Source: Eledone cirrhosa
Lineage: Eukaryota
Assembly (NCBI GenBank): GCA_964016885.1
Contig: OZ024757.1
Location: 17,546,001 to 17,610,000, forward strand
Reading direction: 5' to 3'
DNA length: 64,000 nt
The notes under the pieces are model-generated. The model had not been told where the DNA came from. It saw only the letters and a program-made list of their open reading frames with translations, and ran no database searches. The translations under genes were made by a program, and so were the position numbers. Each line of letters begins with the position of its first letter. Within the stretch, counting starts at the first letter, position 1. Shown piece after piece: positions 1 through 64,000 of the stretch.

Positions 1-76
1 CTGTTATTTTTATCTAAAGACATTTTTTCCAATTCTACCCCGCCCGTCCCCTCAATCTATTTTATTTCTCATTCTT

Positions 77-112
77 TCTTCTGATGAAGGACTAGTGTCC
101 GAAACGTTAAGA
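77..112 (+). ncRNA. Minimal type-I hammerhead ribozyme motif (Penelope pLTR-type)
   Basis: TCTT-CTGATGA-A-GGAC(TAGT)GTCC-GAAA-CG-TT-AAGA: intact core, 4-bp stem II, stem I TCTT/AAGA, palindromic AACGTT in place of stem III. Confidence 0.65.
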
Positions 113-225
113 CCCTCTTCCTGCTATATCAAGCGTTAACCTAATATATTCCTTCCATATACTGTACCAATGGTGTTGTTATTTCTGTTTACCTTTTATA
201 TACATTACATTCATATGTATATACA

Positions 226-485
226 TCAAAGGCAATGACACAGGACCGAGACCTCTGGCGTTACGCAGTAATACAGAAGACCAGACTTCCCAAGGGTATA
301 CGTCGAAGCTGAAGCATATAGACAGTATGCCCCACCCCCTTCCCCCTGTAAAGTGGTCATGTAGGTGTCACAACAAAAAAGGACCCAGTCCACACTGTAG
401 AGTGGTTGTGTAGGCACCATGGTAACAAAAGCACCCACCACTCACTGTAAATGAGGTTGGTGTTAGGAAGGGCATCCAGCTGCAG
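226..485 (+). mobile_element. RTE LINE (subfamily C) 3' end/UTR fragment
   Basis: Aligns with 50825-51055; contains GGTTGGTGTTAGGAAGGGCATCCAGCTG. Confidence 0.7.
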
Positions 486-1529
486 AAATATATATATATA
501 GAAATTAATTATAGAAATAAAGGAAAGATAAAAATTACAAACAAAATATGAGAAGATATACACACCACCAATTACGCATTGCAACAGAAAATATTAGTGT
601 TTCCTTCTAAATATTTTTTAATGGCAAGCAAAAACATTCACGACATTGTCACAGGTAATAGTGAAGCTAAGGTGCTGTAATATTCACGTATATTTATTAG
701 TATTGTGTAATATTTTAGTAAAATGAGCCACCAACAACGATAGAACTTCGTTGTCAGAAACCCTAGCTACCATGAACCTCTTGAATACAAATGTTAGTTC
801 ATGTAATTTATTTTTACCCTTGTTTTTATATGGTGGCATTTGTCTAGGGTCTTTTCTTTATTTATAGTATGTTTTTGTGGGGTGGTGCTAAGTGTAATAT
901 TATTCTCATAGAAATTCATTTCTCGGTCTCTGTTATGTCAAGTTAACCTTTTGTTCATAGATATTGCTATAATCTAGCTGTGACTATCTCGTGTTGATTA
1001 GTATTTCTGACATATCTAAAATTATATTTTTAATACGTCAGTTTTTAACAATATAAATTAGAGTGTAATTTGTGGGTGATATAGCAGCTATGTTTAGTAG
1101 TGAACGGCTACCACTTTGCTGGGACCACATGTAGATGTTATTCAGGTGTGTAGTTTAGTCCATCTTCAATCTAAATTTCGTAACCGTTTTTGTTTAACAC
1201 TTGTTAAGAAACACAAAATACGTTTTTCTTTTACAATTACACCACTGGCCAAAACCTATCTAAGTTATCTCGTTTTAGAGGGGGAAATTTTTTCTAAGGT
1301 TTTTGTCACGCATCGCCCTGTCAAATCACACCACACCTCTCATAACTTCATACTTATTTCCTTTCTATCACTGCGCCTCACACACAGCCAAGATCAGAGA
1401 GGGTTCGTCTGTTGGGACAAGGATCAGGAATCCATCTAGCATTGGTGCTATGGAAATTCACCTGGTACACCCTTCAAGGTGGTTGGTGACAGGAAGGGCA
1501 CTTGTAGAAACCATGCCTAAAAAGGTATT

Positions 1530-3300
1530 GAAAACTTGACTGGCCTAACGGCTCTCTATCTTGATGGCAATGCACTAACATTATACCTCGAGATGGAGGA
1601 GTTAGACCAACTGAATGCAGAGAAAATAGAATGTTTTAAGGAAGCATTCACTGAGGGGCCTTATGCTGCTTTCGCCACGCCAGACAAAGTAAGATGGATG
1701 GGAAAGTAGGTGGACGTATTTGCACCAGACACACGGTTGTTGGCTATGCTAGCTCAGTTGACAGGGGAAAACCTTGAAATGGCTGCGCAGATGGCGTTCG
1801 TGAATGGGTTCCCTGCTCCAACAGTTGCCAGGCAACAGAAAAATGACTATGAGCAAGCTAATCACACAGGCCTGTGTAGCAACACGAGGTGCTGAGTGGA
1901 ATGTTGCAGTGACAGAAGCTTATGGCAGCTGACAGCAATCGATGAGGGGGAGAAGACCTCCTTTGAACACTCAGCAGCAGGCATTCAGAGGCCAGTGCTT
2001 CAGGTGTGAGAGTATGTACATGGCAAGAGACTGCTGAGAACTGAAACCAGATATAATTTGCTACCAATGCAAATGAGAGGGGCAGCAGAAATGTTAATAA
2101 AGTGCCACCTAGGAAAGCTGGCTGCTGAGTTCAACCTGAAGTTGAGTGTGGTCTTTGTAGCCTTGGAGAAAAATAGGGCAGACATCTTAATGAAGAAAGC
2201 CTGGCTGGAAATGACAGAGGATATGGAAAAGGGGATTGCTGAGTGACTTTTAAGTTGAGGAGGTTGCATACCAGGCATCATATGGGAGTGGATAGGACTC
2301 TATTCCTAGCCAGGAAAGTTGACTCCGATGTTACCAGACAGAGTGTCCAGGAGTTGCGACAGATGCCAGTCTATCGACCCAGGCGTGCATGAGACAGGTA
2401 ACATCCCGGTGGAGCACAACTGGAAACAATTGGCAGTGGATGCGACATACTTGCAACAGGAGACGTATCTCTCAATGGTCTTTAAATGGCTGGGACAGAT
2501 CGCAATATGGAGTGAGATGAAAATGGGAATTGCTGAGGAAATTGTTGAGAGAGATATTCTTGTAGCAGGGCCCTGTGGATGAACTGTTGTTGGATAACAG
2601 CATTTCACTGGGAGGTGCTGGAGGTGCTTGACAAGTGGAATGTGAACTGCTTCTTTAGAGCGGCATACAGGCCAAAAGAAAATGGGATTGTGGAGGGACA
2701 CCATTCTACAATGAAGGCCTTGGCAGAAACGGAGCATATTTTGCCAATGGAGTTTGTTTTCTGTTACAATATGTCACCTCAGGCTGAAGAATCAGTGCCA
2801 CATAGGGAGATATATAGATATGAATATGTGCACATTAATACAACATGTGTAGGAGAGAGAGAATGCATTGGTACGAGTGGGCGAATAAGTCTGGGTCCAG
2901 CCCCCAAATATGTGTTGCACATCTCAATGGATGGAATGTTGTGTCACCTCTTGGATGTCTGTAGAATTGTCTATTTGGCTGACTTAGAAGAAGAAGAAGA
3001 GAATGAAAGCACCGCCCCACCTGGTTGGACGACAGACTTTGACATGGAGTAATATGATGGAATGATTGATCCTTGAGGTGGAGCTGCCGAAAAGGGAGTG
3101 CCAGAAGTGTGGGTGGCATCTTACGCGAAACAAAGGAAGAGTGATGTCAGATCAGTGTTTGGGTTCCGATTACGGCCTCCTTTTTCTTCAGGTTGTGGCC
3201 TAGTGCAGATGTGAGTGACAGACGCTCTATAATTCTTAGCCAGACATAAGTCACTTGGACATTCGGTCTGGATTCAAATAGAGATGCAAGGTAAGTTTGC
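1530..3300 (+). mobile_element. Decayed LTR retrotransposon related to 38237-42282
   Basis: Fragments MRGAAEMLIK, CDRCQSIDP, WKQLAVDATY and NGIVEGHH match the RNase H/integrase of the 38-42 kb element; gag remnant AFVNGFP; many stops and frameshifts. Confidence 0.8.
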
Positions 3301-4349
3301 TTGCTTTCCATAACAGTTTTAAATATTGCAGTATTTTAAACATGCATTATAATATACTAGCAGAAAACCACCCGTAGCATGTGTAGTGAGTATATTGATA
3401 TTATACACAAATATATATGCATGTAAATATGATACATTAAATAAAATCGTAATTGACAATATACACAGAAATTGAACAAAGCCTATGTTACATTGTCTTC
3501 TGTAATCAGTAATCCATGATATATTAAAAAAAAAGACGACATTATATAATAACTGCATTAGGAGAAAATTAGCGACGGAAATATATGCGATTATAAGTGT
3601 TATGATATAAGTGTTGACATTTGATAATTTTAAAGAAGTGAATTTTAAAGATTAAGCTATAAAATATATTTAATCAACAGCCACGAAATTTAGCACATAA
3701 ATTATGTAATATTCATTCATTATTTATTCAAAGTAATCCAACTTATTTTACAAACGGGGTAAAAAAATATATTCTGGACGCAATCCCGCAGACCTTCCTT
3801 TATTATAGTTAAGATATATATATCTTCAATTCGGTATTTATGCCAATCCTAATCTATGGTCACGAATCTTTGGTAATGACCAAAAGAATATGATTGTGAA
3901 TACAAGCGGCCTAAATGGGATTCCTCCTTCTTTGGAGTAACATTACTCGATAAAGTGCATAACCCGGAGATGAAAGTTACTCAAGGTAGAGCTGCTACTT
4001 CTCCATGTGGTTAAAATGCCTCAGGAAAGAATCGCTGGACAGTCTTTACGGGCAAAACCAACTGGCTGGAAAGTATGAGCAGCTGGTTTGAACAGAAAGA
4101 GGTGAGAGAATTCTTGCTGATTTAATCATTTACATTATTCTATATTTACTATTGTATTTTCACGGTAAACACTTTATTTCACATATCAAATCTATGAGAT
4201 TTTGACAACAATACCTTAACACGAGTATGAGCAGCCGGTACGAAGTGAGAGAATTCTGGCCAGTTTAAATGCTTAAATACATCACACTGTTGATAAAATA
4301 AAGTACCAGTAATACTGGCCTTGTGCCAAAAGTAGAAACAATTATTGTA

Positions 4350-4615
4350 TCACAGTTTTCCCCAAGTAAACTCAACAGAGGGACTTGCTGTACAAGTCAG
4401 CAGTAGTATAGTATGTAAGGCAATCAAGAATATGAAGACAAGCAAGGCAGCTGAACCTTCGGAGATAGTTGGTGAGATGCTGAAAGCCTCTGGGATGGCG
4501 GGTCACACCACAGTCACCCGTAATGTAAACTAAGTAATATAAAATAGTGTTATATCCAATGACTGGCATAGCAGTATCATCATCAACTGCTCCAAGGACA
4601 ACGAAGATGCTCTAG
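4350..4615 (+). mobile_element. RTE LINE internal fragment
   Basis: KAIKNMKTSKAAEPSEIVGEMLKAS matches the pre-RT segment of the other RTE copies. Confidence 0.7.
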
Positions 4616-4692
4616 ACCCGGCCCGCCATCTTACACTGGACACTAATTATCTAATTAGTATCGAATACAGATGCAGTAGTTCACTTCAAGGT

Positions 4693-5033
4693 TGTGCCGA
4701 CATGATGCCATCACAAATCGCTGCTCATACCGTATATATTTACAGATACCTTTGTAACCTTATTATATTTTCCATTTATTATTATTTCCTCTTATCCATC
4801 TTTTTCTGGGCTTTCCGCCAAGCATTATATCACCTGTGTTATTATTTCCTGTGATTTCATGTATGTGTTTTTGTTCCAGTCAACAAACACAAATGTTGGC
4901 TGGAAGTATGCATTTCGTCAGCGACTGGAAGTTTCGCATGACTCGCTTTGATACCCATATTGTCATTCAATAAAATCACTCGTGAATTATTGTCGTCTTC
5001 GTTTGCCTGACCTTACCTGTGACCCCCGGCACA
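4693..5033 (+). mobile_element. Solo LTR (341 bp) with 4-bp TSD
   Basis: Termini TGTGCCG...CGGCACA (7-bp inverted), AGGT on both sides (4689-4692, 5034-5037), AATAAA near 4968. Confidence 0.8.
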
Positions 5034-5421
5034 AGGTAAAGCTGTCCTTGGAAAAATTACTTCGTTCCCTCCTCCCCAGAGTATTTTCATTTGAGTTTGT
5101 TGTCTGGTGGTATAACAACTATACAGTAGATATCTTTATTTGATAATAACGTTTATTTAATTATTTGTGATAAATTGTGTGAATTATTATGATTAGAATT
5201 AAGCCAAAGGTGGTTTAAAAAAAACAAATGGCAACCCTGATCTAACAACGTTGTTAGAAACCTGGTTTTATATAATTTATTCACAATTATCATATTTTAT
5301 CGCATTACTGTATTTGCATTTACATTTATTTTCATTGTTTCTTATTTCTTCATTCTGATTATTATACTTTTTGTTCTTTTTCCTTTCCATAAATCTTTTT
5401 TGTTTGAACAAAAACAAGCCC

Positions 5422-6853
5422 ATGGAAGCTAAGAAAAGAAAAGTGGATTTGGAGTGCCGAACTTTTAACGATGTTTGGACACTTAGCTATTTTTTCATTG
5501 AGCACTTCGGAAAATGTGTTTGCATAATTTGTCAAGAAACCATTGCCGTGAAGAAAGTTTCAAATATTAAACGGCACTATGAAACTCGTCATAATCATTA
5601 CAACAGTTTTACTGGAAAAGCACGAGTAAACGAAGTTGCACGGCTGAGAAATAATGTAACAAAGCAATCATCCTTTTTCACTAGAAAAGTTGAAGAAAGT
5701 GACCGAGACACTCGTGCTAGCTACGAGGTGTCAAAACTAATTGCAGAAAGGATGAAACCTTTTACTGATGGAGGTTTCTTCAAAGAATTATTGTTGAAGG
5801 TAGCAGATGTTGTTTGTCTAGAAAACGGGGAATTATTTTCTGCGATCAGCTTATCGGCAAGAACAGTAACAAGGCGAATTGAAGAGCTGCAGCAAATCTC
5901 AGAAGTGGCTTGGAGGGCATTTTTAATAATCTGGAGTATTATTCCATTGCTATCGATAAAATCACAGATATGAAGGATACTTGTCAACTTGCAGTGTTTG
6001 TGAGGGGTGTAACACCAACATTTGATATTGTGGAAGAATGTGTACAATTGATTCCTATGAAGGACACTAGCACTGGAGCAGATATTTTGGAAAGCATAAT
6101 AAAATGAATTACCGAAATGAATCTGGATTTATCAAAGCTTTCTGGAGTAATCACAGATGGAACACCAGCAATGGTTGGAGAGAAATAGGGGTTTGTTGCA
6201 TTGCTCCAAAACCACATCGGTATTGATCAAAAACTAATCAAACTTCATTGCATTATTCATCAAGAAGCATTATGTGCAAAGTCACCGAATTTTAAGGACA
6301 TCATGGCAGGGGTCGTGAAAACAGTGAATTTTATACTGTCAAGAGGACTAAATCACTGCCAGTTTCAAGAATTTCTAAAACAAATTGAAACAGAGTATGG
6401 CGACCTTACATATTTTTCAAATGTTCGATGGCTTAGCCGCAGAAAAATGATAGAACGAGTATATGCATTGAGGGAAGAGATTTCTATGTTTTTCGAGAGC
6501 AAAGACCAAGATAATTCTTACTTTCAGGATCCACAGTTTCTAACTGTATTTCGTTTGAAGCAAGGAATTTGCTTTTTTTTGTTGTAGATTGTGATAGTAG
6601 TTGTTTTTTTATTATTCCTGAGGGTAAAATAAGGAATTTGCTTTTTTTTTTGTTGAATGTGTTTGTAGTTTTTTTTTTTTTTGTTATTCCTGCAGTAAAA
6701 TAAGGGGCCTTGTTAAAATAAAATTATACTAAATTCCTTGTTTTGCTTTAAACCTCCAGAAAATTTATTTACATATTTAATAACATGGCCCTCCTCCATT
6801 ACATACATAGCATAGCTATTTGGCCCTCTCTCTCCAAAAGGTTGCGACCCCTG
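5422..6853 (+). mobile_element. hAT transposon remnant (SPIN/GTF2IRD2-like transposase pseudogene)
   Basis: N-terminal BED-like CIIC..HYETRH, TDGTPAMVG, HCIIHQEAL, VRWLSR; frameshift and stops; 3' terminus AAGGTTGCGACCCCTG ending at 6853. Confidence 0.85.
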
Positions 6854-7329
6854 CTCGGGGAACGTTTCGTAGCTCCAGGGAGGGGGCGTTTGAAACTTTG
6901 AGGGCGCTAGAAGCCCCTTTAGTTTGGTAAGTTTTATAGGTCATATTTGTACGTCTCTTAGACAGCCAGTGATTTGAATGAAGAAGTTAAATAAAAGAAG
7001 CTTGTCAACGAATTCCCTCGGGAGATAAAAGAAAATCAAAGAATGAAAGTAAGGACTACTTCAACAGAAATTACAACAAGAAGCAATGGTGGGGAACATA
7101 CACACACATACATACATACATACATACACACACACATATATACAGGCTGGCGTTAGTTATTGATGAGGTTGAGAACCTGGTCAGCTTTCAGCCAGAGGTG
7201 TGGTGTTTAATCTCCCTAGGTAATAAAATTTTTCTCCTTACCAAAAAATGAAGACATAGATCATATCAACATCCTTACACACTTAAATGTATGTATGTAT
7301 GTAGATTTCATCATCATCATCATTTTACG

Positions 7330-7370
7330 TCCGCTCTTCCCTTATATATATATATAAATCTACATATATT

Positions 7371-7410
<40 letters not shown>

Positions 7411-7660
7411 CTACATATATTTATTTATTTATATATATATATATAAATCTACATATATTTATTTATTTATATATATATATATAAATCTACATATAAATCT
7501 GCATACATATCTACAGATATACATACATACATTTGCGTATGTATATAGCTATGCATTTATACATTTGTATATATACATGCATTTATATTTAAGCGTGTAA
7601 GGTTATATATATGTGTGTGTGTGTGTGTGTATAATATATATATTACACACACACACACAC
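7330..7660. repeat. (TA)n/(TG)n/(CA)n microsatellites and ATCTACATATATTTATT minisatellite
   Basis: Seen directly. Confidence 0.9.
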
Positions 7661-7664
7661 ATAT

Positions 7665-7900
7665 GCAGTGTGACAAGAAGTTTGTTTCCCAACCACATAT
7701 TTCCGGGTTCAGTCCCACTGCCCGGGCTGACCAAAGCCCTGTGAGTCGATTTGATAGATCGAAACTAAAAGAAGCCTGTCGTATATATGTCTGTGTGTGT
7801 CTTTGCGTTTGTGTTTGCCCTCCCACCAATGCTTGTTGGTTTGTTGACGTCCCGATAACTTACCAAGGTGATGCTCCAGCATGGGCATGGTCCAGTGACA
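7665..7900 (+). mobile_element. tRNA-derived SINE fragment (octopus-type)
   Basis: CCAACCACAT.TTCCGGGTTCAGTCCCACTGC head and GACCAAAGCC.TGTGAGT.GATTTG.TAGA body; inverted copy at ~15110-15345. Confidence 0.6.
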
Positions 7901-8039
7901 GAAAAAAAGTAAAATATATATGTGTGTGTGGTGTAGAAGAGGGGTCTCAAACTCAAGGACACAAAAGGGCTATTACGTCCTGGAGGAGAGGCACAGTGGG
8001 CCAAACGTGGTGGTGGGTGAACATTTTCACCAGTTATAA

Positions 8040-8245
8040 TCATTTCTACTATTCTACAAGGCATGAAATTTGGGGTTTAGGGTCCAGTCGATTGCATCGA
8101 TCCTAGTACACAACTGGTACTTAATTCATCGACCCCAAAAGGATGTAAGGCAAAGATGAGATCGGCGGAATTTGAACTCAAAACGAAAGAAGTACCGTTA
8201 AGCATTTCGCCAGATGTGCTAACGATTCCACCAGCTCACCGCCTT
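8040..8245 (-). mobile_element. tRNA-derived SINE with Nin/Deu-like central domain
   Basis: GAGTTCAAATTCCGCCGA..TTTGCCTT.CATCC..GGGGTCGAT..AGTACCAG on the minus strand; inverted copy at ~14765-14980. Confidence 0.7.
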
Positions 8246-8282
8246 ATTTTCACCAGTTATGCAATATGAAATATTGGTTCTA

Positions 8283-8338
8283 CCACGGGCCACACATAAG
8301 TAGTTCGCGGGCCGCATGTGTGAGCCCCATGTTGGAGA
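8283..8338 (-). mobile_element. hAT terminal/subterminal fragment
   Basis: Minus strand TCTCCAAC..ATGCGGCCCGCG..ATGTGTGGCCCG, typical of SPIN/Charlie ends. Confidence 0.5.
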
Positions 8339-8344
8339 TAGATA

Positions 8345-8723
8345 TATTTCTTTATTAGCCACAGGGGCACAAAAGAAGGGGACAAATACAAAGGGGGAAG
8401 TTTACATACAATAAAAACGTGTAAAATGTTATCACAGATGGAATTTAAAAGTTAGTCGATTTTCCCCAATAGAGGGAGACAGTTTATATGGGTAACACAG
8501 ACCCCCGAAAAAAATGTGCAACCCTCATCTCCAGGAGTACGAAGAGCTTGTACTCCTTTCCTCTCCTCCTTTTCCTCAACCTACAGGCTGATATAGAGAG
8601 AAGGCCCATTCACTCGGGCCATTCTCGCCACTTTCACCCACCTTTCATAAAACTTGCTGGGGTACAGCACCTCTCTCTCCATCCTGATTCTTCTTCCAAA
8701 GTGGTATTTGAAAAAAAGAATCA
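8345..8723 (-). mobile_element. 5'-truncated L1/Tx1-like LINE 3' end with 14-bp TSD
   Basis: Peptide FFKYHFGRRIRMERE..FYERWVKVA, AATAAA at the end, TSD GTTGGAGATAGATA (8331-8344, 8724-8737); absent from the inverted duplicate near 14674. Confidence 0.7.
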
Positions 8724-9321
8724 GTTGGAGATAGATAGATATATAGATGTGTATCAAACACACACATTTCTTTCTCTCTTCATTTGTGTGTGTGTGTGGA
8801 GCGTTGTTATTTGGCGTTGTTGAAAAGAGCAGTGGCATTTGACCTGGCAATAAAAAACTAGACAAAATTCCTTCTGTACCCAAACGTGTGTGTTTGTGTG
8901 TGTCTGTGTATCTATCTATGTATATATATAAGGATACAAATACTACTTTCTCACTGTCTCTAAGCTTCTCAATTCATTTGTTGCTAAGTATTTTATTTTG
9001 CTAGGTACTATTTTTCCCCTGAGTTTGTGATTTCTGAGAAAGGTAAGAAATTTTTCATATTTTATATCTTTTGGATTTTGACTTTACAGTTTGAATTATA
9101 GAATTGTTTATCCACTCAAAATATTACAACAGCTAACAGTGAAATATAGAATTAAAAAAAAGAAGCTTTTTCGACTGAGATCAAATCTTTGAGAACATTC
9201 ACATCTATTTTTCAAAAATATATAATTTGAAACAGTTTGCTTTTGTTTTGGACTGAAACTTTTTTTGTATTTAATTTGTATGGGTATTTTTTAAAGATGC
9301 TAACATAACTTGATTTGGCCC

Positions 9322-10725
9322 ATTACGTGCACTGTGGCATTCTCAACTTATTATAGCTAAGTGCGTACAACAAGCTTCATTTATCAAAAATGTTCTAGGT
9401 TACGTGAATGAATTGCGGAAACTATATAGTACATCAGGGAAATTTAAGCACGCGTATTTATCACAACATGATGAAGAAAATGAAGTATCACCACGCTCCT
9501 TAAAACCTGTGTGTTCTACTCGATGGCTAACACGACTTTCTGCAGTCAAAGCCCTACTTGACAATTATTCAGATGTCCCTATTTCTTTACAAGAGGCAAC
9601 AAATGAGTTTGGCACCAACATTGCATCCAGAGCTAATGTTATTCTTACGTGTCACTCTCCGGGCCAATGTGTTCTTGGATTGCACGTTGTAGTTCCATTA
9701 CTTCAATTCCTTGAAGGATTAAACACATATTTTCAAAGTACCACCTTCAATCTAGGTAGCATGTTGCATGGTGTCAAACTGGTGCAGGAGGAGCTAAACA
9801 ATCTACGCAGTGAAGAAAAACTTCAGGAGCTGTTCAATACAGCAGAAAAAATGATTTATCAACTCGATATTTCTCCTTTGGAGCTACCCAGGCAACGAAA
9901 AGTTCCTAAAAGATACCAGGAAGGAAATGCGTTAAAATATCAACACTGCACTGATTTGGATCATTACAGAGTGCAGTATTTCCAGGTAGCGGATACTGCA
10001 ATATCAAATTTGAAAGATTGCTTTTTTTCACAGGATTTAGCAGATTATGAAAAACTGAGCAATATTTTACACAATGGAAATGTTTGTGCTGAAGTGATCA
10101 TGCACTATCCAGAGCTTGGTGAATTTTCTTTAAGGAACGAAATACTTTTTTATAGAAATCATCATAGTGGATTATCGTAAAATATTCGGTGAAATGCAAC
10201 CAGAAGTCCGTCGCATGTTGCTAAATGTTGAGCGATTGCTCAGGCTACTTTTAATGTTTCCAACCAGTTCTTGTGAATCTGAAAGATCTTTTAGCGCTCT
10301 GCAGACTCAAAACTTGGTTGCGATCGACCATGACTCAGCAAAGGTTGAATCATATTCTAATATGAGACGTTCATAGAGATGTTTTGAAAAAGATTAGTTG
10401 TGAAGAAGTTGCTAAATTATTTATTGACAGCAATGATGTGAGATATGATACATTTGGAAAGTTCTAAAAGACAATAAATTTACTTTATATGATTTTTATT
10501 CAAACGTCTATGTTTTATTTTTTGTTTATTTGATATAATAAATACTTTTTAAGCTTATTTTTTTTTTTTATATCTGAACTTCATTTGAATATATAAAATT
10601 TAATTAGCGTAAAGAAATTTTTACTTATGTGATAGGGTTCAGGAAAGACACCATAAGTAATACTAAAATGCTCCAACAAATGTTGGTTTGTCCCCCTCAC
10701 ATTTTTAAGGCAAACAAGGCCCCTG
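9322..10725 (+). mobile_element. 5'-truncated hAT transposon (ZMYM1-like transposase pseudogene)
   Basis: YVHCG, LKPVCSTRWLTR and dimerisation motif PTSSCESERSFSAL; 3' end TGTCCCCCTCAC...GGCCCCTG at 10725. Confidence 0.8.
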
Positions 10726-11054
10726 GAAAAGAGCAACATTATTCATGAATTGAATTCACTGACCTGTTCATCACCGTGATCGGCTTGACCTCGATACTTC
10801 AGCTCATTCTTAATAACATTCGGTTTGCTTGACCCCATCTTATCTTCATTGCATTTCCACATCATTTATTCTATAACTAGGTTGTTGCTATTCCTATATA
10901 AACTGACTGTTTATACTACGATCAAGTCTTGTTATAGCCTTGGGCTTAAGGAAGTGCTTTTGTAGTCTTCAACAGTCATCCATTATAATTGCAGCACCAT
11001 TACAAGAATATCAGTGTTGCATGAAGGTAAGGGCGATAATTTGAGTAACTCTAA

Positions 11055-11245
11055 GTAATTGTTTCTACTTTTGGCACAAGGCCAGCAATTACCCAGTGTA
11101 TTACTAGTACTTTATTTTATCGACCCTGTAAGGATGAAAGGCAAAGTTAACCTCGGCGGGATTTGAACTCAGACCATAAAGGGCCGTAACTCTTTGCTGC
11201 AAAGCATGGCGTCCGACCCTCTACCGATACTGGCAATCCACCATG
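11055..11245 (-). mobile_element. Nin/Deu-domain SINE
   Basis: Reverse complement of the copies at 37740-37930, 44515-44705 and 45140-45312. Confidence 0.75.
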
Positions 11246-11652
11246 TCTTAACTTAGTATTATCGTGTCTTATCACTACATGCTTAATTGATGAATTCCAT
11301 TTCAAAATAGCACATTACTAGTCATTCTTGCATTAAGTTCTATTGAACTCGTTGCCTCGTTGATCCTTTATTGAGTCTGCCACCTTAATTCCCTCAAGCT
11401 AAGTTATTACTATTCCTATATGAAAGACTGGTTAATCTTCATATATAACTTGTCTCGACTTGGTTAATTAATGACAGTATTTGTGTTTTTCATTGCAGTT
11501 TTGTTTATTACAAAGTGTTATTCCAGAACATTACTTGAAACTTTATCATACTGGAACAGGACTCATTATAGTAAGTTCCTTATACATAATTTTATAGGCT
11601 TATATAGGCAAATCTTTGCGTAATTTTACCAAACACATTCGATAAACAGAAA

Positions 11653-13996
11653 ATGGCCTCAACAATGAAGAAAAAATACAGGCAGTACAGCGTTGATTAC
11701 TTACGGTTCGGATTCATGCCATCGCCGTCGAACCACCTGTCACCCGTGTGTTTAATTTGCAAGGAGTCCTTTTTGAATGAGGCGATGAAGCCATCGCGTT
11801 TGAGTGGACACCTGGAGGTGAGGCACCCCGAAAAGAGATATAAAGATTTAGCATACTTTCAGTCTCTTAGGGACCAATCCAGAAAACAACACTAATTTCT
11901 TCTGCCTTTTCAAAAGTTGAAGCTTCAAATGTTGATGGACTTATCGCATCTTACAATATTGCCAACATAATCGCAAAGTGTGGCAAGCCCCATTCCTTCG
12001 GTGAAACATTGGTAGCTCCTGTCATCTCAGAAGTTCTTTCAACAGTACTACATCAGAACCCGTTAAAGACCCTGAAATGTATTCCGTTGAGTAACGACTC
12101 AATAAGGAGACGCATCGATGAAATGGTGGAAAATGTTGAACAAAAATTATGCAACATCTTGAAATCGACACAATTTGCTTTGCAACTTGATGAAAGCACA
12201 CTTTCCGTGAATCAGTCCTTACTACTGGGATATGTGCGATTTGTCCACCAAAACGAAATGCACGAGGAGCTTCTCTTCACTCTGAATCTAGCCACAGATA
12301 CTAAAAGTGCCACCATCTTTGAATCTGTCAAGGGATACCTCTTAACAATATTGTATCGTGCTACGGACAGCGCAAGATCAATAGTCGGCCAACATAAGGG
12401 TTTCGTCTCTCTTCTGAAGAGGGAAAATCAATCTGTATTTGCTGTTCGTTCATTGTGTCATTCATCGACAACACTTGGCTGCGAAGAAACTCAGCGAGCC
12501 GCTGAGCAAGTCTTTGCAGGTAGCCATTGATGTCGTCAATTATATCAAACGCCATGCCCTCAATGAACAAATTTTCCAGCAACTGTGCGAAGATAATGAC
12601 GAAGAATTCGTGGAGTTGCTCCTTCATACTGAAGTGAGGTGGCTTTCAAAGGGCAAGTGCCTTACTCGCTTCTTTGAACTGTTCGACTCTATCATTGAGT
12701 TTCTTCGAGGATGCAACACAGAACTGTATAAAAAAAACCTCGATGTGAGGCAAGACTACGCCTACCTCGCCGACATCTTCGACAAATGCAATAGCCTCAT
12801 TATGGCTTTGCAGGGGAAGAAGATTACCTTGTTTAAAGCAAGGAATGCTGTGAAAATATTCCTGGCCAAACTGAAAGTCATCGAAAGGAATCTTTGTCGA
12901 TGGGAATTCTATAATTTTCCTAGTGTCGCCAATGTTCAAAACATTGTGAGCGATGACCAACTCCAAATTTATACCGCGCACCTCCGTGCACTACAAGACA
13001 ACATGAGAGAACAGTTTGTTGACCTTTTGCAGATGGACATCCCAATGTTGATAGCAGATCCCTTCATAGCTAACGTCGACGATTTTGACGTTAAATTTCA
13101 GGAAGAATTAATTGAACTTCAGACAGATGACATTATCAAAATTAAATTTTCCAAAATAGGTGAACCCCTTTTTTGGATGCAAGAGCAAATTCAGCGTCAA
13201 TTTCCACTTCTACATGCAGAGGCTAAGAGAATTGCTTTGCCTTTTCCTAGCTCATACTTAGTTGAGAGGGGGTTTGGCGTTGTTTCCAGACTGCATAGTA
13301 AGGCTCGCAACCGCTACAATGTGATTGCACGTGGAGATCTCCGGCTACAGCTCACGAAAATTCAGCCTGACGTCAAAGAGTTAGCTAAACTCTATGAAGC
13401 TCAAGGGTCCCATTGATACAAGGTCAAAGTAAGTCTATTTTTTATTTGTAGTTGCAGTCTGACTGGACTGGAAACCATCTACCACAATTCACTTACTCAT
13501 TTGTTGTATATATTTTACCGTTTACTAATGAATATACCCTCTTACGTGGTCATGAAAACCCTCTTGCGTGGTCTCTAAGTTCACAAAGCGGAGGGGACAT
13601 CAAGTTAGATATCAACATTTATTCTGTCCGTTTCATTAAAGGGAAAATTGGAAAGCTTTGAAATAATACAATTGCCACTTTCTTCCAGATAAGAGCACTC
13701 TTTGGATAGACAGAGTTTCTCTTGTATAAATGTTCAAAATAGCTGGTATCGTCTGGTGGGAATATAACAAATTCAACTGATCCTTATTCATAAAAAAGAC
13801 ATTTATGTTCCTTTTTTTGAAATTTATATACTTCCTTTTAAGGAATGGTATCTTTGGAATATTGTTAATCAATTTTTTAGTAATCTACTGATATCAAAAT
13901 CAGTAGTATATTGAAAAATGGAAAAATAGGGTGGGGGGGGGGGTGATTTCGAGGGGCAAAAGGGGGTATTTGGCCGAAATGGGTTGAGAACCCTTG
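11653..13996 (+). mobile_element. hAT Buster/Charlie-like transposon; near-complete transposase pseudogene (11653-13416)
   Basis: BED finger CLIC..HLEVRH, LQLDEST, ATDSA, HCVIHR, EVRWLSKG, SSYLVERGF; stop at 11893 and frameshift near 12430; terminus GGTTGAGAACCCTTG at 13982-13996. Confidence 0.9.
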
Positions 13997-15364
13997 CCCC
14001 ACAAAATCACGAAACACCCCCTACCCTATTTTTCCATTTTTCAATATACTACTGATTTTGATACAAGTAAATTACTGGGCCAAATCAAGTTATGTTAGAA
14101 TCTTTAAAAAAAATACTCGTACAAATTAAATACAAAAAAAGTTTCAGTCCAAAACAAAAGCAAACTGTTTCAAATTATATATTTTTGAAAAATAGATGTG
14201 AATGTTCTCAAAGATTTGATCTCAGTCGAAAAAGCTTTTTTTTTAAATTCTATATTTCACTGTTAGCTGTTGTAATATTTTGAGTGGATAAACAATTCTA
14301 TAATTCAAACTGTAAAGTCAAAATCCAAAAGATATAAAATATGAAAAATTTCTTACCTTTCTCAGAAATCACAAACTCAGGGGAAAAATAGTACCTAGCA
14401 AAATAAAATACTTAGCAACAAATGAATTGAGAAGCTTGGAGACAGTGAGAAAGTAGTATTTGTATCACTTATATATATACATAGATAGATACACAGACAC
14501 ACACAAACACACACGTTTGGGTACAGAAGGAATTTTGTCTAGTTTTTTATTGCCAGGTCAAATGCCACTGCTCTTTTCAACAACGCCAAATAACAACGCT
14601 CCACACACACACACACAAATGAAGAGAGAAAGAAATGTGTGTGTGTTTGGTACAGATCTATATATCTATCTATCTCCAACATGGGGCTCACACATGCGGC
14701 CCGCGAACTACTTATGTGTGGCCCGTGGTAGAACCAATATTTCATATTGCATAACTGGTGAAAATAAGGCGGTGAGCTGGTGGAATCGTTAGCACATCTG
14801 GCGAAATGCTTAACGGTACTTCTTCCGTTTTGAGTTCAAATTCCGCCGATCTCATCTTTGCCTTACATCCTTTTGGGGTCGATGAATTAAGTACCAGTTG
14901 TGTACTAGGATCGATGCAATCGACTGGACCCTAAACCCCAAATTTCATGCCTTGTAGAATAGTAGAAATGATTATAACTGGTGAAAATGTTCACCCACCA
15001 CCACGTTTGGCCCACTGTGCCTCTCCTCCAGGACGTAATAGCCCTTTTGTGTCCTTGAGTTTGAGACCCCTCTTCTACACCACACACACATATATTTTAC
15101 TTTTTTTCTGTCTCTGGACCACGCCCATGCTGGAGCATCACCTTGGTAAGTTATCGGGACGTCAGCAAACCAACAAGCATTGGTGGGAGGGCAAACACAA
15201 ACGCAAAGACACACACAGACATATATACGACAGGCTTCTTTTAGTTTCGATCTATCAAATCGACTCACAGGGCTTTGGTCAGCCCGGGCAGTGGGACTGA
15301 ACCCGGAAATATGTGTTTGGGAAACAAACTTCTTGTCACACTGCATATATATATATATATATGA

Positions 15365-15692
15365 TGGAGTCACATGGCTTAGTGGTTAGAGCATTGGCCT
15401 TGCAATCAAAAGGTTGCGAGTTCAATTCTCAGACCGGGTGATGTGAGACACTTTATTTCACATTGCTCCAGTTTACTCAGCTGTAGAAATGAGATGATAG
15501 GGACTGGGGTCCCTATCATTCCACTGCAAAGTGGTCGTGGAGGTGCCACGGCAAAAAAGCACCCAGCACTCACTGTAAATGAGGTTGGTGTGAGGAAGGG
15601 CATCCAGCTGTAGAAATCAAGCCAGAATCAGTTCCCGTCCCACCCTTGCAAGCAGGGAAAAGCGGACGTAAAATGAAATGATGAAATGATGA
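15365..15692 (+). mobile_element. tRNA-headed SINE with RTE-derived body and tail
   Basis: A box TGGCTTAGTGG, B box GAGTTCAATTC, central ACACTTTATTTCACATTGCTCCAG, 3' end identical to RTE-A (CCCGTCCCACCCTTGCAAGCAGGGAAAAGCGGACGTAAAATGA). Confidence 0.85.
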
Positions 15693-15838
15693 TATATATA
15701 TATATATATATGTGTGTGTGTAATATATATATTATACACACAAACACACATATATACAAATGTATAAATGCATAGCTATATACATAGGTAAATGTATGTA
15801 TGTATATATGTAGATTTATATGTATATAAATATATTTA

Positions 15839-16842
15839 CATGTTATTAAATATGTAAATAAATTTTCTGGAGGTTTAAAGCAAAACAAGGAATTTAATAT
15901 AATTTTATTTTAACAAGGCCCCTTATTTTACTGCAGGAATAACAAAAAAACAAAAAAAAACTACAAACACATTCAACAAAAAAAAAGCAAATTCCTTATT
16001 TTACCCTCAGGAATAACAGAAAAACAACTACTATCACAATCAACAAAAAAAAAAAGCAAATTCCTTGCTTCAAACGAAATACAGTTAGAAACTGTGGATC
16101 CTGAAAGTAAGAATTATCTTGGTCTTTGCTCTCGAAAAACATAGAAATCTCTTCTCTCAATGCATATACTCGTTCTATCATTTTTCCGCGGCTAAGCCAT
16201 CGAACATTTGAAAAATATGTAAGGTCGCCATACTCTACTTCAATTTGTTTTAGAAATTCTTGAAACTGGCAGTGATTTAGTCCTCTTGACAGTATAAAAT
16301 TCACTGTTTTCACGACCCCTGCCATGATGTCCTTAAAATTCAGTGACTTTGCACATAATGCTTCTTGATGAATAATGCAATGAAGTTTGATTAGTTTTTG
16401 ATCAATACCGATGTGGTTTTGGAGCAATGCAACAAACCCCTATTTCTCTCCAACCATTGCTGGTGTTCCATCTGTGATTACTCCAGAAAGCTTTGATAAA
16501 TCCAGATTCATTTCGGTAATTCATTTTATTATGCTTTCCAAAATATCTGCTCCAGTGCTAGTGTCCTTCATAGGAATCAATTGTACAAATTCTTCCACAA
16601 TATCAAATGTTGGTGTTACACCTCTCACAAACACTGCAAGTTGACAAGTATCCTTCATATCTGTGGTTTCATCGATAGCAATGGAATAATACTCCAGATT
16701 ATTAAAAATGCCCTCCAAGCCACTTCTGAGATTTGCTGCAGCTCTTCAATTCGCCTTGTTACTGTTCTTGCCGATAAGCTGATCGCAGAAAATAATTCCC
16801 TGTTTTCTAGACAAACAACATCTGCTACCTTCAACAATAATT
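15839..16842 (-). pseudogene. Duplicate of the SPIN-like hAT transposase fragment
   Basis: ORFs 15996-16427 and 16521-16718 are near-identical to 6201-6587 and 5910-6107 and share the same stops. Confidence 0.9.
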
Positions 16843-17489
16843 TGATCTCAACATTGCCTTTCATCCTTTTGGGGTCAATGAATTAAGTACCAGTTGTGGA
16901 CTAGGATCGATGTAATCGACTGAACCCTAAACTTCATGCTTTGAACCCTAAACTTCATGCTTTGTTCCCTAAATTTCATGCTTTGTTCCTATAGTAGAAA
17001 TGATTATAACTGGTGAAAATCTTCACTCACCACCACGTTTGGCCCACTGTGCCTCTCCTCCAGGACGTACTGGCACTTTTGTGTCCTTGAGTTTGAGACC
17101 CCTCTTCTACACACACACGCACACATATATACTTTACTTTTTTTCTGTCTCTGGACTACGCCCATGCTGGAGCATTACCTTGGTAAGTTATGGGGACGTC
17201 AACAAACCAACAACCCGGAAATATGTGGTCGGGAAGCAAGCTTCTTGTCACACTGCACATATATATGTGTGTGTGTGTGTGTGTATACATTATACACACA
17301 CACATATATATATATATATCCTTACACACTTAAATATAAATGCATGTATATATACAAATGTATAAATGCATAGCTATATACATACGTAAATTCTATTCAA
17401 TTCAATTCAATATATTTTGCAGAAATTAAATTGAATTTACGTATGTATATAGCTATACATTTATATTTAAGTGTGTAAGGATATATATA

Positions 17490-17690
17490 TATGTATATAT
17501 GTATGTAAATTTATTTATATATATATATATATATGTATGTAAATTTATATATATATATGTATGTAAATTTATATATATATATATATGTATGTAAATTTAT
17601 ATATATATATGTATGTAAATTTATATATATATATATATGTAAATTTATATATATATATATATGTAAATTTATATATATATATATATGTAA

Positions 17691-17727
<37 letters not shown>

Positions 17728-17783
17728 AATTTATATATATATATGTATGTAAATTTATATATATATATGTATGTAAATTTATA

Positions 17784-17826
<43 letters not shown>

Positions 17827-17840
17827 TTATATATATATAT
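17490..17840. repeat. Minisatellite GTAAATT(TA)nTGTAT
   Basis: Seen directly; resumes at 18618-18680 and 20663-20790 between LINE insertions. Confidence 0.9.
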
Positions 17841-18617
17841 ACACAATGCAGATCCTGGGTACACAAGAGATGTAGCGGGATAGCAGGCAAACTAACAGGT
17901 AGGGAGAAATATGTATGCAGTAGATGTACAGGGAAATTAGACAGTAGAAGTCGCACTGATAGACACATTTTCAAATGCAAGAGGGCGCTATAGAAGTTGT
18001 GGATAGCTTCCGGTACCTAGGAGATCAGATTAGCATGGGAGGAGGGTGTTCCGAGGCCATAGTATCTAGAATAAGGACGGGTTGGAAAAAGTTTAGGGAG
18101 CTGCTTCCTCTGTTGACGAAGAAGGGTTTCTCCCTGCGTACGAAAGGCCGGTTGTATGATGCCTGTGTGAGGAGCGCGATGCTGCATGGTAGTGAGACAT
18201 GGGCAGCAACTGCAGAGGATATGCGACGGCTGGAGAGAAATGAGGCAAGCATGCTCCGTTGGATGTGCAGTGTAAATGTGCGTGAACGACCCAGCATAAA
18301 TGTGTTGAGAGAGAAACTGTGTCTGAGAGGGATAGAATGTAGTGTATGGGAGAGGAGACTGAGGTGGTATGGACATGTGATGCGTATGGAGGATGACCGA
18401 TGGGTGAAGAAGTGCCAGGAATTTGCCAGTTGAAGGAAGACGTGGTAGAGGTAGACCACGAAAAACATGGGCGGAGGTGGTGAGAACAGACCTCAGATCA
18501 TTGAAGCTCACGGTGGAGATGACGAGGGACCGTGACGAGTGGAGAGATGCTGTGCTGAATAAGACCCGTCCCACCCTTGCAAGCAGGGAAAAGCGGACGT
18601 AAAATGATGATGATGAT
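17841..18617 (+). mobile_element. 5'-truncated RTE LINE, subfamily A
   Basis: FRYLGDQI, LHGSETW, RRLRWYGHVMR; (ATG)n tail; frameshifts. Confidence 0.9.
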
Positions 18618-18680
18618 GTATGTATGTATGTAAATTTATATATATATATATGGATGTATGTATGTATGTATGTAAATTTA

Positions 18681-20665
18681 TAATCAAGGATATGAAGACG
18701 GGTAAGGCGGCTGGGCCTTCGGAAATAGTTGCTGAGATGCTGAAGGCATCTGGCACGGTGGGACACACCATGGTCACCCGCATAGTTAACCAAGTCGTAC
18801 AGAATGGGGTTGTTCCGAAGGACTGGCATAGCAGCATCATCGTTAACTGTTACAAGGGTAAAGGAGACGCCCTAGATAGGAGTAACTATAGAGGCATTAA
18901 ATTAATCGACCAGGTCATGAAGGTCACGAAAAAAGTAATAGCGCAACTAATCAGAGAGAGAATTGACCTAGATGAAATGCAGTTCGGGTTTGTGTCAGGC
19001 AAAAGTACCACAGACGCTCTTTTCATAGTACGACAACTACAGGAGAAGTACCTAGCTAAAGGTAAACCCCTCTACTTAGCTTTTGTCGACTTGGAGAAAG
19101 CCTTCGACATAGTCCCCCGCTCCATTATCTGGTGGGCTCTTAGAAAACTAGGCGTTGACGAATGGCTTGTGAGGGCTATACAAGCCATGTATAAAGAAAC
19201 AGTCAGCAAGGTTAGAATTAACAACGAATATAGTGAAGAGTTTAGCGTAAAAGTTGGCGTCCATCAGGGCTCTGTTCTCAGCCCCCTACTATTTATTATT
19301 GCCCTTCAGGCTATAACAGAGGAGTTCAAGACCGGCTGCCCATGGGAACTATACGCAGACGACCTGACACTCATAGCGGAATCAATGGCCGAGCTAGAGA
19401 AGAAATTCCAAACATGGAAGCACGGCCTAGAGTCAAAAGGACTTAAAATTAACCTGGCTAAGACTAAAGTTCTAGTTTGTAGGAAAGAAAATAAGGCGGC
19501 GGTCCCTTCTGGGAAATGGTCGTGCTCGGTGTGTAGGAAAGCCGTAGGTAGAAACTCCATTTTATGTCCTAAATGCAAAGTATGGGTGCATAAAAGATGT
19601 AGTGGGATCACAGGTAAGCTAACTAAGAACATAGATTTTACATGTGGCCGGTGTTCTGGTGCAATAAGTAGCAGCAAGTGCCCACAAAATACTAGCTCTT
19701 TCAATTGCGCAGAGGGTTCTATAGAAATAGTGGACAGCTTCCGTTACCTGGGCGATAAAATCAGCAGTGGGGGAGGGTGCTCTGAAAGTACAGTAGCTAG
19801 AGTCAGAACCGGTTGGAAAAAGTTCAAAGAGCTTATACCACTATTAGCTGCTAAAGGGTTCTCCCTAAAAATGAAAGGCAGGTTGTACGATGCCTGCATA
19901 CGAACAGCAATGTTGCATGGCAGTGAGACCTGGGCATTGTGTGCAGAGGATATACGCAGACTAGAGAGGAACGAAGCTTGCATGCTCCACTGGATGTGTA
20001 ACAGTAATATACGTGAACGGCAAAGCATAAACGAACTAAGGAAAAAATTAGAGATAAGAGGGATCAGATGTTGTTTACTCGAGAGAAGGCTACGTTGGTA
20101 TGGACACGTGATGCGCATGAAAGTCGATAGCTGTATAACAAAGTGCAGGGCAATAAAGATAGACGGTAGCCACGGAATAGGCAGACCTAGAAAAACCTGG
20201 GACGAGCTGATAAACTCCGACCTCACACACTTACACCTCTCCAAGACAATGTCACTGGACCAAGACCTTTGGCGGTACTCAGTAACAGAGAAGACCCGCC
20301 TTGCCAGTAGGCATCTCTAACAAAATACACCCCGTCCCGCCACCCCATCCACACCACCCCGTTCTATGTAAAGTTATGTTGGTGCCGCGCCATCCAGGCC
20401 GAAACAAATGAGATCGTGTAGGTGTCACGACAAAAAAACACACAGTCCACGCTGTAATGTGGCCGTGTAGGCAACACGGTAAAAACCTCCCAGACCCACA
20501 CTGTAAATGTGGTTGGTGTTAGGAAGGGCATCCAACTGTAAAAAACCTGCCAGACAGTCCTATGCGAGCAAGACAATCACTCTTGCCTCAAGTGGGACTA
20601 CCCCCGTCCAAACCCATGCAAGCGTGGAACACGGACGTTAAACATTGATGATGATGATGATGATA
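18681..20665 (+). mobile_element. 5'-truncated RTE LINE, subfamily B, with open RT frame (to 20320)
   Basis: NYRGIKL, QFGF, FVDLEKAFD, GVHQGSVLSP, YADD, PHD-like insert; ~340-bp 3' UTR, (TGA)n tail, ~30-bp TSD containing TATATGGATGTATG. Confidence 0.92.
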
Positions 20666-20697
20666 TATGGATGTATGTATGTATGTAAATTTATATA

Positions 20698-20740
<43 letters not shown>

Positions 20741-20949
20741 TTATATATATATATAAATATGTATGTAAATTTTTATATATATATATAATAACAATAACGT
20801 CTACACTCGCTCACCACCATCACCACATTACTCATTACTCTATCTAAGGTGGCTGACCTGTTGACACTGCTAACTCTTTTGATGTATGTATGTGTATATA
20901 CATATGTATATGTGTGTGTATATGTATATCTCAGTGGATGCGACCAGAT

Positions 20950-21200
20950 TTCAACACAGCAACAACAACAGCAGCGACACCAACAACAACGACGGCAACA
21001 ACACCATTGTCTGTGTTGAATGTGTGTGTATGTATGTATTTATATAGATGCGACTACAATAACAGCATCAACACCATTGTCTGCAGCAACAGCAGCAGTG
21101 AAATGAAGAACAACAGCAACAACAACAACAGCAGCAACTACAATAACAACTACAGCAACAACAACTGCCACCACCAGCACTGACCATCCACCACCACCAT
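20950..21200. repeat. (CAA/CAG/CAC)n low-complexity tract
   Basis: Seen directly. Confidence 0.8.
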
Positions 21201-21311
21201 TACCAGCTTAAAACAAACAATTATTATTATTATTATATAAAAACTGAACTGGACTGGAAAAAGTCAAGTTGACATGATTTTGATTTGGTATTTGTATCAG
21301 GACTGCCGGTA

Positions 21312-21351
<40 letters not shown>

Positions 21352-21529
21352 TTGTATGCATGAATGAGTGTTGGTATGTGAGTGTGCGTGTTTGTGGTTT
21401 GTATGCATGAGTGTTGGTGTGTGAGTGTCGTGTCATTAAGTGGTTTTTTTTTTTGGTTTTTTTTAATGACCATGCTGTAAAATGGAGGGGTAGAGAGGGC
21501 CCTTGAGTCTAGTAAGACATTCCTCTCTA

Positions 21530-24500
21530 GTGCTGGTGACACAAATAAAAAGCACCCAGTCCATGCTGTAAAGTGGCGCTGGTGTTAGGAAGGGCATCCA
21601 ACCAGTGTATCAATGCTAAAACGCTTATCAGCACAGCAACAAATAGGAACAACAACAAAATATGAAGACGTCGCATCTCAGAGTTGCAACACTTAATGTT
21701 GGCACTCTCAGAGGTAGATTTGCTGAAATAGTGGAGATGCTGGAGAGAAGGCAGGTGGATGTGTGCTACGTGCAAGAGGTGAGATGGAGAGGTGCCTCTG
21801 CGAGACTAGTCGTAGGCAAACGTCTTAGCTATAAGCTATTCTGGGTAGGTAAGGATGATGGGTTAGGGGGAGTAGCCATTTTCCTGGCTGAGAAATGGAT
21901 CAATAAGACAATAGAGGTAGTTCGAGTTCGTAATCGAATAATTAAGCTTAGATTAGTTGTAGGCAGGAGACTACTGACAATCATCTCGGCCTATGCTCCC
22001 CAAGCAGGCCTAGGCAAAGATGAGAAAGACTGCTTTTACGAGCAACTTTTACAAACAACTGCAATGACAGAGGACGGAGACATCGTTATGCTAGCAGGAG
22101 ACTTCAATGGTCATGTTGGACAGCTCCAGGATGGTTACACTGGGGTACATGGTGGGCACGGTTACGGCTCAAGAAATGAAGGAGTGAGACTTCTTGAATT
22201 TTGTGATGCAGGTACATTGACTATTTGCAACACAAACTTCCAGAAACCTGCCAATCACCTAATAACCTACAAATCTGGTGAGTACATAAGCCAGATTGAC
22301 TTCTTACTAGTTAGGCAGCGGGACAGGCAGATAGTGTCTAATACCAAGGCATACCCTGGGGAAGAATGTACCCCACAGCATAGGTTAGTCGTTAGTGATA
22401 TCTCAGTAAGCAAGAGATGGAATGAGACATAAAGGAAGGTGTGGAGAAGAAAGGTCTGGAAGCTAAAAGACCTTTCACTAAAATACAAATTTAGGAAAGC
22501 CCTTCAAGATGTATATGACGAAAAAGAAGACGATTTAGAGACGTATGACATAGATAATAACTGGAATTTCTTACGTGACAACTTGCTGCAGGCTACTGAT
22601 GAAACTTGTGGCTGGAGCAGAGCTCCAACCAGACAGAGAGTGACCTGGTGGTGGAACAGCAGAGTAGATAAGGCCATTAGAGACAAAAGACTAGCATGGA
22701 AGGCTTGGGAAAAGGGTGGGAGTAGGGAAGAATATACAGCCACTAAGAGAGAAGCTAGACATCAGGTGTACTTAGCACGCAGGGCGGTGGAGAGTAGGAG
22801 GTTTGCCAATGTTCTGCGACGGGAAGATCAGAGGCGTGCGGTGTTCCACATTGCAAGGCAGTGTGTCAATGCAAATCAGGATGTTGTTGGAGATAAATGT
22901 GTCCGGGATGATGCCAGTGTACTTAGTGTCACGAATGATCAGAAAAAGGAGGCCTGGAAATGTCATTATGAGAGACCTATGAATGTGGAGAACGAATGGG
23001 AGAGAGAGAAATTACCCTTAGTAGATCCGACAGAGGGACCAGCTATTGAGATTGACGAATATAGGGTCCAAGAGGCGATTAGGGAAATGAAAAATGGTAA
23101 GGCTGCTGGACCATCGGGAATAGTTGCTGAGATGCTGAAGGCATCAGGGGACGTAGGCACTAAACTGGATGCACGCATCATCAATCAGGCTATATATGGT
23201 GGTGTCATACCCAAAGGCTGGTGCAGCAGTATTCTCATAAATTGCTATAAAGGGGATGCTCTGGAGAGGAGCAATTATAGGGGTATAAAACATAGATCAG
23301 GTTATGAAAGTGGCAGAAAGGATATTAGCACAACTAATTAGAGAAAGGGTCAAACTAGATGAGATGCAGTTTGGTTTTGTGCCTGGGAAGAGTACAACAG
23401 ATGCCCTCTTCTTAATGAGACAATTGCAAGAGAGGTTCTTAGAGAAAAATAAGCCACTATACTTAGCCTTTGTTGACCTAGAGAAGGCCTTTGATAGGGT
23501 ACCCCGATCTGTCATCTGGTGGTCCCTAAGAAAGCTTGGTGTTGAGGAATGGCTTGTGAGGACAGTGCAAACTTTGTACAGAGGTACTCTCAGTAAAGTC
23601 AGGGTAGGAATGGAGTTTAGTGAGGAATTCCAGATACAAGTAGGAGTACATCAAGGTTCGGTCCTCAGCCCGCTCTTGTTCATTATAGTCCTCCAAGCCA
23701 TAACAGAGGAGTTTAAGACTGGCTGTCCATGGGAACTTCTCTATGTTGACGATCTGGTTCTTATAGCAGAATCAGTAGAGGAGCTAGAGAATAAATTCTG
23801 GCTATGGAAACAGCAGTTGGAAGCAAGAGGACTGAGAGTGAACCTAGCTAAGACAAAAGTGTTGATGAGTAGAAAAGAGGACATCATCATCATCATCATC
23901 GTTTAACATCCCTGTTCCACGCTTGCATGGGTTTGGACGGGGGTTTTCCCACTTGACGCAAGAGTGGTTGTCTTGCTCGCATAGGACTGTCTGGCGTGTT
24001 TTCTACAGCTGGATGCCCTTCCTAACACCAACCACATTTACAGTGTGGGGCTGGGAGGTTTTTACCGTGTTGCCTACACGGCCACATTACAGCGTGGACT
24101 GTGTGTTTTTTGTCGTGACACCTACACGATCTCATTTGTTTCGGCCTGGATGTTGTGGCACCAACATAACTTTGCATTGAAGGGGGTGGTGGGACGGGGG
24201 TGTATTTTGTTAGAGATGCCTACTGACTAGTAGGTTTTACTTTGTATTTAGGTAAGGCGGGTCTTCTCTGTTACTGAGTACCGCCAAAGGTCTCGGTCCA
24301 GTGACATTGTCTTGGAGAGGTGTAAGTGTGTGAGGTCGGAATTTATCAGCTCGTCCCAGGTTTTCCTGGGTCTGCCTACTCCGTGGCTACCATCTATCTT
24401 TATTGCCCTGCACTTTGTTATACAGCTGTCGTCTTTCATGCGCATCACATGACCATACCAACGTAGCCTTCTCTCGAGTAAACAACATCTGATCCCTCTT

Positions 24501-27017
24501 ATTTCTAATTTTTTCCTTAGTTCGTTTATGCTTTGCCGTTCACGTATATTACTATTACACATCCAGCGGAGCATGCAAGCTTCGTTCCTCTCTAGTCTGC
24601 GTATATCCTCTGCACACAATGCCCAGGTCTCACTGCCATGCAACATTGCTGTTCGTATGCAGGCATCATACAACCTGCCTTTCATTTTTAGGGAGAACCC
24701 TTTAGCGGCTAATAGTGGTATAAGCTCTCTAAACTTTTCCATCCAGTTCTGACTCTAGCTACTGTACTTTCAGAGCACCCTCCCCCACTGCTGATTTTGT
24801 CACCCAGGTAACGGAAGCTGTCCACTATTTCTATAGAACCCTCTGCGCAATTGAAAGAGTTAGTATTTTGTGGGCACTTGCTGCTACTTATTGCACCAGA
24901 GCACCGGCCACATGTAAAATCTGTGTTCTTAGTTAGCTTACCTGTGATCCCACTACATCTTTTATGCACCCATACTTTGCATTTGGGACATAAAATGGAG
25001 TTTTTACCTACGCCTTTCCTACACACTGAGCATGGCCATTTCCCGGATGGGACCGGTGCCCTATTTTCCTTCCTACAAACTAGAACTTTAGTCTTAGACA
25101 AGTTAACTTAAAGGCCTTTTGATTCTAGGCCATGCTTCCATGTTTGGAATTTCTTCTCTAGTTCGGCCATTGATTCGGCTATGAGCGTTAGATCATCTGC
25201 GTATAGGAGTTCCCACGGGCAGCCGGTCTTGAACTCCTCTGTTATAGCCTGAAGGGCAATAATAAATAGTAGGGAGCTAAAAACAGAGCCCTGATGGACA
25301 CCAACTTTTACGCTAAACTCTTCACTATATTCGTTGTTAATTCTAACCTTGCTGACTGTTTCTTTATACATGGCTTGTATGGCTCTCGCAAGCCATTCGT
25401 CAACACCTAGTTTTCTAAGAGCCCACCAGATAATGGAACGGGGGACTCTGTCGAAGGCTTTCTCCAAGTCGACAAAAGCTAAGTATAGGGGTTTACTTTT
25501 AGCTAGGTACTTCTCCTGTAGTTGTCATACAATGAAAAGAGCATCTGTGGTACTTTTGCCTGACACAAACCCGAACTGCATTTTATCTAGATCAATTCTC
25601 TCTCTGATTAGTTGCGCTATTACTTTTTCCGTGACCTTCATGACCTGGTCGATTAATTTAATGCCTCTATAGCTACTCCTATCTAGGGCGTCTCCTTTAC
25701 CCTTGTAACAGTTAACGATGATGCTGCTACGCCAGTCCTTCGGAACAACCCCATTCTGTATGACTTGGTTTACTATCCGGGTGACCATGGTGTGTCCCAC
25801 CGTACCGGAGGCTTTCAGCATCTCGGCAACTATTTCCGAAGGCCCAGCTGCCTTACCCGTCTTCATATCTTTGATTGCCTTACTTATTATACTACCTTCG
25901 ACTAACACTGCTGGTCCCTCTTTTGGGTCGATGTGGGGGAGACTGTCTTTCTCCTCATTTAGTAGCCTTTCGTAGTGACACTTCCAAGCTACCTTCTTAT
26001 CAGCGTCAGTGATGGCAAGTACACCATCATCGTTAAGTACACACTTCACCCCAACAATATCACGGTTTTCCTTGACACATTGCCTAGCAATCCTGACTGA
26101 ACACCACGTTTTTGGTCCTCGCATTGTAGAACATGCTTGAACTTTCTTTCCTCTGCTTCCCTTCTTGACAAAACTCTGATTCCGTCAGGGAAATGGCCAT
26201 GTTCGATATGCAGAAAAGGAACTGGCATAAATTCTATAAAATGCACACAATGCAGATCCTGGGTACACAAGAGATGTAGTGGGATAGCAGGCAAACTAAC
26301 AGGTAGGGAGAAATATGTATGCAGTAGATGTACAGGGAAATTAGACAGTAGAAGTTGCATTGATAGACTCATTTTTCAAATGCAGAAGGGCGCTATAGAA
26401 GTGGTTGATAGCTTCCGGTACCTAGGAGATCAGATTAGCATGGGAGGAGGGTGTTCCGAGGCCGTAGTATCTAGAATAAGGACGGGTTGGAAGAAGTTTA
26501 GGGAGCTACTTCCTCTGTTGACGACGAAGGGTTTTTCCCTGCGTACGAAAGGCCGGTTGTATGATGCATGTGTGAGGAGCGCGATGCTGCATGGTAGTGA
26601 GACATGGGCAGCAACTGCAGAGGATATGCGACGGCTGGAGAGAAATGAGGCAAGCATGTTCCGTTGGATGTGCAGTGTAAATGTGCGTGAACGACCCAGC
26701 ATAAATGTGTTGAGAGAGAAACTGTGTCTGAGAGGGATAGAATGTAGTGTACGGGAGAGGAGACTGAGGTGGTATGGACATGTGATGCGCATGGAGGATG
26801 ACCGATGGGTGAAGAAGTGCCAGGAAATGCCAGTTGAAGGAAGACGTGGTAGAGGTAGACCACGAAAAACATGGGCGGAGGTGGTGAGAACAGACTTCGG
26901 ATCATTGAAGCTCACGGTGGAGATGACGAAGGACCATGACGAGTGGAGAGATGCTGTGCTGAATAAGACCCGTCCCACCCTTGCAAGCAGGGAAAAGCGG
27001 ACGTAAAATAATGATGA
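21530..27017 (+). mobile_element. Essentially full-length RTE LINE, subfamily A (APE endonuclease + RT), split by a nested LINE
   Basis: ATLNVGTL, VQEVRW, AYAPQ, GDFNGH, QIDF, PQHRLV (21662-22432); RT to 23883; frame resumes at 26167 (MSRKED|KTLIPSGKWPC); a few stops and frameshifts. Confidence 0.92.
23884..26166 (-). mobile_element. RTE subfamily B nested antisense in RTE-A
   Basis: (CAT)n tail at 23882, ORFs homologous to 18681-20320, GACA repeated at 23880-23883 and 26167-26170. Confidence 0.9.
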
Positions 27018-27879
27018 GGTAGCGTGCGAGCTGTGTCTCGACTGGTGTTCGTTTCGTGGTGGTGTGCTAAATGGGCCTGGGCCGGTATGTAGATGCTGGT
27101 CCATCCGAGAACACCTTGAAGTTAATTCTCACTGAAAAAAATTGTGAATTATCTCTCTCCCTTTTCCGACACTTCATACAGATTCTTGGTTTCTTTTTTC
27201 AACACTTCATTTACATTCTTAATTTTAGACACTTATCTACATTCTTATATACAAGGCAAGCTCCCTTTATAAAATGTCTTATAACGTAGGTTTGTAGACG
27301 TCTTATTCTTCGTTTCGTAGAGAAGAGACTGATTAAGAGCCATTTACAAGGCTAAAACCTTTTTTTTTTCATTATCAAACTAGTAACACATCTCGTATTT
27401 ATGTAAAGATTTCTTTATTCATGAGGCTAAAAGCTCATCTTTTTTGTCAAAATAAACACAATTAGTATTTAATATGTAAACATTTTATTAACAAGAAACT
27501 CCACCATTCCTACTTATAAATACTTTCGCAAACAACACAGCAAATGACCTAGAATGCTGGACATCTGTAAAAAAAAAATGAAACTATAAAAAAAAAAAAT
27601 GTTAAACTTTATGAAATTCTTCCAGTTTTGTCTTTTAAATATAAGCGTATATATATATACATTTAATTACAGAAGAGAGGAAACGAGAAAACCTGTTCCT
27701 ATGTTGGGTACATCAGGATGATTGCCATGCAAAATAAAGCAATCCATCGAGCTGTGTGGTTATTGCGTTGGGAAGTCGAACAAAAACATGCCAGACGGTG
27801 CTTACCAAGATGGCATGAAAGAGGAGAGCAGTTGAATGGAGGCTATGTTGGTTGTATGTTAAAAGTTAAAGCGATATAG

Positions 27880-28470
27880 ATCTAGTTAACACAGATCAAC
27901 AGTTAACCTTTGAGTATGATGAGATCTGAAAACAAAATTCGTTGAGATCCTTGAGAGAAGTGAGTGTCAGAGCATTGAGAGTATCATCCACCAACCGCGT
28001 TTGTGATGGACCGGACACCTCTGCAGAATGGAGGATGATCGAATCCAGAAACAACATTTGTATTGCAAGCTTTGTGAGGGTAAGAGACCACCTCAGAAAC
28101 GAAGGCTCTGATTCAAGGATTGTGTAAAGGACTCTTTGAAAAAAACTGGTTTGATGATGGCTGACTGGGAGATAGAAGCTCTTGAAAGAGAAACTTGGTG
28201 TGGAATGGTGAATGATGGGGTCCATAATTTTGAGGACAGATGCATAGAGCACGAGAAGATCAAACGGGATGTGCGTAAGCTATGCCCTGGTGTATCTCTC
28301 GAAACAATTGTTGTCTCCATTGAATTGAAGTGCTCTGAGTGTGGAAAAATTTGCTTGAGCAAATCTGGTCTCAGGAGCCACAGTCGCGAAGAAAGAAGGC
28401 GACGAGTGGAGAGAAGCCGTGTCGAGAAGGGCCCATCCAACACATGCAAGCAGTAAAAACGATGATGATG
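27880..28470 (+). mobile_element. 3' fragment of a different RTE (BovB-like) LINE with a C-terminal C2H2 finger
   Basis: KDSLKK..DWEIEALERETW..CSECGKICLSKSGLRSHSR; ends in (ATG)n. Confidence 0.65.
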
Positions 28471-28657
28471 TACATATACTCACATAGAGATATGCACATA
28501 CTTTTATACAAACATATACATGGACACAAATTTCTATACACATACATATGCACTCATATATATATATGTATATACATATAACCTTACGGTAAATATTGAT
28601 CCAATTCATATCAAGCACTCTACGCATTTTTTCCACAACGGAAAAACGGAGTATATT

Positions 28658-28846
28658 TAGAATGAGAAAATTCGAAGTAGTTTCAGATGTTAAAGTCCTT
28701 TATTGATAATGCTATGATTCTGTGTACCCAGTGCCGTGACTTCATAATGATGTCATGGCACTGGGTACACGGAATTGTGTGGCCACTGTCTTCATTATCA
28801 ACAAAGGTCTTTAATATCTAAAACTACTTTGCATTTTTTTATTCTA
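28658..28846. mobile_element. MITE-like nested foldback element
   Basis: ~54-bp imperfect outer inverted arms and a 24-bp inner hairpin (28717-28775); left-arm copies at ~35580-35660, 36715-36845 and 44075-44200. Confidence 0.65.
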
Positions 28847-29062
28847 TATATATATATATTTATATATATTATTTGTGAATTCTGTACCATACAGTTTTGT
28901 CAGCACAAGTCTTAGTTACAACTGCTACAAAAAAAAAAAATGAGAAGAGAATATTTTCTTAGTAAACTAGTTTTATTTAAAACATTTACAACATTGGTGA
29001 CACTATTGTGGGTAAATGTTAGTTTTTATCTTGTCCGATTGAGTCTTATTAAGTAACCTTTA

Positions 29063-29919
29063 CAACAGAATTATTTACCACAAACATCACAGTGATATGG
29101 TTCCTCTCCTGTATATGTTAGTGTCTAGTGAAGTCACAACATTTAGAGAATGATTTACAGAAGATATCACATTGACATGGTTCTTCTCCTGTATGTATAT
29201 ATTAGTATCTGGTGAAGCCACAACATATAGAAAACGATTTACAAAAAATATCACATTGATATGGTTCCTCTCCTGTATATGTTAGTGTCTACTGAAGCCA
29301 CAATATTTAGAGAATGATTTACTACAGAAATAATAGAGATATGGTTTCCCTCATCTATGCATATGTATATATTTAGTTAACTTGCTCCATTCAAATAAAC
29401 ATTTCCAAACATATCAAAGTGATATGGCTTCATCATTTTACGTCCACTTTTCCCTGCTTGCAAGGGTGGGACGGGAACTGATTCTGGCTTGATTTCTACA
29501 GCTGGATGCCCTTCCTAACACAGTGAGTGCTGGGTGCTTTTTTGCCGTGGCACCTCCACGACCACTTTGCAGTGGAATGATAGGGACCCCAGTCCTATCA
29601 TCTCATTTCTACAGCTGAGTAAACTGGAGCAATGTGAAATAAAGTGTCTTGCTCAAAGAAACAACACATTGCCCGGTCTGAGAATTGAACTCACAACCTT
29701 TCGATTGCAAGACCAATGCTCTAACCACTAAGCCATGTGCCTCCCACTTGTATATATGTTTCAGTGTAATTAATGCAGCATTGAAAGAGAATGATTTCCC
29801 ACTGATATGTATTTGTGACTCAATAATTCACAATTTTGAGAGAATCATTTATAAGTGATATCACTGTTACGATTTCTTTTCTGTATGTATGAGTTTGTGA
29901 GTAGTTAAGCTATTATTTA
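29063..29919 (-). pseudogene. Decayed zinc-finger repeats downstream of the ZNF stop codon (putative 3' UTR)
   Basis: Degenerate ACAGGAGAG.AACCATATCA.TGTGAT and AAATCATTCTCT units with stops and indels; candidate AATAAA on the minus strand at 28972-28977. Confidence 0.75.
29430..29745 (-). mobile_element. tRNA-headed SINE with RTE-A tail (same family as 15365-15692)
   Basis: Reverse complement aligns along its whole length, with an internal deletion. Confidence 0.85.
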
Positions 29920-31629
29920 CTAGATATCACAGTGATATGGCTTCTCTCCTGTATGTATACGTTTGTGTTTAGTTAAGCTAGCATGTTGAGAGAATGATTT
30001 ACCACATATATCACAGTGATATGGCATGTCTCCTGTATGTATACGTTTGTGACATGTTAAGCTAGTGCTTACAGAGAATGATTTACCACAGATCTCACAG
30101 TGATATGGCATTTCTCCTGTATGTATACGTTTGTGAGATGTTAAGTTTCCTATTTGAGAGAATGATTTACCACAGATCTCACAGTGATATGGCTTCTCTC
30201 CTGTATGCATACGTTTGTGAGAGGTTAAGTTTCCTTTTTGAGAGAATGATTTACCACAGATATCACAGTGATATGGTTTCTCACCTGTATGTACACATTT
30301 GTGAGTAGTTGGGTGACAACTTACAGAGAATGATTTACCACAGATATCACAGTGATATGGCTTGTCTCCTGTATGTATACGTCTGTGAGAAGTTAGGTGA
30401 CTACTTACAGAGAATGATTTACCACAGATCTCACAGTGATATGGCTTATCTCTTGTATGTATGCGTTTGTGTTTAGTTAAGTTACTGCTTACTGAGAATG
30501 ATTTACCACAGATCTCACAGTGATATGGCTTGTCTCTTGTATGTATGCGTTTGTGGTTAATTAAGGTACTGCTTACAGAGAATGATTTACCACAGATCTC
30601 ACAGTGATATGGCATGTCTCCTGTATGTATACGTTTGTGAGAAGTTAGGAGATTACTTACAGTGAATGATTTACCACAGATCTCACAGTGATATGGCTTG
30701 TCTCCTGTATGTATACGTTTGTGAGATGTTAAGGTAGTGCTTACAGAGAATGATTTACCACAGATCTCACAGTGATATGGCATTTCTCCTGTATGTATAC
30801 GTTTGTGTTTAGTTACGTTTCCTTTTTGAGAGAATGATTTACCACAGATATCACAGTGATATGGTTTCTCACCTGTATGTACACGTTTGTGAGAAGTTAG
30901 GTGACTATTTATAGAGAATGATTTACCACAGATATCACAGTGATATGGCGTGTCTCCTGTATGTATACGTCTGTGAGAAGTTAGGTGACAACTTACAGAG
31001 AATGATTTACCACAGATCTCACAGTGATATGGCTTGTCTCCTGTATGTATACGTTTGTGAGAAGTTAGGTGACTATTTATAGAGAATGATTTACCACAGA
31101 TCTCACAGTGATATGGCTTGTCTCCTGTATGTATGCGTTTGTGGTTAATTAAGGTACTGCTTACAGAGAATGATTTACCACAGATCTCACAGTGATATGG
31201 CATGTCTCCTGTATGTATACGTTTGTGAGAAGTTAGGAGATTACTTACAGTGAATGATTTACCACAGATCTCACAGTGATATGGCTTGTCTCCTGTATGT
31301 ATGCGTTTGTGTTTAGTTAAGGAAGCGCTTACAGAGAATGATTTACCACAGATATCACAATGATATGGCTTCTCTCCTGAATGTACATGTTTGTGAATAG
31401 TTAAGGTGTTCTTATAAGCGAATGATTTTTTACAGATATCACAGTGATATGGCCTGTCTCCTGTATGTATACGTCTGTGTATAGTTAAGTGGCTATTACA
31501 AGAGAATGACTTTTTACAGATATCACAATAATATGGCTTCTCTCCTTTATCCTTCAGCATCTCATCTGGAATATTCATCCTTTTAGACAGTGTTTCAGAT
31601 TTTATCTCCTCACTCACTCTATTTTCCAT
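29920..31629 (-). CDS. Tandem C2H2 zinc-finger protein, 19 complete fingers, no recognisable effector domain
   Basis: 569-aa uninterrupted ORF of 28-aa repeats PYHCxICGKSFxxxxxLxxHKRIH with TGEK/TGDK linkers; ~30-aa N-terminal leader; stop falls inside finger 20. Confidence 0.93.
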
Positions 31630-31958
31630 AATGATTTTTTCGTCTCTATAGAATATAGATGTTTTTCTTGTAATATTTTTTATATTATATTCCTGAAAAT
31701 ATTTTTTCTACTATATTTCCCTCAACTGTGATCTCAGTTAATATTTGAAGATAATGCAAACTTCTTTTTCATCCAAATTTAGTAAAAATAGAAAATATAT
31801 CTCATAGTGAAGAAAGGAAATTTTGTCAAAAAATTCAGTTCTGGGGAAATATTTCAGTAATTCAACCATAGATTTATATAATTTCAGTATAAAAAGCCCA
31901 ATACAGGTGATGTATTCAAGATTAAAAATAGTAATTTATCCCAATGTCATCTGTTATT

Positions 31959-31975
31959 CTGAAATAAGAAAGAAA
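31959..31975 (-). promoter_or_regulatory. Candidate 3' splice acceptor for the ZNF coding exon
   Basis: Minus strand TTTCTTTCTTATTTCAG ~330 nt upstream of the ATG. Confidence 0.5.
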
Positions 31976-32644
31976 TAGTATGAGATAATAGAGAATACTT
32001 AAAGAGCAGAAATAGATTTGAAAGTGGAAATTTTATATTTCAATATTGGTAAACTGTAGATATCAACTTTCCTGTCCAGAGCAATTCTCTCTAATGTGAG
32101 CAGTGGTAATCCAGCATGTTATCATTCTACCTCTTGGGAGGTCTGTTCTCTGGCATTTTCCCAGGAAATATATTCTAATACAATTTTCTAACATAGCTAT
32201 CATCCCCTCTCCTGATAATATGTCAACACCATTTTAACCTCCATCTTTTTATTAGCAGGAGTCAATTCTTTCTCTCTCCCTTTCTAGTCTCCTCTGGGAG
32301 AAATCAGCTGTGTTTAGACCAGGAGTTACAAGTCTAGATGAATCCATACAATATCTGATTTCATTTCAAGTTATATTCAGATATCAATTATATTCAGACC
32401 CGAAGAGGAGATAGGCTCCATCAGGTTTTAACAAATGAGCATGAACTCCTTCGACTCCACCAGAGTTACGTTTCTTTAGGAATATGTCTGGGTGAGCCAG
32501 CCAAGTAGGGATTGAGTATCTGTATTTCAGGGAGCTGCTTTGATGGTGAAGGGACATCTGTTGTGTCTGGTTTCATTGGTGACTACATAAGGTTCTATAC
32601 TGTAAAGAGCTACCTGAAACACTGTCTGGTACATGTTTCAAATA

Positions 32645-33295
32645 CATGATCAAAGCCATGTATAGGGGAGAAATCAGCAAAGTTAGGATTAACATTGACT
32701 ATAGTGAAGAATTTGGAGTGCAGGTTGGTGTCCACCATGGCTCTGTTCTTAACCCTCTTTTGTTTATTATCATCCTGCATGCTATAACAGAGGAATTTAA
32801 GACAGGCTTCCCATGGGAACTCCTGTGTGTAGATGATCTAACAATTATAGCTGAATCTATGGCAGAATTAGAAGGGAAAACAGAGCCCTGATCCTCTCAG
32901 AGAAATGGCCTTACTCAGTGTGCAAGAATTGTGTAGGTAGAAATTCCATCCTCTATCCAAAATGCAAACTATAGGTACACAAGAGATGTAGTGGGATCTC
33001 AGGTAGGCTAGCTAAGGACGTTTGTTTTATATATGGTCATTGCACAGGAGCAGTAGGCAACAAACGGCCACAGGAAAGAAGCTCTATCAAATTCTTGGGG
33101 GGTTCTGTAGAAGTAAACAGCTTCTGCTATCTGGGTGACCAAATCAGCAGTGGAGGTAGGTGTTCTATAAGTGCAGTAGCCTGAGTGAACATGGAATAGA
33201 AAAAGTTCAGGGAGCTACTACCACTGTTATCTACTAAAGGCTTTTCCCTGAAAACAAGGAGCAGCATGTATAATGTGTGTATACGAACAGTTTAA
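32645..33295 (+). mobile_element. Decayed RTE RT fragment
   Basis: GVHHGSVLNPLLF..CVDDL. Confidence 0.8.
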
Positions 33296-33319
33296 CATAC
33301 ATATATATCCATACATAGA

Positions 33320-34165
33320 GAGAGAGGTAGGAGGGCTCCCGATAAGCCTGCCAAGCAAAGTGGTAGAGTTGTGGGACCTTCTCTCTTACTGAACTGAGCG
33401 GAGTTGAATTTGTTCTTGTGGTCAAGTTTGAGGATGACCCTGGGGGACAAGGAAGGCAAGTTGGTAAAGGCTCTGGTAGCATGGGCAGCAGCCTCACATC
33501 CCAGCTTGGTACCAATCCCTAGCTGGATGTGTCAGAGACCGATAGCAAACGCACCTTTGCAGCAAGATGGCAAAGGTTACAACCAACCACAATGGGGCAC
33601 AGGTCTTCGTTGGGTTTAGTGAGACTGAATAATTTGGCACCGAAGAACCGTGGGCAGATATAGGGGAGAACCGATTCACAAACTGAGTCAAACTCTCCAA
33701 GAACTCGAGTCTGGGGTCACAGGCCGATAAGGAGATACCATCCTTGAGGTGCTGAGGTCGAAGGCTGTCAATCTTGAGCCTGAACTGGTGGGGAAGGATG
33801 TAATCACCTTTCTGATGTTATCAGTGGTGTAGACCAGTCTTGAGTATTCTGGTGGTTCAGGCCAGTGTAACTGATCATCTGGGGGTACCGATGGGTGCTT
33901 CCCTTTCAGACGCTCAAGAGAATCAGAGATACACGGAATAAGGGAGGACAGAGAATAGAGGAGATGGACAGCTCCTTTCGTGTCAAATTCGCTGAATTTG
34001 GCACGCTTGAGGTTTATCAGTTGCCTGTTGGTAGGCACTGAGCTCGATTTCAAACTGAGGTGAAAAGTGCTCCTTTAGAGATCCGGTTGATGAGCTTTGA
34101 TTTGAATAAACCCTGTAAGACTGCGGCAAAGTCCTCAGTAGAGAGCTGGTCGTTGAAGCATAGGA
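33320..34165 (-). mobile_element. Decayed CRE-clade LINE RT fragment
   Basis: Across frames: LKGKHP, VITSFPTSSGS, LESLTQFVN, GCEAAAHA, VPQLYHFAWQAY. Confidence 0.65.
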
Positions 34166-35376
34166 CATCTTATGTATAGAAAAAATATATTATGTCTATA
34201 TACTTTTGACATGTGTATATAATCTCATATGTAAATTTAATAATATATTTCACATACTCATTTCAAAGATTACCCTGTGCTGATAGGAAATGCATAGTCT
34301 GTAAGCTAAGCCTGCAAATCAATTGTAGAAATTAGGGGTAAGTGGAGGGAAGAATAGTAAGTGGAGTAGGGGGGGGGGAAGATGAGTGCGTGGAGATGAG
34401 TGTGGTCATGTAAAAGGCAGGTAAATACTTTGGAAGAGAAAGAGCAATGGACATACAAAGAGAAGGAAAAAACATTAGAAGTAAAAATTCAAAGGCTGTG
34501 AAACCACAGTAATGAAAATTATAAAAACATAGCAAAGATAGGGAGGTGATATTAAAATATCGGGGAGAGGGAGACTGAGAAAATAAGAAAGAAAACAAGC
34601 AGAACAAGCCCCCCAAAAAAGGAATTAATAGGTGTACTAAATACGGGGAAATGAGTGTGAGATGTTGAGATGTGTGAGTAAATATTTAAAATAGTAAATT
34701 CTATAGTGGTGCAAGAATAGGACAGTGAGATATTAAAACATTGAAGAGAAGCGATTGGAATTGAGGAAAGAAATTTGAAATTAACTGAAGATTGTTGATG
34801 AAGTTGTTTGTTTTTAAGCAAAGACGATGAGAAAGAAAAAAGTGTTAATTGATTATTTGACCGTGTAGTTAAGATGTCGAGACAAAATATATTACAAGTG
34901 TGTATATTAGATGGGTGGGTATAATATATTGTCTATTATGGATAATGTATAGAAAAAATATATAATGTATATATATTTTTGACGTGTGTATATAATCTCA
35001 TTTGTAAATTTAATTTATATTTCGTGGCCTGGTATGAGTAACAATTTTTAGAGGGTTTATAACAAAATATAGAAAAGTTAGTGAGAAATATTTTAAAATT
35101 AAAACATAATAAAGGAGTGAAAAAAAAATTAATAATGATAAAAATTGTTGAATTACCTTGAAAATATTTATGTCTTTAGCCAGAGATTTGATAGGAAATA
35201 TGTATATATTAGGTTGATATGTGGTCTAAAATATATATTGCCCACAAATGACTGATATCAGATGTTCTGGTGAAATAGTCGTTTTTCTACTACAGATTAT
35301 AATGGAGCTGTTAGTAGACCCAATAGTAAAGTAAGAATAGATATGACAGTGTAAGACTGAAGTCAGGGAGGAAAAT

Positions 35377-35413
<37 letters not shown>

Positions 35414-35959
35414 GTAATTGTTACACAGGATATTAGATTAATTGAAGTTATAATGAAAACAACTTGTATGCGATGACGTTGACAATATTTGTGTGTGTAT
35501 GTATATTATATTTATATATATATATGTGCATGTGTGTATATATTTATTTGTAAATATATATATACACACATACTTCCGGTAAACATTGATCCAATTCAAG
35601 TACTCCACAAGTAGTTTCAGATGTCAAAGTCCTTTACTGATAAGAATGTGATAGATATTTCAATGATATATATATATTTGCTAGAAATAGCAGCGAAATT
35701 ATCTTTTACAGCTTTATTTTTTGTTTAAACTCTCGTAAGTTTGGTTATACAATCAACAACAGCAAAACTTTTTTGTACAGACTTCAGAATAAACTCAAAG
35801 CCTGCCAGAATATCATTCTCCCTCTTATTTTGTATGTGTGTGTGTATTTATTTGTAAATATATATATGCGTATCCCTCCCCCAATCTCTCTCTCTTTATA
35901 TATACATACATATATATATATATATATATACCTCTTAACCAAATATAGACCCCAATCCA

Positions 35960-36320
35960 CTACCCCTACCCTATCCTCCCACTCCCACCAACACCACCCC
36001 CTCTCTATAAAGTTGGTACCACAACACCCAGTCCAAATAAATGAGATCGAGATCGTGTAGGTGTCACGAGAAAAAAATACACGCAGTCCACGCTGTAATG
36101 GGGTCGTGTAGGTAGCACGGTAAAAAGTTCCCAGTTCCACACTGTAAATGTGGTTGGTGTTAGGAAGGGCATCCATCCGTAGAAAACCTGCCAGATAGTC
36201 CTATATGAGTGAGACACGGTCACCCGACCAACCTTGCCTCAAGTGGGACAACTCCCGTCTAACCCATGCTAGCGTGGAAAGTGGACGTTAAACGAGGATG
36301 ATGATGATGATGATGATGAT
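35960..36320 (+). mobile_element. RTE-B-like 3' UTR fragment with (GAT)n tail
   Basis: Aligns with 20330-20665. Confidence 0.75.
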
Positions 36321-36339
36321 ATATATTATATAGAATAAC

Positions 36340-36532
36340 GAGGCTGGACTGGTGTAATTCCTTGAAAGGTTTATTATACTATGATCATTTCAAAGACCGG
36401 GTTCAGTATGAATCCGGTGACATCATCAGGTATTCTGAATACCTGATCATGTCACCGGATTCATACTGAACCCGGCCATTGAAATGATCATAGTATAATA
36501 AACCTTTCAAGGAATTACACCAGTCCAGCCTC
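36340..36532. repeat. Foldback palindrome, ~96-bp arms, centre 36436
   Basis: The arms are reverse complements with about 4 mismatches and a 1-nt spacer. Confidence 0.95.
36376..36433 (-). ncRNA. Minimal hammerhead-like motif (imperfect base of stem II)
   Basis: ATAC-CTGATGA-..CCGG.TTCA(TAC)TGAA.CCGG..-GAAA-TGATCA-TA-GTAT; the mirror copy has CTGATCA. Confidence 0.5.
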
Positions 36533-36844
36533 CTGTTATTTTATAATAATTAACTCCGTACTCGCACCACCAACAACACAAACGAAGACGGGTGAGTTGC
36601 ATTACGTCGAGTGCTCTCCCTAATATTACATTGAGGTTGACCATATAGAATGACCAGTTCTATCCAGTGGTGAACCAACAAACCTAAATAAATATATATA
36701 TATATATACTTACAGCAAATATTGATCCAATTCAATTCAAGTATTCCATATAGGGATGTTGGAGTATATTTAGAATAAGAAAATACGAAGTAGTTTCAGA
36801 TGTTAAAGTCCTTTACTGATAAGAATGTGATACATATGTCAATG

Positions 36845-36876
<32 letters not shown>

Positions 36877-36906
36877 AGATCAAAAGATGGTTAAAGGAGT
36901 TCCATG

Positions 36907-36977
36907 TATTTTATTATGCGCATTTCAAAAACAAACATCATCATGCAATAATATTTGTGTTTTCATCAGATAAAACA
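36907..36977 (-). ncRNA. Minimal type-I hammerhead ribozyme (mirror copy)
   Basis: Exact reverse complement of 37087-37157. Confidence 0.7.
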
Positions 36978-37086
36978 GGAGAACATGATATGAAGGCTAA
37001 AAAACACTTGTGGATAGTGCAGTTTTAAATCAACATATCAACTGCACTATCCACAAGTGTTTTTTAGCCTTCATATCATGTTCTCC

Positions 37087-37157
37087 TGTTTTATCTGATG
37101 AAAACACAAATATTATTGCATGATGATGTTTGTTTTTGAAATGCGCATAATAAAATA
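37087..37157 (+). ncRNA. Minimal type-I hammerhead ribozyme
   Basis: Stem I TTTTAT/ATAAAA, CTGATGA (37095-37101), 12-bp stem II with G-U pairs and a GCAT loop, GAAA (37138-37141), palindromic TGCGCA, AUA cleavage triplet. Confidence 0.72.
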
Positions 37158-37280
37158 CATGGAACTCCTTTAACCATCTTTTGATCTTATATATTATGTA
37201 TACTCCAGTCCTACAAACTGTAGAGTGCTTCTTATCCGATATCTGCATTGCTTTATTGTACTACAATAAAACTCACCTCC

Positions 37281-37319
<39 letters not shown>

Positions 37320-37580
37320 CATGTCTTATAGTATATATTTTAATATCTGATGATTCTAAAGACATGATTTATGATATAATGCTCTGATTTTTTTATTTTA
37401 ATTTATTAATTCTTCATAGAGCTTAAAAGTGAACAGTTGCAACATATATATATCTTTAACTTTATGTATATGATAACCTTTTTATATATATATATTTGCT
37501 AATATGCAAATCAGGCCGATCAGTCAATGTATATTCCAGAAAATATCATATATTTTCACTAGCTCTGACAGTTGGCGGGT

Positions 37581-37643
37581 AAACAGTAGACAGTACTGAT
37601 GAAAGGTAATTACCCAGAAACACTAGTGCCTGCCGTTCTGTTT
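37581..37643 (+). ncRNA. Degenerate minimal hammerhead (duplicate at 44357-44419)
   Basis: CTGATGA, GGT(AATT)ACC, GAAA, palindrome CACTAGTG; U16.1 replaced by C; imperfect stem I AAACAG..GTA/TGC..CTGTTT. Confidence 0.5.
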
Positions 37644-37739
37644 GTATGCCATCACAAGAGCAAGAATGAAGGAGTCATTCTACTAACATGGCTTGAGAGG
37701 CTGTTTGTATAATTGCAAACAAATTGAATATTATTATTA

Positions 37740-37930
37740 GTGGATTGGCAGTATCGGTAGAGGGTCGGACACCATGCTTTGCAGCATAGAGTTACGGCCC
37801 TTTGTGGTCTGAGTTCAAATCTCGCCGAGGTTAACTTTGCCTTTCATCCCTACGGGGTCGATAAAATAAAGTACCAGTAATACGCTGGGATAATTGCTGG
37901 CCTTGTGCCCAAAGTAGAAACAATTATTAA
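37740..37930 (+). mobile_element. Nin/Deu-domain SINE (duplicate at 44515-44705; further copy at 45140-45312)
   Basis: B box GAGTTCAAATC, GCCGAGGTTAACTTTGCCTTTCATCC, tail TAGAAACAATTATT. Confidence 0.75.
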
Positions 37931-38494
37931 TATTTGAGAAAGTCAGATTTACATTTCTTATACATATGTATATATCATCATCACCGTTTTACGTCCATTC
38001 TTCCACGCTAGCATGGGTTAGACGGGTTTTCCTGTTGTGGGCAGTGTCCGGTTGGCTGACCTTGTCTTGCTCATACGGGAACTTATTCTGGCTTGATTTC
38101 TACAGCTGGATGCCCTTTCTATAATTACTGTATCATTGAAAGGTTCCCATAATTCTATTATTTACATACATTAATATAGACTTCAAATAAATCTTTGTCA
38201 ACTTACCTTCTTCACATATAATCAATGTGTTGTGTTTGTGGGTATGGTGTGGCGTGGCGTGCGGTGGCCGGAAGCGGGGAAGTGCTCGACCGGAAGGGTG
38301 CTTGGCCAGAAGGATGCTCGACCGGAAGGGCCAGCAGAGAGCCCCTCTCTAGAGGTGACCAGCAACGGTGTGGACGCGAGTTTGGGCAGCTCCCGGTGTT
38401 AAGCAATTGGACGCACGTGGAAGAGGAGTAACCTGAAGTGGAGTTTAGCGGCGCCTGTGAAAAGCGGTAAGTGAGATAGCTTTTTCTAACCACA

Positions 38495-38506
38495 AGCTAT
38501 TTCGGC
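38495..38506 (+). promoter_or_regulatory. Primer-binding site complementary to nt 1-12 of tRNA-Phe
   Basis: AGCTATTTCGGC directly abuts the 5' LTR; its reverse complement GCCGAAATAGCT is the 5' end of metazoan tRNA-Phe(GAA), recalled from memory. Confidence 0.75.
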
Positions 38507-38615
38507 ACTGGAAACAGATTTGATTGAAAAAAAAAAAAAAAAAAAAAAAAAAGCTACTGGAAAAATAGAGAGGAGTCTGTTTTTTTTTATCACGCACCGC
38601 AAGACAAATCAGAAG

Positions 38616-39374
38616 ATGGCGACAAGACTACGAACAAGCGAAGCTATCAGGGCATTTACCGGGGAAGGTGATGATGTCGCTTGGCTGCGGAAAGTTCGGC
38701 TGGTCACAAGCTTGCAGAAGATAGATGTGGCTGGCCTCATGGCACTGTACCTTGAGGGGGACGCGTTGGTACTCTTCCTTGAGTTGGACGAACACAGCCA
38801 AAGAGATGCGCAAAAGATTGAGAGGCGCATGATAGATGCATTCGCTGAGGGAGCGTTAGCCGCTTTCGCTAAGCTGGCGAGAATTAGATGGAATGGTGAG
38901 CGCGTCGACATTTTCGCAGTGGAAATACGACGATTGGCTATGTTGGCTGGATATCAGGTGGAATGCAAACGCACGGTGCGGTTGGCGTTCATAAATGGAT
39001 TTCCAGACGACATAGCGGTGAAACTGCAGCAAGTCCCGGGTTACAAAGAAATGGAAATGCGTTCACTGGTGGAACAAGCCCGGATAATAGCAGAAGATGC
39101 CAAAAAGAGTGTCGCGGCGATAGCAACTACAGAGGATCAAGACAGCTGGCAGCGAAATGGTGAAAGGGAGGCAACCACGGCACGCGGTCGCCCGCGAACG
39201 TTTAGAGGTCGCTGTTTTCAGTGCCAGGGCCCGCACATGGCTAGAGACTGCAGAGAGTCCAGGCCGGAAATAATATGCTACCGGTGTAAGCGACCAGGCC
39301 ACATTGCTACTAACTGCGACCAGGGAAACGATCCAAGGGGAACTACTGCGCTGGTAGTTGCCCCTTACGAGTAG
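38616..39374 (+). CDS. gag: Gag with two CCHC zinc knuckles
   Basis: Open frame from AAGATGG; CFQCQGPHMARDC and CYRCKRPGHIATNC. Confidence 0.85.
   Translation: MATRLRTSEAIRAFTGEGDDVAWLRKVRLVTSLQKIDVAGLMALYLEGDALVLFLELDEHSQRDAQKIERRMIDAFAEGALAAFAKLARIRWNGERVDIFAVEIRRLAMLAGYQVECKRTVRLAFINGFPDDIAVKLQQVPGYKEMEMRSLVEQARIIAEDAKKSVAAIATTEDQDSWQRNGEREATTARGRPRTFRGRCFQCQGPHMARDCRESRPEIICYRCKRPGHIATNCDQGNDPRGTTALVVAPYE
39323..39366 (+). promoter_or_regulatory. -1 programmed ribosomal frameshift signal
   Basis: In-frame G GGA AAC, 5-nt spacer, stem AAGGGG-AACTAC/GTAGTT-G-CCCCTT; the -1 frame runs open into the protease motif ALVDTGC. Confidence 0.8.
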
Positions 39375-41934
39375 CGGTGCTGCCCGTGGTGGAAGTCTTC
39401 GTGAGGGGAAAGCCACAGCGAGCCCTCGTGGACACGGGCTGTACGACGACACTGGTGACTGCGGGGGTGGCACAGAGGTGGAGAGGGAAGAGCAGCGTAA
39501 GGGCAGTCGACGGCAGGAAAATTGAATGCTGAGGTCGCAGCGAGATGGAAATAGCTTTCTGCCATCGTAGTAGACAGCGTGGTGGATGGGATCGGCGTGG
39601 TTATGGGCATGGACGCAATTGGCCGTCTAGGAGGCGTCACAGTGAACAACGTCGGTGTGTCGTTTGGCACCGCTGCATCGGTATGCGCTGTGAGTGCGCG
39701 ACAGGAGAACCAGAAGACCCACGAGGAGAAATACCCCGCTTACACTGTGCAGGACAAAGACTTCAAGGCCGTGTTCGATGGGCAGAGATGGGTTGTTGAG
39801 TGGTACTGGAAGGGAGAACCACCAACACTGAAGACCAAAGTGGGCTGCTATCAACACATTGAAGGGAAGCATTAGGAGCGAGAGGTAGAGAGATGGATTG
39901 AGGAGGGCATACTGCTTCCCTGGAAAGAGGAGGTGAAGTGCGGAGTATTGCCGTTATTGGCGGTGGCGAGGTCACGGATGTCTGTGGGGAAACCCTGCGT
40001 GAGTGGAGACGCATGACGGGGAGTTCAGCAATCGTAGATCTAAAGTTGGCATACTTGCAATTGCATATAGACGAGAAGCTCTGGCAGTATCAGCTGGTCA
40101 GGTATAAGGGCCGGACATATTGCCTGACCAGGCTCGGTTTCGGACTGAGCTCCGCACCGAAGATCATGGCGGCGGTCCTCAAGACCATTCTGGGAAAGGC
40201 CGACAAGATGAAGAGGGCCACTAACTCCTATATTGACGACATCCTAGTGGACGAGTCTGTGGTGTTGGCGGCAGAGGTCACTAGCCATTTACAGGGGTAT
40301 GGACTGGCTGCGAAGCCGTCAGAAGCGTTGGAGGGAGGAGCTGCGCTGGGACTTAGGCTACGGCGAGACAGGACGGGCGTCTTGGTATTCCAGAGGGGAA
40401 ATGAAGTTCCAGAACTGGGCCCAAGTATGAGTAGGCGGGAGCTTTTCTCGGTGTGGGTCAGATTGCTGGGTGGCTCAGGACGGCACGCAGCTATGTCAAG
40501 AGACGAGCGGGAGGAGTAACTTGGAGTTACAGAGTGGGAGAGAGGACGGTGGCCATGATGCAGGAGATCGTGGGGAGGGTGAAGGCCGACGACCCAGTGC
40601 GGGGATGCTGGTATGTTCCCAAACCACAGAGCAGGACCGTATGGTGCGATGCCAGCAGCATAGCGCTGGGTGTGACGTTGGAGATAGGTGGTGTTGAGGT
40701 CGAGGATGCAGCCTGGCTTAGGAAGAAGGACGACTGCAACCACATCAATGTGGCCGAACTGGACGCAGTGTTGAGAGGGGTGAACCTCGCCCTGAGGTGG
40801 GGACTACGCACCATCGAGATACGCACCGACTCGGCTACTGTACTCGGATGGGTAAGATCAGTGCTCACCAGTGAGAAGAGAGTGCGAAAGAGAGGGGCGG
40901 CGGAGATGCTGATAAAGCCCCGCCTGGGAACTTTAGGAGAGCTGGCCACTGAGTTCGACCTGAGGCTGAGCATAGTTTTCGTGCCCTCAGAGAAAAATAG
41001 GGTGGACATCTTAACTTGGGTGAAGAAAGCCTGGATGGAAGCGCCGGAGGAGGTAGATGAGATAGCTGCCGTGTGTCGGCTGACCGAGTCGGATCTGAAA
41101 GGGTTGCATGACATGCACCACATGGGAGTGGATAGGAGCCTGTTCCTAGCCAGGAGAATCGACTCGGACGTTAACAGACACAGTGTTCAAAGGGTGGTTA
41201 GCGGCTGTGTCCGATGTCAGTCCATTGATCCCGCCCCGGGTGTACACGAAACGGGAAGCCTCCCGGTGGATCGCGACTGGAAGCGATTGGCGGTGGCTGT
41301 AACGCACTACCGACAGGGAACATACCTCTCAATGGTCGACTGTGGACCGACACGGATGGCGATATGGAGGGAGATGAAGACTGGAACGGCCGAGGAAATC
41401 ACGCGGACGTTGAGAGAGGTGTTCTTGGAGCGGGTCCCTGTGGACGAACTGCTGATGGACAATAGCGCAGCGTTCCGCTCGGAGGCGCTGAGGGAGATGC
41501 TCGATGGATGGAAGGTGGACTGTTTCTTCAGAGCAGCGCACAGGCCGAGCGGGAATGGAATTGTGGAGCGACACCACCGGACGATCAAGGCAATGGCGGA
41601 GCGGGGCCATATTTCACCAATGGAGGCAGTGTTCTGGTATAACATGTCCCCTCGGGTGTGACAGGTCAAGGAATCGGTGCCACACAGAGCAGTATTCAGA
41701 TACGAGTGGCGGCACCTGTGCACGCCACCACAACGGCCAGTGGGGAGAGAGAGTGCATTCGTGCAGGTGGGCGAAGAAGTCTGGGTTAAGCCCCCAGATG
41801 CACGTTGCACATCTCAATGGGGAAGGGGAACGGTGGCGGCCGTAAATTCACAGAATAATGTGTCCGTAGACGGAGTACCACGTCATGTCCTGAATGTCCG
41901 TAGAATCACTGTGTCAACGGACTCCGAGGAATAG
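39323..41934 (+). pseudogene. pol: pol (protease, RT, RNase H, integrase), disrupted
   Basis: DTG; VDLKLAYLQ, GFGLSSAP, YIDD; CDAS, HINVAEL, TDS; HH..CxxC, LMDNS, NGIVER; stops near 39530, 39873 and 41659; apparent RT deletion near 39965; first integrase Asp reads Ala. Confidence 0.9.
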
Positions 41935-42305
41935 GAAACCCAAAGTGCTGCCCCAACACTGCGGAGATCGCAAAGAAGTCGTAAACCACCAACCTGGACA
42001 GCAGTCTTTCATATGCAGAAGGACGAGGGGGAAATTGATCCTTGAGATCAGGGGGGCGTGTGGGTATGGTGTGGCGTGCGTTGGCCGGAAGCGGGGAAGT
42101 GCTCGACCGGAAGGGCCAGCAGAGGGCCTCTCTAGTGGTGACCAGCAACGGTGTGGACGCGAGTTTTGGCAGCTCCCGGTGTTAAGCAGTTGGACGCACG
42201 TGGAAGAGGAGTAACCTGAAGTGGAGTTTAGCGGCGCCTATGAAAAGCGGTAAGTGAGATAGCTTTTTCTAATCTAACCACACCAACAAACCTAAATAAA
42301 TATAT

Positions 42306-44056
42306 CATCATCATCATCATCATTTTACGTCCACTTTTTCCTGCTTGCAAGGGTGGGACGGGTCTTATTCAGCACAGCATCTCTCCACTCGTCATCTCCA
42401 CCGTGAGGTTCAATGATCTGAGGTCTGTTCTCACCACCTCCGCCCATGTTTTTCGTGGTCTACCTCTACCACGTCTTCCTTCAACTGGCAATTCCTGGCA
42501 CTTCTTCACCCATCGGTCATCCTCCATGCGCATCACATGTCCATACCACCTCAGTCTCCTCTCCCATACACTACATTCTATCCCTCTCAGACACAGTTTC
42601 TCTCTCAACACATTTATGCTGAGTCGTTCACGCACATTTACACTGCACATCCAACGGAGCATGCTTGCCTCATTTCTCTCCAGCCGTCGCATATCCTCTG
42701 CAGTTGCTGCCCATGTCTCACTACCATGCAGCATCGCGCTCCTCACACAGGCATCATACAACCGGCCTTTCGTACGCAGAGAGAAACCCTTCTTCGTCAA
42801 CAGAGGAAGCAGCTCCCAAAACTTCTTCCAACCCGTCCTTATTCTAGATACTATGGCCTCGGAACACCCTCCTCCCATGCTAATCTGATCTCCTAGGTAC
42901 CGGAAGCTATCCACCACTTCTATAGCGCCCTCTTGCATTTGAAAAATGTGTCTATCAGTGCGACTTCTACTGTCTAATTTCCCTGTACATCTATTGCATA
43001 CATATTTCTCCCTACCTGTTAGTTTGCCTGCTATCCTGCTACATCTCTTGTGTACCCAGGATCTGCATTGTGTGCATTTTATAGAATTTATGCCAGTTCC
43101 TTTTCTGCATATCGAACATGGCCATTTCTCTGATGGAATCGGAGTATTGTCCTCTCTTCTACTCATCAACACTTTTGTCTTAGCTAGATTCACTCTCAGT
43201 CCTCTTGCTTCCAACTGCTGTTTCCATAGCCAGAATTTATTCTCTAGCTCCTCTACTGATTCTGCTATAAGAACCAGATCGTCAGCATAGAGAAGTTCCC
43301 ATGGACAGCCAGTCTTAAACTCCTCTGTTATGGCTTGGAGGACTATAATGAACAAGAGCAGGCTGAGGACCGAACCCTGATGTACTCCTACTTGTATCTG
43401 GAATTCCTCACTAAACTCCATTCCTACCCTGACTTTACTGAGAGTACCTCTGTACAAAGTTTGCACTGTCCTCACAAGCCATTCCTCAACACCTAGCTTC
43501 CTTAGGGACCACCAGATGACAGATCGGGGTACCCTATCAAAAGCCTTCTCTAGGTCAACAAAGGCTAAGTATAGTGGCTTATTCTTCTCTAAGAACCTCT
43601 CTTGCAATTGTCTCACCAAGAAGAGGGCATCTGTTTTACTCTTCCCAGGCACAAAACCAAACTGCATCTCATCTAGTTTGACCCTTTCTCTAATTAGTTG
43701 TGCTAAAATCCTTTCTGCCACTTTCATAACCTGTTCTATCAGTTTTATACCCCTATAATTGCTCCTCTCCAAAGCATCCCCTTTACCTTTGTAGCAATTT
43801 ATGAGAATACTGCTGCACCAGTCTTTGGGTATGACACCACCATATATAGCCTGATTGATGATGCGTGCAACCAGTTTAGTGCCTACGTCCCCTGATGCCT
43901 TCAGCATCTCAGCAACTATTCCTGATGGTCCGGCAGCCTTACCATTTTTCAGTTCCCTAATCGCCTCTTGGACCCTATATTCGTCAATCTCAATAGCTGG
44001 TCCCTCTGTCGGATCTACCAAGGGTAATTTCTCTCTCTCCCATTTGTTCTCCACAC
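42306..44056 (-). mobile_element. 5'-truncated RTE-A with a 561-aa open RT frame
   Basis: All RT motifs incl. YADD; (CAT)n tail; sits in a (TA)n that is empty in the duplicate at 36690. Confidence 0.93.
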
Positions 44057-44199
44057 ATATATATACTTACAGTAAATATTGATCCAATTCAATTCAAGTA
44101 TTCCATATAGGGATGTTGGAGTATATTTAGAATAAGAAAATATGAAGTAGTTTCAGATGTTAAAGTCCTTTACTGATAAGAATGTGATACATATGTCAA

Positions 44200-44274
<75 letters not shown>

Positions 44275-45364
44275 CTAATATGCAAATCAGGCCGATCAGT
44301 CACTGTATATTCCAGAAAATATCATATATTTTCACTAGCTCTGACAGTTGGCGGGTAAACAGTAGACAGTACTGATGAAAGGTAATTACCCAGAAACACT
44401 AGTGCCTGCCGTTCTGTTTGTATGCCATCACAAGAGCAAGAATGAAGGAGTCATTCTACTAACATGGCTTGAGAGGCTGTTTGTATAATTGCAAACAAAT
44501 TGAATATTATTATTAGTGGATTGGCAGTATCGGTAGAGGGTCGGACACCATGCTTTGCAGCATAGAGTTACGGCCCTTTGTGGTCTGAGTTCAAATCTCG
44601 CCGAGGTTAACTTTGCCTTTCATCCCTACGGGGTCGATAAAATAAAGTACCAGTAATACGCTGGGATAATTGCTGGCCTTGTGCCTAAAGTAGAAACAGT
44701 TATTAATATTTGAGAAAGTCAGATTTACGTTTCTTATACATATATATATATATCATCATCATCATCATCACCGTTTTACGTCCATTCTTCCACGCTAGCA
44801 TGGGTTAGACGGGTTTTCCTGTTGTGGGCAGTGTCCGGTTGGCTGACCTTGTCTTGCTCATACGGGAACTTATTCTGGCTTGATTTCTACAGCTGGATGC
44901 CCTTTCTATAATTACTGTATCATTGAAAGGTTCCCATAATTCTATTATTTACATATATTAATATAGACTTCAAATAAATCTTTGTCAACTTACCTTCTTC
45001 ACATATAATCAATGTGTTGTGTTGATAATTTTTACTAAGCAACACAAGAAATAATCTCTTTGTTGTTAAATTAGCAGTTGCAATGATTTTATCAGCTTTA
45101 TTTCACGACATTAACGCTGGTGTATCTTCTTCATGGCACTATCAGTAGAGGGTCGGACGCCATGCTTTCCAGCATAGTTATGTCCCTTTACGATCTGAGT
45201 TCAAATCCCGCCGAGGTTGACTTTGCCTTTCATCCTTACGGGGTCGATAAAATAAAGTACCAGTAATGCACTGGGTAATTGCTGGCCTTGTGCCTACAGT
45301 AGAAACAATTATTGTTTAACGTCTATCTTCCACGCTAGCATGGGTTTAGACGGGAATTGTCCCA

Positions 45365-45528
45365 CACAACATACATACATGTACTCACACACACATATAT
45401 ATACACACACATATATATATATACACAGCATGCATACATGTACACACACACCTATATATACACAGCATACTTATGTGTACACACACACACACACTTATAT
45501 ACACACACATATATATATACACACTCAC

Positions 45529-45561
<33 letters not shown>

Positions 45562-45720
45562 GATATATATATATACACAGCATGCATACATGTCCACATA
45601 CTATATATACATAGCATACATACATGTACACACACACCTCTATATACATACATATATTTATTATGATATACACACATATACCAATTATATATTAAACTAC
45701 ACACACACATATATATATAT
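45365..45720. repeat. (CA/TA)n low-complexity tract
   Basis: Seen directly. Confidence 0.85.
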
Positions 45721-45819
45721 GGTGGCTGCCAACTCGTTTTCGAGTACGGCCACTACTTTATATCCATCTAGGAGAACCCCTACCGATGCGCTGAACGAGT
45801 GTGACTTTTTAGTCCAGCC

Positions 45820-46110
45820 AGTGACTTGAAAATTCTGGTACAAACACTACACCTGTGACAATTATTGACACATAGTACTGGGCCCATGGTACCATGTGAT
45901 GACAAGTGCAGAGAGATCTCCAGATATAAAGCAATGCCTGTGCCGTGAAGCTTTTATAGTGAGCAAAGGCACTGCACAAAGCCAGTCCCACTCTCTTTAC
46001 CAAGATGATATTTACCAAAAAGAAGAACAAGTCAACATCATTGGATACCATCAGGGTTGCAGGTGTTATATCAGAGTTTTCCTTCTCATAGAATTCTGCC
46101 TTGACAAAGG
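45820..46110 (-). mobile_element. Possible decayed Penelope RT fragment
   Basis: EFYEKENSDITPATLMVSNDVDLF resembles the Penelope xVSFDVxSLF motif; HGTMGPVL follows in another frame. Confidence 0.35.
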
Positions 46111-46642
46111 CTAAGGGGTCATCTCTCCCAGTGATTTTGGATGGCCATTGACTCTTAAGAGCTCATTTGCCCTTTGACAGGTTTTGTTTTTAGTCCTGCA
46201 GGATGTCCAAAGTCACTCTCCTCACCAAGAAACATTGGTGGGGTTGCCAGTTTAGTCGCCAACGACCCGGATACATGTTACCAGTAGCACCAACTGGTGA
46301 CCTGACATAAGTATATGTGTGTATGTATATATATATATACATACACACGCAAATATATATATATATGTGTGTATACATATACAGAGATTCCGAAGAGATA
46401 TAGGTGTAAATGATATTTACAGCTTATTCAGACCAGTTACAACCCCGCCAACCTCCAGCCCCTAACTACTATCCCCCATCATTCTTTAGGACCAGAGGAG
46501 GTGGCAGCAGTGACTGTAGGTTAAGCTGAGGGCGGGGACATGTTTATTTAATCAATCATCTTGTATTTATTTATAGTTGTCTTGTATTTGTTTATAGTTG
46601 TCTTGTTTGTTTATTGTTTCTTTCCATTCTGCAGTGGGTTTT

Positions 46643-46657
46643 TATACACACACACAC

Positions 46658-46706
<49 letters not shown>

Positions 46707-46721
46707 CACACATATATATAT

Positions 46722-46762
<41 letters not shown>

Positions 46763-46767
46763 TATAT

Positions 46768-46806
<39 letters not shown>

Positions 46807-46811
46807 TATAT

Positions 46812-46856
<45 letters not shown>

Positions 46857-46888
46857 TATATACACATATATATATATATATATATATA
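46643..46888. repeat. (CA)n/(TA)n compound microsatellite
   Basis: Seen directly. Confidence 0.95.
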
Positions 46889-47899
46889 GTATATTTAAAA
46901 TTTCATACAGTTATCATGTATGCGCAACCTTTGGTTTCGGGGTCCAGTTATGGCCACCACTGTTTAGGATTGGGTGGTCTCTCATTTTCGTTAATTAATT
47001 TTATTATTTTCTATTGCAAAAAATTACATAATCAAATAAAAATTTGTTTAATAAACTTTATATCATAACAATTATACTAAATAAAAATTTTCACTGCGAA
47101 AATACGAAAATTTGACTGGGAATGTGTGGCTAACTTTGAAAGAAAGCACGTGTTGTAATGAAGACCGGGAAATTTGACGTCCACGTAATTATTTCATAAT
47201 TGAAATATTATATTAACTACCTCAACGTCCATAAGTAATTTATTTAACCAATATGATTTACAAATGAATATATATATATAGAGAGAGAGAGATAAATTAG
47301 TTATAGAAATAAGGAAAGGAAAAAATTACAAACAAAACGTGAGAAGACAGACACACCTCCAATTACACATTACAACAGAAAATATTGGTGTTTCCTTCTA
47401 AATATTTTTAATGGCAAGCCAAAGCATTCACGTAATTGTCGCAGGTAATAGTGAAACTAAGGTTCTGTAATATTCACGTATATTTATTAGTATTGTGTAA
47501 TATTTTATTACATTTATTATTATTGTGTAATATTTTAGTAAAACGAGCCACCAACAACGATAGAACTTCGTTGTCAGCCACCGCAGCGACCATAAACTTC
47601 TTGAATACAAATGTGAGTTAATGTAATTTATTTTTTTCCCTTCTTTTATATAGTGGCATTTGTCTAGGGTCTTTGATAACATTTATTTAATCTTTTCTTT
47701 ATTTATAGTGTGTTTTGGTGGGTGGTGCCGGGTGTAATATTATTTTTTTATGGCGGCCTTGGCCTCCGGACCCCCATCTCACTAGCTTTGCCGGCGTATC
47801 TTTCGTCGGTAACCTCGTCCTCGTCAGCAGGGTTCTTCAAAACACAATAGAACCCTCTGTGTTCAGAGAACGTGAGGCCGCCTGTGAGACGTGAGGCCG

Positions 47900-48560
47900 C
47901 CTGTGAGACGTGGGACCGGCTGGGACTTAGCTCAGTAGACGTCCATCCTCACACCAACGCACTTGGGATGCCAACCAATGCAGCTGGCCTCAGACAGGCT
48001 CACGCACCAGCACCGCCTTGCTTGTTTTCGTGCGGCCTCCAAACCTCACAGTGGTGCCTGGCTCCATGCCCTGCCCTCCTTCTCCACTGGCACGCAGCTA
48101 GACAACCATAGCCTGCGCATCGGCGTCTCCCTGAGGCTCGGCCTCCGGATCTGCCAGCCACACCAATGTCGCTGCGGTTCCACTGTGGACTCTTTCGGCC
48201 TCCACCCGCTTTCCTGTTGCCACAGTGCCAGCCACATTCCACGCCATGCTGTCCTCAACAAGGTCATTAAGCATGGCTTGGACGCTGCAGGCTTCCCTTC
48301 CTGCACGTCGGGCTGAGGGAGCCAAACTCCTCAAATACCAGTTGCTCTCCGACAGGTTTGCAGTCGTACCCGTGGCAGTGGAGACTTCTGGTGTCCTCGG
48401 CCCCAGGGCTACCTCCTTACTCACCACCATAGGCGCTGAGCTGGCCAGCCGCAGGTGTGAGCCCTGCGAGTTCGAGTACTTTTCCAGCGCATCTCCCTTG
48501 CCGTACTTCGGGGAAACGCCTTCTCCATTCTGTCCGCTGGGGTTGTGGGTGGGCCCCATC
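47900..48560 (+). mobile_element. CRE-clade LINE 3' fragment (Zn knuckle + restriction-like endonuclease region)
   Basis: HSGAWLHALP, LRLG, CRCG..HPLSC, RHAVLN, KLLKY..PVAVETSG. Confidence 0.8.
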
Positions 48561-48997
48561 GCGTACCGTTGTAGTTGTATGTAGATATTAACTCATCAAT
48601 CCCTGTCTTCCTTCGGGTGCAACGTTTATAAGTACTAATTTCATTATTATTATTATATCATTCTCTTGCTTTGCAGTATGTAGCAATGAATCATTGGACT
48701 ACAATTATTGCTGATGAAATCCACAGCAGCATAAAAACCTTATAAGTCGTGGAAAGATATTGGGAAAACGTACAGGAAATATAATTACATAGAAACGATT
48801 CGGAGACAGCAGTGCAATTTTATATAGAATTCCACAAAACTTTAAAATTGTAATTTTTCTCATAGAAATTCATTTTCCGGTCTGTGTCATGTCAGACTAA
48901 CGAAGTTGACTTTTTGGTCATAGATATTCCAGCGGTGACTATCTCATGTTGTTTAGTGTTTCTGGCATTTTATATCTAGAATTACATTTTGTAATAC

Positions 48998-51180
48998 TTA
49001 GCTAGGAGGGAAGCAGAGGATAGAAAATTCAAGCATGTTTTGCAACGTGAGGACCAGAAACAGGAGGTGTTCAAGATTGCGAGGCAGTGTGTCAGAGAGA
49101 ATTGTGATGTCATTGGAGAGAAGTGTATCCGGAATGATAAAGGTGAGCTTGCCCTCACAAGTGCTGAGAAGAAAGATGCATGGAAGAGTCATTATGATAG
49201 ATTACTAAATGAGGAGAATGCATGGGAAGTAGAGACCCTACCCCAAGTATACCCTATAGAGGGGCCAGCAGTACAAGTCAGCAGCAGCGTAGTAAGTAAG
49301 GCAATCAAAGATATGAAGATGGGGAAGGCAACCAGTCCATCGGGTATAGCTGCCGAGATGCTGAAGGCATCTGGGTCTGTAGGTCACAAGTATTGTTAAC
49401 CAGGTAATACTAGAAGGTGTCATACCAAAAAGATGGGTGCAGTAGCATCATTGTCAACTGCTACAAAGGTAAAGGTGATGCACTCGATAGAGGAAACTAT
49501 AGAGGTATAAAGCTGATGGACCAGGTCATGAAAGTAACAGAAAGAGTTATAGCACAGTTGATTAGGGACCGGGTGAAACTAGATGAGATGCAATTTGGGT
49601 TTGTACCAGGAAGAGGCACCACTGATGCCCTCTTCCTTGTGAGGCAGTTACAGGAAAAGTACCTAGCTAAAAGTAAGCCACTCTACCTGGCATTCGTCAA
49701 TCTCGAGAAAGCCTTTGACAGAGTTCCGTGTGCTGTAATCTGGTGGGCTCTTAGAAAACTAGGAGTAGATGAATGGCTTGTGAAAGCTGTACAAGCCATG
49801 TATAGGGGAGCACTCAGCAAAGTTAGGATTAGCAATGAGTATAGCGAGGAATTTAGCGTACAGGTTGAGGTCCACCAGGGCTCTGTTCTTAGCCCTCTCC
49901 TGTTCATCATAGTCCTGCAGGCAATAACGGAGGAGTTTAAGACCGGATGCCCATGGGAACTCCTGTATGCAGATGACTTCGCACTTATAGCTGAATCTAT
50001 GGTAGAACCAGAGAAGAAATTCCAAACGTGGAATCAGGGACTAGAAAGAAAGAGTCTCAAAGTCAACATGACAAAGACTAAGGTCCTTGTAAGTAGACGA
50101 GAAAACAGAACCCAGATCCCCTCAGGGAAATGGCCTTGCTCATTATGTAGGAACTCCATTCTCTGCCCCAAATGCAAACAATGGGTACACAAGAGATGTA
50201 GTGGGATCTCAGGAAGCTTAATTAAGAATGTAGGCTTCACATGCAGCAGCTGTACTGGGACAGCAAGCAGCAAACAGCCACAGGAAACAAGTACCACCAA
50301 TCTCTGGGAGGGCTCTGTAGAGACAGTAGACAGCTTCTGCTACCTAGGTTACCGAATTAGCAGCGGAGGTGGGTGTTCAGAAAGTACAATAACTAGGGTA
50401 AGAACGGGATGGAAGAAGTTCAGGGAACTACTACCACTGCTAGCTGCAAAAGCTTCTACCTCAAAATGAAAGGCAGACTGTATGATGTGTGTATACAAAC
50501 AGCAATGTTACATGGTAGTGAGACCTGGGCACTGAAGGTGGAAGACTTACGTAGTTTAGAGAGAAACGAAGCCTGCATGCTCCGATGGATGTGTAATAGT
50601 AATATACGCGAACGACAAAGCATAAATGAATTGAGAGAGAGACTGAGCATAAGAGGTATCAAATGGTGTGTGCAGGAGAGGCGGATGCGTTGGTATGGAC
50701 ATGTGATGCGTATGAAGGATGACAGCTGCATAAAAAGGTGCAGAGCACTAGAAGTCGATGTAAACCGCGGAGTGGGGAGACCCAAGATGAAGTGATAAAA
50801 GCCGACCTTACCCAATTACGCCTCTCAAAGGCAATGACACACGACCGTGACCTCTGGCGTCACGCAGTAATACAGAGTACAAGCTGAAGCATATAGACAA
50901 TATGCCCCCACACCCTCCCACTGCAAGGTGGCCGTGGAGGTGCCACGGCAAAAAAGCACCCAGCCCACACTGTAAAGTGGACGTGTAGGCGCCACGAAAA
51001 AGCACCCAGCACTCACTGTAAATGAGGTTGGTGTTAGGAAGGGCATCCAGCTGTAATCAAGCCAAATCAGTTCCTGTGGGCAAGGCATGGTCAACCGACC
51101 AGACACTGCCCACAACAGGACAACCCGTCTAACCCATGCTAGCGTGGAAGAACGGACATAAAATGGTGATGATGATGAAT
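48998..51180 (+). mobile_element. 5'-truncated RTE subfamily C with 3' UTR
   Basis: RT ORFs 49040-50795 with frameshifts; (GAT)n tail; AATAC on both sides; the site is empty in the paralogue near 1032. Confidence 0.9.
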
Positions 51181-51480
51181 ACATTAGTATTTAACAGAAT
51201 ATAGAGTAGAGTGTAAATTGAGGGAGATATAGCTGCTATGTTTATCAGTGAAATTCTACCACTTCGCTGGCACCATATGTACATGTTATTCAGTTGTGTA
51301 GCTGCTGTTCGCCCCATCTTCAATCTAAACTTCATAGCTGTATTTGTTTAACACTCGTTAAGAGACAAATGTAAACAAAATACGATGAGTTTTACAATTA
51401 CACCCATCTCGTTTGAGAGGTGAAATTTGTTTTTTGTCACTCACCACCCTGTCAAATCACACCACACTTGTCATAACTTC

Positions 51481-52229
51481 GCTTTTGAGGGAGTCGGGCT
51501 GCTGACTGCGAATTTCCTCTCTTTATTGGTGGCTCCCCTAATAGAGGTAACTGGCGAATCTTGCGAGGGCGCCTGGTTGTTCCAGCGCATCAGCCTCACC
51601 ATCACCTGAGGCAACGCTGCGAGTGTGCTGGCTTGCCTCAAAAATTATTATAGAGGTTGCCCTGTACTCCTTGCGACGCTGCAGTCTTTTGCTCTGGTGT
51701 TGGCTCGGTTGTTCACCCTGTACAGCCACCAGAAATGACATCTATGAAATAAACAACCCTTATGCCACCAGCGGCTAAACATCAAATGATTATTTTTGTA
51801 TAAATAGAGTGGTTCCAAATGCTTTCACCAGTCGACCTTTGGCAGAGTCAGCTAGCGTATCGTTCCTCTCCTCTGCCACACGCCTTCTACCTCTGTATGA
51901 AATAAATCGCTGAACGAAACTACATCTCTTGCCTACTCGCCCTTTCAACTTCTTCCTTACCGTATGCGATAACAGTCCTTTTAAGGGCTATTCTCAGATC
52001 CGATCAGAAGTAGTGACCAGACCCACTAACCACGTCACTACAACCCCTTCCTTTACAATTGAAACATATCCTTCTGAAAGAATCGTGAGCAATTTGTAAT
52101 GTTATCTATGTATATATTTAAAACATATTTGTTGTGTCATTCTACTCTAAATTTATTTATATGCTTTGTATATATCATGTGTGTTTATATTTTCACTCCC
52201 ATTTGTAACGTTATTTAATAAAATATAAA
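51481..52229. mobile_element. LTR-like insertion remnant
   Basis: Absent from the paralogue near 1350; the minus strand shows a purine tract GGAAGGGGT followed by TGTAGTGACG near 52042. Confidence 0.4.
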
Positions 52230-52389
52230 CATTTCCCTTCTATCGCTCCCACTGTTTGTTCATCTGTTGGGACAAGGACCAGAAACCTATCAAGCGTTGG
52301 TGCCATGAAAATTCACCTGGTACTCCCTTCAAGGTGGTTGGCAACAGGAAGGGCACTTATGAAATCCATGCTTAAAAAGGCGTTTTTAA

Positions 52390-54530
52390 CGTATCTGGCC
52401 TAATGGCTCCCTATCTCGACAGTAATACAGTAACATTATACCTTGAGATTGATGAGTCAAACCAACTGAACACAGAAAAAATAGAATGTATTAAGGAAGT
52501 GTTCACTGAGGGGCCTTATGCTGCTTTCACCAAACTAGGCAAAGTGCAATGTACAGGTGAGCAGGTGGATGCACTTGCAGCAGAAATATGGCAGTTGGCT
52601 ACGCTAACTGAGTTGACAGGAAAACCTTTGAAGGGCTGTGCAGATGCCGTTCGTGAACAGTTTCCCCAATGAGATTTCACTGAAGCTCCAACAGAAAAAT
52701 GACCATGTTAATGACCGAGTTAATCCCACACGCCCATGTAGTGACATGAGGCGATGAATGGAATGTTGCAGCGACAGAATCTCATGGCAGTCAACAGCAA
52801 TCAATCAGGGGAGAAGAGCCCCTGTGAACATTCAACAGCAGGCGCTCAGAGGCCAGTGCTTGAGGTGTGAGGGTCCACACATGGCAAGGGACTGCAGAGA
52901 CCGTAAGCCAGATATATTTTGTTGCCGATGCAAGTGTGCAGGCCACTTAGGAAGGTTGAGGTTAACCACCAGAGGCAATGGAGGGAGGAGTTGGACTGAA
53001 GCTGCAAAGAGACAAGATGGGCACACTGATATTTTGGAGAGGAAATGAAGTCCCAGAACTGGACAGATGAGAACTTTTCTCAATGTGTGGGAAATATCTA
53101 ATCGCAGGGTGGCTCTGAACAGCATGCAGCTATTTCAAGAGACGAGCAGAAGGGACAGTGGCCATGATGCGGGACATCATGGATGGGTAAAGGCAGATGA
53201 CCGAGTAATAGGAAGCTGATAGAGCGGAGAACAGGAGCTTATAGTGTGATGCCAGCAGCATAGCGTTAGGGGTTACTCTGGAAATAGGGGGTGTCGAGAT
53301 CGAGGACACAGCCTGGCTCAGGAAGAAGGAGGACTCTAATCACATCAACGCCCTGAGATGGAGGGGCTATGCACCATAGAGATTCGTACTGATCCAGCCA
53401 CTGTACTCGGATGGGTGAGATCAGTTCTCACAAATGAGAAGAGGGTGTGAATGAGAGGGGCGGCAGAAATGTTAATAAAGCGCCATCTGAGGACTGTGGG
53501 AGAGTTGGCTGCTGAGTTATACCTGAAGTTGCAAGTGGTCTTTGTAACCTTTGAGAAAAATAGAGTGGGCATCTTAACTAGGGTAAAGAACCCCCAGAGG
53601 ATGGGGAAAAAGCTAAGTGACTCGGTGTTGAGGAGCTTGCATACCATGCATCTTATGGGAGTGGATAGGACCTTATTCCTAGCCAGGAAAGTCGACTCCG
53701 ATGTTAGCAGACTGAATGTCCAGGAGTTGCAACAGATGCCAGTCTATTGACCCCACCCCAGGCATGCACCAGACAGGTAACATCCCAGTGGAGCACACCT
53801 GGAAACAATTGGCAGTGGATGTAACATACTAGCAACAAGGGACGTATCTGCAGACCAGGACAGATGGCAAATTGGAGGGATTAGAAAACAGGGACTGTGG
53901 AGGAAATCACACGGACGCTAAGAGATATTCTTGCAGCAGGGCCCTGTGGATGAACTGTTGTTGTTGATGTGTGGAATGTGAGCCACTTCTTCAGAGCAGC
54001 GTACAAGCTGAGAGGAAATGGTATTGTGGAGAGACACCATCGCACGATGAAGGCCATGGCAAACAGGGGGCACATTTCACCAATGGAGGTGGGTGTTTTG
54101 GTACAATATGTCACCTCAGGTGGAACAGGCCGAGGTGCCACATAAAGCGATGTATAGATACGAATGACAGCATCTGTGCATGTTATTACAACAACATGTG
54201 GAGGAGAGAGAGACTGCATTTGTACAAGTGGGCGAAGAAGTTTGGGTCAAGCCCCTGAATGCGCGTTGCACATCTCAATGGATGGAATGCCACTTTTGGG
54301 AATGACGGACTTTGACATGGACTAATATGGTGTGATAATTGATCCTTGAGTGCCAGAGGTATGGGGGTGACATCTTACTGGAAGCGAAGGATTAGTGACA
54401 TCACATCAGGATTCTAGCGCTGATTACGGCCTAATGCGGACATGAACAAGAGAGGCTCTGTAATTCTCAGTTGGACGTAAGTCATGTCGACATTCTGTCT
54501 GGGTTCAAGTAGTGACACAAGGTAAGTTTG
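52390..54530 (+). mobile_element. Decayed LTR retrotransposon, paralogue of 1530-3300
   Basis: Gag knuckle CLRCEGPHMARDC, MRGAAEMLIK, NGIVERHH; flanks shared with 1400-3360. Confidence 0.85.
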
Positions 54531-54709
54531 TTTCCCACTGCAGTTTTAAATATTACAGTATTTGAAACATGCATCCTAACATAATAGCTGTTAAATCTGA
54601 AAAATTTTATGACTAATAAATTATTGTTTTAACATTCAGTCATTCTTGTCCTTTTATTTTCCTTGTCTTAAATACATCTTTCTTATATCACCCACTAATA
54701 TTTTAAAAG

Positions 54710-54850
54710 GACATGGCTTAGTGGTTAGATCATTGGGCTTGCAATCGAAAGGTTGTCAATTCGATTCTCGGATCAGGTGATGTGTTGTGTCCTTGAGCAA
54801 GACACTTTATTTCACATTGTTCCAGTTTACTCAACTTTATGAATTAGTTG
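54710..54850 (+). mobile_element. 5' part of a tRNA-headed SINE (family of 15365)
   Basis: TGGCTTAGTGGTTAG..TTCGATTC..TTGAGCAAGACACTTTATTTCAC. Confidence 0.7.
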
Positions 54851-55326
54851 CGATCCTGCAAAAATCAATGGGTGGCAGTAGTTGCAGCTGCACGCATTGA
54901 AAGACTGGTGTAGTGGCTCTGAGAACAATGCGACTTTGCAGATGATCAATACAAATTGACAATGGAAAGGCACTCCCGCTCGAGTTAGAACAGAACTATT
55001 GACCTTCAGGAGAAGCAGTGATCCCTGATTGTATTCAGCTCCCAAAACAAATATGAAGTACACCAAATCCAATGCTCCTGGTTCTTCTTATTTGCGAGTG
55101 TTATCTCGGCCAGATTAGATATACAATACAGTCTTCAACACATATTTCTTATATCAAACACCAATATTTGGATCAATAGAATCTTATACAGCTTTTTTAA
55201 AAAAATGCATTACACAGTACAGTCTTAAACATATCTTTCTTATATCAGACACCAATATTTTAAAAGGACATTATTCAGTACATCGTTAAATATAGCTTTC
55301 TCATATCACTTACCAATATTTTAAAA

Positions 55327-56710
55327 GGGTACAAGCCATGTATAGGGGAGCAGTCAGCAAAGTTAGGATTAGCAATGAGTATAGCGAGGATTTTAGCGTA
55401 CAGGTCGGAGTCCACCAGGGCTCTGTTCTTAGCCCTCTCCTGTTCATCATAGTTCTGCAGGCAATAACGGAGGAGTTTAAGACCGGATGCCCATGGGAAC
55501 TCCTGTATGCACATGACCTCGCACTTATAGCTGAATCTATGGTAGAACTAGAGAAGAAATTCCAAACTTGGAAGCAGGGACTAGAAAGAAAGAGTCTCAA
55601 AGTCAACATGACAAAGACTAAGGTCCTTGTAAGTAGACGAGAAAACAGAACCCAGATCCCCTCAGGGAAATGGCCTTGCTCAGTATGTAGGAACTCCATT
55701 CTCTGCCCCAAATGCAAACAATGGGTACACAATAGATGTAGCGGGATCTCCGGCAGCTTAACTAAGAATGTAGGCTTCACATGTAGCGGGATCTCCGGCA
55801 GCTTAACTCAGAATGTAGGCTTCACATGTAGCGGGATCTCCGGCAGCTTAACTCAGAATGTAGGCTTCACATGTAGCGGTATCTCCGGCAGCTTAACTAA
55901 GAATGTAGGCTTCACATGTAGCGGGATCTCCGGCAGCTTAACTAAGAATGTAGGCTTCACATGTAGCGGGATCTCCGGAAGCTTAACTAAGAATGTAGGC
56001 TTCACATGTAGCAGCTGTGCTGGGACAGTACCACCAATGCTGGAGACAGTACCACCAATGCTGGAGACAAGTACCACCAATCTCTGGGAGGGCTCTGTAG
56101 AAACAGTAGACAGCTTCTGCTACCTAGGTGACCGAATTAGCAGTGGAGGTGGGTGTTCGGAAAGTACAATAACTAGGGTAAGAACAGGATGGAAGAAGTT
56201 CAGGGAGCCACTGCAAAAGGCTTTTCCCTCAAAATGAAAGGCAGACTGTATGATGCGTGTATACAAACAGCAATGTTACATGGTAGTGAGACCTGGGTGC
56301 TGAGTGTGGAAAACTTGCGTAGATTAGAAAGAAATGAAGCCTGCATGCTCCGATGGATGTGTAATACAAAATGCTGCTATACCCAATGACTGGCATAGCA
56401 GCATCATAGTCTACTGCTACAAGGGCCATAGAGATTCTCTAGTCAGAAAACTATAGAGGCATCAGTTGGTTAACCAGGTTGGTGTCCATCATGGCGCTGT
56501 TCTTAGTCCTCTCCTGGGTATAACAGAAGAGTTTAAAACTAGCTCCCCATGGGAACTTATGTATATGGTAGAATTACTGAAGAAATGAAAGGAAAACAGA
56601 TTTTCTCAGGGGAATGGCCTTGCTCAGTGTGCAGGAAGGGAGTTGATAGAAATTTATTGCTATGTTCCAAATGCAAAATATGTGTACACAAGAGATGTGG
56701 GATCTCTGGT
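55327..56710 (+). mobile_element. RTE-C internal fragment plus older RTE debris
   Basis: Near-identical to 49788-50600; YADD reads YAHD. Confidence 0.85.
55737..56012 (+). repeat. 45-bp tandem repeat x6, in frame (CSGISGSLTKNVGFT)
   Basis: Single copy in the sister element near 50197-50240. Confidence 0.95.
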
Positions 56711-57339
56711 AGCTGTTCAATGCCAGGTGCATTAAGTAGCAAGAGCTGTTGGGGTGCTATTCTATATGCTTTACTGTGTCTCCATCATGATATTTCAGCG
56801 AGCCTTAGAAATGTTTAACAGTGCCCATCTCCAAGTGTCCCATCCATTACTAAGTTTAGCATGCCACCATCTTGGAATTGTTGAGAACCAGTCTACCTGT
56901 CTTTCACTAACATATAGAACACTAATAAAAAATATCAATTTCATTGACTGTTTATGTATTATTCACTAAGTTTAGTATGCCACCATCTGGGTCTTGTTGA
57001 GAACCAGTCTACTTGTCCTTCACTAATAAAAATATCATATTTACATTTGTTAACATCTTCCACTTACTAATAAATGTCAAACGTCCTATTTTCCATGGGT
57101 TGTCCATGCCTTACTTTGCTCATATATATATGTGTGTGCACGTATAGTTGTCCATTGAAATTGTTGATCTTTTGGTGACTGTAGGGATAGGACAACGGAG
57201 AAGCAATTCTCAATCCATGCCTGCTTTCTCGCTTCCCTTGGTAGTGTCTCACCTTCATATAGCAGCTGAACTATTCATTGCTTTCTCCCCAAACCTGAAA
57301 AGCTTGCTGTTACTCTGCTTTAAATTAGTATTGGAATGC

Positions 57340-58860
57340 CAGGATAGTAACGGCTTCAGGGTATGGTTAACTTATAGGCTCTCCTAGGGCCAGATAAACC
57401 ATAGTCAATACCAGATTAGAGGGTGAATACTTACCATAGGGTCTCCTAAACCCTGGTCAATGCCCCAGCTTTATCCATGCGTACTTTACTTGGTAGTTCT
57501 AATAACAAGAAGCACCCCATGTACATTGGAAAATGCCCTGGCCTTGACCATGGTTTAGCTGATTGTAAAGGATCTTAGGAGAAGTATACGCCCTTAAACT
57601 GCTTATTTCAGCCATGACCATAGACGATCCTAAAAAACGAACAAGAAGCACCCCTGTACATTAGAAAATGCTGTTGTGGTCGGTTTTAGGAGATCAACAA
57701 AGTATTCAGCTAATATCTACCCTCCTCCAATAGTTCCTGCTCCTTAGCTTTAAAAGTTATGATCTTCCAATTTTTATGGTCTCAGAATATGCAATCTTTG
57801 TGCATCCATCTCATGCTGCACAGAACAGGTCCATCACCAGTTTTACAGCATTAGATGGAGACTGCAATACATTTTTAGAAGAGACCTGAACATGTCCTTT
57901 GTTAACCCATATGAAGGCAGTATAACTGCCTTTGTTGTGTCTACCCATATTGCAGCTTTTCAGTGCTCTTATTTGAGCCATTCACCAATCTTCCACTTAT
58001 TCCTGAAAGGGCGATGGGGGATATATTTCTGAAACACCCCTTCCAGTGGGTACTGTCAGAAGCAACATGGATGTTATTCAACATCTTATTTGTGGTCTCC
58101 TACTGGTGGGAATATTTAGTGGCAAGTGTCAATCCATGCCTCCTTTCTCGATACTGTCTCACCTTAATCTCTTTGTGATAGCAAGTGAATTGTTCATGGT
58201 GAAATAAGCAGTTTAAGGACGTATACTAATCATACGTTCTCCTACGGCCAGTTAAATCATGGTCAATGCCTGCAAAGCAGGCGAAATACGTACTTTCAGG
58301 GCGTAAACTTCTGGTAGGAACGTCTTCTAAACCATAGACAGTGTCTCCTTAGAGGGCGAAAGGCGTAAACTTTTCTACGGGCAGCTAAACCATGGTCAAT
58401 GCCAGATTAGATGGTGAAAAAAGCAGTTGCCACTTAAACCCTTGTAACACAAGCTTAACGGGCGAAAGAAGTAGCTTTAGGGCATATGTTAGAGGGTACA
58501 CTTCCCATAGTATATCCCCTGGCAACCTAAACCCTGGTAAATGGCCGGCGTATACGTCCCATAGGATTTCGTGCGGCAAGATTAACCTTGGTCAATGTCA
58601 GATTAGAGGGTTAAAGTAACGGCGTATACAGCCCATAGGATCTCTTACGGCCAGCTAAGCCATGGTCTATGTCAGCTAAACCATACTCACTGGGCGAAAG
58701 GAGCATTGTAAAGACGTAAACTTCTCGTAGGATCCGCTAAACCATGGCAGGTGATTGAAGCATTAAAGTAATGGATCTCCTATAAGCTGTTTTAGGGCGA
58801 AAGAAGCAGTGTTAGAGCGTATACGACCAATAGGGTGTCCTACGGTCAACTAAAAGCTGG
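57340..58860. repeat. Degenerate satellite-like array
   Basis: Recurrent AAACCATGGTCAATGCCAGATTAGAGGG, GGGCGAAAGAAGCAG and GGCGTATAC..CCCATAGG variants. Confidence 0.6.
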
Positions 58861-59574
58861 TCAGAAGCACATCATTAATGTAGCTGGACTGTCGTCTATA
58901 CGGAGGTAAGTGTATATACATTAAAAAAAAATAATATAAACGAAATGAATGGAGGTAATTCGTACGGAATACAGATTTTCATAAAATTATTAGTGCAAGA
59001 CAATAATTTAATGTAAAAGAGAAAGTCAGAGATCGAATCCCGCATCGTCACACTACCACCAATGCACTAATAATTTTGTTGTAAAAAATAGTTACTCCGA
59101 ATTACCTCCCTTCGTTTCGTTTATATTTTTTTTTAAACAAAAAATGGCGAAAGTAGCTATAAGTATACTTAATTTGCTTAGTAGAATTGCGGCCTTCGCG
59201 GTGGCGTGCGAACTGCGTCTCTGACTGCCAGTCTCCCTATCTGGCGTTCGATTCGTAGTGGCGTACGACTGCATAGGCCTGGGACTATTCGGGGCCGGCA
59301 CATAGATGCAAGGCCCGTCCCTGACCACCGTGAAGAATTCTTTTTCAAAATTTCAATAATATGCAAATGAGTTTGAAGTTCATTTACATATTAGAAGAAT
59401 TATATTAGAAAGAATCTTAATATATATAGAGAATCTTGAATCTTAATTACACTCTTGAAGCTTCATTTACATATCTAATTTGCTCATTTGCATATTAGAA
59501 GAAATTTTTTAGAAATATATTAGTGAGAATCTTAATTACATTTTTGAAGACATTTTAAGAAGAACCTTGGAGGT

Positions 59575-59880
59575 TAATTACATTCTTGGAAGACAGTTGG
59601 ATTTGAACCTTCTTAACTTAGTTTCTATATAAAGAGACTGTTTAGATTCTTAGAACCCACAATTTTAATTACATTCTTGAAAGACAGTTGGATTCGAACC
59701 TTCTTAACTTAGATTCTTAGAACCCACAATTTCACTTACATTCTTGAAAGACAGTTGGATTTGAACCTTCAACTTAGTTTCTATATAAAGAGACTGTTTA
59801 GATTCTTAGAACCCACAATTTTAATTACATTCTTGAAAGACAGTTGGATTCGAACCTTCTTAACTTATATTCTTAGAACC
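59575..59880. repeat. Tandem repeat, 4 units alternating long and short
   Basis: TTACATTCTTGAAAGACAGTTGGATTCGAACCTTCTTAACTTAG repeated. Confidence 0.85.
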
Positions 59881-61423
59881 CTTGAATAGTAAAAATGTCA
59901 TTACACTTTAGACACTCCAGCTACATTCTTAGTTTCTCTATTATTACACTTTACTTACATTCTTAATACACTTCTTCATTTACATTTTTTACTATTCAAG
60001 GGAGATAACTCTAGTATTTTGAAAGAAAGAGTTACCTCCCCTTATTCAAGGGAGACAACTCCGTAGTATTTGAATGGAAGAGTTACCTCCCTTGAATAGT
60101 AAAAATTTATTCGGAATATAATTTGTTTCTTTCCTAAATTTCGTTAAGGGTTAAGGCTGGCGAACCTTTTATTGTCAAAATAAACTGAACACAATTCGTA
60201 TATAATACGTAAACATTTCTTTATTAACAGATTAACTGAACACAATTCGTATGTATATAATACGTAAACAATTCTTTATTGACAGATAGTTCGACTTGTA
60301 AATACTCTCACTCGTTACGGCAAACGCCACAGCATAATGTCCGAGAACGCTGAAATGCAAAGTGTTTATGTGAAGTCGGGCTTTACAACGATTTTGTGTT
60401 GTTCTTGAGATATTTTATTCCAAATCACTAAGAAGTCCTTCGGAAGGTGGGTCCCCAGCGACTGACTGCAAAGAGACAGTTCTCCAAAACGAATTTACAA
60501 CAAAACACCAGTACAAATATGGAAATGAAGAAAATGTTTCAATAAAACTGTTCAATATAAAATAAAACTTTACTTTACCTGCGTAAAATAGTAAAATCCA
60601 AGTTTTTAACGTTTTTTTTTTATTCAGGTTAAAAAACATGAAGTTGATCCAGCAGCCATTTTATTTTTTTTAAACAGAGTTACCTAAAGCGCATGTGCAA
60701 AGTCGGGCGTTACAATCGTGAAGGTGTGAGTTCGATTCTCACACCGGGCTTTGTGTTGTGTTCGTGAGACACTTTATTCCAAATCACTAAGCTGTAGGAA
60801 TGAGTTTAAATTTGTACCCAGAGAACAAAAACTGAAGCTGCAATACTTCATTGTGAATGACAGAAATAGAGAAGGCAGGGCCTTAAAAATGTGAGGGACA
60901 AACCAACATTCGTTGATTCTTAAAGGAGCATGTTAGTATTGCTTAGAAGGTATGTCTAGTGAAGAACGTTTATGTAGCTTGAAAGAAAGGTTTCTTCCTG
61001 TAGAGAGATGGTAAAATGTATTTTTGTGTCACAAGAATATCTGCGAGTGTTGACAAGTATTTTATCTTAAAAGAAAGCATGCCTTGTGTGGGTGAAGAAA
61101 GCCACAGTAAATGTAGCTGAGAAGGTTTAATTTAGAAGAAAAAAATATATACAGTGAAGAACATTTATATATGTATTCTAAAAGTGGGGTAAGACGGATT
61201 CCTCGCGCGGCCCAGCATGTAGCCGCGGTCCAGCGCAACGATTCGATCTTCAGACACATAGAATGGTCACGCCAAACATAAGTAGTGAAAAAGTCCGAGC
61301 CGCTACGCGCATTGCCACAATTCTACTAAGTAAATTTGTCATATCTATAGGTAAAATTTTATTTATTTAAAAAAATATATATAGAAACGGAAAGAAAGCG
61401 AGATAACACGTAATATTCCGTTT

Positions 61424-62297
61424 CATCATCATCATCATTTTACGTCTGCTTTTCCCTGCTTGCAAGGGTGGGACGGGTCTTATTCAGCACAGCATCTCTC
61501 CACTCGTCACGGTCCCTCGTCATCTCCACCGTGAGCTTCAATGATCTGAGGTCTGTTCTCACCACCTCCGCCCATGTTTTTCGTGGTCTACCTCTACCAC
61601 GTCTTCCTTCAACTGGCATTTCCTGGCACTTCTTCACCCATCGGTCATCCTCCATGCGCATCACATGTCCATACCACCTCAGTCTCCTCTCCCGAACACT
61701 ACATTCTATCCCTCTCAGACACAGTTTCTCTCTCAACACATTTATGCTGGGTCGTTCACGCACATTTACACTGCACATCCAACGGAGCATGCTTGCCTCA
61801 TTTCTCTCCAGCCGTCGCATATCTTCTGCGGTAGCTGCCCATGTCTCACTACCATGCAGCATCGCGCTCCTCACACAGGCATCATACAACCGGCCTTTCG
61901 TACGCAGGGAGAAACCCTTCTTCGTCAACAGAGGAAGAAACTCCCTAAACTTCTTCCAACCCGTCCTTATTCTAGATACTATGGCCTCAGAACACCCTCC
62001 TCCCATGCTAATCTGATCTCCTAGGTACCGGAAGCTATCCACCACTTCTATAGCGCCCTCTCGCATTTGAAAAATGTGTCTATCAGTGCGACTTCTACTG
62101 TCTAATTTCCCTGTACATCTACTGCATACATATTTCTCCCTACCTGTTAGTTTGCCTGCTATCCCGCTACATCTCTTGTGTACCCAGGACCTACATTGTG
62201 TGCATTTTATAGAATTTATGCCAGTTCCTTTTCTGCATATCGAACATGGCCATTTCCCTGACGGAATCAGGGTTTTGTCCTCTTTTCTACTCATCAT
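61424..62297 (-). mobile_element. 5'-truncated RTE-A
   Basis: 285-aa open frame ending PTLASREKQT; (CAT)n tail. Confidence 0.92.
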
Positions 62298-62999
62298 TTC
62301 TATATATATATATTAATTTCGAAAATACTAGGATTTTGTACAGCACAATTAATATGTAAGTAAATATACTTACTTAAGCTGATCTGTTTCTTAATAAAAA
62401 AAATAAGAATACGGTAACATGAAAACTAGAACGGCAGGAACTCAGGTGCCGGGGTACCGAATTGTTCAACCCGTTTGTAGGTTGGAAACATCAATTGAGA
62501 AATATTTATTACATTCTATCTTAAACATTTAAAATTAAATCCACGCTTGAAACCGTCCTGGTTTTATAAAACAATATCTCTACTAACATAATATAATAAC
62601 TTCTCTTCAAATAATGTTCTAAACACCAGAGAAATATTACTGGACTAAGTTTATTTGTTGTCGTTACATATGACCAATACCTTATTATAGGTTAACTGGG
62701 AGTTATACTAGATTAATTATTGAGGGAGTTACGTTGGACATGATGGAGAAGACATTGCACTGGCGAAGGTGATGCACTTGGACGGCCACTCTACCTCGCA
62801 CGGCTGCTACCTGAACGCACCAGGTTGCCACTATAGATGGCCGAGTTGGTTCCATATCGTGTAAGTCATCTCAGCAATTTATAGACTTTGATAATAATTT
62901 TCCAAGAAGCATGAAAAGTCCCCCAAATGATTTCACACAGGCAACTGATCTGAGCATTCCCAAAATTAATTAAAATGCGTGGGTAAGAATACGAGCAAT

Positions 63000-63105
63000 T
63001 ATCTCAGTGTATTACTGGTACATTATTTTATCAACCCCGTAAGGATGAAAGGCAAAGTTAACCTCGGAGGGATTTGAACTATGACCCTCTGCCAATCCAC
63101 CGCCC
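63000..63105 (-). mobile_element. Nin/Deu-domain SINE fragment
   Basis: GGATGAAAGGCAAAGTTAACCTCGG matches the copy at 11055-11245. Confidence 0.65.
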
Positions 63106-64000
63106 TAGAGCTGAATAATAAAAATGTTAACACTGATCATGATAAACACTATATTGATTGCTGAAGGAGTTCTCTGAATTTGGATGCAATAATACCCGCA
63201 TACCTGGTCCTGACTTCCTTATCTACCAACGCTTGCCACTTTAGTCTGTAGGTTTCCCTGGATCTGCCAGGTTTGTGGGCTTCTAAGGCTTTATGTAGTC
63301 TCAAGCCACAGATAACTAGATGCTGATCAGTTGACAGCCCCCTCTCTTAATACGAACAGAATCGTAAAGCTCAGAGACAATAACAAAATCAATTATTGAT
63401 GTGATGTTATGAAGGAACCTAAAAATAAAATGTTTCAATGAAACTATTCAACATAAAATAAAGCTATACTTTACCTTCATAAACCTGGAAAAATCCCAGT
63501 TTTTAACAGTTATTCGAGGGTTCGGAAAATATGGAAATCTTTACGCAGCCATTTTTTTCCCCTAGATAAATATATACAAAACACGCATGTGCAATAAATA
63601 AATATATATATATGTGTGTATCTACATATATATATTTATTTGTGTATATATGAATATATACATGTGTGCATATATATATATATATATATATGCATTTATA
63701 TACAAATATATTATTAATATATTTGTATATAAATGCATATATATATACACACATATGTATATATGAATATATACATAAATAAATATGCATGGGAAGTCCC
63801 ATGAAAGAAACTGGGAGAAATGGTGAGATTTTACGTAATGAAAAAGAAGACATCATCGTCGGACAGTGACAGTTGACAGAAATGATATATATTTGTTTGT
63901 ATATACGTAAATATATGTATTTTCATAATTTGTTGAAAGAAATATATTTTATTGAACCGAAATGAATAGAAGTAATTCTTTATTATTTCTCGTAATAAAA

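Follow-up and report, generated by a model that had tools for sequence, protein, structure and literature searches.

What kind of object is a perfect palindrome with a hammerhead ribozyme motif on each strand, and how could it come to lie inside a simple TA repeat? The question is raised by a foldback in a 64,000-nt window of Eledone cirrhosa contig OZ024757.1, a stretch of repeat-rich animal DNA with LINE- and LTR-type remains. An earlier note had described this foldback as a self-standing, non-coding unit dependent on Penelope elements. Its arms (36872-37024 and 37040-37192) are, as claimed there, exact reverse complements over 153 bp, separated by a 15-nt spacer. The longest perfect inverted repeat reached at most 16 bp in 20 order-3 Markov imitations of the 13-kb stretch around the foldback.

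The two divergent minimal hammerheads proposed for these arms are present, one per strand, each with its core, stems I and II and a palindromic helix III. The right motif, of type I (37087-37157, + strand), combines CUGAUGA (37095-37101), GAAA (37138-37141), the palindrome UGCGCA (37142-37147) and UA (37148-37149), with a predicted cut after 37149. Stem I contains 8 pairs, one of them G-U (37087-37094 with 37150-37157), and stem II contains 12 pairs with exactly three G-U (37106-37117 with 37122-37133), which agrees with the 6-8 bp and the 12 bp with three G-U announced previously. The segment 37141-37148 is self-complementary and suits a dimeric stem III, with a computed self-duplex energy of -10.5 kcal/mol. 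The left motif (36907-36977, - strand) is the mirror image of the right one, its core starting at 36969 and its predicted cut lying at 36915.

This combination of letters is far above chance: the window holds the core with a 6-nt palindrome at three places, and 60 order-2 Markov windows hold it 0.07 times on average and at most once. Two of the three occurrences are one sequence, that of the two arms, and the third belongs to a second foldback (36325-36550). The stem II region also folds better on the sense strand (-9.1 kcal/mol) than on the antisense one (-2.5). A covariance-model search, suggested earlier as a check, gave no match to any Rfam hammerhead family, at the gathering score or even at E<=10. 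At the latter threshold, just miRNA-hairpin, C/D snoRNA and other models were returned, all far under their gathering scores. The likeness of the foldback to a C/D-box snoRNA was rejected, since it stems from the CUGA/UGAUGA letters of the hammerhead core. The base of stem II is an A-U pair and not G10.1-C11.1, a pair called highly conserved at the base of helix II (PMC4209133); G at 37102 and C at 37137 are found as minority variants only. A scan of viral contigs for the motif gave no locus. Metagenome contigs gave at least 117 (54/64 of the set; flanks of 80), which were dismissed as chance matches: there was no blastn match to the unit, and 0 of the 117 had six or more stem I pairs, the best reaching 5 against 8 in the foldback.

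The three G-U pairs had also been read as a sign of selection at the RNA level, which the variants of the family argue for only weakly. Among the stem II variants listed, 6/7 keep the pairing, compared with 15/24 possible transitions (p=0.19). One of the 12 core positions varies, among at least 36 variant places listed over 193 bases, about two being expected. The N7 position of the hammerhead, a variable one, does vary among family copies. Against such selection speak the A-U pair at the base of stem II and one pile of reads in sequencing run X22, which alters the palindrome at 37143. As far as the letters go, this evidence is compatible with selection on the RNA fold and is not significant.

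The palindrome consists of two ends of a single high-copy repeat, identical in sequence and 5'-truncated at different points, which face each other head to head inside a (TA)n microsatellite. A left piece of this microsatellite (36845-36871, 27 nt) is continuous with the left flank, which is common to a duplicate described below. It is followed by the left copy (36872-37038, - strand, 167 nt), which terminates at the family's short end and consists of the 153-bp arm and 14 nt of upstream sequence within the spacer. A single junction base (37039) matches the upstream sequence of neither copy, as judged from the window and the loose-end letters. Then come the right copy (37040-37192, + strand), which matches the left arm exactly, and a one-sided 91-nt tail (37193-37283, + strand), found in a minority of family copies, with a short hairpin and an AC-rich run at its end. 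All but one of the 15 spacer bases come from the element itself, as native sequence upstream of the left arm: the loose ends before 37040 (29 contigs in run X1, 301 reads in X22) have the reverse complement of 37025-37038 as their final letters. The spacer is thus the left copy's own upstream sequence, and the two copies are 5'-truncated 14 nt apart. The tail gives way to a middle piece of the microsatellite (37284-37316, 33 nt) and to a second inserted block (37314-37482, ~170 nt), with 14-bp perfect inverted arms (37314-37327 and 37359-37372) and a one-sided extension. This block has CUGAUGA at its centre, with no matching GAAA core, and is possibly a third tiny insertion. A right piece of the microsatellite (37483-37495, 13 nt) closes the array.

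The repeat family itself could be followed in four sequencing runs (X1, X4, X5 and X22, of 24 listed), whose contigs or reads were aligned at 80% likeness to 37025-37283, a 259-nt target made of spacer, right arm and tail. This single-arm stretch is matched by 3,581 contigs in X1, 56 in X4 (which bears another species label), 513 in X5 and 5,074 raw reads in X22. From these matches we infer that the family is present in thousands of copies, depth as such not being copy number. It continues upstream of 37040, with a median of 57 loose letters in 150-nt reads. Downstream, its copies end and TA repeats begin at 37182 (X1), 37192 (X22), 37202 (X1, X4 and X22) or 37282 (X5). The depth in X1 drops from 2.27 million (37160-37168) to 0.72 million (37205-37213), about a third of the former value, and this drop across 37190-37205 marks the 91-nt extension as a tail that copies of the family may or may not carry. 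At positions where the family divides between letters by roughly 30-58% (37067, 37082, 37088, 37128, 37168), both arms of the foldback carry the same letter, which suggests a single template. The family may be undescribed: a literature search, with Repbase, Dfam and supplements outside its scope, found nothing on it or on Penelope foldbacks as editing substrates. A catalogue entry for it may already exist, the supplements of PMC4209133 being one place where it could stand.

The foldback is not the form that this family amplifies. In X1, the depth of the spacer bin is 1,049 against 1.94 million over the core, about 0.05%, and the break points are varied. Other opposite-strand joints lie at 37040|37190 (78 reads, 2 starts), 37040|37253 (97 reads, 1 start) and 37041|37150 (3 reads, 2 starts) in X22, and at 37042|37190 in X1; with one or two read starts for each X22 joint, all four are carried by few molecules. 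All 3/3 rows of the joint table are of the opposite-strand kind and no head-to-tail joint is among those listed, with the reservation that tandem units longer than the 259-nt aligned stretch would escape detection. One end of all four other joints falls at 37040-37042, which is also the start of the right copy. Stopping or cutting may be favoured at this site; alternatively, the aligned stretch may simply cease to match the family there. The self-standing foldback unit envisaged previously gives way here to a high-copy family cut at varied places.

A duplicate lying 7 kb away informs about the history of the site. The flanks 36700-36845 and 37496-38236 are repeated at 44057-44202 and 44272-45023 with 0.9% difference, and between them the duplicate holds nothing else than one 70-nt TA run (44202-44271). 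The foldback is indeed missing near 44200, as had been noticed, but the missing block spans 611 bp (36872-37482) and not 321, since it includes the foldback, the 91-nt tail, a TA run and the ~170-nt block. The proposal of a recent event is also supported. The three TA pieces (27 + 33 + 13) add up to 73 nt, close to the 70 nt of the empty duplicate, which fits insertions that split one TA run. An older homologue (35609-35683) is likewise empty. It is possible that the duplicate instead lost the block by deletion between TA runs, because microsatellite lengths drift. The identity of the arms was tried as a clock for the order of insertion and duplication and proved uninformative, the probability of finding no difference in 153 bp at 0.9% being 0.25. 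A target-site duplication is unreadable inside a TA run. On a larger scale, this direct duplication of ~0.9 kb (36700-38236 and 44057-45023) brackets an LTR-type element, whose repeats near 38246-38489 and 42063-42272 show ~95% likeness, together with a LINE fragment (~42300-44055). Two origins are conceivable for the duplication, a long duplication of the target or a segmental one of local extent.

We consider it probable that the palindrome is a single dead-on-arrival insertion of the hammerhead-bearing terminal repeat (pLTR) of a Penelope-like retrotransposon, its palindromic form being a by-product of insertion. The GIY-YIG endonuclease of the element would nick both strands of the TA run, and each nick would prime reverse transcription on the same RNA. 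One cDNA would begin at about 37192, the short start site, and the other at 37283, the start site of the tail. Synthesis would terminate early in both, leaving 69 and 55 nt of element sequence upstream of the ribozyme core, and the 5' ends of the two products would then be linked, a fold-back step being perhaps involved. Copying of the left arm purely by fold-back cannot give the tail, and such copying of the right arm cannot give the 14 extra bases, so both arms needed the element as a template. The hammerhead would be a passenger of the pLTR, kept for the tandem RNA of the parent element, where it would work as a dimer.

Several published observations on Penelope-like elements (PLEs) describe a layout that the locus matches in every point. 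Truncation at the 5' end is frequent in their insertions, next to which lies an inverted copy, itself 5'-truncated; one of the ends has a tail of 30-40 bp and some clades show a bias for (TA)n (Craig et al., PMC8557442). Inverted pLTRs, an optional tail and head-to-head junctions have been attributed to self-priming (Arkhipova et al., PMC3846280). A PLE protein cuts and extends both target strands, with no need for ribozyme cleavage, and its reverse transcriptase (RT) starts at two sites, the interval between which corresponds to the tail, one of them lying in an AC-rich stem loop (Frangieh et al., PMC11167929). Minimal hammerheads of pLTRs are reported to be weakly active, and only as dimers (Cervera and de la Pena, PMC4209133). 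The same article mentions dual minimal hammerheads about 100-700 bp apart on opposite strands, probably truncated PLEs. The link to Penelope and to dimer-type minimal hammerheads made in the earlier note is thus borne out by the anatomy of the locus: an inverted truncated copy, a one-sided tail, a (TA)n target and a palindromic helix III. Against this link, none of 147 window ORFs of at least 85 aa matched a GIY-YIG family, and the RT matches among them sit in LINE-like and LTR-type repeats. An open frame through the tail has no credible protein match, and none among longer proteins; a match of this frame to a repetitive protein, at 24% identity, was discarded as compositional.

A second hammerhead foldback, of a different family, is found 320 bp upstream of the first (36325-36691). 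Its arms (36325-36550) are about 93% alike, with an intact core on the - strand at 36429, a right core broken to CUGAUCA and the palindrome UGAUCA. Its centre lies just 7 nt from the core on each side, and a one-sided 141-nt extension leads to a TA run. Kinship of the two foldbacks beyond the core was rejected, 798 of 2,000 shuffles scoring as high. An older palindrome (28652-28852, arms about 75% alike) is built from the repeat that also forms the left flank of the first foldback (36760-36845), and 14 letters at 28817-28830 equal the upstream loose-end letters of the family in X22, 0.03 matches being expected by chance. Four more imperfect palindromes of 120-250 bp have no intact hammerhead core (13879-14076, 17292-17538, 58926-59134 and 59986-60105). 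Elsewhere, the only host-gene-like ORF seen in the window encodes about 19 zinc fingers of the C2H2 type in 595 aa (29920-31707, - strand). LINE-like RT fragments followed by a PHD-finger match occupy 18617-20317, 42372-44066, 49414-50466 and 55296-56234. A tRNA-like Rfam match (29678-29735, - strand; 30.5 bits, just over the gathering score), the window's only one at that score, is probably the head of a SINE.

What would become of an RNA read through the foldback? Each strand holds one sense motif together with its full antisense, and the two motifs, being on opposite strands, cannot dimerise within one RNA. In computed folds, the stem II pair probability is 1e-25 in the full-foldback transcript, compared with 0.96 when the right arm is folded by itself; even there, stem I is seldom formed (0.03). 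The ribozyme is probably not working at this locus, and the prediction for read-through RNA is a perfect hairpin of 153 bp in which the ribozyme lies buried, a candidate ADAR or Dicer substrate. Of the alternative 'cleave or form dsRNA' proposed earlier, the dsRNA and ADAR side keeps suggestive support at the family level, and the balanced choice between the two fates is not supported in view of these pair probabilities.

This support comes from X5, a different sample from X1, and concerns the family as a whole rather than the foldback locus, to which the signal is not assignable. Four changes reach frequencies of 11-21% in this run, with 19-23 contigs each: three are T>C (37113, 37148, 37151) and one is A>G (37164). 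The same changes do not exceed 0.015% in X1 and 0.3% in X22, and stand at 0% in X4. Among the loose ends of X5, one (7 contigs) shows five T>C relative to 37134-37154 and no other change, and another (5 contigs) shows A>G at two bases adjoining 37040. A>G and T>C together make up 20/39 variant places in X5, as compared with 4/22 in X1 (p=0.01), 10/28 in X4 (p=0.16) and 14/47 in X22 (p=0.035). The pattern looks like A-to-I hyper-editing of both family strands, in a run that is not on record as RNA and with the caveat that alleles can mimic editing. No RNA run was among those listed by the sequencing-run search with the family. Heavy editing of a lizard Penelope and of self-folding frog repeats has already been reported (Porath et al., PMC5625713).

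Other explanations have to be weighed against the pLTR insertion. The closest one differs from it in the template alone: the arm would be the end of a non-autonomous hammerhead RNA that has no ORF and that a Penelope enzyme mobilises in trans, as a dispersed parasite of the retrozyme kind, with the foldback still formed at insertion. No ORF was found in or near the unit, the short end reaches a very high copy number, and animal retrozymes have been argued to derive from pLTRs (preprint 10.64898/2026.07.22.740005), all of which would suit such a parasite. We nevertheless think it unlikely, as the listed joints are all opposite-strand (3/3) with no head-to-tail one, the family runs on upstream of the arm, and the motif is of the minimal PLE type rather than of the canonical retrozyme type described in PMC7229834. 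Much less probable still is a dedicated unit copied as such, whose RNA would switch between ribozyme cleavage and dsRNA. Its perfect arms and intact motifs, and the A-to-I-like clusters of X5, which fit dsRNA formation in the family, would be expected of such a unit, but a centre at ~0.05% of the arm depth in X1 would not. Nor would the other joints at other truncation points, a tail that makes the ends unequal, or the predicted exclusion of the ribozyme fold from the full hairpin.

The long perfect inverted repeats and the TA context also recall DNA transposons of the MITE or foldback type, in which a hammerhead-like motif would be present in the inverted repeats by chance or after capture. 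The one-sided tail, the variable centres and the 5' truncation, in place of fixed terminal inverted repeats and a conserved interior, make this highly improbable, as do a motif far above chance expectation and the same layout in the second, unrelated hammerhead foldback. There is, finally, the question of whether the palindrome is real or an assembly or amplification chimera of the snap-back kind. The arms are 100% identical, and no aligned contig or read covers the whole stretch, the alignment target having had one arm only. Both outer ends, on the other hand, rejoin the correct flanks of the empty duplicate and fall on end points of the family. Moreover, the spacer bin beside the right arm is covered in three runs: X1 (1,049), X5 (2.99) and X22, which comes from a different study (mean depth of 2 reads). 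An artefact of this sort can hardly be entertained.

If the foldback is a dead pLTR insertion, the locus by itself matters little, its architecture having been described already. Its value would be that of a clean example of a mechanism that the literature calls undefined, namely how Penelope makes inverted copies and one-sided tails, because it ends on the two end points of the family, has arms of one template and can be compared with an empty duplicate. Counts of junctions among the many short insertions of the family would separate twin priming from fold-back priming. If the A-to-I-like signal holds, such insertions would be ready-made ADAR substrates, which bears on the source of bulk editing in this animal. 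A bolder and still doubtful proposal is that the TA microsatellites of this genome hold thousands of self-contained, perfect ~150-bp hairpins, derived from several hammerhead families and produced by Penelope-type integration. These would be a major substrate of ADAR hyper-editing, their ribozyme ends being read through, buried in antisense and edited on both arms. For an octopus host, whose repeats those of the window may resemble, the hairpins would give an origin to the hyper-editing and dsRNA load, both exceptional, that have been reported with no repeat annotation (PMC5625713).

How does the foldback compare with known systems? The frog Harbinger palindromes and the lizard Penelope of PMC5625713 are likewise short self-folding repeats giving long, nearly perfect dsRNA, with clusters of A>G and T>C that are seen here in one run. 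In the frog repeats the palindrome is the consensus, whereas the present foldback was likely built anew, as others would be at each insertion. Animal non-LTR retrozymes (PMC7229834; bioRxiv 10.64898/2026.07.22.740005) are also short, non-coding and high-copy, with a type I hammerhead and a palindromic helix III. They are described as head-to-tail tandem repeats with canonical motifs, in contrast to the head-to-head, dispersed copies found here, with no tandem joint listed. The minimal PLE hammerheads of PMC4209133 share the CUGANGA/GAAA/UH core, a long helix II and the palindromic helix III. They differ in the length of helix II (7-8 bp, against 12 here plus 3 possible basal pairs), in that of stem I (4-5 bp against 8) and in the G10.1-C11.1 pair, replaced here by A-U. 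The nearest likeness is with the insertions of Penelope/Poseidon, Neptune and Nematis (PMC3846280, PMC8557442, PMC11167929). The foldback locus keeps no ORF, and its tail of 81-91 nt exceeds the published 30-40 bp. Head-to-head copies with unequal 5' truncation, a one-sided extension, an AT-rich or (TA)n target and an AC-rich hairpin at the end of the tail are common to both.
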